Shown in pieces: positions 1 to 64,000 of a stretch of 64,000 nucleotides of DNA (position 1 is its first letter; the number at the start of each line of letters is the position of its first letter). The DNA lies in contig CAWKKR010000009.1 of the NCBI GenBank assembly GCA_963850305.1, positions 32,001 through 96,000 of the forward strand, written 5' to 3'. The stretch comes from an uncultured delta proteobacterium (GTDB lineage: Bacteria; Myxococcota_A; Polyangia; Polyangiales; Polyangiaceae). Position numbers and translations under genes: made by a program. A model generated the notes under the pieces. That model searched no databases and was not told the origin of the DNA. It saw nothing but the letters and a program-made list of their open reading frames with translations.

Positions 1-252
1 GAGTTCCTTCGCGATGCGGATCGCCTCGTCGCGTTCCGAGGTCGGTAGACTGGGGCTGATCGCCGTCATGCCCACGGCGCGCCCCCCGAGTTGCTCGGCG
101 GCGATTGCGAGTACCAGCGCGCTGTCGATGCCGCCGGAGTAACAAATGAGAACGGATTCCAGTCCGCGGATGACCCGGCGAAGTTCGTCGAGCTTCACGG
201 ACGATTCGTGCGCGGTCGCCATTATCGAAAATCTAGCGCAGTCCCCGTCGCA

Positions 253-1260
253 TCACCAATGTCCGACGAAAGTCAGTCCTCCGTCGGCGGACGGCGCACC
301 AGCCAAGAGCGCGGCGGCGGGCTGGCCTTTTGGCGTCTGTGTGGTCCCGATGACGAGGAGCGTCACGCCTCCGGCAATCAGCGTGCCGCCGCCGAACAGC
401 AGGATGTTCGACGCCGTCGTCAGATGACGGATGGTGCTTTCGTCGTCCTCGTACTTCTGCGGGGTGTACGAGCCCTTGGGAGGTTGTTCGCAAACGTCGT
501 TCGGGCAACCTGACCTGAACTCGTTGAGGCGACTGTTGCGCGACAGAAGCGTCACCGTGCCGGCAACGAGCGCTACGGCGCCTGCCGCCGCGGTGGTCCA
601 GCCGATCACGCCGAACGGCGGCGAGGAGGCTTTGGCAGGCGCTTCCGTCGGCGCTGGGCTCTCGGTCGATGTCGATGTCGATATCGGCGTCCCGAGATCG
701 ATGAGTAGCGCCGCGCTGCCGCCCGCGGGCAGCGTCCATTCTTTCGACCATTCGCGATATCCGGGCGCGCGGGCCACGAGTCTGTGCGTGCCGGGATCGA
801 TGACTTGCGAGGCGCCCACGAGCTCGGGTGGCAGCGACGTGCCGTCGAGCGACAGTACGAGATTCGGGTACGCCGCGGCGGTTCGGAGCGTCGTGCTGGC
901 CAGTTGGGGGAGTGTCTGTTCGAGTTTCGCCGTGGCTTCCGTGAGCGCCTTCACGACGGCGGGAGACGACCCCGTGGGTGCTCCCTCGCGCACGATGCGC
1001 CGCCACATCTCCGTGGCGGCCACGAGGTGGCCGGAGGCGGCGCGGCAACGCGCTAAGTACTGCAGATGAACGGACGCGTGATGAAGCTCCTCGGCGCGCT
1101 CCAGGAGCGGTTGCCCCTTCTTGCAATTTCCAGATTCAACCAGATCGATACCCGAGATCGCCAGTTGACGCGCGGTGGCGACCTCGGACGCCTGCGCGCG
1201 AGCCACGCCGGGCACGAAGATGAGCATGAACGTCGCGATCGCGCATCGACAACGGAACAT
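253..1260 (-). CDS. Secreted TPR-like/PEGA-like protein with C-terminal hydrophobic segments (myxobacterial kinase partner)
   Basis: Signal peptide (..GVARAQA), helical N-domain, LSLDGTSLP..IDPGTHRLVARAPG PEGA-like segment, two hydrophobic segments, terminal GLTFVGHW; directly downstream of the kinase. Confidence 0.7.
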   Translation of the reverse strand: MFRCRCAIATFMLIFVPGVARAQASEVATARQLAISGIDLVESGNCKKGQPLLERAEELHHASVHLQYLARCRAASGHLVAATEMWRRIVREGAPTGSSPAVVKALTEATAKLEQTLPQLASTTLRTAAAYPNLVLSLDGTSLPPELVGASQVIDPGTHRLVARAPGYREWSKEWTLPAGGSAALLIDLGTPISTSTSTESPAPTEAPAKASSPPFGVIGWTTAAAGAVALVAGTVTLLSRNSRLNEFRSGCPNDVCEQPPKGSYTPQKYEDDESTIRHLTTASNILLFGGGTLIAGGVTLLVIGTTQTPKGQPAAALLAGAPSADGGLTFVGHW

Positions 1261-1271
1261 CCGGATCGAGA

Positions 1272-2717
1272 TCAGTACCCTACGTCACGGCCGATCGGGA
1301 CGATCTTCGGTGGGGACAGGGTCGCTGGCGGGCGCATCACGGAGCTCGCCAGAATCGGTTTCGCGGGAGGGAGGGTTGCTGCAGGCGGGTGACTTGAATG
1401 TACGATCTTAGCCCGCCGGTGAACGCGTTCGGGCATGGTCACGGGTTCCGAATCCGAATCTGCGGGGCTGGCGGCAGCGCGAACACTCGCGGGTGGCGCC
1501 GGGACGGGAGCCGCTGGCGGGAGCGCGGCGGCCCGAGGTGGGTTCGCCTGGACGTGGTTCGGTGGGGGCACGTGGGCCCTCGGCCAGACCGCAATCGCGA
1601 GAACGGCGGCTACGGTTGCGAGCGCTCCGCCCAGAAAAAATGCCATTCGCCGTCCTGTGTCCGCGATGGTCGTGGATGTGGGCGGGTGCGCGCCATCGGC
1701 GACCGTCAGCTCTGCCGCGTTGCGAAGCGCGGCTCCGTTGAGTGGCAAAGGCGCCGTCGAGATGGGCCCACGCACGGGTACCTTGCTCACCCGCACGACG
1801 GGTTCGCTTGCGGTGGGATCGCGTTCGAGCTCTGCGAGCGCAAGCTCCAGATCGCGCCGCATTTCTGCGGCGGTCTGATACCGATCCGTTTGATCGAACT
1901 CGCAGGCTCCGTCGATCACCGTTGCGATCGACAGGGGAAGCCCGAGTTGACGTTCCGCCATTTTGCGCGCTGGAGTCCAGGCGGCGCGCACCATGATTTC
2001 CTGCGCGCTCTCGCCTTCGTGAAGGAACTCCCCGGCAACCAGGAAAAGGAGAGTCGCCCCGGCCGAATAGAGATCGCTTCGCGTCGATACTTCGCTCGGT
2101 CGCCCGCGCGCTTGCTCGGGCGACATGTACGCGGGGGTTCCGAGCATCGTTCCGGTGCGGGTGACGGACGACGAGGTCCCGTCGAGCGCGCGTGCGACGC
2201 CGAAATCGAGCACCTTGAGCTTGTTCTCGTCCGTGAAAAACAAATTCTCGGGCTTGATGTCACGGTGCACGACGCCTTTTTCGTGCGCGACGGCGAGGCA
2301 ATCGGCAAGCTCGATCATCTTGCGCGCCGCCTCGAGCGGCGACAGGGGCCCGGTGCGTTCCACGCGCTGCCGCGCCGTCTCCCCCTCGAGGAGCTCCATG
2401 ACCAAGTAGGCATATTCGCGTTCGCGATCCAAATGGTCGTCGAGTACTCGCACCACCGCAGGGTGGCCGATCTTGTTCGCGAGGTATCCTTCACGCAAAA
2501 TTCGCTCTGCGAACTCGACGCTCGTCGTCACGGAGAAGGGGAAGAGCTTGATCGCGGCGCGAGCTCCGTTCCGGTGCGTGCCTTCGTAGACGGCGGCCAT
2601 GCCGCCGACGCCTAGCAGACGCTCGAGCGTCCACTTGCCGTCGAGAACCGTGCCCACGCGTCGAGAGGCCGGGTCGAGATGGCTCGGAGCTGGCAAGGAA
2701 GGCTCCTCCCCGGTCAT
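1272..2717 (-). CDS. Hanks-type Ser/Thr protein kinase with TM helix and Pro-rich tail
   Basis: GVGGMAAVY, AAIK, HRDIKPEN, DFG, GTPAYMSPEQ motifs. Confidence 0.95.
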   Translation of the reverse strand: MTGEEPSLPAPSHLDPASRRVGTVLDGKWTLERLLGVGGMAAVYEGTHRNGARAAIKLFPFSVTTSVEFAERILREGYLANKIGHPAVVRVLDDHLDREREYAYLVMELLEGETARQRVERTGPLSPLEAARKMIELADCLAVAHEKGVVHRDIKPENLFFTDENKLKVLDFGVARALDGTSSSVTRTGTMLGTPAYMSPEQARGRPSEVSTRSDLYSAGATLLFLVAGEFLHEGESAQEIMVRAAWTPARKMAERQLGLPLSIATVIDGACEFDQTDRYQTAAEMRRDLELALAELERDPTASEPVVRVSKVPVRGPISTAPLPLNGAALRNAAELTVADGAHPPTSTTIADTGRRMAFFLGGALATVAAVLAIAVWPRAHVPPPNHVQANPPRAAALPPAAPVPAPPASVRAAASPADSDSEPVTMPERVHRRAKIVHSSHPPAATLPPAKPILASSVMRPPATLSPPKIVPIGRDVGY

Positions 2718-2726
2718 GAGGATCGA

Positions 2727-3296
2727 TCAGCGGCCCCAGACCTGGAGCGCGTAACGTCCCGAGCCGCGATACACACTCACCTCGAGCATGTACAGCCCTG
2801 GTTGGGGGAAACAGACGGGTTCGCGCGGGGGCAGGACGGGCCAGGAGTCGTGGGTGACGTCTGCGACAACGGCATCGCCTGAGGGGCCGCGGAGGAGGAG
2901 ATCGAGATCCTTCACGCCCGAGTCAGCGGCAGCGTAAACGCGATAACATTTGCCCGGTAGCGGAGCTTCGAACGTGTATCGATCCACGGGATCTTCCTCG
3001 GATTGGGTCCCGATACGAACGTCCGTCATCGCGCGCATTCCGCCTGTGGGTCCGCAATCGCGAACGAGATGCGCGAGATCGGCGTCGGAGTTTCCCGTGG
3101 GGCGGAATGTCGAGTAGCAGTTCTCCCAGGGATTTTTGGGTGGGGTGCTCTGAGCGTCTTCGATCGTCCCCGTGGGGACCTGGGATTCTGTCGCCGGGTG
3201 TCCGGTCGAAGCAGGACCGCAGCCCGTCGTTCCGGAAATCACTACTGAAATCACGACGCCAAGAGCGCCGACGGCCGTTTTCCGCGGGCAAAGCAT
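2727..3296 (-). CDS. Putative lipoprotein, myxobacterial hypothetical (start placed at ATG 3296; the longer ORF overlaps imuA)
   Basis: Hydrophobic leader then TTGC lipobox-like; CYRVYA..DLDLLL..GLYMLEVSVYRGSGRYALQVW resembles a PPC-like beta domain. Confidence 0.6.
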   Translation of the reverse strand: MLCPRKTAVGALGVVISVVISGTTGCGPASTGHPATESQVPTGTIEDAQSTPPKNPWENCYSTFRPTGNSDADLAHLVRDCGPTGGMRAMTDVRIGTQSEEDPVDRYTFEAPLPGKCYRVYAAADSGVKDLDLLLRGPSGDAVVADVTHDSWPVLPPREPVCFPQPGLYMLEVSVYRGSGRYALQVWGR

Positions 3297-3417
3297 CAGA
3301 TCATCATCGTAGAGCGTCTCCCCGGCACAGGGAACACGCGAAAAGCCCAGTCGCCTCGAAGTTTGCTCGGACATTACATGTCCGTTGAAGGGGTTCGCGC
3401 TTTGCGATTTCGCGTGA

Positions 3418-3434
3418 CTGATACTATGTTCAGC
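3418..3434 (+). promoter_or_regulatory. Myxococcus-type LexA (SOS) box upstream of imuA
   Basis: CTGATACTATGTTCAGC vs M. xanthus consensus CTRHAMRYBYGTTCAGS (14/17), 2 nt before the imuA ATG. Confidence 0.7.
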
Positions 3435-3436
3435 TA

Positions 3437-4174
3437 ATGGCTTTGCCAGCACATCTCCTGGAGAGACTCCCTGCTGAACTGCAATGCGGACAGAACATTG
3501 CCCAGAAATCCATGGGGTTTCTGCCTTTTGGGCTTCCTGGTATGGATGAGGTTTTGCCGGATCGGGGGATCCCGCGCGGAGCCGTCGTGGAACTTGCGGT
3601 TTCGGGAGGGGTATCGCTTGCGACCTCTCTTGCTCTAGCCGCGTGTCGAACGGCTCAGAAAGAAGCAACGCTTTGCGGCGGAGAAGTCCCCTGGTGCGCA
3701 TTCGTCGATCCGTCAGCGACTCTTTACGCTCCCGGCGTCGTGGCTGCTGGCGTCAAATTGGATCGTCTTCTCGTCGTCCGGCCTTCCATGGAGGCACTGG
3801 AGCGCACGGCCATCCGTCTGGTGGGGTCCCACGCGTTTTCGATCGTCGTCGTGGACACGATGGGCGTTCCGGGGAGTGGCCTCAGCGTCGCGCTGGGTGC
3901 TTGGCCAAGAGTCATTCGTAGACTCACGCTTTTGGCAGAGGAGTCGAGCGGGTGCGTGCTGCTCGTCACGGACGGTGAAGTGCGTCGCCCATTGCCACTC
4001 CCCGTCGCAATGCGGCTGGAACTCGCGCGGCCTTCTCAAGATCGCTTGTGGGTTCGAGTCGCAAAAGATCACCGCGGCAGGGTCACAGTGCCGCGTCTCG
4101 TCACCTGGGCGAGGCCACGTGCCAAGCCTCTCAGCATCGCGCCAGAGGGGGAGCAGAAAGCGCAGGCGTCGTGA
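3437..4174 (+). CDS. imuA: ImuA, RecA/SulA-like translesion synthesis accessory protein
   Basis: GMDEVLPDRGIPRGAVVEL, WCAFVDP..LYAPG..AAGVKLDRLLVVRP; degenerate Walker A; first gene of the cassette. Confidence 0.85.
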   Translation: MALPAHLLERLPAELQCGQNIAQKSMGFLPFGLPGMDEVLPDRGIPRGAVVELAVSGGVSLATSLALAACRTAQKEATLCGGEVPWCAFVDPSATLYAPGVVAAGVKLDRLLVVRPSMEALERTAIRLVGSHAFSIVVVDTMGVPGSGLSVALGAWPRVIRRLTLLAEESSGCVLLVTDGEVRRPLPLPVAMRLELARPSQDRLWVRVAKDHRGRVTVPRLVTWARPRAKPLSIAPEGEQKAQAS

Positions 4175-5802
4175 TGGAGTCCGCAGCACGGCGGATCATC
4201 GCCATCGTATTGCCGAACCTACTGTGCGAACTGGTGAGCGTTTCGTTCGGAGCTCCTCGAATTCGCTCTGCGGATGCGTCGAAGCACGAGAGGAAGGTTC
4301 GAACACCGCCGCCGCTTGCCGTCCTCGTGGTGGATGAACAGCCCCAAGAGGCGATCGAAACGAACGTCACCATCGATGCAGTGAACCCATCGGCGAAGAA
4401 ATGTGGCGTTCGGGTCGGTCAAACCGTAGTCGAAGCTCGGGCCTTTGTCGGGCATCTCGTTGTGCGTGAGCTGCCGCGAGAGTGCGTGCAAGCCCGGCTC
4501 GGAGAAATTGCGGAGATGACGCTGAGCTTCGGGCCTACGGTTTCCATAGAAGCTCCGGATACCGTATGGGTGGACGTTACGGCTGCCGCACACCTGGCTG
4601 GAGGAGAAGAGGCTCTCTTGCTAGAGCTGGTTGCACGGGTTCGAGGGCTCGGGCATGCGGCGAACGTTGCCGTCTCGGACGGGCCGCGTCTCGCGCAGGC
4701 GTTCGCTCGCTTCGGACGAATGAATGTAGAAGGGTGTCTCGTCGTCCCTCGAAATGAAACGGCGTTTGCCCTTGGAACATTACCCCTGCAGGCGCTCGGT
4801 CTGGATGGGGAACGCGCGGCTTGGTTTGGGCGGCTGGGTGTACTCACGGTTCGCGAGCTGAAGCAGATTCCTCGCGGAGCGACTGCATCCCGTATCGGCA
4901 ACGACGCAGGGCGTGTGCTCGACCTGGCCGAAGGGAAGGACGACTCGCCGCTCGTGATGTATTCGCCGCCCGCGTTGCCCCAAGAAGAAACGATATGGGA
5001 CGAGCCAGTTTCCGGAATCGAACCGCTGCTGTTCGTACTCCGCGGTCTCGTTTCGAGATTGAGTGCGCGACTCGAAGGGCGAGGCGAGGCGGTGCAAGCA
5101 CTCACCCTCATCGTCCTTCACGATCGTGCGACGGCTCGCTTCGAAGGCGTCGCAAAGGAGACCGTACTCTATTTCGAATTTGCCTCGCCGCTCTATCGAC
5201 CCGAGGAGCTCACACGGGTACTTTCTTCTCGGCTCGGCCGACTCGATTTCTCTGCTCCGTCCGTGGGGTTGCGGCTGGAAGCGAAAGCCATCACGCGTGC
5301 TCTCGCTCTCCAGCTCGCGCTGTCCCGTTACGCTGCGGGTCTTGGCGGAACTGCGACGAAAGGTCCGGAGACTCTCCCCGTCGTTCTTGCGGAACTCGTT
5401 GCCGATCTCGGAAAAGAAAAGGTTGGAGTTCTCCGGCTGGAAAATTCGCATCGACCGGAGAAGAAAAGTCGTCTCATCGCCGTCGATCCCATGAGCAAAA
5501 GAACGCAGCCCCGACCGAGAACTGCGGAAGCTCAAGCTACGCCCTCGAGACTTTTGCTACGAGCAGTGCCGGTCGAGGGGCCTTTACGACGAGGCACGAC
5601 GCTCTCTCTCGATCACCGGCTTTACACGGTCGAACGAGTGGAGTTCGATCACCGAATCGCCTCGGTGGAGTGGTGGACGGGAGAGCCAGTCACGCGCGAC
5701 TATCTTCGGATCTGGCTTCAAGGGGCGAGTGGGGGGTTAGAGGTTATCGCCTATGTCGACAGGAAGAACCTAACTCGAAGGATTCAAGCTATTTGCGATT
5801 GA
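4174..5802 (+). CDS. imuB: ImuB, inactive Y-family DNA polymerase
   Basis: AVNPSAKKCGVRVGQTVVEARA, FGPTVSIEAPDTVWVD, C-terminal EWW..RDY; start overlaps the imuA stop. Confidence 0.88.
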   Translation: MESAARRIIAIVLPNLLCELVSVSFGAPRIRSADASKHERKVRTPPPLAVLVVDEQPQEAIETNVTIDAVNPSAKKCGVRVGQTVVEARAFVGHLVVRELPRECVQARLGEIAEMTLSFGPTVSIEAPDTVWVDVTAAAHLAGGEEALLLELVARVRGLGHAANVAVSDGPRLAQAFARFGRMNVEGCLVVPRNETAFALGTLPLQALGLDGERAAWFGRLGVLTVRELKQIPRGATASRIGNDAGRVLDLAEGKDDSPLVMYSPPALPQEETIWDEPVSGIEPLLFVLRGLVSRLSARLEGRGEAVQALTLIVLHDRATARFEGVAKETVLYFEFASPLYRPEELTRVLSSRLGRLDFSAPSVGLRLEAKAITRALALQLALSRYAAGLGGTATKGPETLPVVLAELVADLGKEKVGVLRLENSHRPEKKSRLIAVDPMSKRTQPRPRTAEAQATPSRLLLRAVPVEGPLRRGTTLSLDHRLYTVERVEFDHRIASVEWWTGEPVTRDYLRIWLQGASGGLEVIAYVDRKNLTRRIQAICD

Positions 5803-5805
5803 TTC

Positions 5806-5833
5806 TTGATACTAAGCACCCGTTCAGTATATT
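5806..5833 (+). promoter_or_regulatory. Internal sigma70-like promoter containing a LexA box, upstream of dnaE2
   Basis: TTGATA (5806-5811), 16-nt spacer, TATATT (5828-5833); CTAAGCACCCGTTCAGT (5812-5828) matches the LexA consensus 15/17. Confidence 0.7.
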
Positions 5834-5843
5834 GTGAACCCCC

Positions 5844-8800
5844 TTGTTTTCGGAGCTCCTCGGGCAATCCGCGTTTTCGTTCCTCAGGGGCGCGTCGAAG
5901 CCGGAAGAAATGGTGGAGCAATCGAAGGCGCTCGGACACAGCGCTCTCGGTTTGTGTGATCGCAATGGCATTTACGGCGTCGTGCGCGCGTTTGCGCAGG
6001 CGCAAGAAATCGGACACCGGTTGATCGTGGGCGCGGAAGTATCGCTTGCGGTCTCGAAACGGAGGATGGAGCGGACGGAGTTGCCGACACGGGCGCGTCA
6101 CGTTCGCGTCGAGCATTTCGACGCGCCGACGCTCGCACTGCTCGTACGCGATTCGAGGGGGTACGAAAATCTTTGCCGTCTTCTGACTAACGCTCACGCA
6201 GATTTGCCGAAAGGTGAAGCAGTTCTCGATTTGAAGACACTCGCGGTGCATCAGGAGGGGCTCGTTGCAGTGGTGCCTGGTGCGACTTATCCCGGAGCTT
6301 CCGATACGCCACCCGAAGAACTCTTCGACGTCCTGATCGACGCATTCGGTCGTGACCACGCGTACGTCGCTGCGTTCCGGAGATTCGACGGACATGACGC
6401 TGCTCGACTCGAATCGGTGGAAGCCTGGTCGCGCCGGTACGGCCTTGATGTCGTTGCGAGCGCGCGCCCGCTCTATCACTCGCCGGACAGGAAGCCGCTC
6501 GCGGACGTGATGCATTGTATCCGGAAAAGAACCACGCTCGACCAAGCTGGGCAAGAACTCGGGCCCAATGCAGAGGCGTATCTGCGCGCCGAAGAAGGGA
6601 AGGGCGGGATGCGAATTCTCTTTCGTGAGCGCGAGCACTGGGTCTCGCGTGCCGGAGAGGTCGCGAATCTGTGCGTATTCTCTCTCGATCGGATCAAATA
6701 CGAATTCCCGTGCGAGCTTTCGCCGGGTGAGACCGCAGATGAGGCGCTCGAGCGACTCGTCGAAGAAGGGGCGCAGCGTCGGTATCCGAGTGGCGTCCCT
6801 TCGAACGTGGGAGCACAAATCGACAAGGAGCTTCGCTTGATCGCGGAACTAGAAGTGGCTCCGTATTTTTTGAGCACGTACGAAATCATCGAGATGGCGC
6901 GGGCCAAACGCATCTTGTGTCAGGGCAGGGGTAGCGCGGCGAACAGCGCCGTCTGCTACGCGCTAGGCATCACCAGTGTCGATCCAGCCCGTAGCAATCT
7001 CCTGTTCGAGCGCTTCCTGAGCCATGAACGCCGCGAGCCTCCGGACATCGACGTGGATTTCGAGCACGAACGCCGCGAAGAAATCATCCAGGAGATTTAC
7101 GAGCGCCATGGTCGCGATCGCGCCGCGATGGTGTCGGAAGTGATTTCCTATCGGGGAAAGAGTGCGCTCCGCGAGGTAGGACGAGCGTTCGGCCTCTCGA
7201 GCGAACAGATCGAGCGATTGAGTGGGCTCCTCACACACTGGGATTCACTCGATGAGAAGGAAATTCGCGCCGACGCTCTCGGGTTCGACATGAACGATCC
7301 GCGGGTTCTCGAGATCTTCAAGAGAGCGAAGGAACTCGAGGGGTTTCCCCGGCATCTGTCCATACACGTGGGCGGGTTCGTTCTCTCCGCGCGGTCGCTA
7401 TCCGAAGTCGCTCCCGTCGAACCGGCGCGCATGAAGGGGAGAACCGTCATCCCTTGGGACAAGGACGACATCGACACATTGCGGTTCTTCAAGGTGGACG
7501 TGCTGGGCCTCGGGATGCTGTCGGCGATCAGAAAATGTCTCGCGATGATCCACGACGATGGGGTCCTCCATGCCGAGTCCGCAACGAGGCCAGACGCGAA
7601 AGGCGCCCAACCAAAAATCGAAGAGAGATTCGACCCTATCGACGTGCTTGCTCGAGTTCCGAGCGAGGATCCGGCGGTGTACCGGCTCGTTTCGGAAGCG
7701 GACACGGTGGGGGTTTTTCAGATCGAAAGCCGTGCGCAGATGGCGATGCTGCCCCGTCTTCGACCACAGAGATTTTACGATCTCGTCGTCGAAGTCGCGA
7801 TCGTGCGTCCGGGGCCGATTCAAGGGGGAATGGTCCACCCGTATCTTCGCCGACGAACGGGGAGTGAAGCCATCACGTATCCACACGAAAATCTCGTACC
7901 GATTTTGAAACGGACGCTCGGCATCCCGCTCTTCCAAGAACAGGTGATGCAGATCGCCATCACGGGCGCAGGTTACGGCGGGGGCGAGGCAGATCAGCTT
8001 CGTCGGGACATGGCGGCATGGAAGAAGAGCGGCAAGCTACTCCGGCATCGAGAGAGGTTGCTCGAAGGGTTCGCGAGATCCGGCATCTCACGGCAATTTA
8101 GCGAAGCATTGTTCGAGCAAATCAAGGGATTCGGGGATTATGGGTTTCCCGAATCGCACGCGGCGTCCTTTGCGGTGCTCGTCTACGCATCGGCCTGGCA
8201 GAAGGCTCATTTTCCCGCTCATTTCGCCTGCGCCATTTTGAATTCACAGCCAATGGGATTTTACTCGCCGTCGTCGCTGGTGAGGGACGCGCAGAAGCAC
8301 GGTGTCGAGGTTCGGGAGGTGAACGTCGTCTCCAGCGGGTGGGATTCGATGCTGGAGGCTCCGAGCAAGGCATGTCGCGTCAAGAGCGTGTTCCCGCAAG
8401 CTCGGAAGTCGCTGCGCCTCGGGCTTCGGCTCGTCAAGGGGCTCGGGGAGAGGACAGCGCGAGCCATCGAGAAGGCTCGCGAAGAGTGCGCCTTTTCGAA
8501 CCTTCACGATCTCGTGCTGCGAGCGAGGCTCGAGAAAGACGAAGTGGAGGCACTCGCGGAAGCTGGCGCGCTCGAAGAACTGGTGCACGGAAGACGACAG
8601 GCGCTTTGGTCGGCGCGCGCCCCACGTACGGAAGGACTCTTTGCCCGTCAAGATACGTCCGAACCGGCTGTGACGCTCCCCGCGCTTTCTCCCATGGATC
8701 AGTTGCTCTTCGACTATGGGCGGACCGGTCTTTCGGTGAGCGACCATCCGCTCCGACACGTCAGAGAAGAGCTGTGCAGAAAGAAAATCGTCACGATGGC

Positions 8801-9134
8801 GGAGCTTCAGAACACGAACGAGGAGCGAGCAAGCGTCGCTGGTCTAGTTTTGACGAGGCAGCGGCCTGGAACGGCGAGCGGCATCGTGTTCATCACGCTC
8901 GAAGACGAAACAGGCATTGCGAACCTGGTGCTCTATAGTCGTGTGTTCCACGAGCATCGCGTTCTCGCGCGTCAAGCTCCGCTCCTCGTCGCTCACGGCA
9001 AGGTGGAGCGCCATGTGACGGAGGCGCGTCCCGGAGAATTCGGAGCTACGACACCGATCGTGCATCTTCTGGTCGAAAAGTTGGAGCGACTCGATATTCC
9101 GGGCATCGAAAAGTCGTCGCGCGATTTCCACTGA
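5844..9134 (+). CDS. dnaE2: Error-prone DNA polymerase III alpha homolog DnaE2 (ImuC)
   Basis: [13 protein letters not shown] start, [35 protein letters not shown], diagnostic C-terminal SRDFH. Confidence 0.96.
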
Positions 9135-9189
9135 GGCCGCTTCGATCTCAGCGACTACTCGAGCCCACACGAGCGCACGCAACGCACGC

Positions 9190-9505
9190 TCGTCGCCTTC
9201 ACCGATCTCGACTAAGGTGCGTGTCGTCGACGGCAACGACGTCCTTGTGACGCACGTGCGGTGCTGGGACCGTGCGCAGCAGATCGAGCAGCCGGAGCAC
9301 CTCCAGCGGCTGGTCGACGAGAAGCAACACGCCCGCGAGCATCGCGGGCTCGATCGCCTCGCACGCGCGGCCCGCACACGCGTTCCTCCGTATCGTCGCC
9401 GAGCGCGGAGGCAACGTCGGGAACCCAACCGCTCGCTTGTTCGTCGTTCTCGACGCCGTCGGCGCCGCGCCGCGGCAAGAAGCACTGACCCCACTTCACC
9501 GGTGA
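9190..9505 (+). pseudogene. IS21-family transposase (IstA) C-terminal remnant, frameshifted
   Basis: [38 protein letters not shown], then [18 protein letters not shown] in a second frame; parallels the C-terminal part of the IstA at 56225-57766. Confidence 0.7.
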
Positions 9506-9618
9506 ACGTCACCGGCACGAGCCGCGTTCTTCACCAGTGAAGGTCACCGAATTCCCGCGGGCTCACGCGATCGTCAACAGCGCACGCAACCAGAGACTCG
9601 TTCTGGCCGAAGGGGGGC

Positions 9619-10684
9619 ATGACGCGAATGCTCGCCCTCCGTTCCACGCTGCTCGTTGTTGCTCTCTCGGGGAACGCGATGGCGAACGTTCCTGGTCTCG
9701 TCCTCGCAGGGAACTCCGCCTGTCGAGTGACGTTGACGAAGGTGAGCTACGACACGCCCGGGGCGGACGCGTCGGAGTTCGTGGAGCTCCATGCAGATCC
9801 CGTGGGAATGCGGCTGGCGATTCCGGATCGTCACCCCTTGGATGCCGGCGCGGACGCTTCCGACGCAAGCGCCCTGGACGCCGGAGCCCCGACCCTGGGA
9901 GATTGTGGCCTTTCGGCGCTGGCGCTCGTCGATGGCAGTGGTGACGCCTGCAACATCTACCGGACGATTCCGCTCGCCGTCACCCCGATTCCCGCGGATG
10001 GGTACATCGTGTTGTGTGCCAACGGGACGGCGTTCGATTCTCGCGTCGCATTGCGATGTAACTTACGCCGGTCGCTCGGCGCTGAAGAATGGCTGGCTCC
10101 AGAATGGCCCCAACGACGGCCTGCGGTTCGAAACCGGGTCGGGCAACGTCGATGTTGGTTACGAAGGCGCGCCCTCGTGCTTTTCGACGTCGGCCGCGGA
10201 ACTCGTCACTGAAACGGGCGAAGTATCCAGCGGGATGGGCGCAACGGAAGATGACGTGAATGCCTTTTGCGCCGGCCGGTTTCAGTTGCTGCCCGCGAGT
10301 GAGGCGACGCTTCGCTCGATTCCCGATTGCCCCACCCCCCCGATCGGAGGAGGTGCTCGCGACGCATCTCCGGAATCGTCCGGAGACGCTACCATGGTCG
10401 TTGAACGCATTCCGGATACCGGTTCCGGAGGTGCCCCGGCGCTTTATGAGTCAGGATGGTTCGACGCAGCCGTGCTTGGAACCCCCGACCCGTTGCCCGG
10501 GCCGCCCTCGCCGCCTGGTTGCGCCATCGGTCACGAAGTCGGTTCCGGGGCGTCGCCCCTGACGGCGACCCTCGTCACCTTGGGTTTCGCGTCGCTCATG
10601 CTACGGAGGCGACGGACTCTTCTACCGGTGTCTGGGAGTCCAATCGTCCGCGCCGCTCGCTCCGGTTCGTCGCCTCGTCGTTGA
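9619..10684 (+). pseudogene. Secreted lamin-tail-domain-like protein with MYXO-CTERM-like anchor, split by a frameshift near 10040
   Basis: Frame 1: signal peptide, VSYDTPGADASEFVELH, IPADGYIVLC; frame 2: WLQNGPNDGLR and GCAIG..TM..RRRR tail. Confidence 0.6.
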
Positions 10685-13600
10685 CCTTGACGCTGACGAT
10701 CCGCGACACGCCGGGCTCACCCATTGTGACGCCGTAGAGGACATCGACCGATTGCATCGTGCTCTTGACGTGCGTGATAACGATGAACTGCGAGCGATCA
10801 GTCATGGATTTAATAGCGTCGTTGTAGCGCCGCACGTTCGCCTCGTCGAGCGGCGCATCGACTTCATCCAGGACGCAAAACGGCGATGGCCGATGCCGGA
10901 AGATTGCGAAAATGAGCGCCGTTGCGGTGAGAGCCTTTTCCCCGCCGCTCATTAGTTCGATGTTCCCGAGGCGCTTGCCTGGTGGCTGCGCCGCGATGTC
11001 GACGCCGGTCTCGAGCATGTCCTCCGGATTCGTGAGCAGCAACTCCGCGCGGCCCCCGCGGAACATCTCGTGAAAAGTCTTCCGAAACAGCTCGTTGACG
11101 GCGTCGAAGGTTTCCTTGAAGCGCCGCCGGGATTCCCGATTCATGTGCTTAATGGCACGCTCGAGATCCGCCAGAGCCTTTTCGATGTCGTCCTTCTGCG
11201 CCGTCAGATCGACATAACGTTTCTCGGCTTCTTCGAACTCCGTCTTGGCGTCGAGGTTTACCGGCCCCATGCGCTCGATCAGCTTCGACAGTTCGTCGAT
11301 GCGCCGGCGATGTTCCGTGTCCACGGCTGGGCGCGCGTGATATTTCCCGATGACCCGTTGCAATTCGAGGCCACGGAAGCGCTCCCGGACGCCTCGAAGC
11401 AGATGCTCGCGCTCGAGTTCCAGCTTCTGGACTCTGAGTTCGTGCTCCCGTCCGCGCTCCTCGGCGGAAGTGAGCGTCGAGCGGAGAGTCCGGAGGGTCG
11501 CTTCGCGGGCGCCGAGAGCGGAGCGAATCTGCTCCAAGAGGCGGCGGACGTCGTCGTGCTCGCGATGAAGAGCTCGGGCGACGTCATTTGCCGCGCGCAG
11601 TGATTCGGTCACGCGCATCATGATCGCCGCAGTCTCGCCGAACCCACGCGCGGACTCGACCGAATCGCGCTCGAGTTTCGCGATCCGATCTTCGTGTTCG
11701 TCGATCGACGCAGCGAGACGTTCGGCGGCGCCCCGCGCGGCGTCCAGCTGTTCGCGCACCTGCGCGAGCCGCACCTTGCGTTCGGTCACGAGGGCCGCAT
11801 GCGCCGAGACCCGGTCCTTCCACGCCGTCGCTCCCTCGGAAGCGCGCGCGAACGCGACTTGCGATTGCTCCTGGCGGTGCTCGAGCGCATCCAGCTCGGA
11901 CCGTGCGCTCGCCTCTTCTTGCGCCGACGACTCGATCGAGCGTCCGAGTTCGGCAAGCTCGAGTTCGAGCGCGGTCCTTCGCCGAGCGGACCGTTCGACC
12001 TCGCTCAGTGTGCGCGACAGATCTTTCTCTGCGCTCACGTGCGCGATCTCATTCTCCACGGCGCCCGCCCGCGCCCGATCGAGGGAGGCGCCCAGCTCTG
12101 TCATGCGCGCCCGAATAGCTCGATGAGCGTCGGCGGCGTCGTGAACTTGCCGCTCCAGCCGCTCCACGTCGTGGGTGAGCTGACGGATCTCGCGCTTCTG
12201 TTCGACCATCGCCGAGGCGACATCGTCGCTAGATCCGCCGCTTATGAGCCCCCCCGCCCGCGCGACCGTGCCGTCCAACGACACCGCCGTGGCGTGGTGC
12301 GCGCGAGAGAGGCAAACGGCGTCTTCGGCGGTCCGACACAAGATCGCGTCGCCTACCAATCCGCGAACGAGGTCCTCATGCTCCTCCGTATAGTGCAGGA
12401 AGTCGATCACGTAACCGAGCGCGTCTGGTGGTTCGGGTGAAAGGATTCTCGGAGCTCCGGCGATGTAGCGTGGATTCGCCGGCACCACCGTCGCTCGCCC
12501 GCGGCCCGTCGAGCGCAAACCATCGAGAAGGGCAACTCCACGTTCAGGGTCCGAGACGATGACGCACTGAAGCGTGTCACCGAGCAGACCGGCGAGGGCA
12601 GCCGTGTGGACCTCGTCGACCTCGATGCGGTCCGCGACCATGCCGAGCACCCCGGCATCTCCCGACGACAGGAGCGCGCGAACGCCGGTACCGACGCCTT
12701 CGAGACGTCGGTGCAGATCTTCGAGCGCGCGCAAGCGGTTGCGACGGAGTCCGAGCTCATTTTTCGCCGAATCGAGCTGCCGCTCGGCATCGAGGGACTG
12801 CGGGCGCAACGCCTCACGCTCGCGTTCCAAACCACCGAGTTCCTCAGCGCTCAGGCGCTTTCCTTCGGCTCTCTCCGCGACGCTGCGTCGTAGGGCCGCC
12901 TCGTGCGACGTCAGATCCGCGATCTCCTCGGCTATCCGCTCGAGTTCGGTCAGGGTGCGAGCCCTGCGTTCGCGCGTCTCTTCGGTGCGTCGGCGAAAGC
13001 CGTCCAGGCGTGCGCGGAGCGCGGCGGACGAGGTCGTGGCACCGGTAACGTCGGCTCGCGCCGCCTCGGCCACTTCATGGGCGGTCGCTTCTTCGGCCTG
13101 CAAGGCGACGAGCGCCTGCTCTTCACCCGAAGCATCAGCTTCGCGGGCTTCTGCGTCGCGTCCGAGGGACTGCATGCGTCCGGCGAGTTCGCCACGTTCC
13201 GCGACGAGTTGGGCGAGCTTGAGGCTCAGACTATCGTGCGCCGAGGCAGCCGTTTTCAACCGATCGTCCAGATGAGCGAGGTGATCTCGCGAGCGCGTCA
13301 GTTCGGCTTGCAGCGTACTCACGTCGTTGTCTGCTCCGAACGCCGCTCGGGAAAGCTCCTCCGATTTTTCTTCGACGTTCCCTGCCTCGTTGCGCGCCGC
13401 GATGAGCGCAGTTTCGTCAGCCTGCACGCTCTCCCTCGCGTCGCCAGCCTCCATCGCCGCGGACGTCAGCGCATCGCGTTCCACTCGTTCCAGGACGATG
13501 AGCTCGAGCAGTTGATGACTGCTCTGGTGCAAACTCAGTTCTTCCAACTCCTCGCGGTAGGTGACGAAGCGTTCCGCCTTCGCGGCTTGACGCTTGAGCG

Positions 13601-14231
13601 ATGCGCGGGTTCTGTCGATTTCAGCCACGATGTCGCTCACGCGAAGCAGATTTTGCCGCGTCTGCTCCATCTTGCGCTCGGCATCGCGCCTGTGTTTCTT
13701 GTATTTGGTGATCCCTGCAGCTTCTTCGATGAAGAGCCTTCGATCTTCGGGACGAGCCGTCACTATCTGCCCAATGCGGCCCTGTTCGACGATCGAGTAG
13801 GCCTTCGTTCCCACCCCGGTTCCGAGGAAAAGATCTTGCACGTCGCGCAGGCGAACCTGGGTTTTATTGATGAGATATTCGCTCGTTCCGTCGCGGAAGA
13901 GCCGCCGAGAGACGGCGATTTCGGGGTATGCCGCAAACTCAGGCGGCAGCGTCGCTGCATACGCCTTGTCCCCGTTATCGAAGGTCATGGTGACTTCGGC
14001 GAACCCATGCGGCCCACGGGATTCGGAGCCGTTGAAGATCACGTCCTCCATGGACTTACCGCGTAAGTGTTTGGGGCTTTGCTCGCCCATGCACCAACGG
14101 ATCGAGTCGACGATGTTGGACTTACCGCAACCGTTCGGGCCGACGACGCCAATGACGTCGTGGTCGAAGTGGATTACCGTGCGGTCCACGAAGGACTTGA
14201 ATCCGCAGATCTCCAGCTTCTTGATGTGCAT
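10596..14231 (-). CDS. smc: Chromosome segregation protein SMC
   Basis: GFKSF, GPNGCGKSN Walker A, coiled coils, hinge, MSGGEK signature, LDEVDAPLD. Confidence 0.98.
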   Translation of the reverse strand: MHIKKLEICGFKSFVDRTVIHFDHDVIGVVGPNGCGKSNIVDSIRWCMGEQSPKHLRGKSMEDVIFNGSESRGPHGFAEVTMTFDNGDKAYAATLPPEFAAYPEIAVSRRLFRDGTSEYLINKTQVRLRDVQDLFLGTGVGTKAYSIVEQGRIGQIVTARPEDRRLFIEEAAGITKYKKHRRDAERKMEQTRQNLLRVSDIVAEIDRTRASLKRQAAKAERFVTYREELEELSLHQSSHQLLELIVLERVERDALTSAAMEAGDARESVQADETALIAARNEAGNVEEKSEELSRAAFGADNDVSTLQAELTRSRDHLAHLDDRLKTAASAHDSLSLKLAQLVAERGELAGRMQSLGRDAEAREADASGEEQALVALQAEEATAHEVAEAARADVTGATTSSAALRARLDGFRRRTEETRERRARTLTELERIAEEIADLTSHEAALRRSVAERAEGKRLSAEELGGLEREREALRPQSLDAERQLDSAKNELGLRRNRLRALEDLHRRLEGVGTGVRALLSSGDAGVLGMVADRIEVDEVHTAALAGLLGDTLQCVIVSDPERGVALLDGLRSTGRGRATVVPANPRYIAGAPRILSPEPPDALGYVIDFLHYTEEHEDLVRGLVGDAILCRTAEDAVCLSRAHHATAVSLDGTVARAGGLISGGSSDDVASAMVEQKREIRQLTHDVERLERQVHDAADAHRAIRARMTELGASLDRARAGAVENEIAHVSAEKDLSRTLSEVERSARRRTALELELAELGRSIESSAQEEASARSELDALEHRQEQSQVAFARASEGATAWKDRVSAHAALVTERKVRLAQVREQLDAARGAAERLAASIDEHEDRIAKLERDSVESARGFGETAAIMMRVTESLRAANDVARALHREHDDVRRLLEQIRSALGAREATLRTLRSTLTSAEERGREHELRVQKLELEREHLLRGVRERFRGLELQRVIGKYHARPAVDTEHRRRIDELSKLIERMGPVNLDAKTEFEEAEKRYVDLTAQKDDIEKALADLERAIKHMNRESRRRFKETFDAVNELFRKTFHEMFRGGRAELLLTNPEDMLETGVDIAAQPPGKRLGNIELMSGGEKALTATALIFAIFRHRPSPFCVLDEVDAPLDEANVRRYNDAIKSMTDRSQFIVITHVKSTMQSVDVLYGVTMGEPGVSRIVSVKVNDEATNRSERRGRLDSQTPVEESVASVA

Positions 14232-14622
14232 TCGACTGTCGTTCCTCTGACACGACCATCCGCGCCCCGCGAACCGAAGGGTACGCGCGATTCTCGCTGG
14301 CTCCAGCGAGCGTGACGCTTCGATGGTCGCTCGTTTTAGTTAACCGTTCCCTCGGTGCGCTTCGATGAAAGCGGCAAGTCCTGGCTTCGCCGTCAGCATG
14401 TGATGTATGGTCACGTCAGCTCACCCTGAAAGGATTAGCACCAGTTTACGGTTCCTCACAAGGTAATCTTGCACGGGTTTTCCCCGGGGCGTCCGCCGGC
14501 GGTCGAGGTACGCATGTGATTGATGGTCACTTGAATCGACGGTCTCGCGGCGACGGCGCGTTGACAGGAGTGGGTTCGCTGAACATCAATGACCGGGGTA
14601 GAATGATTACCGGAGAGTTCCG

Positions 14623-14946
14623 ATGACCTATGAGTACGCCTGCGCCGCCTGTGGCCACGAATGGGAGGCCGAGCAGTCCATTCGAGCTCAGGCTCTGAAA
14701 AAGTGCCCCAAATGCGGAAAACTGGAGGCAAAGCGCCAGATCTCCCGGGGGGCTGGCTTCATCTTGAAGGGCGGGGGGTGGTATGCCGACGGCTACGGAT
14801 CGGCCGGGTCGAGTGCCGGAAAAAAAGCCGGCAGCGAGAAAAGTGAGGGCTCGACGTCCGGCGGTTCGGGTGGCGACAAGGGATCGAGTTCGAGCGCTGC
14901 CACGGCGCCCTCCGGAGATTCGAAGAGCAAGACCGCAGCGGCCTGA
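14623..14946 (+). CDS. FmdB-family zinc-ribbon protein
   Basis: MTYEYACAACGHEWE..CPKCG..GFILKGGGWY; low-complexity tail. Confidence 0.9.
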   Translation: MTYEYACAACGHEWEAEQSIRAQALKKCPKCGKLEAKRQISRGAGFILKGGGWYADGYGSAGSSAGKKAGSEKSEGSTSGGSGGDKGSSSSAATAPSGDSKSKTAAA

Positions 14947-14967
14947 AAGCTGGGTAGGCTCGAACCG

Positions 14968-16032
14968 ATGGATGGGAAAACGCGGCTTAACGAGATCCGG
15001 GCAAGCATCACCGCGCTCGATCGACAGCTAGCTCGCGTTCTCGAAGAACGGGCGAAGCTTTCGCGTCAGATCCAGGCGCTTGGTGAGATCGGTGGTGTCG
15101 CAACGGACGCCGAGCGGGACGTGCTCCGCTTCTTGAACGAGGAACCGGAAGGGGAGCTTCCCAAGGAAGCTCTGCGCGCGATATTCGCTCAGGTGGCGGC
15201 GACGTCCCGCGCGCTCGAGCGATCGCTGAGAGTCGCGTACGTCGGTCCCGAAGGCGGCTTCGGGCATCAGATGGCAAAGCTCCACTTCGGCCCCGGCGCA
15301 GTCTTGCTCGAGAGCGCGACGGTCGCCGATGCTCTCGAGGAGGTTCTTCGACAACGAGCGTCGTTCTGCGCATTTTCGTTCGATACCTCGGTGGATGGAT
15401 TGAGTCTCCCCGCGGTCTCGGCGCTCGCAGAGACGGAGCTGGTGCTCGTCGGTGAGCGCACATTACCCGCCAAGCTTTGCCTCATGAACATGGCCGGGAC
15501 CGGTCCGATCGGACGGCTCTATTCCACGTCGACTGGCCACGCCATGTCGGAGAGGTTCAGGAAGCGCGAATATTTGCAGGCCGTCGTGCTGGACGTGCGC
15601 TCCCCGGTCGAAGCGGTGCGCCGCGCGAAGGAAGAGCCAGGTGCTGCAGCGGTCGTTCCAGAAGCCTGCGGCCGCGAGCTCGGTCTCGAAGTCGTCAAGG
15701 AGAATGTCGGCGATGAACCTGCATTGCGGTGTCGCTACGGCATCGTCGGAACGCGCCCCGCCAGCCGATCGGGGAGCGACACGACGTGCTTGCTTTTCAG
15801 TCTGGACGACGCGCCGGGTACGCTGTTTGAGGTACTCGGGCACTTCGCCGAGCGCGGCATCAACTTGAAAAAAATTCAGTCACGCCCGGTGCGCGGAGCG
15901 AGCTGGGACTACATCTTCTACGTGGAGGTCAGCGGACACGTCACCGACCGCGCCGTTGTGACGGCGATCGAGGCCGTCAAGGGCTCGACGAAATACCTGA
16001 AGCTCCTCGGATCCTTTCCGACCGAAGTGTGA
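14968..16032 (+). CDS. pheA: Chorismate mutase/prephenate dehydratase (P-protein)
   Basis: N-terminal CM helix (IRASITALDRQL), VAYVGPEG, ACT domain PGTLFEVLGHFAERGINLKKIQSRP, LLGSFP. Confidence 0.9.
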   Translation: MDGKTRLNEIRASITALDRQLARVLEERAKLSRQIQALGEIGGVATDAERDVLRFLNEEPEGELPKEALRAIFAQVAATSRALERSLRVAYVGPEGGFGHQMAKLHFGPGAVLLESATVADALEEVLRQRASFCAFSFDTSVDGLSLPAVSALAETELVLVGERTLPAKLCLMNMAGTGPIGRLYSTSTGHAMSERFRKREYLQAVVLDVRSPVEAVRRAKEEPGAAAVVPEACGRELGLEVVKENVGDEPALRCRYGIVGTRPASRSGSDTTCLLFSLDDAPGTLFEVLGHFAERGINLKKIQSRPVRGASWDYIFYVEVSGHVTDRAVVTAIEAVKGSTKYLKLLGSFPTEV

Positions 16033-16099
16033 GCGGGAGAGCAACCGGGGCGTTCGGACGAGCTGCCCCGCGCGTGCTTTGGTGTACGCTCCGCGCCGC

Positions 16100-17182
16100 A
16101 TGAGCCTCGAAGTCACCCCGACCATCGCCCGGCTTCGTCCTTACGAGGCGGGCAAACCGCTCGAGGAGCTCGCGCGCGAGCTCGGAATCGCCGATGCTAT
16201 CAAGCTTGCATCGAACGAGAACCCTCTGGGGCCTTCGCCGAAGGCGGTCGACGCCGCCCGCGCGGCTCTCTCGGCTGCGCACCGGTACCCTGACGCGAGC
16301 GCCCACCATCTCAGGGCACGCCTTGCGGCGAAGCTCGGTGTTTCGACGGAGGAGGTCATCCAGGGGAACGGCTCGAACGAATTGCTCGAGCTGCTGGTCC
16401 GCACGTTCACCACACCGGCCGACCACGTCGTGTTCGCCGACCCGTCGTTCGTCGTCTATCAGCTTGCGTGTCTGGCGCACGGCGTCTCCTTCACCGCCGT
16501 GCCGCTCGTGCATGACGTCCACGATCTGTCGGCAATGGCCGCTGCAGTCACGCCGAAGACGCGACTCATCTTCGTCGCAAATCCGAATAACCCGACAGGT
16601 ACCTACGTCGGGCGCCGCGCGATGGAAGAGTTCTTGCGTTCGATTCCTGGACACGTCCTGGTCGCTCTCGACGAGGCGTATTGCGAATACGCCGACGCCC
16701 CGGACTATCCCGACGGGGTGGAACTTCGACGGGTGAACGAGCGACTGGTCGTGTTGAGGACGTTCTCGAAGGTCTACGGCCTGGCGGCGCTGCGAGTGGG
16801 ATACGCCGTCGCGATGCCAGAAATCGTCGACTACATGAATCGCGTGCGGGCACCCTTCAACGTAAGTTCGCCGGGGCAGGCAGCAGCTCTGGCGGCTCTG
16901 GATGACGTCGAGCACGTCGCGCGCAGCGTCCGCGAAAACGCCGTGGAGCGGACGCGCATCGGTCGTGAGCTCGCGTCGATGGCCGTTGGGGTGACTCCGA
17001 GTCAGGCCAATTTCGTGTATTGCGAATTCCGACGGCCGGCACGCGCGATCTACGAGGCGCTTCTGCGGAAAGGGGTCATCGTGCGACCGTTCGGCTCTTT
17101 GCCGACGAAGTTGCGCGTCACGGTCGGAACGGGCACGGAGAACGATCGCTTTCTCGGGGCGCTGCGCGAGGTGCTGTTGTGA
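16100..17182 (+). CDS. hisC: Histidinol-phosphate aminotransferase
   Basis: KLASNENPLGP, NPNNPTG, DEAY, RTFSKVYGLAALRVGY. Confidence 0.95.
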   Translation: MSLEVTPTIARLRPYEAGKPLEELARELGIADAIKLASNENPLGPSPKAVDAARAALSAAHRYPDASAHHLRARLAAKLGVSTEEVIQGNGSNELLELLVRTFTTPADHVVFADPSFVVYQLACLAHGVSFTAVPLVHDVHDLSAMAAAVTPKTRLIFVANPNNPTGTYVGRRAMEEFLRSIPGHVLVALDEAYCEYADAPDYPDGVELRRVNERLVVLRTFSKVYGLAALRVGYAVAMPEIVDYMNRVRAPFNVSSPGQAAALAALDDVEHVARSVRENAVERTRIGRELASMAVGVTPSQANFVYCEFRRPARAIYEALLRKGVIVRPFGSLPTKLRVTVGTGTENDRFLGALREVLL

Positions 17183-17216
17183 ATTCGGGGCTCCATCCGT
17201 CTCGGGGAGGCCGACC

Positions 17217-18569
17217 GTGAGCCGTGTTCTGGTCCGTCCGGCGGAAAGACCGCTGAGCGGCGGCGTCCCGGTTCCGAGTGACAAGAGCATCGGCCACCGG
17301 TCGTTCATCTTCGCGTCGCTCGCAAAGGGAACCTCGATCGTCAGGAGCTTTTCGTACGGCGAGGACAACGTCGCGACGATGAAGGCGTTCGCGTCGATGG
17401 GCGTGGGCGTAACCGACGATGGCTGCGGTACCGTGACTGTCGAGGGGCGCGGTCTCGTCGATCTGGCGGCGCCGCGGGACGCGATCGACTGCGGCAATTC
17501 CGGCACGACGATGAGACTCCTCGCGGGCGTTCTCTCCGCGCAGCCGTTTCGGTCGCGCCTGACGGGAGATGCCTCGTTGTCGCGGCGTCCGATGGGGCGC
17601 ATCGCGAGGCCGCTCCGTGCCCGGGGCGCATCCGTCGAGGGTGCGCCGCACGCCACGCGCAAGGAGGAGATCACGGCGCCCCTCGACGTCGGGCCGCTAG
17701 CTCCCGGCGCTCGGCTCGCGGGGCTGGAGTACCGTCTGCCCGTCTCGAGCGCGCAGGTGAAGAGCGCTCTGTTGTTATCCGGATTGTTCGCGTCCGGACC
17801 GACGATTCTTTACGAACCACTCGCATCGCGGGATCACACGGAGCGCATGCTTGCGGCCCTCGGCATTCCGCTTCGCGCGGCGGGTACGATGGTGAGTCTC
17901 GAGCCGCCGGAGCGTGCGGACGCGATCCGTGCCTTCGACGTCGATCTCCCCGGCGATCTGTCGGCGGCGGCATTTCTTCTCTGCGCTGCCGAGATCGTCG
18001 AAGGAAGCGTGGTCACGACGCGGCGCACCGGCCTGAATCCGACGCGCGCGGGGATCCTCGACATCATTCGCATGCTGGGCGGTTTTATCGCCACGGAGCC
18101 ACAGGGGGACGTGCTCGGGGAGCCGTTCGGTCTCACGACGGCAAGGTTCTCCGAACTCCATGCGCGACCGGTCGGTGGAGAACTCGCGACACGCAGCATC
18201 GACGAGATCCCCGTGGCGTGCGTGCTGGCGGCACGCGCCGCAGGGACCACGGTCTTCAGCGACGTCGGAGAGCTACGGGTCAAGGAATCGGACCGCATCG
18301 CCCGCGTCGTGGCGCTGCTGCGCGATTTCGGCGTCGAGGCAGAGGAGAGTGAGGATGGGTTTTCCGTGCTCGGCCGGCCCGAGGGGCGTCTCCGCGCCGC
18401 CCGAGTGACGAGCCACGGCGATCACCGAATCGCGATGACCGCCTGCGTGCTCGGGCTGGTCGCGGAGGGCGAGACCGTCGTGGAGGACGCGGATTGCATC
18501 GGAACCAGCTTCCCTCGGTTCGTCGGGACGCTCCGCGCGCTCGGGGCCGACGTCGAGGTCCGGCCGTGA
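17217..18569 (+). CDS. aroA: 3-phosphoshikimate 1-carboxyvinyltransferase (EPSP synthase)
   Basis: DKSIGHR, DCGNSGTTMRL, SAQVKSA, RDHTE, ELRVKESDRI, DHRIAM. Confidence 0.97.
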   Translation: MSRVLVRPAERPLSGGVPVPSDKSIGHRSFIFASLAKGTSIVRSFSYGEDNVATMKAFASMGVGVTDDGCGTVTVEGRGLVDLAAPRDAIDCGNSGTTMRLLAGVLSAQPFRSRLTGDASLSRRPMGRIARPLRARGASVEGAPHATRKEEITAPLDVGPLAPGARLAGLEYRLPVSSAQVKSALLLSGLFASGPTILYEPLASRDHTERMLAALGIPLRAAGTMVSLEPPERADAIRAFDVDLPGDLSAAAFLLCAAEIVEGSVVTTRRTGLNPTRAGILDIIRMLGGFIATEPQGDVLGEPFGLTTARFSELHARPVGGELATRSIDEIPVACVLAARAAGTTVFSDVGELRVKESDRIARVVALLRDFGVEAEESEDGFSVLGRPEGRLRAARVTSHGDHRIAMTACVLGLVAEGETVVEDADCIGTSFPRFVGTLRALGADVEVRP

Positions 18570-18571
18570 CG

Positions 18572-19279
18572 ATGCGTGAGCCCCGTATTGCGATCGACGG
18601 TCCGGCGGGAGCCGGCAAGAGCACGGTGTCACGACGCGTCGCCGACCGGCTGGGGTATCTGCTTCTCGACACGGGCGCGCTTTATCGATGCGTCGCGCTC
18701 GCAGCGAAGGACGCGACCATTGCGTGGACTGACGAAGCACGAGTCGGCGATCTTGCGCGCGCCATGGCTCAACGTGAAGCGATCCGGTTCGAAGCTGCCG
18801 CTGGAGGTCAGCGGATTCTGCTCGACGGAAGGGACGTCTCGAGCGCCATCCGAACGCAGGACATAGCGGAGGGGGCGAGCCAGGTGAGCGCCCTGGCTCC
18901 GGTGCGCGAAGCTCTGCTCGACATGCAGCGAGCCGCGGCTCGCGCGGGTGGCGTGGTCCTCGAAGGGCGCGACATAGGCACGGTCGTCCTCCCGGACGCG
19001 GAAGCGAAGTTTTTTCTGACCGCCTCGCTCGAGATCCGGACGGCCCGGCGCGTTCGCGATCTCGAAGAGCGTGGCCAACATGCCGTGCCGGAGGACATCG
19101 AACGCGAGGTCCGCCAGCGGGACGCGCGCGACACGATGCGAGCGGTCGCGCCGCTTCGGCAGGCGACGGATGCCTTTCTCGTCGACAGCACTCACATGAC
19201 GATCGAAGAGGTTGTCGATGCGATTGTCTCTCGCATCGCGGAAATCCGGTTCGCGCGGGCGTCCGAGAAGGCCGAGTGA
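18572..19279 (+). CDS. cmk: Cytidylate kinase
   Basis: IAIDGPAGAGKST, LDTGALYR, EGRDIGTVVLPDA. Confidence 0.96.
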   Translation: MREPRIAIDGPAGAGKSTVSRRVADRLGYLLLDTGALYRCVALAAKDATIAWTDEARVGDLARAMAQREAIRFEAAAGGQRILLDGRDVSSAIRTQDIAEGASQVSALAPVREALLDMQRAAARAGGVVLEGRDIGTVVLPDAEAKFFLTASLEIRTARRVRDLEERGQHAVPEDIEREVRQRDARDTMRAVAPLRQATDAFLVDSTHMTIEEVVDAIVSRIAEIRFARASEKAE

Positions 19280-20223
19280 CGCTCGCGTCGCGTCCGGCTC
19301 GCATTGTGGCGGCGGGGGCGCTCATGATCGGGGTCGTCTCCTGTGTGGCGCGGATCCCGCCGCCACCCGCGGCTGCACCGTCCCTGGACCGGCCGAGCGC
19401 CGCGATCCCAGCAGATCTCGACGTCGCATTCCGGGTGGATCTCGACGCGGCGAAGCGATTCTTCGGGCCGAGCGTCGCTCGAGCGCTGCGGGTCAATCTG
19501 GTCGATCCTGCGACGGATCCCGCCATGGCAGCCTTTCTCGCCGACGCACTCGCAAGGACATCGACGGTGTGGGTCGCGCTGCGCCCGGGGCTCGCGGCCG
19601 ATGCAGCGGACAACGTCCTGATTCTTCGAGGCGCGTTTGGACAGCTCGAGCCAGGCGCGGACAGCGGCTTCGAGCCGCCCGTGGATCTGGGTGCGGCATT
19701 CCGGAGGTACGATCGCCCCGTTCCGAAGCGCCGCTCGGCGCCGGCTCGCGTCTATGCGCGCGCGAACGACTGGCTCGTCTTCGTGTCGAGCGCGGAGCTC
19801 GACAGCACCGCGCGCTCGCTCGATCGAGGGAGCAGTGATCCTCACCTCGATCCTCCGGATCGCGGCCTGTTCTCGCTGTCGGCGCGCGTCCCGCCGCTGG
19901 TCCCATTGCTCCTGCCGGGTTACCGTCCGCTCGCGGAGGCGCTCGCGGGCGCGACGATGCTCGACGCCAGCGTGCTCGCGGACGATCGCGGGCTGCGCGT
20001 GAACGTCGATGTTCGCTTCGAAACCGGCGGTGCGGCCGTCGAGGCTCGCGATCGCGCTCGGCTTCTGTTGGCGGTGCTCGGTCGCGCGACGGGGCTCGTC
20101 GGAAAACTTGCCCGAGGAGCCGTCGCAGACGCGGAAGCGACTACGCTTTTCGTGAAGATCGAGCTCGATGCCAGGGGTTTGTCCGAGGTAATAGGTTGCC
20201 TCACCGGAGCGAGCTGCGAATAG
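19276..20223 (+). CDS. Hypothetical lipoprotein
   Basis: Start overlaps the cmk stop; hydrophobic leader followed by VSC. Confidence 0.6.
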   Translation: MTLASRPARIVAAGALMIGVVSCVARIPPPPAAAPSLDRPSAAIPADLDVAFRVDLDAAKRFFGPSVARALRVNLVDPATDPAMAAFLADALARTSTVWVALRPGLAADAADNVLILRGAFGQLEPGADSGFEPPVDLGAAFRRYDRPVPKRRSAPARVYARANDWLVFVSSAELDSTARSLDRGSSDPHLDPPDRGLFSLSARVPPLVPLLLPGYRPLAEALAGATMLDASVLADDRGLRVNVDVRFETGGAAVEARDRARLLLAVLGRATGLVGKLARGAVADAEATTLFVKIELDARGLSEVIGCLTGASCE

Positions 20224-21230
20224 TGCCCGCGCCGAGCCATTTGCCCGCCAACGGAACACCCCATCGAGATCGGCGCGGGCATTCGTTCCGGACGGTGGCA
20301 ATCGGCGGAGGGGTGCTCGCGGCCGTGATCGTGTCGGTGCTGATCGCTCTCTACGTCCGGTTCCTTCGCTACGAGCGCGTCGCGGTCCGTCACGTTCCCG
20401 AGGGGGCCGCATTTGTCGTTCGTCTCGACGTTGCGCAGGCGCCCCTCTATGAGCCCGTGCGACGGCGTCTGCTACCGCTGCTCGGTGGTCCGCTCTCCCT
20501 GCCGTCGGAAGGGGACGCTCGACTGTTCCGGATCGAGGAGCGCACCGATCTGCATTCCAGCGATCTGCGGGAAGTCGTCGTCGCGTTCGGGCCTGCCACG
20601 GCCGATTGGGTGATCGTGCTCGGCGGCATCTTTCCCGCGGGGCCGGGGATGGCCGTTCTCGCGGCGGCCCTGCACGCCGAGAGCCCGCGGTGGGCGGCGA
20701 GCTCGGACGGCGTGGCTTCGGTCTTCGACGGTCGAACCGCGATTGGTCGTGGGCGGGACGCCACCGTCGTGATCGCTTCGAGCGAGGCGTTGCTCCGGCG
20801 CGCCCTCGTTCCAGGGGGGGCGTACTCGGAGCTCGGTCTGTCGAACGAGGGCGCGGGAGCCCTGGCCGCCACGGCCGCGGGCGTGGGCGCTTTAACCAGG
20901 ATGGTGGGGTTGTTGCCTGCGCTCACCACCGGGCTCACGCACCTCACCGGCCAGCTGACGCTCGGCAATCGGCTAGAGTTGAAGCTCGTGGGGACGGACT
21001 CCGGCGACGGACACGCCGGCCGCGACGCTCGCGACGCCCTGGCCCGCGCGCGGGACTTCCAGCGCGGCGACTCTTCGCCCACCTCCACGTTGGTGGGCGC
21101 TCTGGCAGACCGAGCGGTGCTCCTCGCTCCCACGCCCCGCTCCTCGGCGGTTGTCCTCGTTTGGGAGCTGGAAGAGGTGGATCAGGCGTTTTCCTTGCTG
21201 GCCGACTCCGTTCGTGACCGATGGCGATAG
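20223..21230 (+). CDS. Hypothetical membrane-anchored protein
   Basis: N-terminal TM helix; coupled to the previous stop; fills the gap in the operon. Confidence 0.6.
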   Translation: MPAPSHLPANGTPHRDRRGHSFRTVAIGGGVLAAVIVSVLIALYVRFLRYERVAVRHVPEGAAFVVRLDVAQAPLYEPVRRRLLPLLGGPLSLPSEGDARLFRIEERTDLHSSDLREVVVAFGPATADWVIVLGGIFPAGPGMAVLAAALHAESPRWAASSDGVASVFDGRTAIGRGRDATVVIASSEALLRRALVPGGAYSELGLSNEGAGALAATAAGVGALTRMVGLLPALTTGLTHLTGQLTLGNRLELKLVGTDSGDGHAGRDARDALARARDFQRGDSSPTSTLVGALADRAVLLAPTPRSSAVVLVWELEEVDQAFSLLADSVRDRWR

Positions 21231-21371
21231 GCCTGGCCGGCGGTCCGAGCTGTTGACTCGACCGGGGGCGTGGGGTACCTGAGCCCCGCCGGCTCTTCGA
21301 CCCTCTCGAGCTCCGACTCGAGGCGGCTTCGCTCACGCCGAGATTCCGACGGAAGGTTCTCTACAATATCC

Positions 21372-23117
<1,746 letters not shown>

Positions 23118-23142
23118 TCGCGCTCGACGAACACCCCTGTGG

Positions 23143-24486
23143 ATGGCCCGCCGGGGAAGACGGGGCGAAGGAGAGCTTGTCGATGCGGCCACGATGACCG
23201 AAAGCTCTTTGCCGCCACCCCTGTCCGGCTGGACGCGACGGCGCATAGTCTTTCTTGCCGTCAGCGGAGTCATCACCGTCGCGGTGCTCGTCGCCACGTC
23301 GGAAGTGCTGTTGCCGTTCCTGCTCGCGTGCATCACGGCGTACGTCCTCACCCCTGCCGTGGCGGCTGCCGAGCGCTTCAAGATACCGCGAGGGAGCTCG
23401 ATTCTCCTGGTTTACGCCGTCACGCTCGGCGCCCTCTACGGTGGGATTGCGACGATCGCGCCGCGGATTTCGTCGGAGACGGAGAACCTCGTCGAGGAGA
23501 TGCCGACGATGATCCGTCGTCTCGTCGCCGAGTGGGCGCCCATGCTCGAACGCCGTGCGCGCGTCGTGCTGGACCCCGTCGGTGAACCCGTGCCCGAGCC
23601 GGCGGACTCCGCGCCCGCGTTCGAAATATCGAAGGGCCCCGACGGTTCGGTGAGTGTCCGCATCACGGGCGGCATGGACATCGTCCAGGATGGACCGAAG
23701 GTCTGGAAGCTGAAGCCGTCACGACACCGCTCCGAGACGTTCAGCGTGGCCGGGTTCGTCAGTGAAGCGATTGCGGATACCGCCAGCTACTTGCGGCGAA
23801 ACGCACTCGAGTTGCTCCGGGTCGGACAGGCCGTCGTGGGGAAGGTGACTCACGGCATCTTCCTGACCTTCATGACGCTCATGGTCGCAGCGTACGTGAT
23901 GTACACGCGCGAGGGCATCATCGAATTCTTCCGGTCCCTTGCCCCGCCATCCGCGAGAGAGAGCTTCGATCGGCTTCTCTACCGGGTCGACCGGGGGTTT
24001 TCGGGCGTCGTTCGTGGGCAACTCGTCATCATGCTCCTGAACGGTCTGCTGTCGGCGGTCGGGTACTGGATGTTCGGGCTCAAGTACTGGCCGATCCTCG
24101 CGCTGGTATCGGGGCTCATGAGCATCATTCCGATCTTCGGCTCGATCATGAGCAGCGTGCCCGTCGTCATGGTGGGTCTCACGCAGAATTTCTGGACGGC
24201 CCTGTGGGTCCTCCTGTGGATCCTCGGTATCCATCAGGTCGAGGCGAATCTCTTGAATCCCAAGATCATCGGCGCAGCCGCGAAGCTCCATCCGGTGCTG
24301 ATCATTTTTTCGCTGCTGGTCGGCGAGCACTTTTATGGAATCTGGGGCGCGCTCCTCGCGGTCCCGGCGCTCTCGCTCGCGCAGAGCATCTTCAATCATT
24401 TCCGCTTCGAGTCTTTGCCGGACGCCGCGCCGGACAGCGTTATGCTTCACGCTGCGCTGCGTTCCCGAGCGACTCCGCGCGAATAG
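23143..24486 (+). CDS. AI-2E family transporter
   Basis: LLPFLLACITAYVLTP, VRGQL, IIPIFGS, QVEANLLNPKIIG..LHP. Confidence 0.9.
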   Translation: MARRGRRGEGELVDAATMTESSLPPPLSGWTRRRIVFLAVSGVITVAVLVATSEVLLPFLLACITAYVLTPAVAAAERFKIPRGSSILLVYAVTLGALYGGIATIAPRISSETENLVEEMPTMIRRLVAEWAPMLERRARVVLDPVGEPVPEPADSAPAFEISKGPDGSVSVRITGGMDIVQDGPKVWKLKPSRHRSETFSVAGFVSEAIADTASYLRRNALELLRVGQAVVGKVTHGIFLTFMTLMVAAYVMYTREGIIEFFRSLAPPSARESFDRLLYRVDRGFSGVVRGQLVIMLLNGLLSAVGYWMFGLKYWPILALVSGLMSIIPIFGSIMSSVPVVMVGLTQNFWTALWVLLWILGIHQVEANLLNPKIIGAAAKLHPVLIIFSLLVGEHFYGIWGALLAVPALSLAQSIFNHFRFESLPDAAPDSVMLHAALRSRATPRE

Positions 24487-24549
24487 CTTTTGGCCCGGTT
24501 CCGGCCCGGGGTTGCGCGCGGCCGGCTCCCGGAGCTAAACACCCCTCAG

Positions 24550-25455
24550 ATGTCCAACAAGGCGAAGCGGAAGCTCGCGCAAAAGCCCGCTCAGCGCGTC
24601 GAAGTCCCGGACCCGTTCAGCCGGGACAACATGAGGCAGGTCGCGCTCCGCCTGGGACTGCCGCTCATGGCCGTCTGGATCATTGGCGGGTGCATCGCGG
24701 GCATCAGTCAATCTCATGGCACCATCGTCGCCGCCCTCGCGATTCCGGGTGTCATCACCGTCTTGCTCGCCGGGATCCTCGTGTGGGGCGTCGGCCAGGC
24801 GCGTAAAACGAAGAGCGTCGCCGGGCTCCTCTCCAAGGCGGAGACCGCGGAAGACCGCAAGGCAGCGCTCGAGAAGTTGGACCAGGACTACGGGAAGAAG
24901 GATCCGGCCGCCGTATTCGCCAAGGCGCAGCTCTTCTTGCAGGATAACGAGCCGCGGAAGGCGCTGGAGGTGCTCGAGCAGATCGAGCTCGGCAAGGTGC
25001 TAGCCCCTGTTGCGGATGAAGCGCGTGCCCAGCGCGCCATGATCCATCTTCTCATAGGTGAGGTGACGCCGGCTCGCGACCTTGCGGACGGAATCGATCT
25101 CTCTCGGCAGCAGGACGCGAAGGCGCGCGCCATGATGGCGTCGGTCGTCGCCGAAGCGTGGGCCCGGACCGGACAGGCCAGGAAGGCGGCCGAGACCATC
25201 GAGCTCTTCAATCCGGACGATCCCGAGTTCGAGCCCATCCGGGCGCAGCTCTACCGGGCACGCGCCTACGTCTTTGCTGCGACCGGGGACGCGAAAGGCA
25301 TGCGACGGGCGCTGAAGAAGCTGATCGAGCAGGACGCACGCCTGCTCGGCGGTTTCATGACGAAGCGCACACATCCCTTGCTTCAAAAGGAAGCGAAGAA
25401 GATGCTGGAACAATCCGGCCAGGCGCCGCGCAAGATGATCATGCAGCGACACTGA
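24550..25455 (+). CDS. Membrane-anchored TPR-like hypothetical protein
   Basis: Two TM helices followed by helical repeats; good GC3 bias. Confidence 0.7.
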   Translation: MSNKAKRKLAQKPAQRVEVPDPFSRDNMRQVALRLGLPLMAVWIIGGCIAGISQSHGTIVAALAIPGVITVLLAGILVWGVGQARKTKSVAGLLSKAETAEDRKAALEKLDQDYGKKDPAAVFAKAQLFLQDNEPRKALEVLEQIELGKVLAPVADEARAQRAMIHLLIGEVTPARDLADGIDLSRQQDAKARAMMASVVAEAWARTGQARKAAETIELFNPDDPEFEPIRAQLYRARAYVFAATGDAKGMRRALKKLIEQDARLLGGFMTKRTHPLLQKEAKKMLEQSGQAPRKMIMQRH

Positions 25456-25523
25456 CCCTGAAGCTCGCGCCGACGAGGCGCGATGAGCGGGGTTCTCGGC
25501 GACATGTCGAGCCCCGTCCGGTG

Positions 25524-27434
25524 TCACAGACCCGCGAGCGTCGCCCGGGCGCGCGGCGCAATGGTCACTTCCGGCAACAGCTCCGCGAACGATACGACGC
25601 GCACTCGCGGGAGCTCCGCTTCGAGCAGATGGCGCACGAACCGACGGATGTCCGGGCGGGTGAGCACGATGGGGTGCTCGCGCCCGATGCTGTCCGCGCA
25701 CTCGATCGCACGGCGGACGGCGCTCACGATGTCGCGTGCCGCCGCGGGCGCCATCGCCAGGAAGCGTCCCGACGAGGTGTTCGAGATCGCAGACCTTATG
25801 GCTTCTTCGACGCCCGGATCGAGCAAGATGACGCCGAGCTCGGGCGCGCCGCGCATCAGTGTGAAGGTGAGGGGTCGTTTGAGCTCCGCTCGGACGTGTT
25901 CGGCGAGGGATGCGGGATCGCGCTCGTTCGGCCGTGCACGCGGCAACGCCTCGAGGATCGCCTTGAGATCGCGAATGCTCACGCCTTCGCCGACCAGCCG
26001 CCGCAGAACTTCGGACAGATCGGCGACGTCGACGACCCTGGGAACGATCTGACGGACGGTCGTCGGCGCGATGCGCTCGAGCCCGTCGAGTAGCGCCTTC
26101 GTCTCGCTGATGCCGACGAAATCCGAAGCGCGATCGAGCAGTATCGCCCTGCACTCCTCCTCGATCGAGCGCACCAGGCTCTCGTCGGAAACGCCCATCG
26201 ACGCCGTCCGCACGAGCGCCGGCACCTCGTGGATCGAGAGTACGAAGGCCCCGTGGGCAAGACCGTCATCCACGAACACCCGGCACTCGGGAAGCGGGAC
26301 CCCTCGCTCGCGTTCGACGCCGCTCCTGAGCCGCTCGGCGAGCTCGTCCAGGGCTCGGGCGCCGATCCTGGCGGCAAGCCCGGCGCTCGCGGCGAGTGAC
26401 CAGGGGGTGATGGGGTTTGCTGGTGCGTCGTGGAGAGCGGCGGGCCCCCGGTACCTCGACCGTGCCGGCCCACGTCGCGAGAGCGCGATGAGGACGATTC
26501 CGATGACGAGAAAAGGCAGCGTCGGTAGCCCCGGTACCAGCGCGAAGCCGAGCACGAGAACACCCGCGACCCCGAGAGCCCGCGGCACGCCGAGCAACTG
26601 CGCCGAGAGCTCCGAGCCGAGCGCGGTCCGAGGATCGTCGCTCGCCACGCGGGTGACGAGGATGCCCGCCGACGTCGCGAGCAGCAGGGCCGGGATCTGC
26701 GTCACGAGGCCATCTCCGATGGTGAGCAGCCCGAAGCGACGCAGCGCCGCGCCGAAGTCGAGCCCGCGTTGCCCGACGCCGATGGCGACGCCGCCCACGA
26801 GGTTCACGATCGCGATGAGCACCGTCGCGATCACGTCGCCCTTGACGAATTTCACCGCGCCGTCCATGGCGCCGTAGAAATGACTCTCGCGTTCCAGCTC
26901 CCGGCGAAGGCGCTGCGCCTCCCCCGGTTCGAGGTTTCCGGCACGGAGATCGGCGTCGATCGACAGCTGCTTTCCCGGCAATGCGTCCAGCGTGAACCGC
27001 GCCCCCACCTCGGCAACCCGCTCGCTCCCTTTCGCGACGACCACGAACTGGATGATCGTGAGAATCAGGAAGATGACGGCGCCGACGGCGAAATTGCCGC
27101 TCACGACGAACGTACCGAACGCGCGAATGACGGCGCCAGCGTCCGCGTGGAGCAAGATCAATCGCGTCGAGGACACGTTCAACGCGACGCGCACCAGCGT
27201 CGTGATGAGCAGCAGGGTGGGAAAAGCGCTGATCTCGAGCGCGCTCCCCACGTAGAGGGTCACGAGCAGAACCGCGACCGAGAAGGCGAGATTCCCCGCG
27301 AGCAATATGTCGAGGAGCCACGTCGGCAGCGGCACAACCATGAGCGCGACGATCGCGACGACGACGACGGCGAGAGCGGCGTCCGCGGTCCGGAATCCGA
27401 ACGGGGTCGACGACGACCGACGATGATTCGCCAT
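25524..27434 (-). CDS. FlhA/SctV (FHIPEP family) type III secretion export gate protein
   Basis: FPTLLLITTL, KGSERVAEVGARFTLDALPGKQLSIDADL, FYGAMDGAVKFVKGD, LTIGDGLVTQIPALL, EGVSIRDL. Confidence 0.92.
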   Translation of the reverse strand: MANHRRSSSTPFGFRTADAALAVVVVAIVALMVVPLPTWLLDILLAGNLAFSVAVLLVTLYVGSALEISAFPTLLLITTLVRVALNVSSTRLILLHADAGAVIRAFGTFVVSGNFAVGAVIFLILTIIQFVVVAKGSERVAEVGARFTLDALPGKQLSIDADLRAGNLEPGEAQRLRRELERESHFYGAMDGAVKFVKGDVIATVLIAIVNLVGGVAIGVGQRGLDFGAALRRFGLLTIGDGLVTQIPALLLATSAGILVTRVASDDPRTALGSELSAQLLGVPRALGVAGVLVLGFALVPGLPTLPFLVIGIVLIALSRRGPARSRYRGPAALHDAPANPITPWSLAASAGLAARIGARALDELAERLRSGVERERGVPLPECRVFVDDGLAHGAFVLSIHEVPALVRTASMGVSDESLVRSIEEECRAILLDRASDFVGISETKALLDGLERIAPTTVRQIVPRVVDVADLSEVLRRLVGEGVSIRDLKAILEALPRARPNERDPASLAEHVRAELKRPLTFTLMRGAPELGVILLDPGVEEAIRSAISNTSSGRFLAMAPAAARDIVSAVRRAIECADSIGREHPIVLTRPDIRRFVRHLLEAELPRVRVVSFAELLPEVTIAPRARATLAGL

Positions 27435-27438
27435 GGAT

Positions 27439-28575
27439 TCAGCTCGGCGCTGCGAAGAGCGCAAACACGCCGGTGTAAAGGTGCATCGTAGGCCGTCCGG
27501 AATACGGCGCGATCTCGAACGACGAGGAGAGTCCGGCGAACGGCAAGCCCGGGAACCGAGCCCGGAGGATCTTGGTGTCCACGTCGGGGGCGCCGTACAA
27601 AGTCGATCCCCGACCACTGCAGTTGACGTAGATGCCGAACCGCGGCGCCGCGCCGGCGATATCGCGCTCGAGCTCACGGGTCATCGCTTCGAAGTCCTCG
27701 CGCGCCGCTCGTCCGTCGCGCACCGCAAAGGTGACGCGCATGCCCTCCCGCAGCTCGTCCGACACGACGATGGCGCCGCGGTCGGGATCGACGCCCTGGA
27801 TCCCCCGGACGACCAGGGACGGCCGGGCGCCCTCGCTCGGCTCCGGCTCGTCGGCGAGGACCAAGAGGAGCAGCGGATGGTCCGCGAGCCCCTCGGCATG
27901 CCGCGCGAGCACGTCGAGGGCCGGCTCGCCGTCGATACCAGCGAGCAAGGCCCCGCGGCATTCCGTCACGCGACGGAGCGGCCCGAGCAGCCGGCATGAG
28001 TGCGTCGTGCGAATCGCCGGAGTTGGCATGCCGCGCAGGATCATGGCGATCGAGCCGCTCAGCCGGCGCCCGGTTTCGTCGATACCGAGCACCCCCGGAC
28101 GGCCGAGGCTACCAGCGCCGAACACGTAGCGAGTGGTTCGCAAGTCGCGGAGGGGCACGAGTGTCGAGGGGCTGAAACCCTCCGGATCGAGAAGGAGCAG
28201 CACAGTCGGGGTGGTCTTTCCGGTGCGGTCGCCGAGGACGTGCGCGAGGGATTCCCCGACGTCACCGTCGTCGGAGACAATTTCCGTGAGCTCCACGCGG
28301 CCACCCGACCACACCAGGCCCGCCGCTGCCGTCTGATCTTCGATCTCGCCGCGCTCGGTCAGCACGCCCCCACCTCCGGCCAGCGCGATGGGGATCTTCG
28401 GATGCAGCCCGGCGAGCGCACCGGCGATGGACTCGAGGTTGTCGGCAAGTCGTCCGCTAGCGAACACGAGCGCGCCCGAGGGAGCCCGGATCTGGCCGAG
28501 CGCGTGCGAAAACACGCTCGCCACCCGTTCTGGGCTGGCGGTCTTCACGTCCCAGCTCGCCGCTCCGGCGCCCAT
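27439..28575 (-). CDS. FIST N/C domain protein
   Basis: GGVLTERGEIED, VTECRG..IDGEPAL, FAVRD..ARED, YVNCSGRG, EIAP..LYTG. Confidence 0.85.
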   Translation of the reverse strand: MGAGAASWDVKTASPERVASVFSHALGQIRAPSGALVFASGRLADNLESIAGALAGLHPKIPIALAGGGGVLTERGEIEDQTAAAGLVWSGGRVELTEIVSDDGDVGESLAHVLGDRTGKTTPTVLLLLDPEGFSPSTLVPLRDLRTTRYVFGAGSLGRPGVLGIDETGRRLSGSIAMILRGMPTPAIRTTHSCRLLGPLRRVTECRGALLAGIDGEPALDVLARHAEGLADHPLLLLVLADEPEPSEGARPSLVVRGIQGVDPDRGAIVVSDELREGMRVTFAVRDGRAAREDFEAMTRELERDIAGAAPRFGIYVNCSGRGSTLYGAPDVDTKILRARFPGLPFAGLSSSFEIAPYSGRPTMHLYTGVFALFAAPS

Positions 28576-28691
28576 CCGGGGACCGACGCTAACATTAAGT
28601 TGGGGTCCGGTGGGAGAAGGGCAGAATCCCCTCCGGGGAGGCTTCTTTCGCTTCCAGGACGAAGGCGATTTCTCTAGCCTATAGCCTGGCC

Positions 28692-29456
28692 ATGAGCGCG
28701 ACCGCCCTGATGATTCGATCGGTCGGCGGCTCGGACGTCGGTCGCAGGCGCCAGAGCAACGAAGACGCCTACCTGCGAGACGACGAGCTTGGGCTCTGGA
28801 TCGTCGCCGACGGCATGGGCGGTCACGCTGCCGGCGAAGTGGCGAGCCAGGAGGCGGTCGATACCATCTACGGCATGGTCAAGCGGGGGAAGCGCGCGTC
28901 CGTGGCCACGGGGGATCTCGATTCGAGGTTGCGCGCGGGCGCGCGGTTGCTGGAGGGCTCGGTGCAGGCCGCGACGTACATGATTTACGCCATGAGCGAG
29001 CTCGATGCGCGAAAGTCGGGGATGGGCACGACCATCAGCGCCATGATGACGATGCATGGTTACGTCATCACCGCGCAGGTCGGCGACAGTCGAATCTACC
29101 AGGTGCGCGAAGGTTCGGCGATGCAGCTCACGGAGGACCACACCCTCATCAACTGGCAGCTCAAGCGTGGGATCATCACCGAGGAAGAAGCGAAGACCAG
29201 CCGCCACAAGAACGTGATCACCAGGGCCGTCGGCAACCGTGATTACGTGCAGGTCGACACCGGGATGGTCGAGGTCGCCCCCGGCGATCGGTATCTGCTC
29301 TGTTCGGACGGCCTGCACGGCTATCTGCGCACCGAGGAGATCCCGGACCTGGCGGCGCTCGGCGGACGGGAGTCCGTGCGGCGCCTCATCGATCTCGCGA
29401 ACAATCGGGGCGGCAAGGACAACATCACCGCCGTGCTCGTCGAAGTCGACCTCTGA
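28692..29456 (+). CDS. PP2C-family Ser/Thr phosphatase
   Basis: DVGRRRQSNED, VADGMGGH, GMGTT, VGDSR, LCSDGL, GGKDNIT. Confidence 0.95.
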   Translation: MSATALMIRSVGGSDVGRRRQSNEDAYLRDDELGLWIVADGMGGHAAGEVASQEAVDTIYGMVKRGKRASVATGDLDSRLRAGARLLEGSVQAATYMIYAMSELDARKSGMGTTISAMMTMHGYVITAQVGDSRIYQVREGSAMQLTEDHTLINWQLKRGIITEEEAKTSRHKNVITRAVGNRDYVQVDTGMVEVAPGDRYLLCSDGLHGYLRTEEIPDLAALGGRESVRRLIDLANNRGGKDNITAVLVEVDL

Positions 29457-29549
29457 TCGCGTAGCGTCGCGGAAGCGCCGGGGCCGCATCGGCGTTCCTG
29501 ACGGCATCGTGCCTACTTTTTTGGCCCTCCAGCGTGCGTTTCAGTACGG

Positions 29550-30566
29550 ATGGGCGTGATGAAAAGCCCCCGAATCGGCGTTCTGATGGGAGGAACCTCG
29601 GCTGAACGGGAGGTGTCGCGGCGCTCCGGCGAAGCCGTTCTTGCCGCTCTCGTCGATGCGGGGCGCGACGCGGTCGCCGTGCTTCTCGGGGACGGGATCG
29701 ACCCCCTCCGCGCCATCGCGAGCGCGGGCATGGACGTCGCGTTCCTCGCGCTTCACGGCCGTCATGGCGAGGACGGCTGCGTTCAGGGCCTGCTCGAGAT
29801 CCTGGGGATCCCGTACACCGGGTCCAGCGTCATGAGCAGCGCCCTGGCGATGGATAAGCTGAAGGCCAAGGAGCTGTTTCGCCTGCACAACGTCCCCACA
29901 CCCCCCTACTACGTGCTCGAAAGTCGCGGTGCGTTGAAGGACCTGGCGGAGATCCACGGCTCGTTCGGATTTCCGGTGGTCGTGAAGCCGCGCAGGGAAG
30001 GCTCGAGCATCGGCGTGTCCAAGGCGCACGACGCCATCGAGCTCGAGGCCAGCGTGACGCGCGCGTTCGAGCACGACGATTCGGTGCTCGTGGAGCGGTT
30101 CATCGCGGCCAGGGAGATCGCCGTGGGGCTCCTCGACGGTCGGGTTCTCGGTGCCGTGGAGATCGTCCCCAAGAGCGGCTTCTACGATTACGCGGCGAAA
30201 TACACGTCGGGTGCCACGGAGTACTATTGCCCCGCGCGCCTGCCGCCGACCCGCATTCGCGGAGTCCTGAACCTCGGTGAACGAGCGGCTCAGGCGCTCG
30301 AGACGTCCGGCGCGGTGCGGGTCGATCTGCTCGTCACGGAGGCGCAGAACGAATACGTGCTCGAAGTGAACACCCTCCCGGGCATGACACCCACGAGTCT
30401 CTTCCCGAAGATTGCGGCGTCCGTTGGCTTCTCTTTCCCGCAACTCTGCGTCGAGATGGCGGACCGAGCACGCCTTCACACGATGCCCGCCACCCGGCCC
30501 GCGACGTTGGTGACGGCCCTGCCGGAGCCCGTCGCGCCCACGTTGCACGACGTCAGAGTCGCGTGA
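29550..30566 (+). CDS. ddl: D-alanine--D-alanine ligase
   Basis: MGGTSAEREVS, LHGRHGEDG, PYTGS, EGSSIG, FYDYAAKY, LEVNTLPGMT. Confidence 0.95.
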   Translation: MGVMKSPRIGVLMGGTSAEREVSRRSGEAVLAALVDAGRDAVAVLLGDGIDPLRAIASAGMDVAFLALHGRHGEDGCVQGLLEILGIPYTGSSVMSSALAMDKLKAKELFRLHNVPTPPYYVLESRGALKDLAEIHGSFGFPVVVKPRREGSSIGVSKAHDAIELEASVTRAFEHDDSVLVERFIAAREIAVGLLDGRVLGAVEIVPKSGFYDYAAKYTSGATEYYCPARLPPTRIRGVLNLGERAAQALETSGAVRVDLLVTEAQNEYVLEVNTLPGMTPTSLFPKIAASVGFSFPQLCVEMADRARLHTMPATRPATLVTALPEPVAPTLHDVRVA

Positions 30567-30647
30567 TCGCGGGGTTCACGGTGAGGCGGCGGCGCAGGCG
30601 CGCCGCACGGCCCGGTTGTGCTTCTCGGTGAGCTCTTCGACGGCCTT

Positions 30648-31256
30648 TCAATCGTCGGGAGGGTCCAGGAACACGTAGCGCGTCGCCTGCGCGTCGGTTC
30701 GCTCGGCATTCGACGGATTGACCACGAGCCCGCCGATGCCGAGGCCGAAGCCGACACCGACCAGGGTGCCGCCCCAGGCTGCCTTCGTGCCATCCACCGG
30801 GTTCGAATCGTGTCGATTCCCTTGGGCGTCGACGGTCGTCTTGCTGCCGAATGCGTTCACGAACAACACCGTACCGATCGCAATCGCAGCCACACTCGCG
30901 ACGCCGAGCGTCCCGGCGATGATCTGCCGTCGATGGTACGCCGCGAGGGCATCGCGCTTCCGCTCGATGAGCTCCGATTCGGGAAAATCCGACAGCGAGG
31001 GAATCGACTCGGGATCGTCGCTGCCGACGTGATACAGGCCGAGCCCGTTCACCGCGTGACTCGTCCCCCTGGGTTCATCCGCGACCCGGGCGCGCGTGGG
31101 TGCGAGAACCAGCCAGTCCCTGGCCTCACAGGGCGTCTCTGCCTCGCCCGCGGGAGTGATGGGTGCCCCTTCCATGCGGAACACCGTCGTCCCGCAACCC
31201 GGGAGTCCGAGCGCCGCGACGGCCAGTAGTAACCGCATTTCGGGGCACCGTAACAT
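30648..31256 (-). CDS. Hypothetical lipoprotein with two TM segments (possibly prematurely terminated)
   Basis: LPGC lipobox; the frame continues 23 codons beyond the TGA at 30648-30650. Confidence 0.65.
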   Translation of the reverse strand: MLRCPEMRLLLAVAALGLPGCGTTVFRMEGAPITPAGEAETPCEARDWLVLAPTRARVADEPRGTSHAVNGLGLYHVGSDDPESIPSLSDFPESELIERKRDALAAYHRRQIIAGTLGVASVAAIAIGTVLFVNAFGSKTTVDAQGNRHDSNPVDGTKAAWGGTLVGVGFGLGIGGLVVNPSNAERTDAQATRYVFLDPPDD

Positions 31257-31335
31257 GTCGAGATCCGTCCGTCATGCTGGTCGCGCCGCGGCCCGAGCAC
31301 GAGGATCGTGCGTGCGAGAGCGAAACTCCGGGACA

Positions 31336-33822
31336 TTACTTTGCGAGTGGACTCGAACCCGTGACCTCGAGCGCGGCGACCTCATTCGCGTCTCGGTAGG
31401 TCCTGATCTTCGCGACGAGCTCCTCGCGGGCCCCCCACGGGAGCACGTTTCCGCGCGGCGTTTCGTACTCCAGAAACAGGTTGTCGTCGGTCGACACCAT
31501 GTCCGAGAGCGACTCTCCCGAGTCCTTCGCCGCATCCTCCAGGAATCGATCGAGCGCGCCGTCGATCACCAGCATGTCGTCGGCGAGCACGGTCAGCGGG
31601 CGTCCATCGGGCAGCGTCGCGGCCACGCCGGGCGTCGCAGTCAACCGCGCGGCGCGCTCGTAGGACCACCCGAGGGGCTTCTCGGACGCGACCAGGATGC
31701 CCTGTCCGCCTCCGAGGAACAGCGCAACGTGCGAAAACTCGCGCCGGAGCGTGTTCACGAGCGTCGCAAACACCGGACGATAGACGTGGTGGAGCTGCAC
31801 CCATTGCTGGAACACGCCGTGCTCCTTCAAGTGTGCGTGGACCAGCTTGTAGTACTCGGCGCTGTAGAGCGACGACGCGCCCGCGAACCAGACGCTCGAG
31901 AGCTCCATGCTCACCAGATCGTACTTCCCGTCGTGGACGAGCAGGTGGTTCCGCGCATCGTCGAGCGTCACGTGCACGCGGGGGTCTTCGAGCACGCCGC
32001 GGTTCAGATGGCGGAAGTACTTGTCCGCGGCCTCGACGATGGCCGGCGAGATCTCGACCACGTCGAGCCGCTTCCACGGATACGTGGCGAGCGTGCCGAG
32101 CGTCGTCCCGGTGCCCATGCCGATGATGAGGGCCTGATCGAAGTCCTCGACGAACAGACAGGGGTAATGCGCGAAATATCGCTGCGCGTTCACCTCCCAG
32201 CCGTCGTTGCCCTGGAACTTCCCGTTCGTGTAGAGCGTGTGCACGCCATCGTGCACCGTGACGGTCGTGATGCCGCCGTGCACGTCCTCGCGGACGCTGA
32301 GTAGCTCGTCCGCCGGGTTCGGCGCGTCGAAGTAGACGTTCGTGCCGGCGGTGAGCCTCTCGATGTCCCAGCGCGGTGCGGCGGCGCTGATCAGGAGCGC
32401 GGCACCTGCGAGAGCCGCCGGCAACCGGTCGAACGCCGCGCCGCGCCGCTTCGCACCCCAGAGTGCGAGCGCCGCGAACGCTGCGCCGACGGCCAGCAGC
32501 GAGCGCTCCGAACCGAGCGCCGGAATCACCACGTAGCCGGCGGCGAGTGCGCCCACCACCGCGCCGATCGTGTTCACCGCCGTGAATCGCCCCACGAGAC
32601 GGCCCACGTCGGCGTGCTTTGCCGCGGACCGCAGGAGCAGCGGGAACGTCAGCCCCATCGCCGTCACCGGCAAACCGAGGATACCGAACGCGATCGCGCC
32701 GCGCATCGCCTCGCGGCCTCCGAACGTCGTCACGTACTCGCCGAGACCCTTGAAAGCGTACGGCAGGTCGTCCCAGAACGGCAGCGTGAGCATCATCGCG
32801 AGCGCCGCGAGCGACAGGCTCGTCGACAGCGCTCTCGCGCCGAGCCTCTTCTCGAACCAGGGCGTGAGCGACGCGCCCGCGAAGAGCCAGGTCAGAAACG
32901 CCGCGAGGATCGACCCGAATGCGAACGCGCTGTTGCCCACGATGACCGCCAGCAGGTGCGTCGCGACGACCTCCGCGGTGAAAACGAGCAACCCCGACGC
33001 GAACGCGAGCACGAGCAGGAACGGTGCACGAGCCGTCTCCGCGCCGCCGCGGTCCGCGGAGGGCGCCCCATCCCAGATCGAAACATCCTGGCTCGCGCTG
33101 CCCGGCTTCGCGTTGGTTGGTGCGGATCCGAGACGACCGAGCCACACGGCGACGGAACCGGTGAGCGCGCTCGTCGCCGCGGCTGCATACACAGCCTTCG
33201 ACAGCCCGAGCGCCGGCAGGATCGCGTAAGCCCCCGCCAGAGCTCCCGCGGCGCCTCCGAACGTATTCGCGGCGTACAGAATCGACAATCGATGTTGTCG
33301 AACCGCACTGGCGGCATCCGGCGTCTCACCCTCCGCGAGTGCGGCGGACACGAGAGGAAGCGTTGCGCCCATTGCTGCCGTCGGAACCGCCACGAACGAC
33401 ATCGCGACGCACCAGCGGAGCGCGGAAAGCACCGCGAGCGAGCCGTGCAGATGCCGCGCGGTGACCACGTAGAGCGGTGTGAGCCACGCGAAGGCGAGGG
33501 GAGTCGCGGCCACGGCGAGCCCCACCGACAGCTCCGCGATACCGTACGCGACGAGCGGCCGGCGCAGCTTGCCCGACCATCGCCCGCCGATGGCCGCGCC
33601 GACCGCGAGCCCCGTCATGAACGCGGCGAGGACTGCGCTGACCGCGTAAGCCGTCGCCCCCACCACGTAGGAGAGGTACCTCGAAAAGCAAACCTGATCG
33701 ACGAGCCCCGCCGCGCCCGAGACCGCGAACAGCCCCGCCAGCGCATGGAATCCACGGCTTCCGAGGCTCCCGGCCGACCCCGGACGACGTTCCGTGCCGC
33801 AGTCCGACTCCTGGCTCGCCAA
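31336..33822 (-). CDS. Fused membrane (MFS-like)/spermidine synthase-like protein
   Basis: Multiple TM helices with YAANTFG/FTAVNTIG repeats; IGMGTGTT, VEISPAIV, DDARNHL methyltransferase-fold motifs. Confidence 0.9.
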   Translation of the reverse strand: MASQESDCGTERRPGSAGSLGSRGFHALAGLFAVSGAAGLVDQVCFSRYLSYVVGATAYAVSAVLAAFMTGLAVGAAIGGRWSGKLRRPLVAYGIAELSVGLAVAATPLAFAWLTPLYVVTARHLHGSLAVLSALRWCVAMSFVAVPTAAMGATLPLVSAALAEGETPDAASAVRQHRLSILYAANTFGGAAGALAGAYAILPALGLSKAVYAAAATSALTGSVAVWLGRLGSAPTNAKPGSASQDVSIWDGAPSADRGGAETARAPFLLVLAFASGLLVFTAEVVATHLLAVIVGNSAFAFGSILAAFLTWLFAGASLTPWFEKRLGARALSTSLSLAALAMMLTLPFWDDLPYAFKGLGEYVTTFGGREAMRGAIAFGILGLPVTAMGLTFPLLLRSAAKHADVGRLVGRFTAVNTIGAVVGALAAGYVVIPALGSERSLLAVGAAFAALALWGAKRRGAAFDRLPAALAGAALLISAAAPRWDIERLTAGTNVYFDAPNPADELLSVREDVHGGITTVTVHDGVHTLYTNGKFQGNDGWEVNAQRYFAHYPCLFVEDFDQALIIGMGTGTTLGTLATYPWKRLDVVEISPAIVEAADKYFRHLNRGVLEDPRVHVTLDDARNHLLVHDGKYDLVSMELSSVWFAGASSLYSAEYYKLVHAHLKEHGVFQQWVQLHHVYRPVFATLVNTLRREFSHVALFLGGGQGILVASEKPLGWSYERAARLTATPGVAATLPDGRPLTVLADDMLVIDGALDRFLEDAAKDSGESLSDMVSTDDNLFLEYETPRGNVLPWGAREELVAKIRTYRDANEVAALEVTGSSPLAK

Positions 33823-33927
33823 GATCCGCGCACCATAATCGGGCGGACCGTCTCTTGCGAAGCCTCCTTTTCGAGAACCTCCCCCTTTCTCGAGCCCCCG
33901 CTTCCGACTATGTTCCGCGCCTCTTCC

Positions 33928-34001
33928 GTCCCCATCGTCTAGCTGGACCAGGACACGGCCCTTTCAAGGCTGCGACACGGGTTCGAATCCCGTTGGGGAC
34001 G
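33928..34001 (+). tRNA. tRNA-Glu (anticodon TTC); CCA not encoded (followed by CTA)
   Basis: GTCCCCA/TGGGGAC acceptor stem, anticodon loop CTTTCAA, T-loop GGTTCGAATCC. Confidence 0.96.
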
Positions 34002-35620
34002 CTACATTAGGAAACTGGCCTTCGATGGCCAGGAACCTGCCGATGACGGCTTCACCCTCGACCTGAAAACGAGGGCCGTCGGGTGTCTGGATGCCGTGAA
34101 CGTGAGCTTGTCGGGGAACAGTTCGCGGAGGGCTTCACGAGCGTCGTCGGGGTTTCTCTCGAACACGCCTGCCAGGTCGGAGAGACGTTTCTTCGCCTCC
34201 GCCTCCATCCGGCGAAGCTCCAGGTTGATCGCCTCGGGGGCGGCCTGGGCGGCTCGTAGGCGGCTCTCAATTTGGCTGAGCCGCTCTTGTCGTTCACCGA
34301 TGGCGCGGACGAGAGGCTCGGGCTTGTCGTTTGCCGTCGCGATGGCGGTCACGAGTCGATCGATCTCGATGCGAAGCTCACGGGCTTCGTCTGCGAGCTT
34401 CGGAAGGTCGGTGGTCGTAGCAACATGACGCTCTTCGAGGCGTCGTCGGGCTTCTTGCAGAGCCAGGACGATGAACTCCTCGGTGAGCACCTTCGCCTTC
34501 AGCACCTCGATCAGCGTGGCGTTTACGTTCGCCACTGGCCTACGCAGCGTGCTCCCGCAGACCTCTGGCCCGCGCTCTTTGTGCCACGAACAGGTGTAGA
34601 CCTTGATGATCGTCTTGCCCGCCTTGCTGTTCGTGACCTTGATGGGCCCGCCGCACTGGCCGCACCGCCCGAGCTGGGAGAGCATGTACTTGGGCTTTCG
34701 GCCGGAGGGCTTGCGCTTGCCGGGCTCTTCCTCCGCCCGCGGGATGCGGGCGTGCGCCGCTTGCCAGAGTGCATCGGAGACGATTCGCAGCTCGGGTAGC
34801 TCGACCTGGATCCAGTCGCACTTCGGTCGCGGGATCCGGACCTTCGTTCCGCCCTTGTAGGTCTTCTGCGTCCGATTCCAAATGGGGCGACCGAGGTACC
34901 GCTCGTTTCGGAGCATCGAGCGGACCGCCGACTGCGACCACGAACCCGTGCCCCTCTTTCCGGCTTGGGGTGAGGGGATACGCCTCGCATTCAATGCTTT
35001 CGCGATCGTACGAAGGCCGTCTCCGCCCGCGTAGCGCTCGAAGATCTCTCGCACAATATCCGCTTGGACCTCGTTGACTACGTCCTCGGCGTGGCTGCGA
35101 CGGTCACCTTCACGAACCTCTTTGCTGCCGTACCCAAAGCACCAACCGCCGACCTTCCGTCCCTTGCGCGCCTTTGCGAGCAGATGCTCGAAGGTCCGCT
35201 GCGAGATCTTCTCCCGTTCGAGTTCGCTCGCGAAGTTCTTCGCAGCCATCAGGAACTTGTCGGTCGCGTTGTCGAGAACGACTTCACGGCCCTCGAAGTA
35301 GAACCAGAGCTGCACGCCCGCATCGAGCAGGTTAGACGATGATCAAACCCGTTCGGGATCATGTCCCCACCAACGCGCGTTTCGTCTCGCGTGACGACCA
35401 CGTCGAATTCGTGGGCTTCGGCCGCATTGATGAGCTTCAAAAGGGCCGGACGCTTCTTGAATTCGGCTCGGCTGACGGCGTCTTCGAGGTAAATATGGGA
35501 CTCGGAGAAGAGTTTCCATCCTCGCGCTTCAACGAATCGCTTGGCCTCGCCGAGTTGCACGTCGAGCGAGGACATTTGGTGCTCATCCGTGCTCCGGCGA
35601 GCGTAGATTGCAGCCCTCAT
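33964..35620 (-). pseudogene. Large serine recombinase with three apparent single-base frameshifts (~35356, ~35337, ~34095)
   Basis: AAIYARRST catalytic start, SRAEFKKRP, recombinase domain (LRNERYLG), zinc ribbon CGQCGG, coiled coil; corrected frame ends ..NVASPTGFEPVSQP*. Confidence 0.85.
33983..34003 (+). repeat. att core copy 1 (tRNA-Glu 3' end)
   Basis: TCGAATCCCGTTGGGGACGCT, identical to 41240-41260. Confidence 0.9.
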
Positions 35621-37353
35621 TTGTCCTCCGGTAGCAACGGGTGACGGAGCACATCGAGCGCCAGGAGGCGTCCAACGGCCGCGCGAACGGACGAAGCCGC
35701 GGGGTCCATCGGCCGCTCACGAAGGTGCTTGGTGGCCCGTTGTGCTTGAGCCGCCACGCGCGGAGCCCGCGGAGCATCTGGCTGCTCCGACGCGACGTTC
35801 GCCGGAGTGTGCTTGCCCCCTCTTCGAGGGGCCGCGCGCAAGACTGAAGGAACGCAACGGGGTAGGGTTCGCCCCCCGGTCGGACGAGGGCACCAGCCAG
35901 AGTACTGGTCGAGCGTGGGAAGCGAGGTACACGTTGGGCTTCGTCGTCGTGCGTGTCACCTCTTGGCGGTATCACGAGCGCACCGGGAGGAGCGAGCTCG
36001 CGTGCACGAACGCTACACGCTCGTTTCTGTCGTAGTTTTGATCGGAGACGCTGCGAGTTGCTACTCGGATGGAATGCGCGATACCCTCGCCGAACGCGCT
36101 CGAGATCTGCTTCTCGCGAGAGAACTTCCCGCGGGACGTACGTGTGAGATCGCTACCGCCGTTACGCTCGTTGCGGCGGCTGATCTAGGCGTCGCTCCTC
36201 GGGGAACTGCCGTGGCGCTCTGGAGGTTCATCGGGGAGCAGCCCGAAAGTGAGTGGGCTAGAAAAGCGGCGGACACCATCGGGAAGCTCCCGTTCGACGC
36301 AAACATCGACAACGAAACGGTGAACGTCGTGCGCATGAGGGACACGCCCGCGGAGCTGGTTCGAGCAGGCCGTTCAGGTCCTCGGTGGCCCGAGCTACGC
36401 CCCGAGGGTCACGTCCGAAATGATTCTCGGGGGCGGCCGAGCGCGGCATCAATCACTACGCCTGCTTCTTGGTGACGGAACTTGTGGGTGCTGCCCACCG
36501 TTGCGGCGGGATCCCCACCGTCGTCATCACCGCCATCATGCACGGCTGGTCCAACGGGAACGACGCTCGTCGTGAGCGGGCTCCGGATCTCGCCATGCTC
36601 TTGCCGGTCACCGAAACGAAGTGGCTCACCAAGATGCTCACCGACACCAGCAGCACCGTTAGAAGGAACATGGCCCGGGTGCTGGCGCATCTATCGGAGG
36701 CCGAGAACCTGCTCGATCTCATCGACGAGCGCCTTGGAGTCGAGACGCACCGGGCCGTCACGGCGGCGCTGTTGGCAGCGAAGGCCGAGATCATGAGAGC
36801 GGATGAGATCGTCGTTCACCTTGGTAACCCGCAGAACCGGGCGTTTATAGGATCGAGTCGTCCACCGTCGCCGCGAACCCGAGGCCCAATGGAACTGCGG
36901 AGAAGAGCTTTCGGTGAGCGGCGGAAATGCCGTATCCCCCTGGCCTGCTCAAACGGGGTCAAGGGCCCCGGCCACATACGAGAATTTTTCCCGGTGGCTT
37001 CTCTTGGCCAAGCACGGGAAATCCTCGTGACTCCCGACGAGTCGTTCCACAACGCACCAAAAGCCCCCGGGGCGAGTCTGGAACACGACGACGGGCCATC
37101 GGGTCGTCCCCTTCGTCCCGCGCTTCCTGGCCCGTCCTGGACGGTTCTCTCGGGCTGCCGTCGTTCGACGGTGTGTGGGGCGACTAGGGCCCTGACGAGT
37201 TCCTTCGGCGGGGGCCCTCTGCCCGATGGTAGGGCGACGCTTCAAGCCGACAATCACGGCACAGACATGGGCGTTCGTCCGAGGGATCGTTTTTGCCGTC
37301 GGCCCGGGACGCGACGGCGCGCCTCCGTCCACGACAAGGAAGTGTCCCCGGAG

Positions 37354-37608
37354 CTACTTCTTCCGGCCCACGGACGGTCCGAAGTTGACCGTTAGCTCAA
37401 GGCCGAGGCCTGCGGATACCCGCATGAGAGTATCCACCGTCACGTTCAGTTTTCCCTGTTCGATGCGGGCGTAGTTCGTCGGCAGCATGCCGACCCGCTC
37501 CGCCATCACCCGCCGCGATAGTCCAGCACGTCGGCGTGCGAGGCGGATCCTCTCGCCCAATTCAACGAGCGTCGCCCGAGTTCGCGGGCTGATCTTCGCG
37601 GAAGCCAC
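37354..37608 (-). CDS. XRE-family HTH regulator
   Basis: LGERIRLARRRAGLS..AERVG..YARIEQGKLNVTVDTL. Confidence 0.85.
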   Translation of the reverse strand: MASAKISPRTRATLVELGERIRLARRRAGLSRRVMAERVGMLPTNYARIEQGKLNVTVDTLMRVSAGLGLELTVNFGPSVGRKK

Positions 37609-37705
37609 GCCGCCACGTGACTCCCTTGCGTCCCATCGCCGGAAGGACTCATATAAGACTGCTACTCCTATACGACTCCACCTTCGCGGCCTCGGGGAGG
37701 CTCAA

Positions 37706-39172
37706 ATGAACTCGACCTGGATTGGACGGCAGTTCCTCTCTTCGTTTCGGACCGCGGCGTCATCGGCCTTCTTGCTCTGCCTGCTCGTCGGGTGCGGCGG
37801 TGCTCAACCCGCGCCACCGCCCAAGTGGACGACGTGGGTCGAAGAGGACAATCGGTGCTCCGCCGACATCGCCGGTTGCGTGAGCCGATGCGACGCCGAG
37901 GAGGCTGTGAAGCCGGGGGCGGGTGGAGCGGGGGAAACGCCGACGTGCGACCTCCTCCTGGTCAACTGGATCGGCGGGAACGTGGACCCGACAAGCTGGG
38001 ATGTCACTGGGAACGCCGCGTACTCGACTTGGCGGGCCCATCACGGCCTTCCGGATCGCGTTGACCAGGCTCCGGGTCGGCTTGAGCTGTTGCGGGAACG
38101 CGCCCACGGAATCTGCAAGCGCGGAGAGGCGCGGGGGTGCCAAGCCGAAGAAGCCGTTTCCGCGAGGATGAACAGCACCCCCTCCAGGACGGACACGGCA
38201 TCCACGAACGAACAGGCCGTGGAGATCATCCGTCGGGCCGCGAAGGCGAAGGACCGGGCCAACGCGGCCGTCTCGCTCGACGGCACCGACGACGCGAACA
38301 ACATCAAGGACGACTTGGCATCGTGCACTCGGAGCAGAACCGCGTGCGTCAATGCAGCCGAAGCCGAACAACGCTCTCTTGTTGGGGCATACGCGGGCCT
38401 CGCGGTGTACCTCGCGAACCTCGTACCCGACGAGCGGAACTACTCGCACGACCCGATGGCGAACCCGGCCCGCGTCGTCGCGATGGAACCGAACATCGCC
38501 CGGGCCGAGAAGCTTGCTGAGCAAGCCGAGCAGGAGGCCGAGAAGGCGGCGGCTTCGAAGCACGAAGCGTCGAGGGCGGTAGACGCCGAGGCCGACGTGA
38601 TGCTCGAAGCGAAGCACGCATGCGACACCGATGCCGCCGTCTGCAAGCACCGATGTGACGGTGGCAATCAACCATACTGCGTTCAACTTGGGGTCCGCGC
38701 GTGGAAAGCCGCGCCCCCACGTCTCTCGGAAGCGAAGGCGGTTCTTGAGAAGGCGTGTAGCTCGCATGTTCAGACGGCGTGCGCTCTGATGGAGCCCCTC
38801 GCGAAGGACATTCAGAGATTCGACGCGAAGACGGACGAGTTGTGGGGGCTCGTGACGGACCACGTGGACGACATCGCTCGAAAGCGAAACTTGGTCGCGC
38901 TGGCACGAAGGCGGGCTGCCCCGACGGCGGTGAACGTCGGCGGCTTCATGAGGGCCGACTCCGACCTTGCGGCGTACACCCTCACGACGTACTGCCCCGC
39001 CGCGAACGACTTCCTTGCCCACGCGGGTGTCGCCGAATTCCGCCGACGAGCCAAGCTCAAGTGCACCGATGACCAAGCTCCGACGGGCACGGGCGGGAAC
39101 AACGACGAGGTCTTCCTCACGAGCCAGTGCCGCGCGGTCCTAGCTACGTCGTGCCCCGCACCCCCAAAGTGA
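37706..39172 (+). CDS. Cys-rich helical lipoprotein of unknown function
   Basis: GGAGG RBS, LLVGC lipobox, Sel1-like C-x-L-G..A..LEKAC..AC segment. Confidence 0.7.
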   Translation: MNSTWIGRQFLSSFRTAASSAFLLCLLVGCGGAQPAPPPKWTTWVEEDNRCSADIAGCVSRCDAEEAVKPGAGGAGETPTCDLLLVNWIGGNVDPTSWDVTGNAAYSTWRAHHGLPDRVDQAPGRLELLRERAHGICKRGEARGCQAEEAVSARMNSTPSRTDTASTNEQAVEIIRRAAKAKDRANAAVSLDGTDDANNIKDDLASCTRSRTACVNAAEAEQRSLVGAYAGLAVYLANLVPDERNYSHDPMANPARVVAMEPNIARAEKLAEQAEQEAEKAAASKHEASRAVDAEADVMLEAKHACDTDAAVCKHRCDGGNQPYCVQLGVRAWKAAPPRLSEAKAVLEKACSSHVQTACALMEPLAKDIQRFDAKTDELWGLVTDHVDDIARKRNLVALARRRAAPTAVNVGGFMRADSDLAAYTLTTYCPAANDFLAHAGVAEFRRRAKLKCTDDQAPTGTGGNNDEVFLTSQCRAVLATSCPAPPK

Positions 39173-39691
39173 ACGGGGTGCGCTCGTTCGCCTGAAGGTT
39201 CGGCCGCAACGTCTGTAGACGAAGAACGGGGGCGTTTTCTATTTCGGTTCGGTCGAGTGCGTTCCGGACAGCACGGGCCGTCCCCACCCCCCAGGCCGAG
39301 CCCGTAGTCGTGGGCTCCGCTCCCGAGGCCGACCCCTCCTCACTGCGTGTGCCGCGGGAGCGTGTGCGACGCGGTGGCGACCGCAACGAATCTCGCTCCG
39401 CCGAGTAGGACTTGGACACCCCCTCGGCCCGATGCAGCGCGCGTCGGTCGCTGACCGCGTAGCGTGCGGAAGGCACAAATGGCGGTCATGGACCCAAAGA
39501 ATCTCGCGAATACCATGGGTTGCGCCTTCGCGGAACGTACTTTCCGGCCACCGTGGGCAGGTGATACGTTCACCGTCATGCTGAGTTCGGGGCGTTCGGA
39601 GTGATTTAGCGGGCAACGTGCACCGACCGTGAGCGTCGAGTCGAAGCTCTTCGGAAGCGCTCAATTACGAATTTCGGGGTCACAACTGTAA

Positions 39692-39870
39692 ATGGACATA
39701 CCGCCGGTCCTGCTCGACCACGTGCGCCAAGGTCAAGTCGTCTTGTTTCTCGGTGCTGGCGCGACGCGCGGTGCCGTCCACCCGACCGCCGGGCCTCCTC
39801 CAGATGGTCAGAAGCTCGCGGACCTCCTTGCAGCGCGCTTTCTTCCGCCCAAGTATTCCGGCCAGCATCC
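39692..39870 (+). pseudogene. N-terminal fragment of a SIR2-like domain protein
   Basis: LLDHVRQGQVVLFLGAGAT..PPDGQKLADLL; sequence switches to IS-derived DNA afterwards. Confidence 0.65.
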
Positions 39871-39879
39871 GCGTCGAGA

Positions 39880-40377
39880 AAGCCGCGAGCACGCGCCGAG
39901 CTCGCGATCGATGGGAAGGTCGGTGCAGCGGCGACCTCCGATTGGACGACCCACGGGTCGTACGAACGCGACCTTGCCGAACCGCGTGCCGATCTCGCTC
40001 CGACGCCGCGTGTCCGTGTCGAGCGCGAATCGCCCGCCGTCATGCTCGTAGGTCGATGGTTGCGGACGGGCAGCGTATCGCACGAGAAACAGGGCCATTA
40101 CCGCACGCCCGAGATGAAGCAGCGCTGTCCAGAGTTCTCGCTCGACAGCAGAAAGCGTCGTCGCGTCCTTCGTTTCCGCGCATCTACGAACTCGCTCGCT
40201 CGCGCTCTGGACATCCCGTTCGGCGCGCTCGATAGTCGTCGCCATGGGGCTCCTTCCGGTTGGTGTTCTTGTTTTAGCAACCGGATATCTGCCGCGAATG
40301 AGCCCCTCCTTTCAACCTACGCGTCGTAACCGATCGATCTCGCTTTGTTTTTCGTCAGCAGATCGGGAACTGCACCC
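39880..40377 (-). mobile_element. Truncated ISKra4-like element (left end and transposase N-terminus)
   Basis: Minus-strand end GGGTGCAGTTCCCGATCTG at 40377; ORF from 40245 with VERELWTALLHLGR..IGTRFGKV..PIDRELG. Confidence 0.65.
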
Positions 40378-41066
40378 ACCAAAGTTCTATCCGACGTGCT
40401 CGAAGCGAGCGAAGACAGCCTGTTCCCCCTCCAGGGTGCGCTTGGGTACGAGATTCATCAAACGCTCTTCGTCGGACCGAACTCCCTCATCGTCGAAGGC
40501 GTCTCCGACCTCCTCTACATCCAGGTTGTGTCGGGTGCCCTGCGGAAGCAGGGTCGTTCCGGGCTCGACGAGCGCTGGACGATCACGCCCGTGGGAGGCT
40601 CGACGAAGGTTCCGACGTTCGTTTCGCTGCTGGGTTCCCAACGGAACATGAAGCTTGCCACGCTTATCGACATCCAGAAGCGGGACGTCCAGACCATCGA
40701 GAACCTTCACAAGCGGAAGCTCCTGGAGAAGAAGCATGTGCTCACATTCGCGAACTTCACCGGCACTCAGGAAGCGGACATCGAGGACATGTTCGACGAA
40801 GAGTTCTACTTGACCCTCGTGAACGGAAGAGTTCTCGAAGTCCCTCCAGACGAAGCTCGCCCCGAGCTCGTTCAAGAGCCAGGCTCCCCGAATCCTCGTC
40901 CGCCTCAAGGATCACTTCGAGGCGAACCCCATGAAAGACGGGGCACGATTCGACCACTACCAGGCCGGCACGCTATCTGACCGAGCACATCGGTGATGTC
41001 GCGATACCCGAAGCCACGCTCGGCCGCTTTGAGGCGGCGTTTGGTGCCCTCAACAAGCTCCTGTAA
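40378..41066 (+). pseudogene. C-terminal TOPRIM part of an OLD-family ATP-dependent nuclease, 5'-truncated, frameshift near 40826
   Basis: LFPLQGALGY..LFVGPNSLIVEGVSD, ITPVGG, ADIEDMF, then FDHYRPARY..LNKLL* in the shifted frame. Confidence 0.75.
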
Positions 41067-41142
41067 GGAGGTGGCCGGGTTCCTCAAGTCTGCGATGGCA
41101 GGGCGAACCCCGGGAGCTCCTGGCCCCGATTGCCGGGCTGCC

Positions 41143-42603
41143 CTACGCCACGTACCTCACGGGGAAGGACAGAAGGAAGCCGGCCCGGGAAGGGGCGGAC
41201 GGCGGGTTTTCTGCGGGAAATCCCGGGTTTCCCAACGTATCGAATCCCGTTGGGGACGCTGACAATGCCTTATTTGTGACTGAATTACGAGATGAAATAG
41301 CGCCCGGGGCGATTCGGGGCGATTCGTCCCCGACTAGGTCGGAGGGCAACGGAGGAAGCGGGGCGCCGATGCGGCGAGCCTCCACGCGCCCGCGGTCGAT
41401 GTAGCCCTGCGTAGTCTTGAAATCGCTGTGCCCGCCTGCCCATTGGATCGCGATCGGTGCATCGCCTCTCACGGCCATGTGTGTCAGGCCCGTGTCGCGT
41501 AGATCGTGGAAGAGGATCGAGCGGCGCAGCGGGTCGCCCTCGATGTGGAGCGCTTTGCGTGTGACCCCCACGTGAACGAGATCCCGGCGGAGCTGCTCCG
41601 CGCGGTCCTCAGGCCGCGGCATATGAAGCAAGCGGCTCTTCTTCCCTGCGGGGTGCGCGACGAGATGCTCAAGTAGCGGACGAAGATGCGGCTCGACATC
41701 GATCACCCGTACGCGCTTGGTCTTCGTTGCCTTCGTCTTTGCTCGACCCTTGCTCTTGCGATCCGACTGCTTGTCGATGGTGATGGTGCCGTGTGCCAGA
41801 TCGATATCGCTGGCCGTGAGCGCTTCGAGTTCCGACGCACGCGCCTTCGTGTAAGCGGCCATCGCGTAGCACTGGCGCCGATACAGCGGAACCGGGGGCG
41901 CGTCGGGGTCGACGGGAATGCCCCGAAGCAAGGCGAGTAACTCATCGCTGTACAAGATCTGGCCTTCGCGCTCTTCGCCGCTATCGGGGCCACGCACATC
42001 CCGCCAAGGGTTGGCCGTGAGGACGCGAAGCGATGCATCCTTGGATCGCACGGCCTCGTCGAGAGCGTGCATCGCGTCGCCCCACACGTTCCTTGCGGTC
42101 GAGGGCGATAGCCTCCCTTCTCCGGGGCCTTTCTTGGCGAACTCTGCGACTGCTCGATCGAGTCGCGTAACGATTCGCTCCCCGTCCTCGATGGAGAGAG
42201 AGCCGTCACGCATCGTCTTCTGCTCGATGCCGGGAAGGATCCAGTTGCGGGCGCGCCCGCGCATGTCGCCCACGGTCGCGAGGCCCTTCGCCTCCTTCGC
42301 GGCGTGCAGACGAGCGAACCACTTCCCAACCGTCTCGCCCTCGCCGCCGTTGTTCACGCTTGCCGCGCGAACCTTCGGCGCCATTCTCGCGGCGCACGCC
42401 TTCGCTCCGGCCTCGTCGTCGAGCGAGATGCGGCCCGGCAGCGGTAGCCACTCGGAGCGCGTTCCGTCGGCCCTTGTCCACCTGCCGTGCCATACCGGCT
42501 TGCCGTCCTCACCGTTCAGGATGCGGACGGTACCTGTTGCCGTGCGGCCCACGGCTACCACCCTCCTGGCGCGTGACGTATTGTTTCTCTCATCGGAACT
42601 CAA
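41143..42603 (-). CDS. Tyrosine recombinase/integrase of element 2
   Basis: KARASEL (R), FHDLRDTG (HxxR), GGHSDFKTTQGY (H..Y); frame reads through the att core. Confidence 0.92.
   Translation of the reverse strand: MSSDERNNTSRARRVVAVGRTATGTVRILNGEDGKPVWHGRWTRADGTRSEWLPLPGRISLDDEAGAKACAARMAPKVRAASVNNGGEGETVGKWFARLHAAKEAKGLATVGDMRGRARNWILPGIEQKTMRDGSLSIEDGERIVTRLDRAVAEFAKKGPGEGRLSPSTARNVWGDAMHALDEAVRSKDASLRVLTANPWRDVRGPDSGEEREGQILYSDELLALLRGIPVDPDAPPVPLYRRQCYAMAAYTKARASELEALTASDIDLAHGTITIDKQSDRKSKGRAKTKATKTKRVRVIDVEPHLRPLLEHLVAHPAGKKSRLLHMPRPEDRAEQLRRDLVHVGVTRKALHIEGDPLRRSILFHDLRDTGLTHMAVRGDAPIAIQWAGGHSDFKTTQGYIDRGRVEARRIGAPLPPLPSDLVGDESPRIAPGAISSRNSVTNKALSASPTGFDTLGNPGFPAENPPSAPSRAGFLLSFPVRYVA
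41240..41260 (+). repeat. att core copy 2
   Basis: TCGAATCCCGTTGGGGACGCT. Confidence 0.9.
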
Positions 42604-42626
42604 CTCCGGTCACGGCCCTCGGCGCG

Positions 42627-43277
42627 TTACGACCGCGCGCGGGGGCCTTCTAATTCGTCTGCAAGGCTACACCAGCGCGAAGCCGCCCGCACTCCGCGCC
42701 TCGCTGGACGCCAGCCCCGCGCCGCGGCGAGCTGCCGCCGGAAGACGACGAGCGTCAGCACGAAACCCGTGACGAAGCCGCCGATGTGCGCGGCCGTCGC
42801 GACATCGCCGCCAGTTCCCGTGACCGTGTGCCAGATGTTGAGCGCCGCGAAGGCCGCGACGAACCCGAGCAGGCGCGGGTAGAGCATCGCGGCGGCCGCC
42901 ATGACGGCGAAGATCGATCCCGACGCGCCGACCTCGGGCACGAGGGATCCCGGATTCGCGAGCATGTGAAACGCAGCCGCGCCGACACCCCCGAGTGTGA
43001 ACAGCACGACGAAGCGCACGTGCCCGATGGAGCGCTCGACGAGCGCCCCGAAGAACGCCAAGGCGAGCACGTTGCCGCCCACGTGCCAGAGGTTGCTCGC
43101 GTCGTGGAGGAACAGCGAGCTGAACGCCGTGCCGAGGCTCGGGTGCTCCGGCACGAAGCCGAAACGCTGGCAGAGCCCCATGCCCTCGCCCCGGAGTTCG
43201 ACAGCGAAAACCCCGAGGATCGCGGCCGTGAGCGCGACGGTCACGACCGGGAGCGGGGCTCGGGCGTGGCGGTTCAT
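42627..43277 (-). CDS. Rhomboid intramembrane serine protease
   Basis: SLFLH..HVGGN, GASG catalytic Ser, AHIGG catalytic His. Confidence 0.9.
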   Translation of the reverse strand: MNRHARAPLPVVTVALTAAILGVFAVELRGEGMGLCQRFGFVPEHPSLGTAFSSLFLHDASNLWHVGGNVLALAFFGALVERSIGHVRFVVLFTLGGVGAAAFHMLANPGSLVPEVGASGSIFAVMAAAAMLYPRLLGFVAAFAALNIWHTVTGTGGDVATAAHIGGFVTGFVLTLVVFRRQLAAARGWRPARRGVRAASRWCSLADELEGPRARS

Positions 43278-43325
43278 GGGCTTTCGGTCATACGTCGTCG
43301 GCCGAGCGTCCTTCCTTAGCCGGGC

Positions 43326-44330
43326 TCAGACGCTCCCCCGCGTGCCAGCGGAGTCCGGTGGCGGCGCCGTGGCCGGATATTGTCGGTCGTCGGCGGCTCG
43401 CGCCGCCGAATATCCGGCCACGCGATCCTTGAGCTCCGCCAGCGAGTGCCCGGCGGCGAGATAGTCGTCTAGCCCCATGTTCGACGGCAGGACAGCGACG
43501 CGCACGTTCGCCCCAAGCTCCGTCAGAAACTCCCAGAGCTTGCGCTCCTGCTCGCGCACTTCGTCATTCGTGCTCGCGTCGCCGTCGAAGGCAATGACAA
43601 CGTCTCGCCCTCCTACGCCGATGTAGTTCCACTCTTCACGGACGAACGAGATCATGCGGACACCTTGCACCGCCACACAGGCCCAGCCGAGCGAGACCGC
43701 CGCATCGGCCTTCCTGGGGCTTTCGCTCACGTACAAAGTGCAGTCGTGGTCGAGCACACGCGTGCGAGCGTACGGCGATACATCGACCACCGCGACTGCC
43801 CCGCGCTCGTTGCGGTAGCGATCTCGCCGTTTCCTGGGGTTGTCGACGCGAACCTGGGCCCAGATTTTATTGCCTTGTGGGTTCCAGATCGGGATCACGA
43901 GCCCATCGGGACCGGAGGCGTAACCGCGCATCCTTGCGACCTCCGGTGAGACTCCGCTCCGATGCAGCAGCGCACAGTGTTCGGGGCTCATGCGTCCGTA
44001 GGCGAAGACGTACGCCGGGATCGGTTCACGAGCGAGATACTCCTGCAACGTTGTCCGTGGCACCCCCGCATGGCGAGCAGCTGCGCGCACGTTGCCGCGA
44101 GTTTCTTGCATGGCGACGATGACGCTATCGCGATTGAGCCCGCGCCTAGGTCTGCCGCGCCTACGAGCCCGTTTCTTCTCCGGTGGCGCAGGCAGCTTCA
44201 GATCGCTGGGAGACGTGATGCCGAGCAGGGTAGATAGTTCGTGCGGCCTCAGGCCGAGGCAGTGACGCAGCGCGCTCAGACACCGCCGGTGGTTTTCGAT
44301 CCACCACGCTCGCAACTCGTCGTCGATCAC
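43326..44330 (-). CDS. Fis-like HTH plus DUF3854/Toprim-like protein (element replication/primase-like)
   Basis: ETRGNVRAAARHAGVPRTTL HTH; GLVIPIW, LYVSESPRKADA, GRDVVIAFDGD..N..V, GLDDYLAA. Confidence 0.75.
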   Translation of the reverse strand: MIDDELRAWWIENHRRCLSALRHCLGLRPHELSTLLGITSPSDLKLPAPPEKKRARRRGRPRRGLNRDSVIVAMQETRGNVRAAARHAGVPRTTLQEYLAREPIPAYVFAYGRMSPEHCALLHRSGVSPEVARMRGYASGPDGLVIPIWNPQGNKIWAQVRVDNPRKRRDRYRNERGAVAVVDVSPYARTRVLDHDCTLYVSESPRKADAAVSLGWACVAVQGVRMISFVREEWNYIGVGGRDVVIAFDGDASTNDEVREQERKLWEFLTELGANVRVAVLPSNMGLDDYLAAGHSLAELKDRVAGYSAARAADDRQYPATAPPPDSAGTRGSV

Positions 44331-45099
44331 CTGCTCTGCTTCCTTCGCTGGGTATCTGGCTCTAGCTCCGGCGTGATGGCGCCCGCTCGCGCCGCGCCGT
44401 CAAGCTCGGTGGAGAGCATCTCGACGGCCGCGCAGGCGCGGTCGAGAGCGTGCGCGACGGTAGGTAGGGATCCAGCAGGGCGCTTCATCTGCATTCGATC
44501 TACCTACGTCGACTGCTGCGCGTTCCTTCCCTCCCGCGCGGCACGCCCTGGCGGTAAGCCTCCGCACCGCCCGCGACGCAGATCGACCCGGGTGGCGGAA
44601 ACGACGGACCGCACGATCCCTGGTCCCGCGCGACGGCTTTCCGCGGCGCTACTTCACCGCCGGACCTTCCTCCGCACCTCCGCTGCCATCTTCGGCACTC
44701 CAAGATCGTTCGCGACGTAGGCCGCCATCGGCGGCACCGCGACCAAGACCCCGAACGATTCGGTGACGGTGGATCTCTCGACGCGGAAGCGGACGCTAGC
44801 CGTGAACGTCGAGCCATTCGTAGATCAACTCGTGACGTCACCAAGTAGTATCCGCGATCAACGCGGGCCAATCACCCCCACCCCCTCCGATCGGCCGAGT
44901 CCAAAGCCGTGGACTCCGCTCCATTTGACCGCCTCCTCACTTTGACCAAATGGAGCGCGCGGGACGCGATCCTCAGTTGATCAGCGCGATGGAACACGTC
45001 TACGCCGACAGGGAACTCGCGCGCCCGGGTCGCTTCTGTTCCGGCCGGCGCCGACCCGCGACCTCCTGCATCGTCACGGACGGCGCGTCTGTCGGAGGT

Positions 45100-45260
45100 G
45101 AGGAGCCGCGGCTCTTCTATTACTGGCAACGGCAGCTCTTCGAGAACGCCGGCACAACGCTCGGAACGCCTCGAAGGGGACACCGAGCCGCGAGCGCGAG
45201 CTCGAAGCCAACGTCGGCGCAGCTCGAGGCCAAGCTCGCGAAGAAGGACGCGGTGAATCC
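45100..45260 (+). pseudogene. IS3-family OrfA fragment
   Basis: LFYYWQRQLFENAG..AQLEAKLAKKDAV. Confidence 0.55.
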
Positions 45261-45309
45261 GGGCGGTGATCTTTCGGGCGCCACCTCGTAGAGGCGCCCT
45301 CGAATGGCG

Positions 45310-45630
45310 CTATGCCTTCGGCGAGCGAGAGCGACGCCCAATCCGCCCGCGCTCAGCGGCGATCGGTTCAGCATGTGGGCGACCGGGGCGCCGCCCCACT
45401 CGCGAAGCAGGTGGTGCAAACAGGTCGGAAACGCTCACATTGAAGGCTCTTGCGATTGTGACCACGCTTTCGATCGTCAAGTTACGGGCTCCGAGCTCTA
45501 CAGCGCGGTAGTCGCGTACACCCCATCCAAGCCGCTCCGCCGCAGCCTGCTGCGTCCAGCCGTGCTCCCCTCGGAGCTCGACGAGGCGGAACCCAAGATC
45601 CGCGAGCACACGAGCAAGCGGCCGTTGCAC
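45310..45630 (-). CDS. XRE-family HTH regulator
   Basis: LVELRGEHGWTQQAAAERLG..YRAVELGARNLTIESVVTIARAF. Confidence 0.85.
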   Translation of the reverse strand: MQRPLARVLADLGFRLVELRGEHGWTQQAAAERLGWGVRDYRAVELGARNLTIESVVTIARAFNVSVSDLFAPPASRVGRRPGRPHAEPIAAERGRIGRRSRSPKA

Positions 45631-45719
45631 GAGGCGGCACGTTCGCCTTGCCCCAGGCCACTAAAAAGGTGATCATGATCGCCTCGTCCGCGAGCCGAGG
45701 AGATCGGCTGGATTGGGGA

Positions 45720-47210
45720 ATGACCGCGACGGACCACGACGACAAAACGACCGAGCTGCTCGACCCCCTCGTCGCGCGGGCCCGCCAGCGCGTCGGCAGC
45801 GTGCTCAAAGAGAAGTGGCGCCTCGACGTCCTTCTCGGTGTCGGCGGCATGGCGGCCGTCTATGCAGCCACGCATCGCAACGGCAGTCGCGTGGCGATCA
45901 AGATCCTTCACCCGGAGCTGAGCGTCAGCGCCGATGTGCGCACGCGCTTCATGCGCGAGGGCTACGCGGCGAACGCCGTCGGTCACGACGGGGTCGTTCG
46001 CGTCTCTGACGACGATGTCGCCGAGGATGGGTCTGCGTTCCTCGTCATGGAACTCCTCGACGGCGAAACGCTCGAAGATCGCCGCCAACGTAACGGAGGC
46101 CGACTCAGCGAGGACGAAGTGCTCTCTGTCGCCGACCAACTCCTCGATGTGCTCGTGGCCGCGCACGCCAAGGGGATCATCCACCGAGACCTCAAGCCCG
46201 AGAACGTCTTCATTGCCCGCGATGGCCGCGTGAGGGTTCTCGATTTCGGAATCGCGCGCCTCAGGGAGATGTCCGGCGCGAGCCACGCGACGCGCACCGG
46301 CTTCTCGATGGGCACGCCCGCATACATGGCGCCCGAGCAAGCGCGGGCGCTTTGGAATGAAGTGGATGGGCGAACCGATCTGTGGTCGCTCGGTGCGACG
46401 CTGTTCTCGCTTCTTTCAGGCAGAGAAGTTCATTCCGGGCGCACCGCCAACGAGGTCCTCATCATGGCAGCGACGCAGCCCGCGCCGCCGCTCGCGTCGG
46501 TTTTACCGACGGTGAGCCCCGCAGTCGCGCGCGTCGTGGACAAGGCCGTCGCGTTCGAGCGCGAGCATAGGTGGCGAGATGCCGCGACGATGCAAGAAGC
46601 CGTGCGGTCCGCGTACCACGATCGGCACGGCACGCCGTTCCCCACGGCTTCGCAGCTCACGGTTCCGCCGACGGTCGTGAATCGGACGTTGGCTTCGGCG
46701 GCGGTGAGCGCCGTGTCACCCGGGGCACCGACAACGAACCGCGCGGTCGCGACTTCTCATATCGGTGCGTCGCTCGCGTCTCTTGCTGCGCGCTTCCCGA
46801 GCCTGAGCCCAATCGCCCTTGGCGTCGGTGGCGCTGTGATCGTCGCCGCGATTGTTGTTGGCGTAGTTCTCGTGTCAAGCGGAAGCAAAGCCCCGGCGTC
46901 ACCGGCGGCGGCGACAACGACGGTTGCCGCTAGACCCGAGCCATCGGTCCCGAGAATCGCCTCGAGCTCGCCCGCGACGGCAGCGGCTCCCGAACCGAAT
47001 GCCGCGCCGACAATCGCGGTGACTGATTTGCCGACGGAGACGGCTCCGGCGGTAACAATCGTGAAGCCGGCACCAAAGCCTCGAGTCCTGGCCCCGGCGC
47101 CTCCGACTCCGACGGCGGCAGCCGCGAAGACGGCAAAACCCGACTGTAGCCCGCCGTATGTGCTCGACCCCGTGACTGGAACGAAAAAATGGAAGCCAGC
47201 ATGTTTCTAG
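45720..47210 (+). CDS. Ser/Thr protein kinase with TM helix and Cys-bounded C-terminal motif
   Basis: GVGGMAAVY, HRDLKPEN, DFG, GTPAYMAPEQ; ends DCSPPYVLDPVTGTKKWKPACF; paralog of 1272-2717. Confidence 0.95.
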   Translation: MTATDHDDKTTELLDPLVARARQRVGSVLKEKWRLDVLLGVGGMAAVYAATHRNGSRVAIKILHPELSVSADVRTRFMREGYAANAVGHDGVVRVSDDDVAEDGSAFLVMELLDGETLEDRRQRNGGRLSEDEVLSVADQLLDVLVAAHAKGIIHRDLKPENVFIARDGRVRVLDFGIARLREMSGASHATRTGFSMGTPAYMAPEQARALWNEVDGRTDLWSLGATLFSLLSGREVHSGRTANEVLIMAATQPAPPLASVLPTVSPAVARVVDKAVAFEREHRWRDAATMQEAVRSAYHDRHGTPFPTASQLTVPPTVVNRTLASAAVSAVSPGAPTTNRAVATSHIGASLASLAARFPSLSPIALGVGGAVIVAAIVVGVVLVSSGSKAPASPAAATTTVAARPEPSVPRIASSSPATAAAPEPNAAPTIAVTDLPTETAPAVTIVKPAPKPRVLAPAPPTPTAAAAKTAKPDCSPPYVLDPVTGTKKWKPACF

Positions 47211-48070
47211 CGGCGCGAACCCGAACGGCGCTTCTCGCTGCGGCGACGATGATCGCGGCCAGATCCGGGGTCGCTGCCGAATCGGCGCCGACGAAGGCGG
47301 AATGCATCGCGGCGAGCGAATCTGGCCAGGACCTTCGCCACGCGGGGAAGCTCAACGATGCCCGCACGCAGTTCGCGGTCTGCGTGGCGGCGAGCTGCCC
47401 GGGACCGATCCGCGATGACTGCGCACAGCGCCGGAACGAGATCGCGAAGGCGATGCCTTCGGTCGTGTTCGAGGTGAAGGACGCGACCGGCAACGACGTG
47501 CCGGGCGTGGCGATTACGATGGACGGGCAGTCCGTTGCGGGCGTCGGCACGGCTATCGAGCTCGACCCCGGGGAGCACAACTTCACCTTCGAGGCGCAGG
47601 GGCTCCCGAATATCGAAAAGCGACTCTTCATTGCCGAGGGCGTGAAGCAACGGCGCGAGGTCGTCATCATGTCCCGCGGTGAGACGGCGCAGCCCGTGAA
47701 CACGGCCTCACCGACAACGGGCGAAGCGTCCGAGCGATCGGCCCCGCTGCCGACTCTGGCCTGGGTGGCGTTCGGAGTCGGTGGGGCGGGGTTGCTGCTC
47801 GGCATGACTGCCGGTCTGGTCGCCGGAGCGAAGCACTCCTCGCTTTCGAACGTCTGCAACGACACCGCCGGCACCTGCCCACCGACGTACAGCGACGACC
47901 TCGACTCGTTCCACACGTGGCGAACGGTTTCGACCGTTGGTTACGTTGTCGGCGTGCTCGGCGTCGCGGGCGGTACAGTCCTGTGGCTGACAGCGCCGAA
48001 GGCGGCGAGCACGATGACGGCGCGTGTGTGGCTCGGACCTGGGTCGGCAGGGATCGCGGGGAGGTTCTGA
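47189..48070 (+). CDS. Secreted PEGA-like kinase partner protein
   Basis: Signal peptide, Cys-containing helical domain, ITMDG..IELDPGEH, TM segments, terminal IAGRF. Confidence 0.75.
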   Translation: MEASMFLAARTRTALLAAATMIAARSGVAAESAPTKAECIAASESGQDLRHAGKLNDARTQFAVCVAASCPGPIRDDCAQRRNEIAKAMPSVVFEVKDATGNDVPGVAITMDGQSVAGVGTAIELDPGEHNFTFEAQGLPNIEKRLFIAEGVKQRREVVIMSRGETAQPVNTASPTTGEASERSAPLPTLAWVAFGVGGAGLLLGMTAGLVAGAKHSSLSNVCNDTAGTCPPTYSDDLDSFHTWRTVSTVGYVVGVLGVAGGTVLWLTAPKAASTMTARVWLGPGSAGIAGRF

Positions 48071-48528
48071 TGCGCGCGTGGTTGCCCGTCGTGCTGACGG
48101 TGCCCTTCGCGCTCGCGGGCTGCCCGGCGGTGCTTAGCGACTGGACGATCAGCGGCAGCGACGCGGGTGATGCTTCGCCCGGCGCCTCACCGAATCCGGA
48201 CGCCGGGGGAGGCGGCGCAGGGGGTGCCCTGGTCGATGCCGGGATGCCAGGCGCGTCAGGCGGCTCAGGATGTCCGACCGGCGCTGTTCGCTGCTCAGGG
48301 ATCCAACCGCAGGCGTGCATCAGCGACGTGTGGCTCGCCAATGGTTCGGCTTGTCCGGAGGCTTGCCTTAACGGCGCCTGCGCGACGCGGTCAGAAGGCG
48401 GTAGCTGCAACCCCGCGGTCTGTCCTGCGCCCGGCACCGGAACCGCTTGTTGCACTACTACCGACCAGTGCGGCACCGACTTCGGCCACGGCTGCGTACC
48501 GGCCGCGCAAATAGACGCCGGGGCCTGA
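48070..48528 (+). CDS. Cys-rich lipoprotein
   Basis: TGATG coupling to the previous gene; LAGC lipobox; Cys repeats. Confidence 0.75.
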   Translation: MRAWLPVVLTVPFALAGCPAVLSDWTISGSDAGDASPGASPNPDAGGGGAGGALVDAGMPGASGGSGCPTGAVRCSGIQPQACISDVWLANGSACPEACLNGACATRSEGGSCNPAVCPAPGTGTACCTTTDQCGTDFGHGCVPAAQIDAGA

Positions 48529-48546
48529 ATTACTCGAGGGATATTG

Positions 48547-49833
48547 ATGCGCGCGTGGCTACCAATCGTTTTCATTCTATCGGCTGCGCTCACGGGGTGC
48601 CCGGCGCTGCTCAGCGATTGGACGGTCACCGGTGGCGGCGCGGGCGATGCCGGTCGTGATGTTGCCGGTGGCGGCGCGGGCGACGGTGGCGGCAGCGGCT
48701 CGTCGGGCTCGAGCTCGACGGGCGGCGCTTCGAGCACAGGCGGAGATAGCGAAGTGGGCTCATCGTCGGGCGGCTCGACCAGCTCCGGTCCTTGCGCCGA
48801 CGGCAAAACGACGACGGACTGCACGAACCAGTGCAGTCTCGCAGGACCGGTCAAGTGCTGCTCTGGCATCGGCAAATGCGGCTGCACCTGGTCGCCGGGC
48901 GCGTACTGCACCGGCACAACGGCGAGCGGTGGAACCGATGGCGGTGCGGCGCCTCCGAGCTGCAACGGCCTTCCCGCCACGTGCGGCCCTTCGGGGAACG
49001 AGTCGTGCTGCGCGAGCCTGCTGGTGACGGGTGGGACGTTCTATCGGAGCTACGACGGCGTCAGCTACACGAGCCAAGCGTACCCCGCGACGGTGAGCAA
49101 TTTCTTGCTCGACCGGTACGAAATCACCGTGGGGCGGTTCCGGAAGTTCGTGGCGGCGTATTCGCAGAGCATGATCGTGGCTGGTGCTGGCAAGAATCCG
49201 AACAATGCCAGCGATCCCGGCTGGGACACGACGTGGAACGCGAGCCTTCCGGCAAACGCGACAGCGCTCACGACGGTCATTCAATGCAACCCGACGTATC
49301 AGACGTGGACCGCGAGCGCGGGGTCGAACGAGGACCGGCCGATGAACTGCATCGACTGGTACGAGGCGAATGCGTTCTGCATCTGGGACGGCGGGAGGCT
49401 GCCGACGGAGGCGGAGTGGAACTACGCGGCGGCGGGAGGTACAGACCAGCGGGTGTACCCGTGGGGAGCCACGGCGCCGGACTGCACTTATGCGAACTAC
49501 TATGGAGCCGCGGGCGGTACGGATTTCTGCGTGTTGCCCGGGACGGGCTCGACGAACAACGTGGGCTCGGAATCTCCGAAGGGCGACGGCAAGTATGGGC
49601 AGGCGGACCTTGCCGGCAACGTCTGGGAGTGGACGCTGGACTGGTTTGCGAATCCGTACTCGCAAACGTCCTGCACAAACTGTGCCGATACAACAGCAGC
49701 CACGTCCCGGATCCTCCGCGGCGGGAGCTTCTTCGACAGTGCGTCGTTCCTGCTCTCGTCGTACCGCGGCGACCTCGTCCCGACGTCCCGCAGCTACAAC
49801 TTCGGTTCCCGGTGCGCCAGGAGTGCGCCGTAA
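48547..49833 (+). CDS. Lipoprotein with formylglycine-generating enzyme (FGE-sulfatase/SUMF1) domain
   Basis: LTGC lipobox; FLLDRYEITVGRF, RLPTEAEW, DLAGNVWEW, RGGSF, GSRCAR. Confidence 0.9.
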   Translation: MRAWLPIVFILSAALTGCPALLSDWTVTGGGAGDAGRDVAGGGAGDGGGSGSSGSSSTGGASSTGGDSEVGSSSGGSTSSGPCADGKTTTDCTNQCSLAGPVKCCSGIGKCGCTWSPGAYCTGTTASGGTDGGAAPPSCNGLPATCGPSGNESCCASLLVTGGTFYRSYDGVSYTSQAYPATVSNFLLDRYEITVGRFRKFVAAYSQSMIVAGAGKNPNNASDPGWDTTWNASLPANATALTTVIQCNPTYQTWTASAGSNEDRPMNCIDWYEANAFCIWDGGRLPTEAEWNYAAAGGTDQRVYPWGATAPDCTYANYYGAAGGTDFCVLPGTGSTNNVGSESPKGDGKYGQADLAGNVWEWTLDWFANPYSQTSCTNCADTTAATSRILRGGSFFDSASFLLSSYRGDLVPTSRSYNFGSRCARSAP

Positions 49834-50109
49834 AAATCGGTAGGAAGAGGACACGATGGCACCGAGTCGTACGCTGGCGACGTTCAGCGATGGGTCGGCC
49901 CGTCGCGATGATCGTGAAAGGATGAGCGACGCGGACAGAGTGACCGCCCTCTCGATCAGTCGCTACACGCTCTTGGAGACTGTGGCGTTCGCTTGAAGCT
50001 TCGCTCGCCCACGATCGGACGTCGACGAATGGAACAACTTCGCGGACTTGCTCTGCGTCCGCGAGCGGGCGCGTCTTGCGCAACTTGCGCAACACGGAAA
50101 ACGAGCTAA

Positions 50110-50499
50110 ATGCCGCCCCTTCCATGGCAGCCAAAGATCTGTCCCGCACCGTCATCGAAGGCGGTCGGCGCGCGAGTAATCAGATCGACCGGCGTGCTGC
50201 GCGTTCACTTGAAACCGACCGAGCCGATCCCCGACGAGGTCCGCGCCGCGGTCCGCCACGCCGTGGGCGAGAGCCACCGGACGTGCGAAGGGTGCGGAGC
50301 TGCCGGACAACCGCGCCGGCTCCGCTGGCGTCGAACGCTCTGTGCCGATTGCGCGACGTTCGCAGAGGAGTTCGAGCGACGGCGCTTCGAGCGCACACCC
50401 GCTGACGAGGAGTGGCTGGCGCAGTTTCGAGACGAATCGGGGGGAATCCTCCACTTCGAGGACGCGCTGCGCCGGTGGCGCGCCGGGGAGAAACGATAA
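50110..50499 (+). CDS. Small zinc-ribbon protein resembling phage hypotheticals (5' end uncertain)
   Basis: GVLRVH..ESHRTCEGCGAAG..WRRTLCADC. Confidence 0.5.
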   Translation: MPPLPWQPKICPAPSSKAVGARVIRSTGVLRVHLKPTEPIPDEVRAAVRHAVGESHRTCEGCGAAGQPRRLRWRRTLCADCATFAEEFERRRFERTPADEEWLAQFRDESGGILHFEDALRRWRAGEKR

Positions 50500-50820
50500 A
50501 TGGACCAGGTCAAGGTTATTCGCGTCTGGCTCGACGACGTGCGCGACGCGCCCGACGGATGGACGCGCGTGTTCACCGCGCACGAGGCCATCTCCCTCCT
50601 CGAAGCGGGCGGCGTCGTTGAGATCAGCCTCGACCACGATCTCGGCGACGATGAGAGGCACGGGACCGGCTACACCGTTGCGTGCTGGATCGAGGAAGCG
50701 GTCGCGACACGGGGGTTCGAACCGCCGACGATCAAGATCCACTCGGCGAACAGCGTCGGGCGCGAACGAATGCAACGCGCGATCGAGAGCATCGAGCGGC
50801 TGAAGCGGCGGGAGCCATGA
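50500..50820 (+). CDS. Cyclic-phosphate-processing receiver (cREC)-like protein
   Basis: VWLDDVRDAPDGW, ISLDHDLG..GTGY, IHSANSVG. Confidence 0.8.
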   Translation: MDQVKVIRVWLDDVRDAPDGWTRVFTAHEAISLLEAGGVVEISLDHDLGDDERHGTGYTVACWIEEAVATRGFEPPTIKIHSANSVGRERMQRAIESIERLKRREP

Positions 50821-51389
50821 CCGCCCCGCGCTTCTACCTCGTCATCGATCTCGAGGCGACGACCAGCGACGACGGCTCGCTACCGCCCTCGCAGATGGAG
50901 ACCATCGAGATCGGCGCCGTGCTCGCGGACGCGCAGACGCTAGCCGTCGTGGACGAGTTCCAGTCTTTCGTGAGGCCAGTGCGGCGCCCGAGGCTTCTCC
51001 CCTTCGTGACGACGCTCACGGGGATCACCCAAGCGATGGTGGACGGCGCGCCGCTCTTCCCCGAAGCGTTCACGGCCCTCCGCGCTCGCCTCATCGACCA
51101 CCGGCATCCGCTCGTATTCGGGTCGTGGGGCCGCTTCGATCGCATCCAGTTCGAACGCGACTGCACGCTGCACGGCGTGCCGAACAACATGCCGCCGCAC
51201 CTGAATCTGAAGACGGAGTTCACGAAAGTGCAAGGGCTGAAGAAAAAGCCCGGGATGGCTGAGGCGCTGAAGCTCTGCGGCCTTCCGCTCGAGGGCGCGC
51301 ATCACCGTGGCATCGACGACGCGCGTAACATCACGCGGATGCTGCCGTGGATCGTGGGCGAACGGCGGATCGAGCAAGGCAAACGATGA
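50817..51389 (+). CDS. DEDDh 3'-5' exonuclease (ERI-1/KapD-like)
   Basis: VIDLEATT, IEIGAV, LTGITQ, SWGRFD, HHRGIDDARN; ATGA overlap with the previous gene. Confidence 0.9.
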   Translation: MTAPRFYLVIDLEATTSDDGSLPPSQMETIEIGAVLADAQTLAVVDEFQSFVRPVRRPRLLPFVTTLTGITQAMVDGAPLFPEAFTALRARLIDHRHPLVFGSWGRFDRIQFERDCTLHGVPNNMPPHLNLKTEFTKVQGLKKKPGMAEALKLCGLPLEGAHHRGIDDARNITRMLPWIVGERRIEQGKR

Positions 51390-51688
51390 GCGCGGCGACG
51401 ACCCCTTGCGGAGCGGCGGTCCGGCAAAACCGACGAACGTCTCGAGCAGCTTGAGCTGTGGTGAGCGGAGAACCGCGCCGCGCACGCTCCCGAGGCACAC
51501 GCAGTGAGGAGGGGGTCGGCCTCGGGGAGCGGAGCTCGCGTCTTCGAGCTCGGCCTAAGGGGGGTGGGGGCGGCCTGGCGCTACCGCGAGCGTAGCGCAC
51601 GAAGAAACGCTGCGCCGATCGCTTTGGAGGACGACACGCGGGCCCAACATTTCGGGCGTTGAGCGCGCGTGCGCCTCGACAGGGTTGC

Positions 51689-51874
51689 TCAGCGCGGCCC
51701 GTTGCCGCGCCCGCCACCCGACGGGTTGCCCGTCGTGCTCGGGTAGTTGCCGCCCGAGCTCCCGCCTCCGCGCGTCCCTCCGCCGCCGGAGCCGCCCTTG
51801 CTCCCGCCGCCGGAGCTGCCGCCCTTGGAGCCACCACCACCCTTGCCACCGCCGCCGCCTTTTCCGCCGCTCAT
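51689..51874 (-). CDS. Gly-rich microprotein (61 aa) ending NYPSTTGNPSGGGRGNGPR
   Basis: AAAGGA RBS before the ATG; clean ORF. Confidence 0.6.
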   Translation of the reverse strand: MSGGKGGGGGKGGGGSKGGSSGGGSKGGSGGGGTRGGGSSGGNYPSTTGNPSGGGRGNGPR

Positions 51875-52144
51875 TTGGACCGATCCTTTCACGAGGGCAG
51901 AAAGCCCGCCCTGATACCGGTCTGACGGTGCGTCACGGGCACGGATTCACCGATGCGGCCCAGCGCGCTTGCATCGCGACCGCTGGCGTCCCGATCCGAA
52001 AGCCGTCGGGGGGCGGCTGGCTCCGGGATCCGGGCACTCATAGTTAGCTCGTCGAGCCCGAGCCCAGAAGACGGCCTGCTTGTGCCCGAACAAAAATCGC
52101 GTACAGTAGTGAATGTCCGGCGCGAGCGCTCCGTCGTACTGATT

Positions 52145-52270
52145 GCCCGCGGAGAGGCTTCGTATCTCCGATGAAAAGCCCGCGGAGAGGCTTCATATCT
52201 CCGACAAAGCCCGCGGAGAGGCTTCGTATCTCCGACAAAGCCCGCGGAGAGGCTTCGTATCTCCGACAAA
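52145..52270 (+). repeat. Four tandem 31-33 bp repeats GCCCGCGGAGAGGCTTCGTATCTCCGACAAA
   Basis: Units at 52145, 52178, 52209, 52240; internal inverted repeat CGGAGA..TCTCCG. Confidence 0.95.
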
Positions 52271-52309
52271 GCCCCCGGTCGGCTTCGGTCGAACGGGGGC
52301 GCACTTTTG

Positions 52310-52465
52310 CGTGCTGGAGTTGCGAGTTGCGATCGTCGTGAGCTCGAGCTCGGCGAGCGTCGTCCGCGTGCGCGGTCGCCCCGGACCGCGGCGTTCCGAG
52401 CCGTCATACTTCGCAGCCACCAGGTTCCGGTACCAGCCGAGCAGAGTGTCCGGGCGAGCAAGTGC
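52310..52465 (-). pseudogene. Fragment of an integrase-core (rve-type) transposase
   Basis: LARPDTLLGWYRNLVAAKYDGSERRGPGRPRT. Confidence 0.6.
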
Positions 52466-52469
52466 TCCA

Positions 52470-52555
52470 AACCCCGTCCCCGTCGTCGACCCGCCGCTCC
52501 CCGCCGTCCACGACGGCCCCGGGCCGTCAAGGACGGGGATTTTCGGTACATTTTG
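52470..52555 (+). repeat. Terminal repeat R, copy A (inner side shortened)
   Basis: AACCCCGTCC..GACGGCCCCGGGCCGTCAAGGACGGGGATTTTCGGTACATTTTG. Confidence 0.95.
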
Positions 52556-54017
52556 AGCGCGCGTGCAGAGTCGCGAGGAGGAGCATCTGGGAGCCGCGCG
52601 CGGGTTCGGTCGATCTCGGGAGGGGTCGCTTCAAGAACGCGATGCAGAGCCGCGGGTGTGCGCGCAGTGTCGCCTCCAGATCCACGAGCGACCCGGGCAG
52701 GGTCTTGCTGGGCGGCAGAGGACGTTGGACGAGCATCGGCCGGACGTCGTTCGACAGCAGGCTGCAGACTCTGGCAGGCGGCACTCGCGCGGCGAGAGCC
52801 TGCCAGCGTGGCGCGGAGAATTCTCTGGGTAGTCGCGCCGACGGGAAGTGGGCATTCGCTGCCGACGCGAAGCGGCACAGGCAGACCAGGCCGAGAATGA
52901 CGATGGGCCCCGTGAACGCGAGTTGCCATTTCGTCCGGGCGCGGCCGACGACGCGGCTGGCGAGGACGGCTCCCAACGCCCACGTCGGCACCCAGAAGCG
53001 GACTTCGGTCAAAGGATTGAAGTCGCTGAACGTCGCTGCAACGACCATCGTCGCGACGTAACCCGCGAAGGTGAGGGCTATCAGGCGCACGTAGTTCGAG
53101 CGCCAGATGCGCATGCCGACGCACAGCACGCAGAAGCACAGGACCGGCACGGCCACCTCGAGGCGTTCGGTCCATGACGGTCGTCCGGGTAAGAGCCCGG
53201 CATCTGCGAGCCACTGCACGGAACCCGCGGCCGCGCGCACGATGTTCTCGTGAAATCCGTTGTAGTGCACGCTCCGATCCCCCATGAGAGATCCGGAGAC
53301 GAGTCGATTTCTGACGAGAAGCGGTACGGTGACGGCTGCGAGCGCCGCAAACAGCGGCACGAACTGCGTCAGGCGGGTCCAGAGGGAGCCGCGGCGCGCC
53401 GCGAGGAGCCCGAGGACGACTCCCAGAATGACGCCCTGGCCGGCGTAGCGGAACAGAAACGTCACGCCGAGCGCGACGCCACAGGCCACCTGAAGCCGGG
53501 GTCGTCTCTCTCGGACGAGTGCCGTTGCTAGCAGGACCGAGCAGAGCGTCGCGGCGGCAAAGGGCAAGTCGCTCAGCACGGCGTCGACCGTGACGAGCGT
53601 GCTCGGCTGAAGCGCGACGCAGAGCGTGAACAACGTGACGACGGGCCACGCCTTTGCCCCAGCAACGCGGCACCCGAGGCCGAAGAGAGCGGCAACGAAG
53701 ACGACATACGCGATGCCGAGGACCACTGGCGCCCCTGATAGCGGACTTGCCCCGAACCATACAGGCACGGCCAGGCACGCCGAGAAGGCTGGGGGCCACG
53801 GCGTGATGGGGTCGAAGGCACTCGACCCGACGAGCGCGCCGCGGGAGGTGACATACCCCTCGAAAGCTGCCAGGTATCGAGCGCCATCGATGTACGTCGC
53901 GCTGTCCCACGAAGCGCTTCCGCCCGGCCCCCACAGCCACGCGACCCAGATCGCGACGGCGATCGTTCCTACACCCGCCGCCGCAGCCCTCATTCGGTTC
54001 GATGATGCACGAGTCAC
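52527..54017 (-). pseudogene. Multi-TM GT-C/PMT-like membrane protein, 3'-truncated by repeat R
   Basis: SWDSATYIDGA, WPPAFS, VLSDLPF, FRYAG; final residues KCTENPRP* are encoded by R. Confidence 0.7.
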
Positions 54018-54021
54018 GGGA

Positions 54022-54456
54022 TCAAAGAGGTGCGGATTCCTGGCCTCCCAAGAGATGCGTCATCGCAGAAAGTAGCGGATCGAGCGCGGTTGGCTTGGTC
54101 AAAACGGCGTCGAAAGGGCCGCGTTCGCGCTCGCCGAGCGGGCGACCCGTGAGCGCGATGAGCCCAGTCGCGTGCGTGTCTTCTTGGGCCCGGAGCGCAT
54201 GAGCGACGTCGATGCCGGACATGCCCGGTAGCGTCACGTCGAGGAGAATGAGCCGAGGATGTCGTGAGCGCGCGAGCCGCATCGCCTCTTCTCCGGTCTC
54301 CGCCGTCATCACGTCCCAGCCCCCGAGGCGGAGAAGCTCCGACAGGGCTTCGCGAGAATCCGCGTCGTCGTCCACGATCAGTACGCCGACGCCTCCGCCT
54401 GCGTTCTTCTCGAAGCGCGACTCATCCACGACGCGCTCCTGGCCCATGCCCGACAC
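54022..54456 (-). CDS. Single-domain response regulator
   Basis: VLIVDDD, ILLDVTLPGMSG, IALTG, LTKP. Confidence 0.9.
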   Translation of the reverse strand: MSGMGQERVVDESRFEKNAGGGVGVLIVDDDADSREALSELLRLGGWDVMTAETGEEAMRLARSRHPRLILLDVTLPGMSGIDVAHALRAQEDTHATGLIALTGRPLGERERGPFDAVLTKPTALDPLLSAMTHLLGGQESAPL

Positions 54457-54841
54457 CGGTACCTGCGTTCAAGGGACGCTCCACGAAACACTCATTAGGA
54501 GATGATGACGGCAGGTCAACTCGCACCTCATGGTCATGAGCAGCGTGCATCGTGCGCGAGGACGCAGGAATTGCGTCCAGCTTGGGCGCTCTTGGACATG
54601 ATGCGATCATTCGATCACGGGCCTGGTCAAGCAACCGGGCCGCGCACCGGGAACTGCGCGCACCCTCGTGACGCCGTGGAGACATCAAAGATCTTCCTAC
54701 GACCATCGTGGTGGTCACGTGCGAGGCTCCATTTTCGGTGAGGCACTTTGCCACAAATACTGGAGCCGTGCTCACGCACGTCCCGAGGGCCTGAACTTTT
54801 CCGATGTAGATGCGTCTGGATCGCCTATCATTGCCCTTCGA

Positions 54842-54948
54842 CGCCGGAGACCAGGGCGACCAACCCCGTCCTCGTCGTCGACCCGCCGCTCCCCGCCGTC
54901 CCACGACGGCCCCGGGCCGTCAAGGACGGGGATTTTCGGTACATTTTG
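54842..54948 (+). repeat. Terminal repeat R, copy B (107 bp)
   Basis: CGCCGGAGACCAGGGCGACCAACCCC..CGGTACATTTTG. Confidence 0.95.
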
Positions 54949-55030
54949 ACCAATTCCAGGTGGCACCTACGCCTTTACGTTCGAGTCTGCCGCCGCCTTG
55001 ATGGCGTTGCTCGCCGCGGCCGAGCGGGTC

Positions 55031-55146
<116 letters not shown>

Positions 55147-55485
55147 CTGAGGGATGAGGACGGCCGAGCCGCCTCGGCTGGCACAGGCCCGGACGAGCGC
55201 GTCCAGTGCGGCCTCGGTCCGTCGAAGGAGATCGACCTGAACGGGGCGGCCGCGGTCGACCCCTGAGTAGCGCCGTTTCGGCGTCTTTCCGCTCCCAGAG
55301 CGCCGCTTTGGCGAGACCCCTGTCGCGGCATCCGGCGGCTCGGAGGTGGAGACGATCACGCGTAAGCGCGGCGTTTCGATCGCGCTCGGCGCGATCGTTT
55401 CTGGGCCCGAACGCACGACGACGTAGCCCCCGGGTGAGCGGGAGCCACGTCGTCACGGCAAGCTGAGCGGCGGCGTGTTCGGAGG

Positions 55486-56238
55486 CTATTCCACCTCCTG
55501 GTCGGAGCGGCGGGACTTGCCGGTGATGCGGACGAGGAGGCCCTTGTGGACGAGGCGGTCGGCGATGGCGGAGGCGGCGGCGCTGTTGTGGAACAGCGTG
55601 CCCCAGTCCTTGAAAGGGAGATTGGTGGTGACGATGGTGGAGACGCGCTGGTAGCGCTTGTTGAATACCTGGTAGAGGAGGTCGGCGCCGCGGGCGTCGA
55701 AGCTCAGGTAGCCGAGCTCGTCGATCAGGAGAAGGTCGGGTGTGGACCAGGCAGCGAGGCGACGATGCAGGGTATTTCGGGCCTGCGCGGCGACGAGGTC
55801 GTTGACGAGATCGGCGGCGAGGACGAAGCGGACGCGGTGCCCGCGGAGGCAAGCGAGCTGGCCGATGGCGTTGGCGAGGTGGGTCTTGCCGACGCCGCTG
55901 GGGCCGAGGAAGACGCAGTTGGCCTTGTCGCGAATGAATTCGAGGGAAGCGGCGCGGATGACGATGTCGCGATCGATGGTCTTGGGGTAGTCGAAGTCGT
56001 AGGTGTCGACGGTGGTGAGGGGGAAGATGGCGGAGCGCTTCAGGGCGGCGCGAGCGCGGCCTTCGAGCTGCACGCGGAGCTGCTCTCTCATCAGGTGGTC
56101 GAGGAGAGCGGTGGGCGACTCGTTGCGGGTGATGGCCTTCTGGGACGCCGCGTCGAGCTCGCCCGCGGCGTGGTCGAGGCCGAGGGTGCGGAGCACGTCC
56201 TCGAGGGACAGGGAGGTGGCGACGTCATCCGTCGCCAT
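55486..56238 (-). CDS. istB: IS21 helper AAA+ ATPase IstB
   Basis: FLGPSGVGKTHLA, LLIDELGY, TTNLPF, DRLVH, GKSRR (alternative start 56307). Confidence 0.95.
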   Translation of the reverse strand: MATDDVATSLSLEDVLRTLGLDHAAGELDAASQKAITRNESPTALLDHLMREQLRVQLEGRARAALKRSAIFPLTTVDTYDFDYPKTIDRDIVIRAASLEFIRDKANCVFLGPSGVGKTHLANAIGQLACLRGHRVRFVLAADLVNDLVAAQARNTLHRRLAAWSTPDLLLIDELGYLSFDARGADLLYQVFNKRYQRVSTIVTTNLPFKDWGTLFHNSAAASAIADRLVHKGLLVRITGKSRRSDQEVE

Positions 56239-57766
56239 CGGAGGGATCGGAGTCGGGGGGGTCTCGGTCGGGGATTTCGAATGTTTCGGGGGTTTCGAAG
56301 AGGGCATCGTAGGTCTCCAGTGGATGGGGCTCGACGATGATCTCGTCGGCCGTGGTGTTGCCGGTGACGATGGGCTCGGGGGGCTCGCCGAGGCCGCGAG
56401 CGAAGCGGCTCTGGTCGATGAGGGCGCGGACGTTGCGGACGCCGAAGGTGCGAGCGGCGAGCGCGCGCTTCATGCCCTCGGCGACGTCGGCCTCGCCGTA
56501 GAGCACGACGAGGCGCTGGAGCTTCTGGATCTCGCCTTCGAGATCGATGCGCCGCCGTGCGATCTCCTGGAGGTAGACGCGGGATTCCGGCGAGAGAGCG
56601 GCGAGGCGATCGCGCCGACGTGGGGCGTGCGCCGCGGGGCGCTTTTCGAGCATCGCATCGATGTGAGCCCGGTCTTCGATAGGTTGCCGACGCCCCCAGC
56701 AGCGCGCGTGCTCGGCGACGACGGCGCCGCCGGCGACGATGCGCACGGTGGTGTCGTCGGCGCGAAGATGAACGCTCTGCCCAACGAGGCGATGGGGAAC
56801 GGAGTAGGTGTTGGTGTCGAGGTGGACGCGGGCCTCCTTCGAGACGACCATCGGCAGGACGAGGTCGGTGTCGAAGGTGTGCTCCGGCAGGGGGCGGAGA
56901 CGGGGCCGCTCGAGGAGGAGGCGCTCCAGCGGGCGCTCCCGCGTGGTGCCGTGAATGCGGGCGTTGGCGGTGTGCTCGGCCCAGGCGGAGACCTGGGCGC
57001 GCAGATCGGCGAGAGACGAGAAGGTCCGGCCGTAGAAGAAGGAGTGGCGGATGTATTTGATGGCGGCCTCGACGCCGCCCTTGAACTCCGGGTAGCGAAC
57101 GGGGGCTGCGACGGGCTCGAAGAGGTAGTGGCCGGCGAAGCCGAGGAACGCCGGGTTGAACTGCACGGTGGAGCCGACGTGGTGCAGGACGACGCTCTTG
57201 AGATTGTCGTAGACGATGCGCTTCGGGACGCCGCCGAAGAACGCGAGGGCGCGCTGGTGCATGCGCAGGAACGTGTCCATGCGCATGTCGAGGGAGAAGT
57301 CGACGTAGATGGCGCGCGACCAGCGCATCACCATCGCGAACGCGGAGAGGGGGCGCTGTGTGTTACCGACACGCCAGTGCCCGAACGAGCCCCAGTCGAC
57401 CTGGGCCTGCTCGCCCGGCTCGGTCTCGATGCGGAGGTAGGCTTTGCGGGCGCGCGGGGCTCGGACCTTGGCGACGTAGCGGCGGAGCTGCGCGATCCCT
57501 CCTTTGAACCCCGCGCCCTGGAGCTCCATGAAGAGGCGGACGGCGGTGAGATCCGGGTGCTCGGTGAGGCGCCGGATGATGTGCTCCCGGAATGGATCGA
57601 GCTCGGAGGGGGCCGGAGGACGATGCTCGGTCACGCCATCCGGATCGCGGATGGCGCGACGGACGACGGAGTGATGGACGCCGAAGCGCCGGGCGGCGGT
57701 CTCGATCTTCCACCCCTCCCGGAGGACGAGCCGTCGCATCGCGGCGCGGATCTCCGGGGTGATCAT
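56225..57766 (-). CDS. istA: IS21 transposase IstA
   Basis: ETEPGEQAQVDW, FFGGVP..YDNLKSVV, KGGVE, RIHGTT, NTYSVP. Confidence 0.95.
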   Translation of the reverse strand: MITPEIRAAMRRLVLREGWKIETAARRFGVHHSVVRRAIRDPDGVTEHRPPAPSELDPFREHIIRRLTEHPDLTAVRLFMELQGAGFKGGIAQLRRYVAKVRAPRARKAYLRIETEPGEQAQVDWGSFGHWRVGNTQRPLSAFAMVMRWSRAIYVDFSLDMRMDTFLRMHQRALAFFGGVPKRIVYDNLKSVVLHHVGSTVQFNPAFLGFAGHYLFEPVAAPVRYPEFKGGVEAAIKYIRHSFFYGRTFSSLADLRAQVSAWAEHTANARIHGTTRERPLERLLLERPRLRPLPEHTFDTDLVLPMVVSKEARVHLDTNTYSVPHRLVGQSVHLRADDTTVRIVAGGAVVAEHARCWGRRQPIEDRAHIDAMLEKRPAAHAPRRRDRLAALSPESRVYLQEIARRRIDLEGEIQKLQRLVVLYGEADVAEGMKRALAARTFGVRNVRALIDQSRFARGLGEPPEPIVTGNTTADEIIVEPHPLETYDALFETPETFEIPDRDPPDSDPSDGDG

Positions 57767-58146
57767 CGCTGGCCCGTCGCCGCGAACGAGATGAGCTGCC
57801 GGGCGTCGGTGAAGGAGCCCATGCCTTCCAGGAACCGGTCGTGTTTGCGGCAGGGCGGGACGGCGACCCACTCGACGCGCACGGCGCGCTCCGGTGCGTC
57901 ACCGAGGAGTAGGGCCCAGTGCTCGGGGCGGCGGCGCACGTCCCCGGCATCCGCATCGAGCACAGCGTGCAACGGCAGGCCGTACCAGAGGGAGAGCGCC
58001 TCGAGCAGCATCATCAGGGCTCGCCCGTCGGCGGGCTCGGGCGGCAGTCGGGCTTTCAGCGACGTGCCGGCAGAGGGCTCCGAGAGCAGGAGCCGGATCT
58101 CCGAGCCCTCGGGCTCGATCGACAACCACAGCGGGAGGGACGACAT
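57763..58146 (-). CDS. IS21-associated hypothetical protein
   Basis: Stop overlaps the istA ATG (ATGA); LKARLP..RAL..LLEALSLW. Confidence 0.65.
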   Translation of the reverse strand: MSSLPLWLSIEPEGSEIRLLLSEPSAGTSLKARLPPEPADGRALMMLLEALSLWYGLPLHAVLDADAGDVRRRPEHWALLLGDAPERAVRVEWVAVPPCRKHDRFLEGMGSFTDARQLISFAATGQR

Positions 58147-58483
58147 CGATGTGAATCTCCAGCGCGGTCGTCGGTGCCGCGGGCGTCGTGCCCGCAGCCG
58201 TGACCGGCACCTCGACGGGTACAGGTGGGCACTCGGCCGCGGAATGTTGTGGAGTCACGCCCCGGGCGGCTTTCTTCCGGTCCCGGTATTCCTGCTGCCG
58301 ATCCCGATGGTTTCCCGGGCCCCACTCCGTCTTCCGTTGCTTCTTGCTCGCCGTCCGCCACTGCGCCCGGCGCGCGACCCGTGCGCATTTCGGCGAGCAG
58401 TACCGGCATCGCCGGTCGCACCGTCGGCAGAGCAAGAAGTCGCCGCCGCAGATGGGGCAGAGGCGCTCCGCGAGCTCGTCCAG
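57899..58483 (-). CDS. IS21-associated zinc-finger protein (start uncertain)
   Basis: CPICGGDFLLCRRCDRRCRYCSPKC, basic helix with HRDRQQEYR. Confidence 0.6.
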   Translation of the reverse strand: MDELAERLCPICGGDFLLCRRCDRRCRYCSPKCARVARRAQWRTASKKQRKTEWGPGNHRDRQQEYRDRKKAARGVTPQHSAAECPPVPVEVPVTAAGTTPAAPTTALEIHIDVVPPAVVVDRARGLGDPAPALGALCRHVAESPTAARARRRASPDDAARGALPLVRPAVARCARCGCRGRAPPPRALGPTPR

Positions 58484-58729
58484 GTGGGCACGGCGACCCC
58501 CGCGAAGTGGACAGCCCAGCCTCGCCCATGCGATGCACCGCGCCGCAGCGGACGGCCTATTCCGTCCTGCCGGACGGCTCGGAGCGGGAACTCTGGGCCG
58601 TCCCCCTTTCGAGGGCGCGCCGAGCTACGCGACGCCCGTCAGGCTGGCCAAGAAACTCGAGCCCGCGCTACGAGTCGAACCCCGCGCTCGCCGTGATCGG
58701 GAACCCGCGCTTCGGCGTGATCGTCTCCA

Positions 58730-59413
58730 CTCAGTCTCTTGCCTGGACACCAGGCCCACGAGATCCCTGTCGTCATCCACGACAAGGAACGAGACCAGAA
58801 GATCGCTGGTCGGCTCGTAGTGATGCGTCTCCCGGAGGCGCAAGCCGAGAAGGCTCGCGCTCGACTCGTTCGCGAGCGAGGCACGCGCGTCTCGGACCTC
58901 GACCGAGAAGCGGCAAGCTATGTTGTCTTGTTCACCACGGTGCCGAAGTCCCGACTCGACGCCGAGCGTTGCCTCGCGCTCTACCGCCTGCGCTGGCAAG
59001 TCGAGTTGCTCTTCAAACGATGGAAGTCTCTGTGCGGCCTCGATCGCCTGCCGAACTACCTCGACGAGACGATACACGCCTGGCTCTACGGAAAAGTGCT
59101 TCTCGCACTTCTGATGCAGCGGATGGCGGCCTCCGCGCTTTCCCCCCGGAGCCGTCGAATTCGTCTCGACGCCGACGACCCGCCGTGGACGCACCAACCG
59201 TGGAAGCTGACCTCGCTGCTGTGGGCGGCGCTCATCCGCTCGCTGCTCCCCCTCACGCTGCATGACCTGCTCGCTCGCCTCCCCGGGATCCTCGAACGCC
59301 TCGACCACGCAGACGAGGAAGGAAACTGGCGAGCTGACACCGACCGCTCCCGTCCACGTCAGATCCACGACTTCCGCTCATGCCTGCCGGCGCGGCTCCG
59401 ACGTGCGGCCTGA
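58730..59413 (+). pseudogene. IS4-family transposase C-terminal half, 5' part lost at the IS21 end
   Basis: YRLRWQVELLFKRWKS (YREK signature). Confidence 0.85.
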
Positions 59414-59428
59414 GGTGATAACGGCGAT

Positions 59429-59522
59429 GGCGACCAACCCCGTCCTCGTCGTCGACCCGCCGCTCCCCGCCGTCCCACGACGGCCCCGGGCCGTCAAGGA
59501 CGGGGATTTTCGGTACATTTTG
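59429..59522 (+). repeat. Terminal repeat R, copy C
   Basis: GGCGACCAACCCC..CGGTACATTTTG, starting 16 nt after the IS4 stop. Confidence 0.95.
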
Positions 59523-59525
59523 GTT

Positions 59526-59554
59526 GGGGTGTCCACGAAAGCGGGGGATCATCA
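59526..59554 (+). mobile_element. Isolated IS3-like right-end remnant
   Basis: GGGGTGTCCACGAAAGCGGGGGATCATCA resembles IS3-family IRR. Confidence 0.45.
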
Positions 59555-59613
59555 GGGCGGTGCCGCTGGTAGCCGCCAGCACGCTGGCCGTCGAGAGGAA
59601 CGGCGGGAGCTAC

Positions 59614-60144
59614 TCATCCCTTGTCACATCCTGGATCGAGCAGCGTTGCTAGGGGGGCGCAAAAAGCGCTTAACTGCGGCGCGCCGCAGGGCAGAGTCGC
59701 CGTCGCGCAAGCCATGATCTCGCTACGGTGGGCCACGTAAAAATCCAACATACCCTTGCAACAGCTCGTGATCTGCACGTCCGGCTCGTTCTCCTCGCAC
59801 GCAGCACTCGAAGGAGCCCCAATGCATGCATTCACCTGTCCACAGAACACATCGTACAAGGACTGTGCGAGTCCGCTCATTTCGTCGAAGGTGACCGCCA
59901 CCGAAGGTGAGCCAGGTCCCGCACTCAACGTCCGGCCGTCAATCCCCGCTTGGGTCGCGCAAAGGGTGCCGGCACCGACGCAAGATCCGCCTGGCGTACA
60001 TTTTGCCGAACTTCCATAGACCGCACAGTCCGTGTCCTTCGCGCAGGGGTACTCATTCGTCTTGCTCCCAGAGCACGACGCAATGACCGCAAGTACGCCT
60101 ACGGCAATACTTGCGCGCACGGCGCTTATCAAAAAAACGCGCAA
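59614..60144 (-). CDS. Cys-rich lipoprotein
   Basis: IASC lipobox, many Cys. Confidence 0.7.
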   Translation of the reverse strand: MRVFLISAVRASIAVGVLAVIASCSGSKTNEYPCAKDTDCAVYGSSAKCTPGGSCVGAGTLCATQAGIDGRTLSAGPGSPSVAVTFDEMSGLAQSLYDVFCGQVNACIGAPSSAACEENEPDVQITSCCKGMLDFYVAHRSEIMACATATLPCGAPQLSAFCAPLATLLDPGCDKG

Positions 60145-61073
60145 CGTTCCCCCTGTTTGCAGTTTTGGAAACTCATTAGCAATGACCCATCAGCGAGCGG
60201 CTGCGCCGTGGCCGCCGACGACGAGAGGGCCGGAGCTGGTTGCGTGGTCGCCTGCACCGACCCATCAGGCACCGCCTGCGTGCTCGACGCGAACACCGGC
60301 CTCACCATGCCTGGATGACCATACGCGGCCTTCATGGCGGCTGGCACAAGCCGACTGATCTTTGCTCCGCTACCAGAAGAAAGCGACAGACTTACCCCGT
60401 GAACAAGCATGCTGCCTGTTGTGAGGCACTTGCCACTCGATGGCAAGCACGCCGATATCGGGTTGCCCGCAGCATCCTCAAAGATATGGCTCGAAGAACT
60501 TGCATCGAAATTTACCGGTTGCGAGAATAGCAAAGTTACTTCGTCCTGTTTGGACGGATCATTGGACTGACTTACGCTTTCAATATACACGATGTCTCCA
60601 GTGTAGACACTTAACGAAAATCCAGCACATCCGAGAATTGCAACGCTGTCGGGCACCGAAGAAGCCACTACGGAGTACCAGGCCCCCTGCAGCAGCGGCG
60701 CTACAGAAGCGATATCAATTTGCGTGGCACCGTTGTTACCGAACGCACCACTAACCTGCACCGGCACCGCCTTTCCTGAACTATCAGAGACCGATACTGC
60801 AGTCGCCACTCGGGCCGCAACATCGCTCGCCGACATCAATCCGTTCGCCAACAACTGGACATGAAGGTTTACGCCGAGCCCGCTCTGTACCAAATACGTC
60901 GGCTGATATAAATATACCATGTATGGAAGAATCGCCGACGCCGCTTGACTGCTCGGTGATGCCGCGAGAATTGCTGGCTGTCCAGACCGCGGCGACGATT
61001 GCCCGGTGCCGCACGCCGGGCCGCCAGAAATAGCTAAACAAGCACAGACGGCCAATTTCCAAAACTTTCGCAT
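60129..61073 (-). CDS. Putative lipoprotein, beta-rich/Ig-like
   Basis: MRKFWKLAVCACLAISGGPAC leader; RBS-like AAAGGGGA. Confidence 0.65.
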   Translation of the reverse strand: MRKFWKLAVCACLAISGGPACGTGQSSPRSGQPAILAASPSSQAASAILPYMVYLYQPTYLVQSGLGVNLHVQLLANGLMSASDVAARVATAVSVSDSSGKAVPVQVSGAFGNNGATQIDIASVAPLLQGAWYSVVASSVPDSVAILGCAGFSLSVYTGDIVYIESVSQSNDPSKQDEVTLLFSQPVNFDASSSSHIFEDAAGNPISACLPSSGKCLTTGSMLVHGVSLSLSSGSGAKISRLVPAAMKAAYGHPGMVRPVFASSTQAVPDGSVQATTQPAPALSSSAATAQPLADGSLLMSFQNCKQGERCAFF

Positions 61074-61093
61074 GTTCGTCCCCTTTGTGTCAT

Positions 61094-62608
61094 TCACGGT
61101 GTGACAGTAACCCCGTTTGCATAAAACTGGGCGCTTGTACGCAACGAATCCCATTGATCAGGCAGCACCCCAGCAGGCGGCCGTGAATACGGCACTAAAC
61201 CAGCCGCAGCAAGGAGACTCCAATTGTCCTGTCCGGCGGCACAGCGACCGGCCGGCGGCACTCCGCCCGCAACCGGATCCAAGCAATGATCAGTCGCAGT
61301 ACAAAGGGTATGCGAATCGTATGGGCCGTCCATGATGGTATGGCCGCACCATGGTTCATTGCCGTTAATGTATTCATCACCAAACGACAGCATGCTATGC
61401 CCAAACTCATGAGCAATGTAGAAGGAAATGCTATCCACATTACTGTATTGCGTGCAACCCCTGGCAGGATCAGGAATGTAAGTTCGGTAACCCGGAATGC
61501 TCTTGAAGCCACAACCGTCCACGGGCTTTAATACGAAATCACAGCCGGCCACCGGACCACAGTACGGATAAAGACTAGGATCCCCGCTACTGGAGCACGT
61601 ACCGGTTGGAACGATTTTATGAGTCCAAGTCATCGGCCAAATACCGCCGTTAGTATATTGAGCGACGCGCCCGGAGAGCTCCTTAAGGAACTGAACATAA
61701 GGAGCCCAGTAGGGCGCTGTTGTACTTAATGGTATCTCACCGCAGATTGTATAAGCGGTCTTGGTGGTAGTCGGGTACGCCGACACGTGAAGCACATAGT
61801 GTGCTGCGCCTACGTAAGAATGTATCCCAATATAATATGTCCCGTTCCCTTGCGACGGCAGGTTTATGAATGCTCCTCCGCCAGCAATAGTCCCAGTAGA
61901 ATTCCCAGAAAAGTCAATGTAGTCGTAAGAAGTCTGGTCCGGGAACCGGTTGGTCTTGCTGACGTAAAGATCTAGATCGGGAGACGTGGTCGGGGATGCA
62001 AGAACCTCAACGGAAATCGCGACTCTTTCGTTTGGAGAATGCGAAACATTGAAGTAGTGAGTGTCCCCGGTACCTAACAGGACACCCTCGATTCTATAAT
62101 TGTTACCTATGTTCCAGCTAACCGGTGGGGGAATGGTAGCCGAGCACACCAGTGCCAGTGAGTTAACTGTAGGCGTTGAGGCTTCGTTGCCTGAAGCGTC
62201 AGTCTTCCATAAAAACTGGATGTTGTTAGGATATTGGGTAGTTGAATCTCCAATAAGAAGCGCGCCGGCAAAGCCGTTTGGGTTGTTTCCCGTGTACATG
62301 TAGCCCTCGTAGGCACTGGCTATCGACAAAAAGTCGCTACCATTTAGCCAGACGTTGTTCAGGCTGGGGACAACTATCCCAACGGTTGGCGAGAAGAACA
62401 CAGACCAATATGAGTACTCATTGTTGTTATAAAAACCAGGAGCTTGTGAATAGCGCTCGAACTCGGCGGTGCCGGTGTTTACTGGCAGGACCGTCGGGCT
62501 GTAAACGTTCGTCGAGCAGCTCTGATAGCTAAACGCCGCCCTCGCGGTAGTTAGCGGCAAGAACGTTGCCGTACACATCACAGCAGCTACGCACGTGGAG
62601 TGACGCAT
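61094..62608 (-). CDS. Secreted zinc metalloprotease-like protein with PPC domain
   Basis: Signal peptide (ARA-A), DLDLYV..GTYYIGIHSY PPC motif, IAHEFGHSMLSFGDEY HEXXH motif. Confidence 0.75.
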   Translation of the reverse strand: MRHSTCVAAVMCTATFLPLTTARAAFSYQSCSTNVYSPTVLPVNTGTAEFERYSQAPGFYNNNEYSYWSVFFSPTVGIVVPSLNNVWLNGSDFLSIASAYEGYMYTGNNPNGFAGALLIGDSTTQYPNNIQFLWKTDASGNEASTPTVNSLALVCSATIPPPVSWNIGNNYRIEGVLLGTGDTHYFNVSHSPNERVAISVEVLASPTTSPDLDLYVSKTNRFPDQTSYDYIDFSGNSTGTIAGGGAFINLPSQGNGTYYIGIHSYVGAAHYVLHVSAYPTTTKTAYTICGEIPLSTTAPYWAPYVQFLKELSGRVAQYTNGGIWPMTWTHKIVPTGTCSSSGDPSLYPYCGPVAGCDFVLKPVDGCGFKSIPGYRTYIPDPARGCTQYSNVDSISFYIAHEFGHSMLSFGDEYINGNEPWCGHTIMDGPYDSHTLCTATDHCLDPVAGGVPPAGRCAAGQDNWSLLAAAGLVPYSRPPAGVLPDQWDSLRTSAQFYANGVTVTP

Positions 62609-62874
62609 ACCATGGTTCTCCTCATTTAGTGGCTATACCCCATTGTCGAAGAAACATTATCGCGTCGGCACGAGTGATGTCAACGGAGAAGTGATGTCAA
62701 CGGAGAAATGACCATGGGGCCGGTCACAACCAATGCCCCTGCAAACGTTCTCGGTCTGCGCGTACCATTCGCGGGCCTATGAGTAACAAATCCGGTACTT
62801 GTGCTGTGTCAGGATGCCCGGAAGCGGCACGTAGGGTGGCCAGAGATCCGGTACTTTCCGGGTAACCTCTTGCC

Positions 62875-63343
62875 CAAAATGTACCGGAAATCCCCGTCCC
62901 TGACGGCCCGGGGCCGTCCGTGGACGGGTGGGGATCGCCGTCGGAGCGCGAGCACCGACGTGATCCGCGGGCCGATTTGCTGATGGGATGAGCCGAATGG
63001 AGGGGTCCCCGACGTCGAAGGGTTGCGACACACCAAGGACGAAAGGAAGCCCGATGGACATCGTGACCCGAACTGCGTTTCTCGCCAAGCCCGAAGTGAA
63101 GGAAGTCGTGTGCGATCTGCGACGACTGGTTCGAAGTGCGCTTCCGCACGGCAATTTTGCAGAACGTGAGGAGGCAGCGCTCACGATCTTCGACGAGGCA
63201 ATGCGTTCGGTGCTCGAAGAGGAGCTTCAACACGTCGCCGGAGACCAGGGCGACCAACCCCGTCCTCGTCGTCGACCCGCCGCTCCCCCGCCGTCCCACG
63301 ACGGCCCCGGGCCGTCAAGGACGGGGATTTTCGGTACATTTTG
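62875..63343 (+). mobile_element. 469-bp miniature element bounded by inverted copies of R (copy D 62875-~62935 inverted; copy E 63236-63343)
   Basis: CAAAATGTACCGGAAATCCCCGTCCCTGACGGCCCGGGGCCGTC matches the reverse complement of the right end at 42/44; internal ORF start at 63054 resembles an ISKra4-like transposase N-terminus. Confidence 0.85.
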
Positions 63344-64000
63344 GAACGAGCAGATGCTCGGGGCGTTGGGTGATCTCGGTCCCGCTCTTGGCATGACTGG
63401 AGAGCTCGGCGTAGGAGGACGCATCGCCCACCAGAATGCCGCCGAGGACCTTCTTCCGGTCGTCGCTGAGGACGAGCTTCTTGTAGATGCCGGTGGCGCC
63501 GTCGAAGAGACTGACGACTTTCGAGCCCGCGGTCACGCCGAACGCGTCTCCGAAGCTCGCGACGTCCACGCCGAGGAGCTTGAGCTTCGTGCTCATGTCG
63601 AACCCGGTGAACGCCCCGGCGTCGCTCGCGAGCTGGGCCGCGACGACCTCGGCCATGCGGTATCCGGGGGCCACCAGACCATACGTCCGGTTGGCGAGCG
63701 CCGCGCATTCACCGATGGCGAACACGTCGGGGTCCGTGGTCCGGCAACTCTCGTCGATCGCGATGCCGCCGCGGTCGCCGAGCGCGAGTCCGGAATGGCG
63801 CGCGAGCTCGTCGCGCGCACGGATCCCCGCCGAGAATACGACGATGTCCGCCGGGAGCTCGCCCTCGTCCTCGAACCGAACGGCGGAGACTCGCCCCTCG
63901 TCGTCCGCCAGGATCGATTGGGTCTTCGCGCTCGTGTGAACGACGATGCCGAGCGCCTCGATGCGGCTCCGGAGCACCGCGGCGCCCACGTCGTCCACCT
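63315..64000 (-). pseudogene. nirB: Nitrite reductase large subunit (NirB-like) N-terminal part, 3'-truncated by repeat R; 5' part outside the window
   Basis: VVFSAGIRARDELA, FAIGECA, YGLVAPGYRMA, DMSTKLKLLGVDVASFGD, YKKLV; ends KCTENPRP* from R before the Fe-S/siroheme domains. Confidence 0.85.

Follow-up and report, generated by a model that had tools for sequence, protein, structure and literature searches.

The recruitment of resistance and catabolic genes is attributed to elements of the ISCR type. IS801 forms minis from its ori end (229, 360 and 679 nt, hence 229-679 nt) and is described as capturing adjacent DNA in vivo (PMC3189936). Variable DNA is noted on the oriIS side of ISCR1 in an account which also states that, as of 2018, transposition had been demonstrated for no ISCR element (PMC6218425), and for ISCR28 there is a second-hand report of DNA captured between two oriIS in sequence (PMC12772301). 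The module described here, R, has two fixed junction ends, lies 3′ of a transposase gene and bounds copied host DNA.

The window, meaning the whole stretch of 64,000 nucleotides that was analysed, was said in a preliminary description to hold four co-oriented copies of R and one inverted copy. All five are present; the starts of R1, R2, R3 and R4 were moved to 52454, 54847 (54842-54846 being flank), 59430 and 63241, which makes R1, with its diverged left end, longer than first given. The region is dense in other insertion sequences. From left to right the stack comprises:

52345..52453, minus strand: fragment of a transposase gene, presumably rve-type (integrase core) from its translation, cut at the ori end of R1
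52454..52555, plus strand: R1, with a diverged ori end
52556..54846, strand not assigned: cargo X1, a 3′-truncated GT-C-like gene and a response regulator
52527-54017, minus strand: GT-C-like gene of X1, 3′-truncated, a tentative label (NF047440, E 2e-5, below cut-off)
54022-54456, minus strand: response regulator of X1 (domain search)
54847..54948, plus strand: R2, a complete 102-nt module
54949..55345, plus strand: cargo X2, holding the C-terminal portion of a poly-Asp gene, without a donor in the genome
55346..58730, minus strand: IS21-family element (Pfam IstB_IS21, Mu-transpos_C_2 and rve; terminal inverted repeats)
55486-56307: istB of the IS21-family element
56309-57766: istA of the IS21-family element
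58730..59429, plus strand: 3′ part of an IS4-family element (99.9% to C9:105489-104789; NF033592)
59430..59522, plus strand: R3, its left end lost to the IS4-family element, the end of which cuts into it
59523..62874, minus strand: cargo X3, 55% GC, three ORFs without known family (domain searches)
62875..62925, minus strand: inverted R copy, truncated by the ISKra4-like left end that follows
62926..63240, plus strand: ISKra4-like element left end, cut at the ori end of R4 (NF033572, E 1.3e-42, below cut-off)
63241..63343, plus strand: R4, a complete module of 103 nt
63344..64000 and on to C9:96984, minus strand: cargo X4, the 5′ half of nirB plus upstream DNA, with R at both ends
C9:96984-97085, just past the window: a further co-oriented R

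The IS21-family element is a later insertion with no relation to R. Cargo ends cut genes, the cargo consists of gene fragments, and the segments differ in base composition as first described, with GC values along the stack of 0.659, 0.692, 0.552, 0.616 and 0.664. The poly-Asp fragment beside R2 and the nirB fragment abutting R (TIGR02374 positions 180-402) are confirmed, as is the KCTENPRP tail, which ends the minus-strand ORFs 52527-54017, 54920-55852 and 63315-63998. The GT-C-like gene is a truncated ORF, as stated, and has no second copy elsewhere in the genome; an "IS3-like end" proposed past R3 matches nothing else in the genome.

The genome has 28 copies of R, a 102-nt module that is sharply bounded on both sides. 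All five window copies share the terminal GTACATTTTG, the exact common terminus of the preliminary description, the "outer" end of which is the inner end in the frame of the parent element. The complete copy R2 has the ori end GAGACCAGG and, about 102 nt further in, the inner end TTTG, which is a second junction site internal to the element. The base following the inner end is a purine in 27/28 copies of this genome (three ends placed by hand) and in 49/49 copies from seven arrays of five other genomes, where 47 of the 49 are co-oriented. Nested inverted repeats exist in R as reported, and its fold energy is no better than that of shuffled sequences (z -0.74), so the term "structured" is unsupported past one local hairpin, as is R as a structured RNA or DNA; this counts against the capture model favoured below. 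Opposed R ends were also seen at C8:1533495-1533639.

The enzyme linked to R is an IS91/ISCR-type HUH transposase. Three Y2_Tnp genes (contigs C2, C6 and C7) each read toward an R beyond their stop; all three lie elsewhere in the genome, and the window holds no intact cognate enzyme, as originally noted. The apparently intact transposase (G000:C6:8700-10430) has 577 aa, and the domains found are PF04986 (E 1.7e-25) and the zinc-binding PF14319 (E 3.3e-16), with an HVH motif. Homology shared by the three copies begins at the left end of R, about 190 nt past the stop, and stops unevenly at the far end (about 2.1 kb versus 2.6 kb); R is absent from that side and was therefore rejected as a terIS. 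No defined terIS, the mark of IS91 sensu stricto, was found on the upstream side of the transposase in any of the three copies. The closest named transposase is that of ISPps1 (34% over 95% of its length), and among NCBIfam models ISCR clade Ia fits best, though well short of its cut-off; NF033538 scored 83.5 bits against a cut-off of 125 and NF052416 334 against 925. The left end of R aligns with the outer end of ISPps1, agreeing with it in position too, and ISPps1 copies open with the same 9-nt pattern, ending AGG. In relatives of other genera the transposase stop is followed, at a distance of 50-90 nt, by the inner junction motif. The inner motif was our first idea of the true ori, dropped after comparison with ISPps1, G066 and G181.

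Given an HUH transposase, an oriIS downstream of its gene, a short target motif and no terminal inverted repeats or duplication, R is on sequence grounds the terminal module on the oriIS side of an HUH rolling-circle transposon of IS91/ISCR type, and its terminus, not recognised in the preliminary description, is that of a named family. A DDE inverted repeat was rejected since the end letters vary and every full context is HUH. The window R subfamily is only 78-82% identical to R at the three transposases, which counts against the capture model and makes these transposases only candidates for the subfamily's own enzyme. A 5′ transposase remnant lies 12 kb past the last R in matching orientation. 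DNA searches for R gave only weak, chance-level matches in 5 of 40 relatives and, with the transposase-linked R region as query, no match in 300 genomes of the order; the module sequence is lineage-specific and was reached by way of its transposase. A related-locus search with the transposase as query gave no match.

The nirB piece of X4 is a copy. Over 1641 bp it has 3 mismatches (99.8%) to C8:1696494-1694854, where nirB is intact (an 892-codon frame, which supplies the other half of the gene) and R is absent; the donor junctions read GCG↓G and CCG↓G (arrow, junction). The donor likewise reads CCG↓G at the cut of the 52345..52453 fragment (94.5% to C3:20483-20591 and C1:727366-727474), CCG↓A at the R2 junction for the right part of X1 (76% to C8:299718-298932) and CCG↓A for the ISKra4-like end (100% to C8:1185989-1186303). 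Six of the seven ori junctions with a visible donor fall at CCG (background 0.037), donor junctions are sites of the CG↓purine type, and target duplications, said earlier to be lacking, are absent from all donor-resolved junctions. The block left of R1 recurs together with R1 (1841 bp, 98%) at C5:10122-8284, diverging exactly past TTTG, and the first 10 nt of X2 are those past R in the transposase-linked copies. R-free donors of module-bounded pieces were also found in G066 (one of 340 bp with 100% identity, another of 292 bp with 98%), and in G145 a module-bounded piece of 3.3 kb is 92% identical to the native, R-free locus of a congener. Most cargo, X3 included, has no donor in the same genome, which tells against the capture model.

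That the stack is an assembly artefact over a collapsed 100-bp repeat is hardly credible. In its favour, three read runs share just 0.05-0.07 of window words and no contig bridges a junction, which also tells against the capture model; yet the donor loci lack R and thus offer no repeat on which to mis-join, the junctions share one motif, the nirB copy differs from the native gene at 3 positions, and the same layout occurs in G066 and G145, independently assembled, on 3-4 contigs each. One read-derived contig carries R with a different left flank and was not counted as support.

Co-oriented module stacks lie beside a related transposase in five of seven informative related genomes, with at most 14 inner ends per stack; none was found in G168 and G172, and G097 and G087 were set aside (truncated gene, contig end). 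The lack of a stack in G168 and G172 weighs against the capture model, as does the 2018 statement on ISCR transposition (PMC6218425). Stacks ending at the transposase occur in G000 (contig C2, 4 modules), in G145 (contig C4, 11 modules) and three times in G066, and runs of 10-14 modules, nearly all in one orientation, terminate there. A shorter IS91-type element in G126 forms ordinary 1.8-kb copies without stacks. An exact module-module tandem in G066 is only suggestive of a circular intermediate.

We consider it unlikely that the same element gave rise to such arrays without dedicated stacking, mini-R and full elements inserting independently in an IS-rich island while deletions driven from ori and inner ends, with recombination, left R at the seams. 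Published accounts of IS801 ascribe most of its fragments to reorganisation and demonstrate ori-anchored deletions (PMC3189936, PMC6354349), ISPps1 has ori-anchored stubs of many lengths, one G066 cargo piece occurs with its right end in three versions and its left end in two, and other IS crowd the window region. Furthermore, among R pairs less than 12 kb apart in this genome 7/12 are co-oriented and 5/12 inverted, a proportion that also weighs against capture into stacks. Deletion scars alone, however, do not yield a second copy of a distant locus that itself stays whole and free of R, as seen with nirB and the two G066 pieces, and independent insertion would hardly yield near-co-oriented runs of that length ending at a transposase. 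Nor was any simple R insertion with rejoinable flanks found among the 28 copies (only 8 had flank matches on both sides, and an isolated copy in G145 was equally uninformative), in keeping with the earlier statement that missing gene halves do not lie across R; by the same count, the first step that capture assumes is unseen.

Far less probable still is an integron-like array built within R by a tyrosine recombinase, either host XerCD or element-encoded, with the HUH enzyme supplying circles only. Modules of several relatives contain a core that we take to be dif-like, and in G066 this core is the exact position of an element that carries a phage-integrase-family gene together with a second IS91-type gene; but the core is absent from the window R, cargo junctions in relatives fall at module ends and not at the core, and the cargo is random gene fragments rather than cassettes. 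For the stacking step the alternative of the preliminary description, an array made by a recombinase working on R, keeps a small probability; in this genome, however, R has no linked recombinase. The recombinase genes at C9:107-109 kb adjoin and truncate the transposase remnant, not the stack. An integron proper was rejected on the gene-cutting cargo ends and on stacks ending at HUH genes.

The best model, which we regard as probable, is one-ended rolling-circle capture followed by addition of R-plus-cargo units at existing R ends. The preliminary proposal of iterative one-ended capture of kb-sized pieces stands in that respect, and its analogy with Pack-MULE and ISEcp1 (DDE) falls, since R is asymmetric, is linked to an HUH enzyme and shows no duplications at its junctions. 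R runs from the ori end to the internal junction site, with the transposase gene beyond reading toward that site. We infer that the HUH transposase cuts a single strand, at the two R ends as well as at look-alike CG↓purine sites elsewhere; a one-ended event would then join the R inner end to one host site and the ori end to a second 0.3-5 kb off, yielding a single-stranded R-plus-cargo unit and leaving the donor intact. Units may join existing R ends by transposase strand exchange or by recombination within R, and the outcome would be a co-oriented stack of random fragments separated by R, such as the window stack, later eroded by end-driven deletions, inversions and unrelated IS insertions.

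More speculatively, and with the balance somewhat against it, in a clade of long IS91/ISCR-like transposases the ori end may have become a two-ended module that can be used repeatedly, with the inner site as attachment point, the transposase copying random stretches of host or foreign DNA into the spaces between modules and accreting units beside its own gene, so that integron-like arrays would arise by HUH single-strand chemistry without a recombinase. If true, this could account for the variable DNA on the oriIS side of ISCR elements. On the probable capture model itself, the stacks are a record of numerous capture events, with junctions precise to the base and several donors still intact, and reveal a route for gene-fragment duplication and shuffling in these bacteria. 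With a 100-175-nt substrate, the 577-aa enzyme and a junction rule (CG or TG, then purine) in hand, ori-side capture is directly testable.

Among known systems, Helitrons are also HUH rolling-circle elements that gather pieces of host genes when an end is missed or replaced; they differ in their eukaryotic RepHel with helicase and in carrying their cargo internally. Integrons and IS26 translocatable-unit arrays resemble R stacks in having co-oriented repeats between acquired DNA and an enzyme gene at one end, but employ a tyrosine recombinase or a DDE enzyme, and integron cargo consists of whole-gene cassettes. ISPps1/ISCR8 has the pattern of the outer end in common with R and carries a comparable motif about 80 nt inward; its extra ori pieces in six plasmid stretches measure 39, about 39, 60, 130, 349 and 798 nt or are full length, none stopping at the inner motif. 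The literature surveyed held no long iterated ISCR-group array and no account of fixed-length iterated stacks, and the primary reports on ISCR8 (Schleinitz 2010) and ISCR28 (Yuan) and the 2006 ISCR review might describe such modules. The R system extends a known gene-capture mechanism, ori-end minis and adjacent capture being known for IS801. As described in PMC3189936, IS801 minis resemble R in belonging to the HUH rolling-circle family, being anchored at ori, ending at an internal tetranucleotide and lacking target duplication; on the capture model both systems take up adjacent DNA in a one-ended manner, and copies of both act as recombination sites. IS801 minis were trapped as simple insertions, and the captured DNA lay outside a complete element, past its ter end (PMC3189936), whereas R is a fixed module, nearly always a seam, with cargo between modules on the ori-distal side and stacks up to 14 deep.

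All five copies of R, the 102-nt repeat under study, that the preliminary description placed in the window, positions 32001-96000 of contig C9, were found, and their boundaries have been refined. These and other features of the window are as follows.

39282-39375 and 51472-51567: inverted pair of 43-nt repeats (I7, I10), 12 kb apart
52145-52278: 31-bp tandem repeat, 4.3 copies, directly left of an integrase-core fragment, within the 1.8-kb block shared with contig C5
52454-52555: R1
54847-54948: R2, co-oriented with R1
57763-58435: two additional small ORFs of an IS21 element, upstream of istA, without a Pfam match
59430-59522: R3, co-oriented with R1
59614-62608: three ORFs (176, 341 and 504 aa; 55% GC) without a Pfam family, the 341- and 504-aa ORFs also without an NCBIfam family; all three secreted-protein- or lipoprotein-like, judged by eye
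62875-62925: inverted copy of R
63241-63343: R4, co-oriented with R1

R is a two-ended unit with 28 copies in the genome, an iterated profile search having returned 29 matches of which one was a palindromic self-overlap. Its right (inner) end is TG in 25 copies and CG in three, followed directly by a purine in 27 of the 28, with three right ends placed by hand at a shift of 1-2 nt. Of the 28 left (ori) ends, 20 fit a GAGRYCAGG-type pattern, and 11 of these lie directly after CG. R folds no better than its own shuffles (z -0.74). We also observed a MITE-like derivative with ~145 bp between two opposed inner ends (C8:1533495-1533639), and at C2:113825 a fragment of R that retains just its final 21 nt and abuts the integrase-core gene seen at R1, at a different site.

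The preliminary description had asked for the rest of nirB, and the intact gene was located at an R-free donor locus, C8:1696494-1694854, to which the 1641-bp segment between R4 and the next copy (C9:96984-97085) has 3 mismatches. The donor letters at the two junctions are GCG|G and CCG|G. CCG occurs at six of seven ori junctions with a visible donor (background 0.037), a count that omits the two junctions that arose when IS4 and ISKra4-like elements inserted; the seventh, C5:399087, has an imperfect alignment. No close donors were found in this genome for the segments following R1, R2 and R3 or for that past the last R. R1 and its 1.7-kb left flank are present again on C5 and diverge exactly after TTTG, meaning that the inner end acquired new DNA once R1 was already in place. 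R1 and R2 maintain separate haplotypes until the last 45 nt, which would put any exchange at or near that end.

The genome has three Y2_Tnp genes, each pointing toward an R copy with ~85 nt between stop codon and R right end; those on C6 and C7 are open (577 aa core) and that on C2 has a frameshift near its end. The protein carries IS91 zinc and Y2 domains, scores under both NCBIfam cut-offs and has ISPps1 as its closest named element (34%). Its LLRY motif has one tyrosine, an ISCR trait. In the ISPps1 copies of plasmid pADP-1, common sequence begins 190 nt past the stop at a 9-nt end closing in AGG, and a TTG|AGC motif ~80 nt inside this ori end resembles the inner junction site of R modules. 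Because the R left end and its counterparts in related genomes G066, G145 and G181 follow the ISPps1 outer-end pattern, the left end is oriIS and the TTTG end an internal site of the parent element. DNA on the far side of this internal site is conserved in relatives; the three transposase copies here have no common far end. A 5' transposase remnant (C9:109180-110079), 99.4% identical to the copy on C2, is oriented as expected and sits behind accumulated IS and recombinase genes.

Of 200 family genomes, 142 carry relatives of the transposase, and in seven arrays 47 of 49 modules (R or its counterparts) are co-oriented and all 49 inner ends precede a purine, kin genomes not being independent samples. 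The ori side was inspected in eight genomes with the long transposase type, picked for long contigs, G097 being uninformative. Additional co-oriented modules ending at an inner TG were identified in G145, G066, G181, G199 and G190, and none on the ori side of G168 and G172; G182 has four running to a contig end. Transposase genes stand at the end of the 11-module stack on G145:C4, of each of three stacks in G066 and of the four-module stack on C2 of the present genome. Module-bounded cargo of 3.3 kb in G145 is 92% identical to an R-free locus of a congener, and G066 cargo of 340 and 292 bp has donors within that genome at 100% and 98%, respectively; G066 junction letters fit the CG|purine rule less well. 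Stack-bearing enzymes belong to one 23-row clade (100/97), which also includes stackless members and, on a long, unsure branch, ISPps1. An ordinary 1.8-kb IS91-type element of G126 falls outside this clade; at least eight co-oriented copies lie within 150 kb (G126:C2:1-156000), several sharing the same read-through DNA beyond the ter end. In G066, the dif-like core of the module is interrupted by a 2.3-kb element (L058:6390-8820, C3 ~5221390-5223820) that carries a gene of the phage-integrase family along with a second IS91-type gene; this element is repeated several times in the stacks.

The sequence data establish that R has two fixed junction ends and is linked to an HUH gene, that its junctions show a motif but no duplications, and that intact donors as well as co-oriented stacks exist. 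Known for IS91 (PMC13181058) are single-strand circles whose ends are joined, targeting of tetranucleotides, and mobilization of adjacent DNA upon termination failure. Reading from assembled sequence, we infer that one-ended events form R-plus-cargo units, which would then be added at resident R ends, with the transposase, RecA or Xer as candidate agents. Counting against this scheme, no simple R insertions were seen, 5 of 12 close R pairs in the genome are inverted, and the window R differs by ~20% from the transposase-linked R.

IS801 forms ori-end minis of 229-679 nt and captures DNA (PMC3189936) and produces ori-anchored deletions (PMC6354349), the DNA on the oriIS side of ISCR1 is variable (PMC6218425, PMC13393415), ISCR28 capture between sequential oriIS is cited (PMC12772301), and for a catabolic cluster one-ended capture has been suggested (PMC5737581). 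The literature searched, which covered openly accessible main texts, contained no account of iterated stacks of fixed length. In ISPps1 plasmids the ori stubs vary in length, and none of them ends at the inner motif. The stack system is real; it is a variant form of the one-ended capture known from IS91/ISCR elements, not a class of its own.
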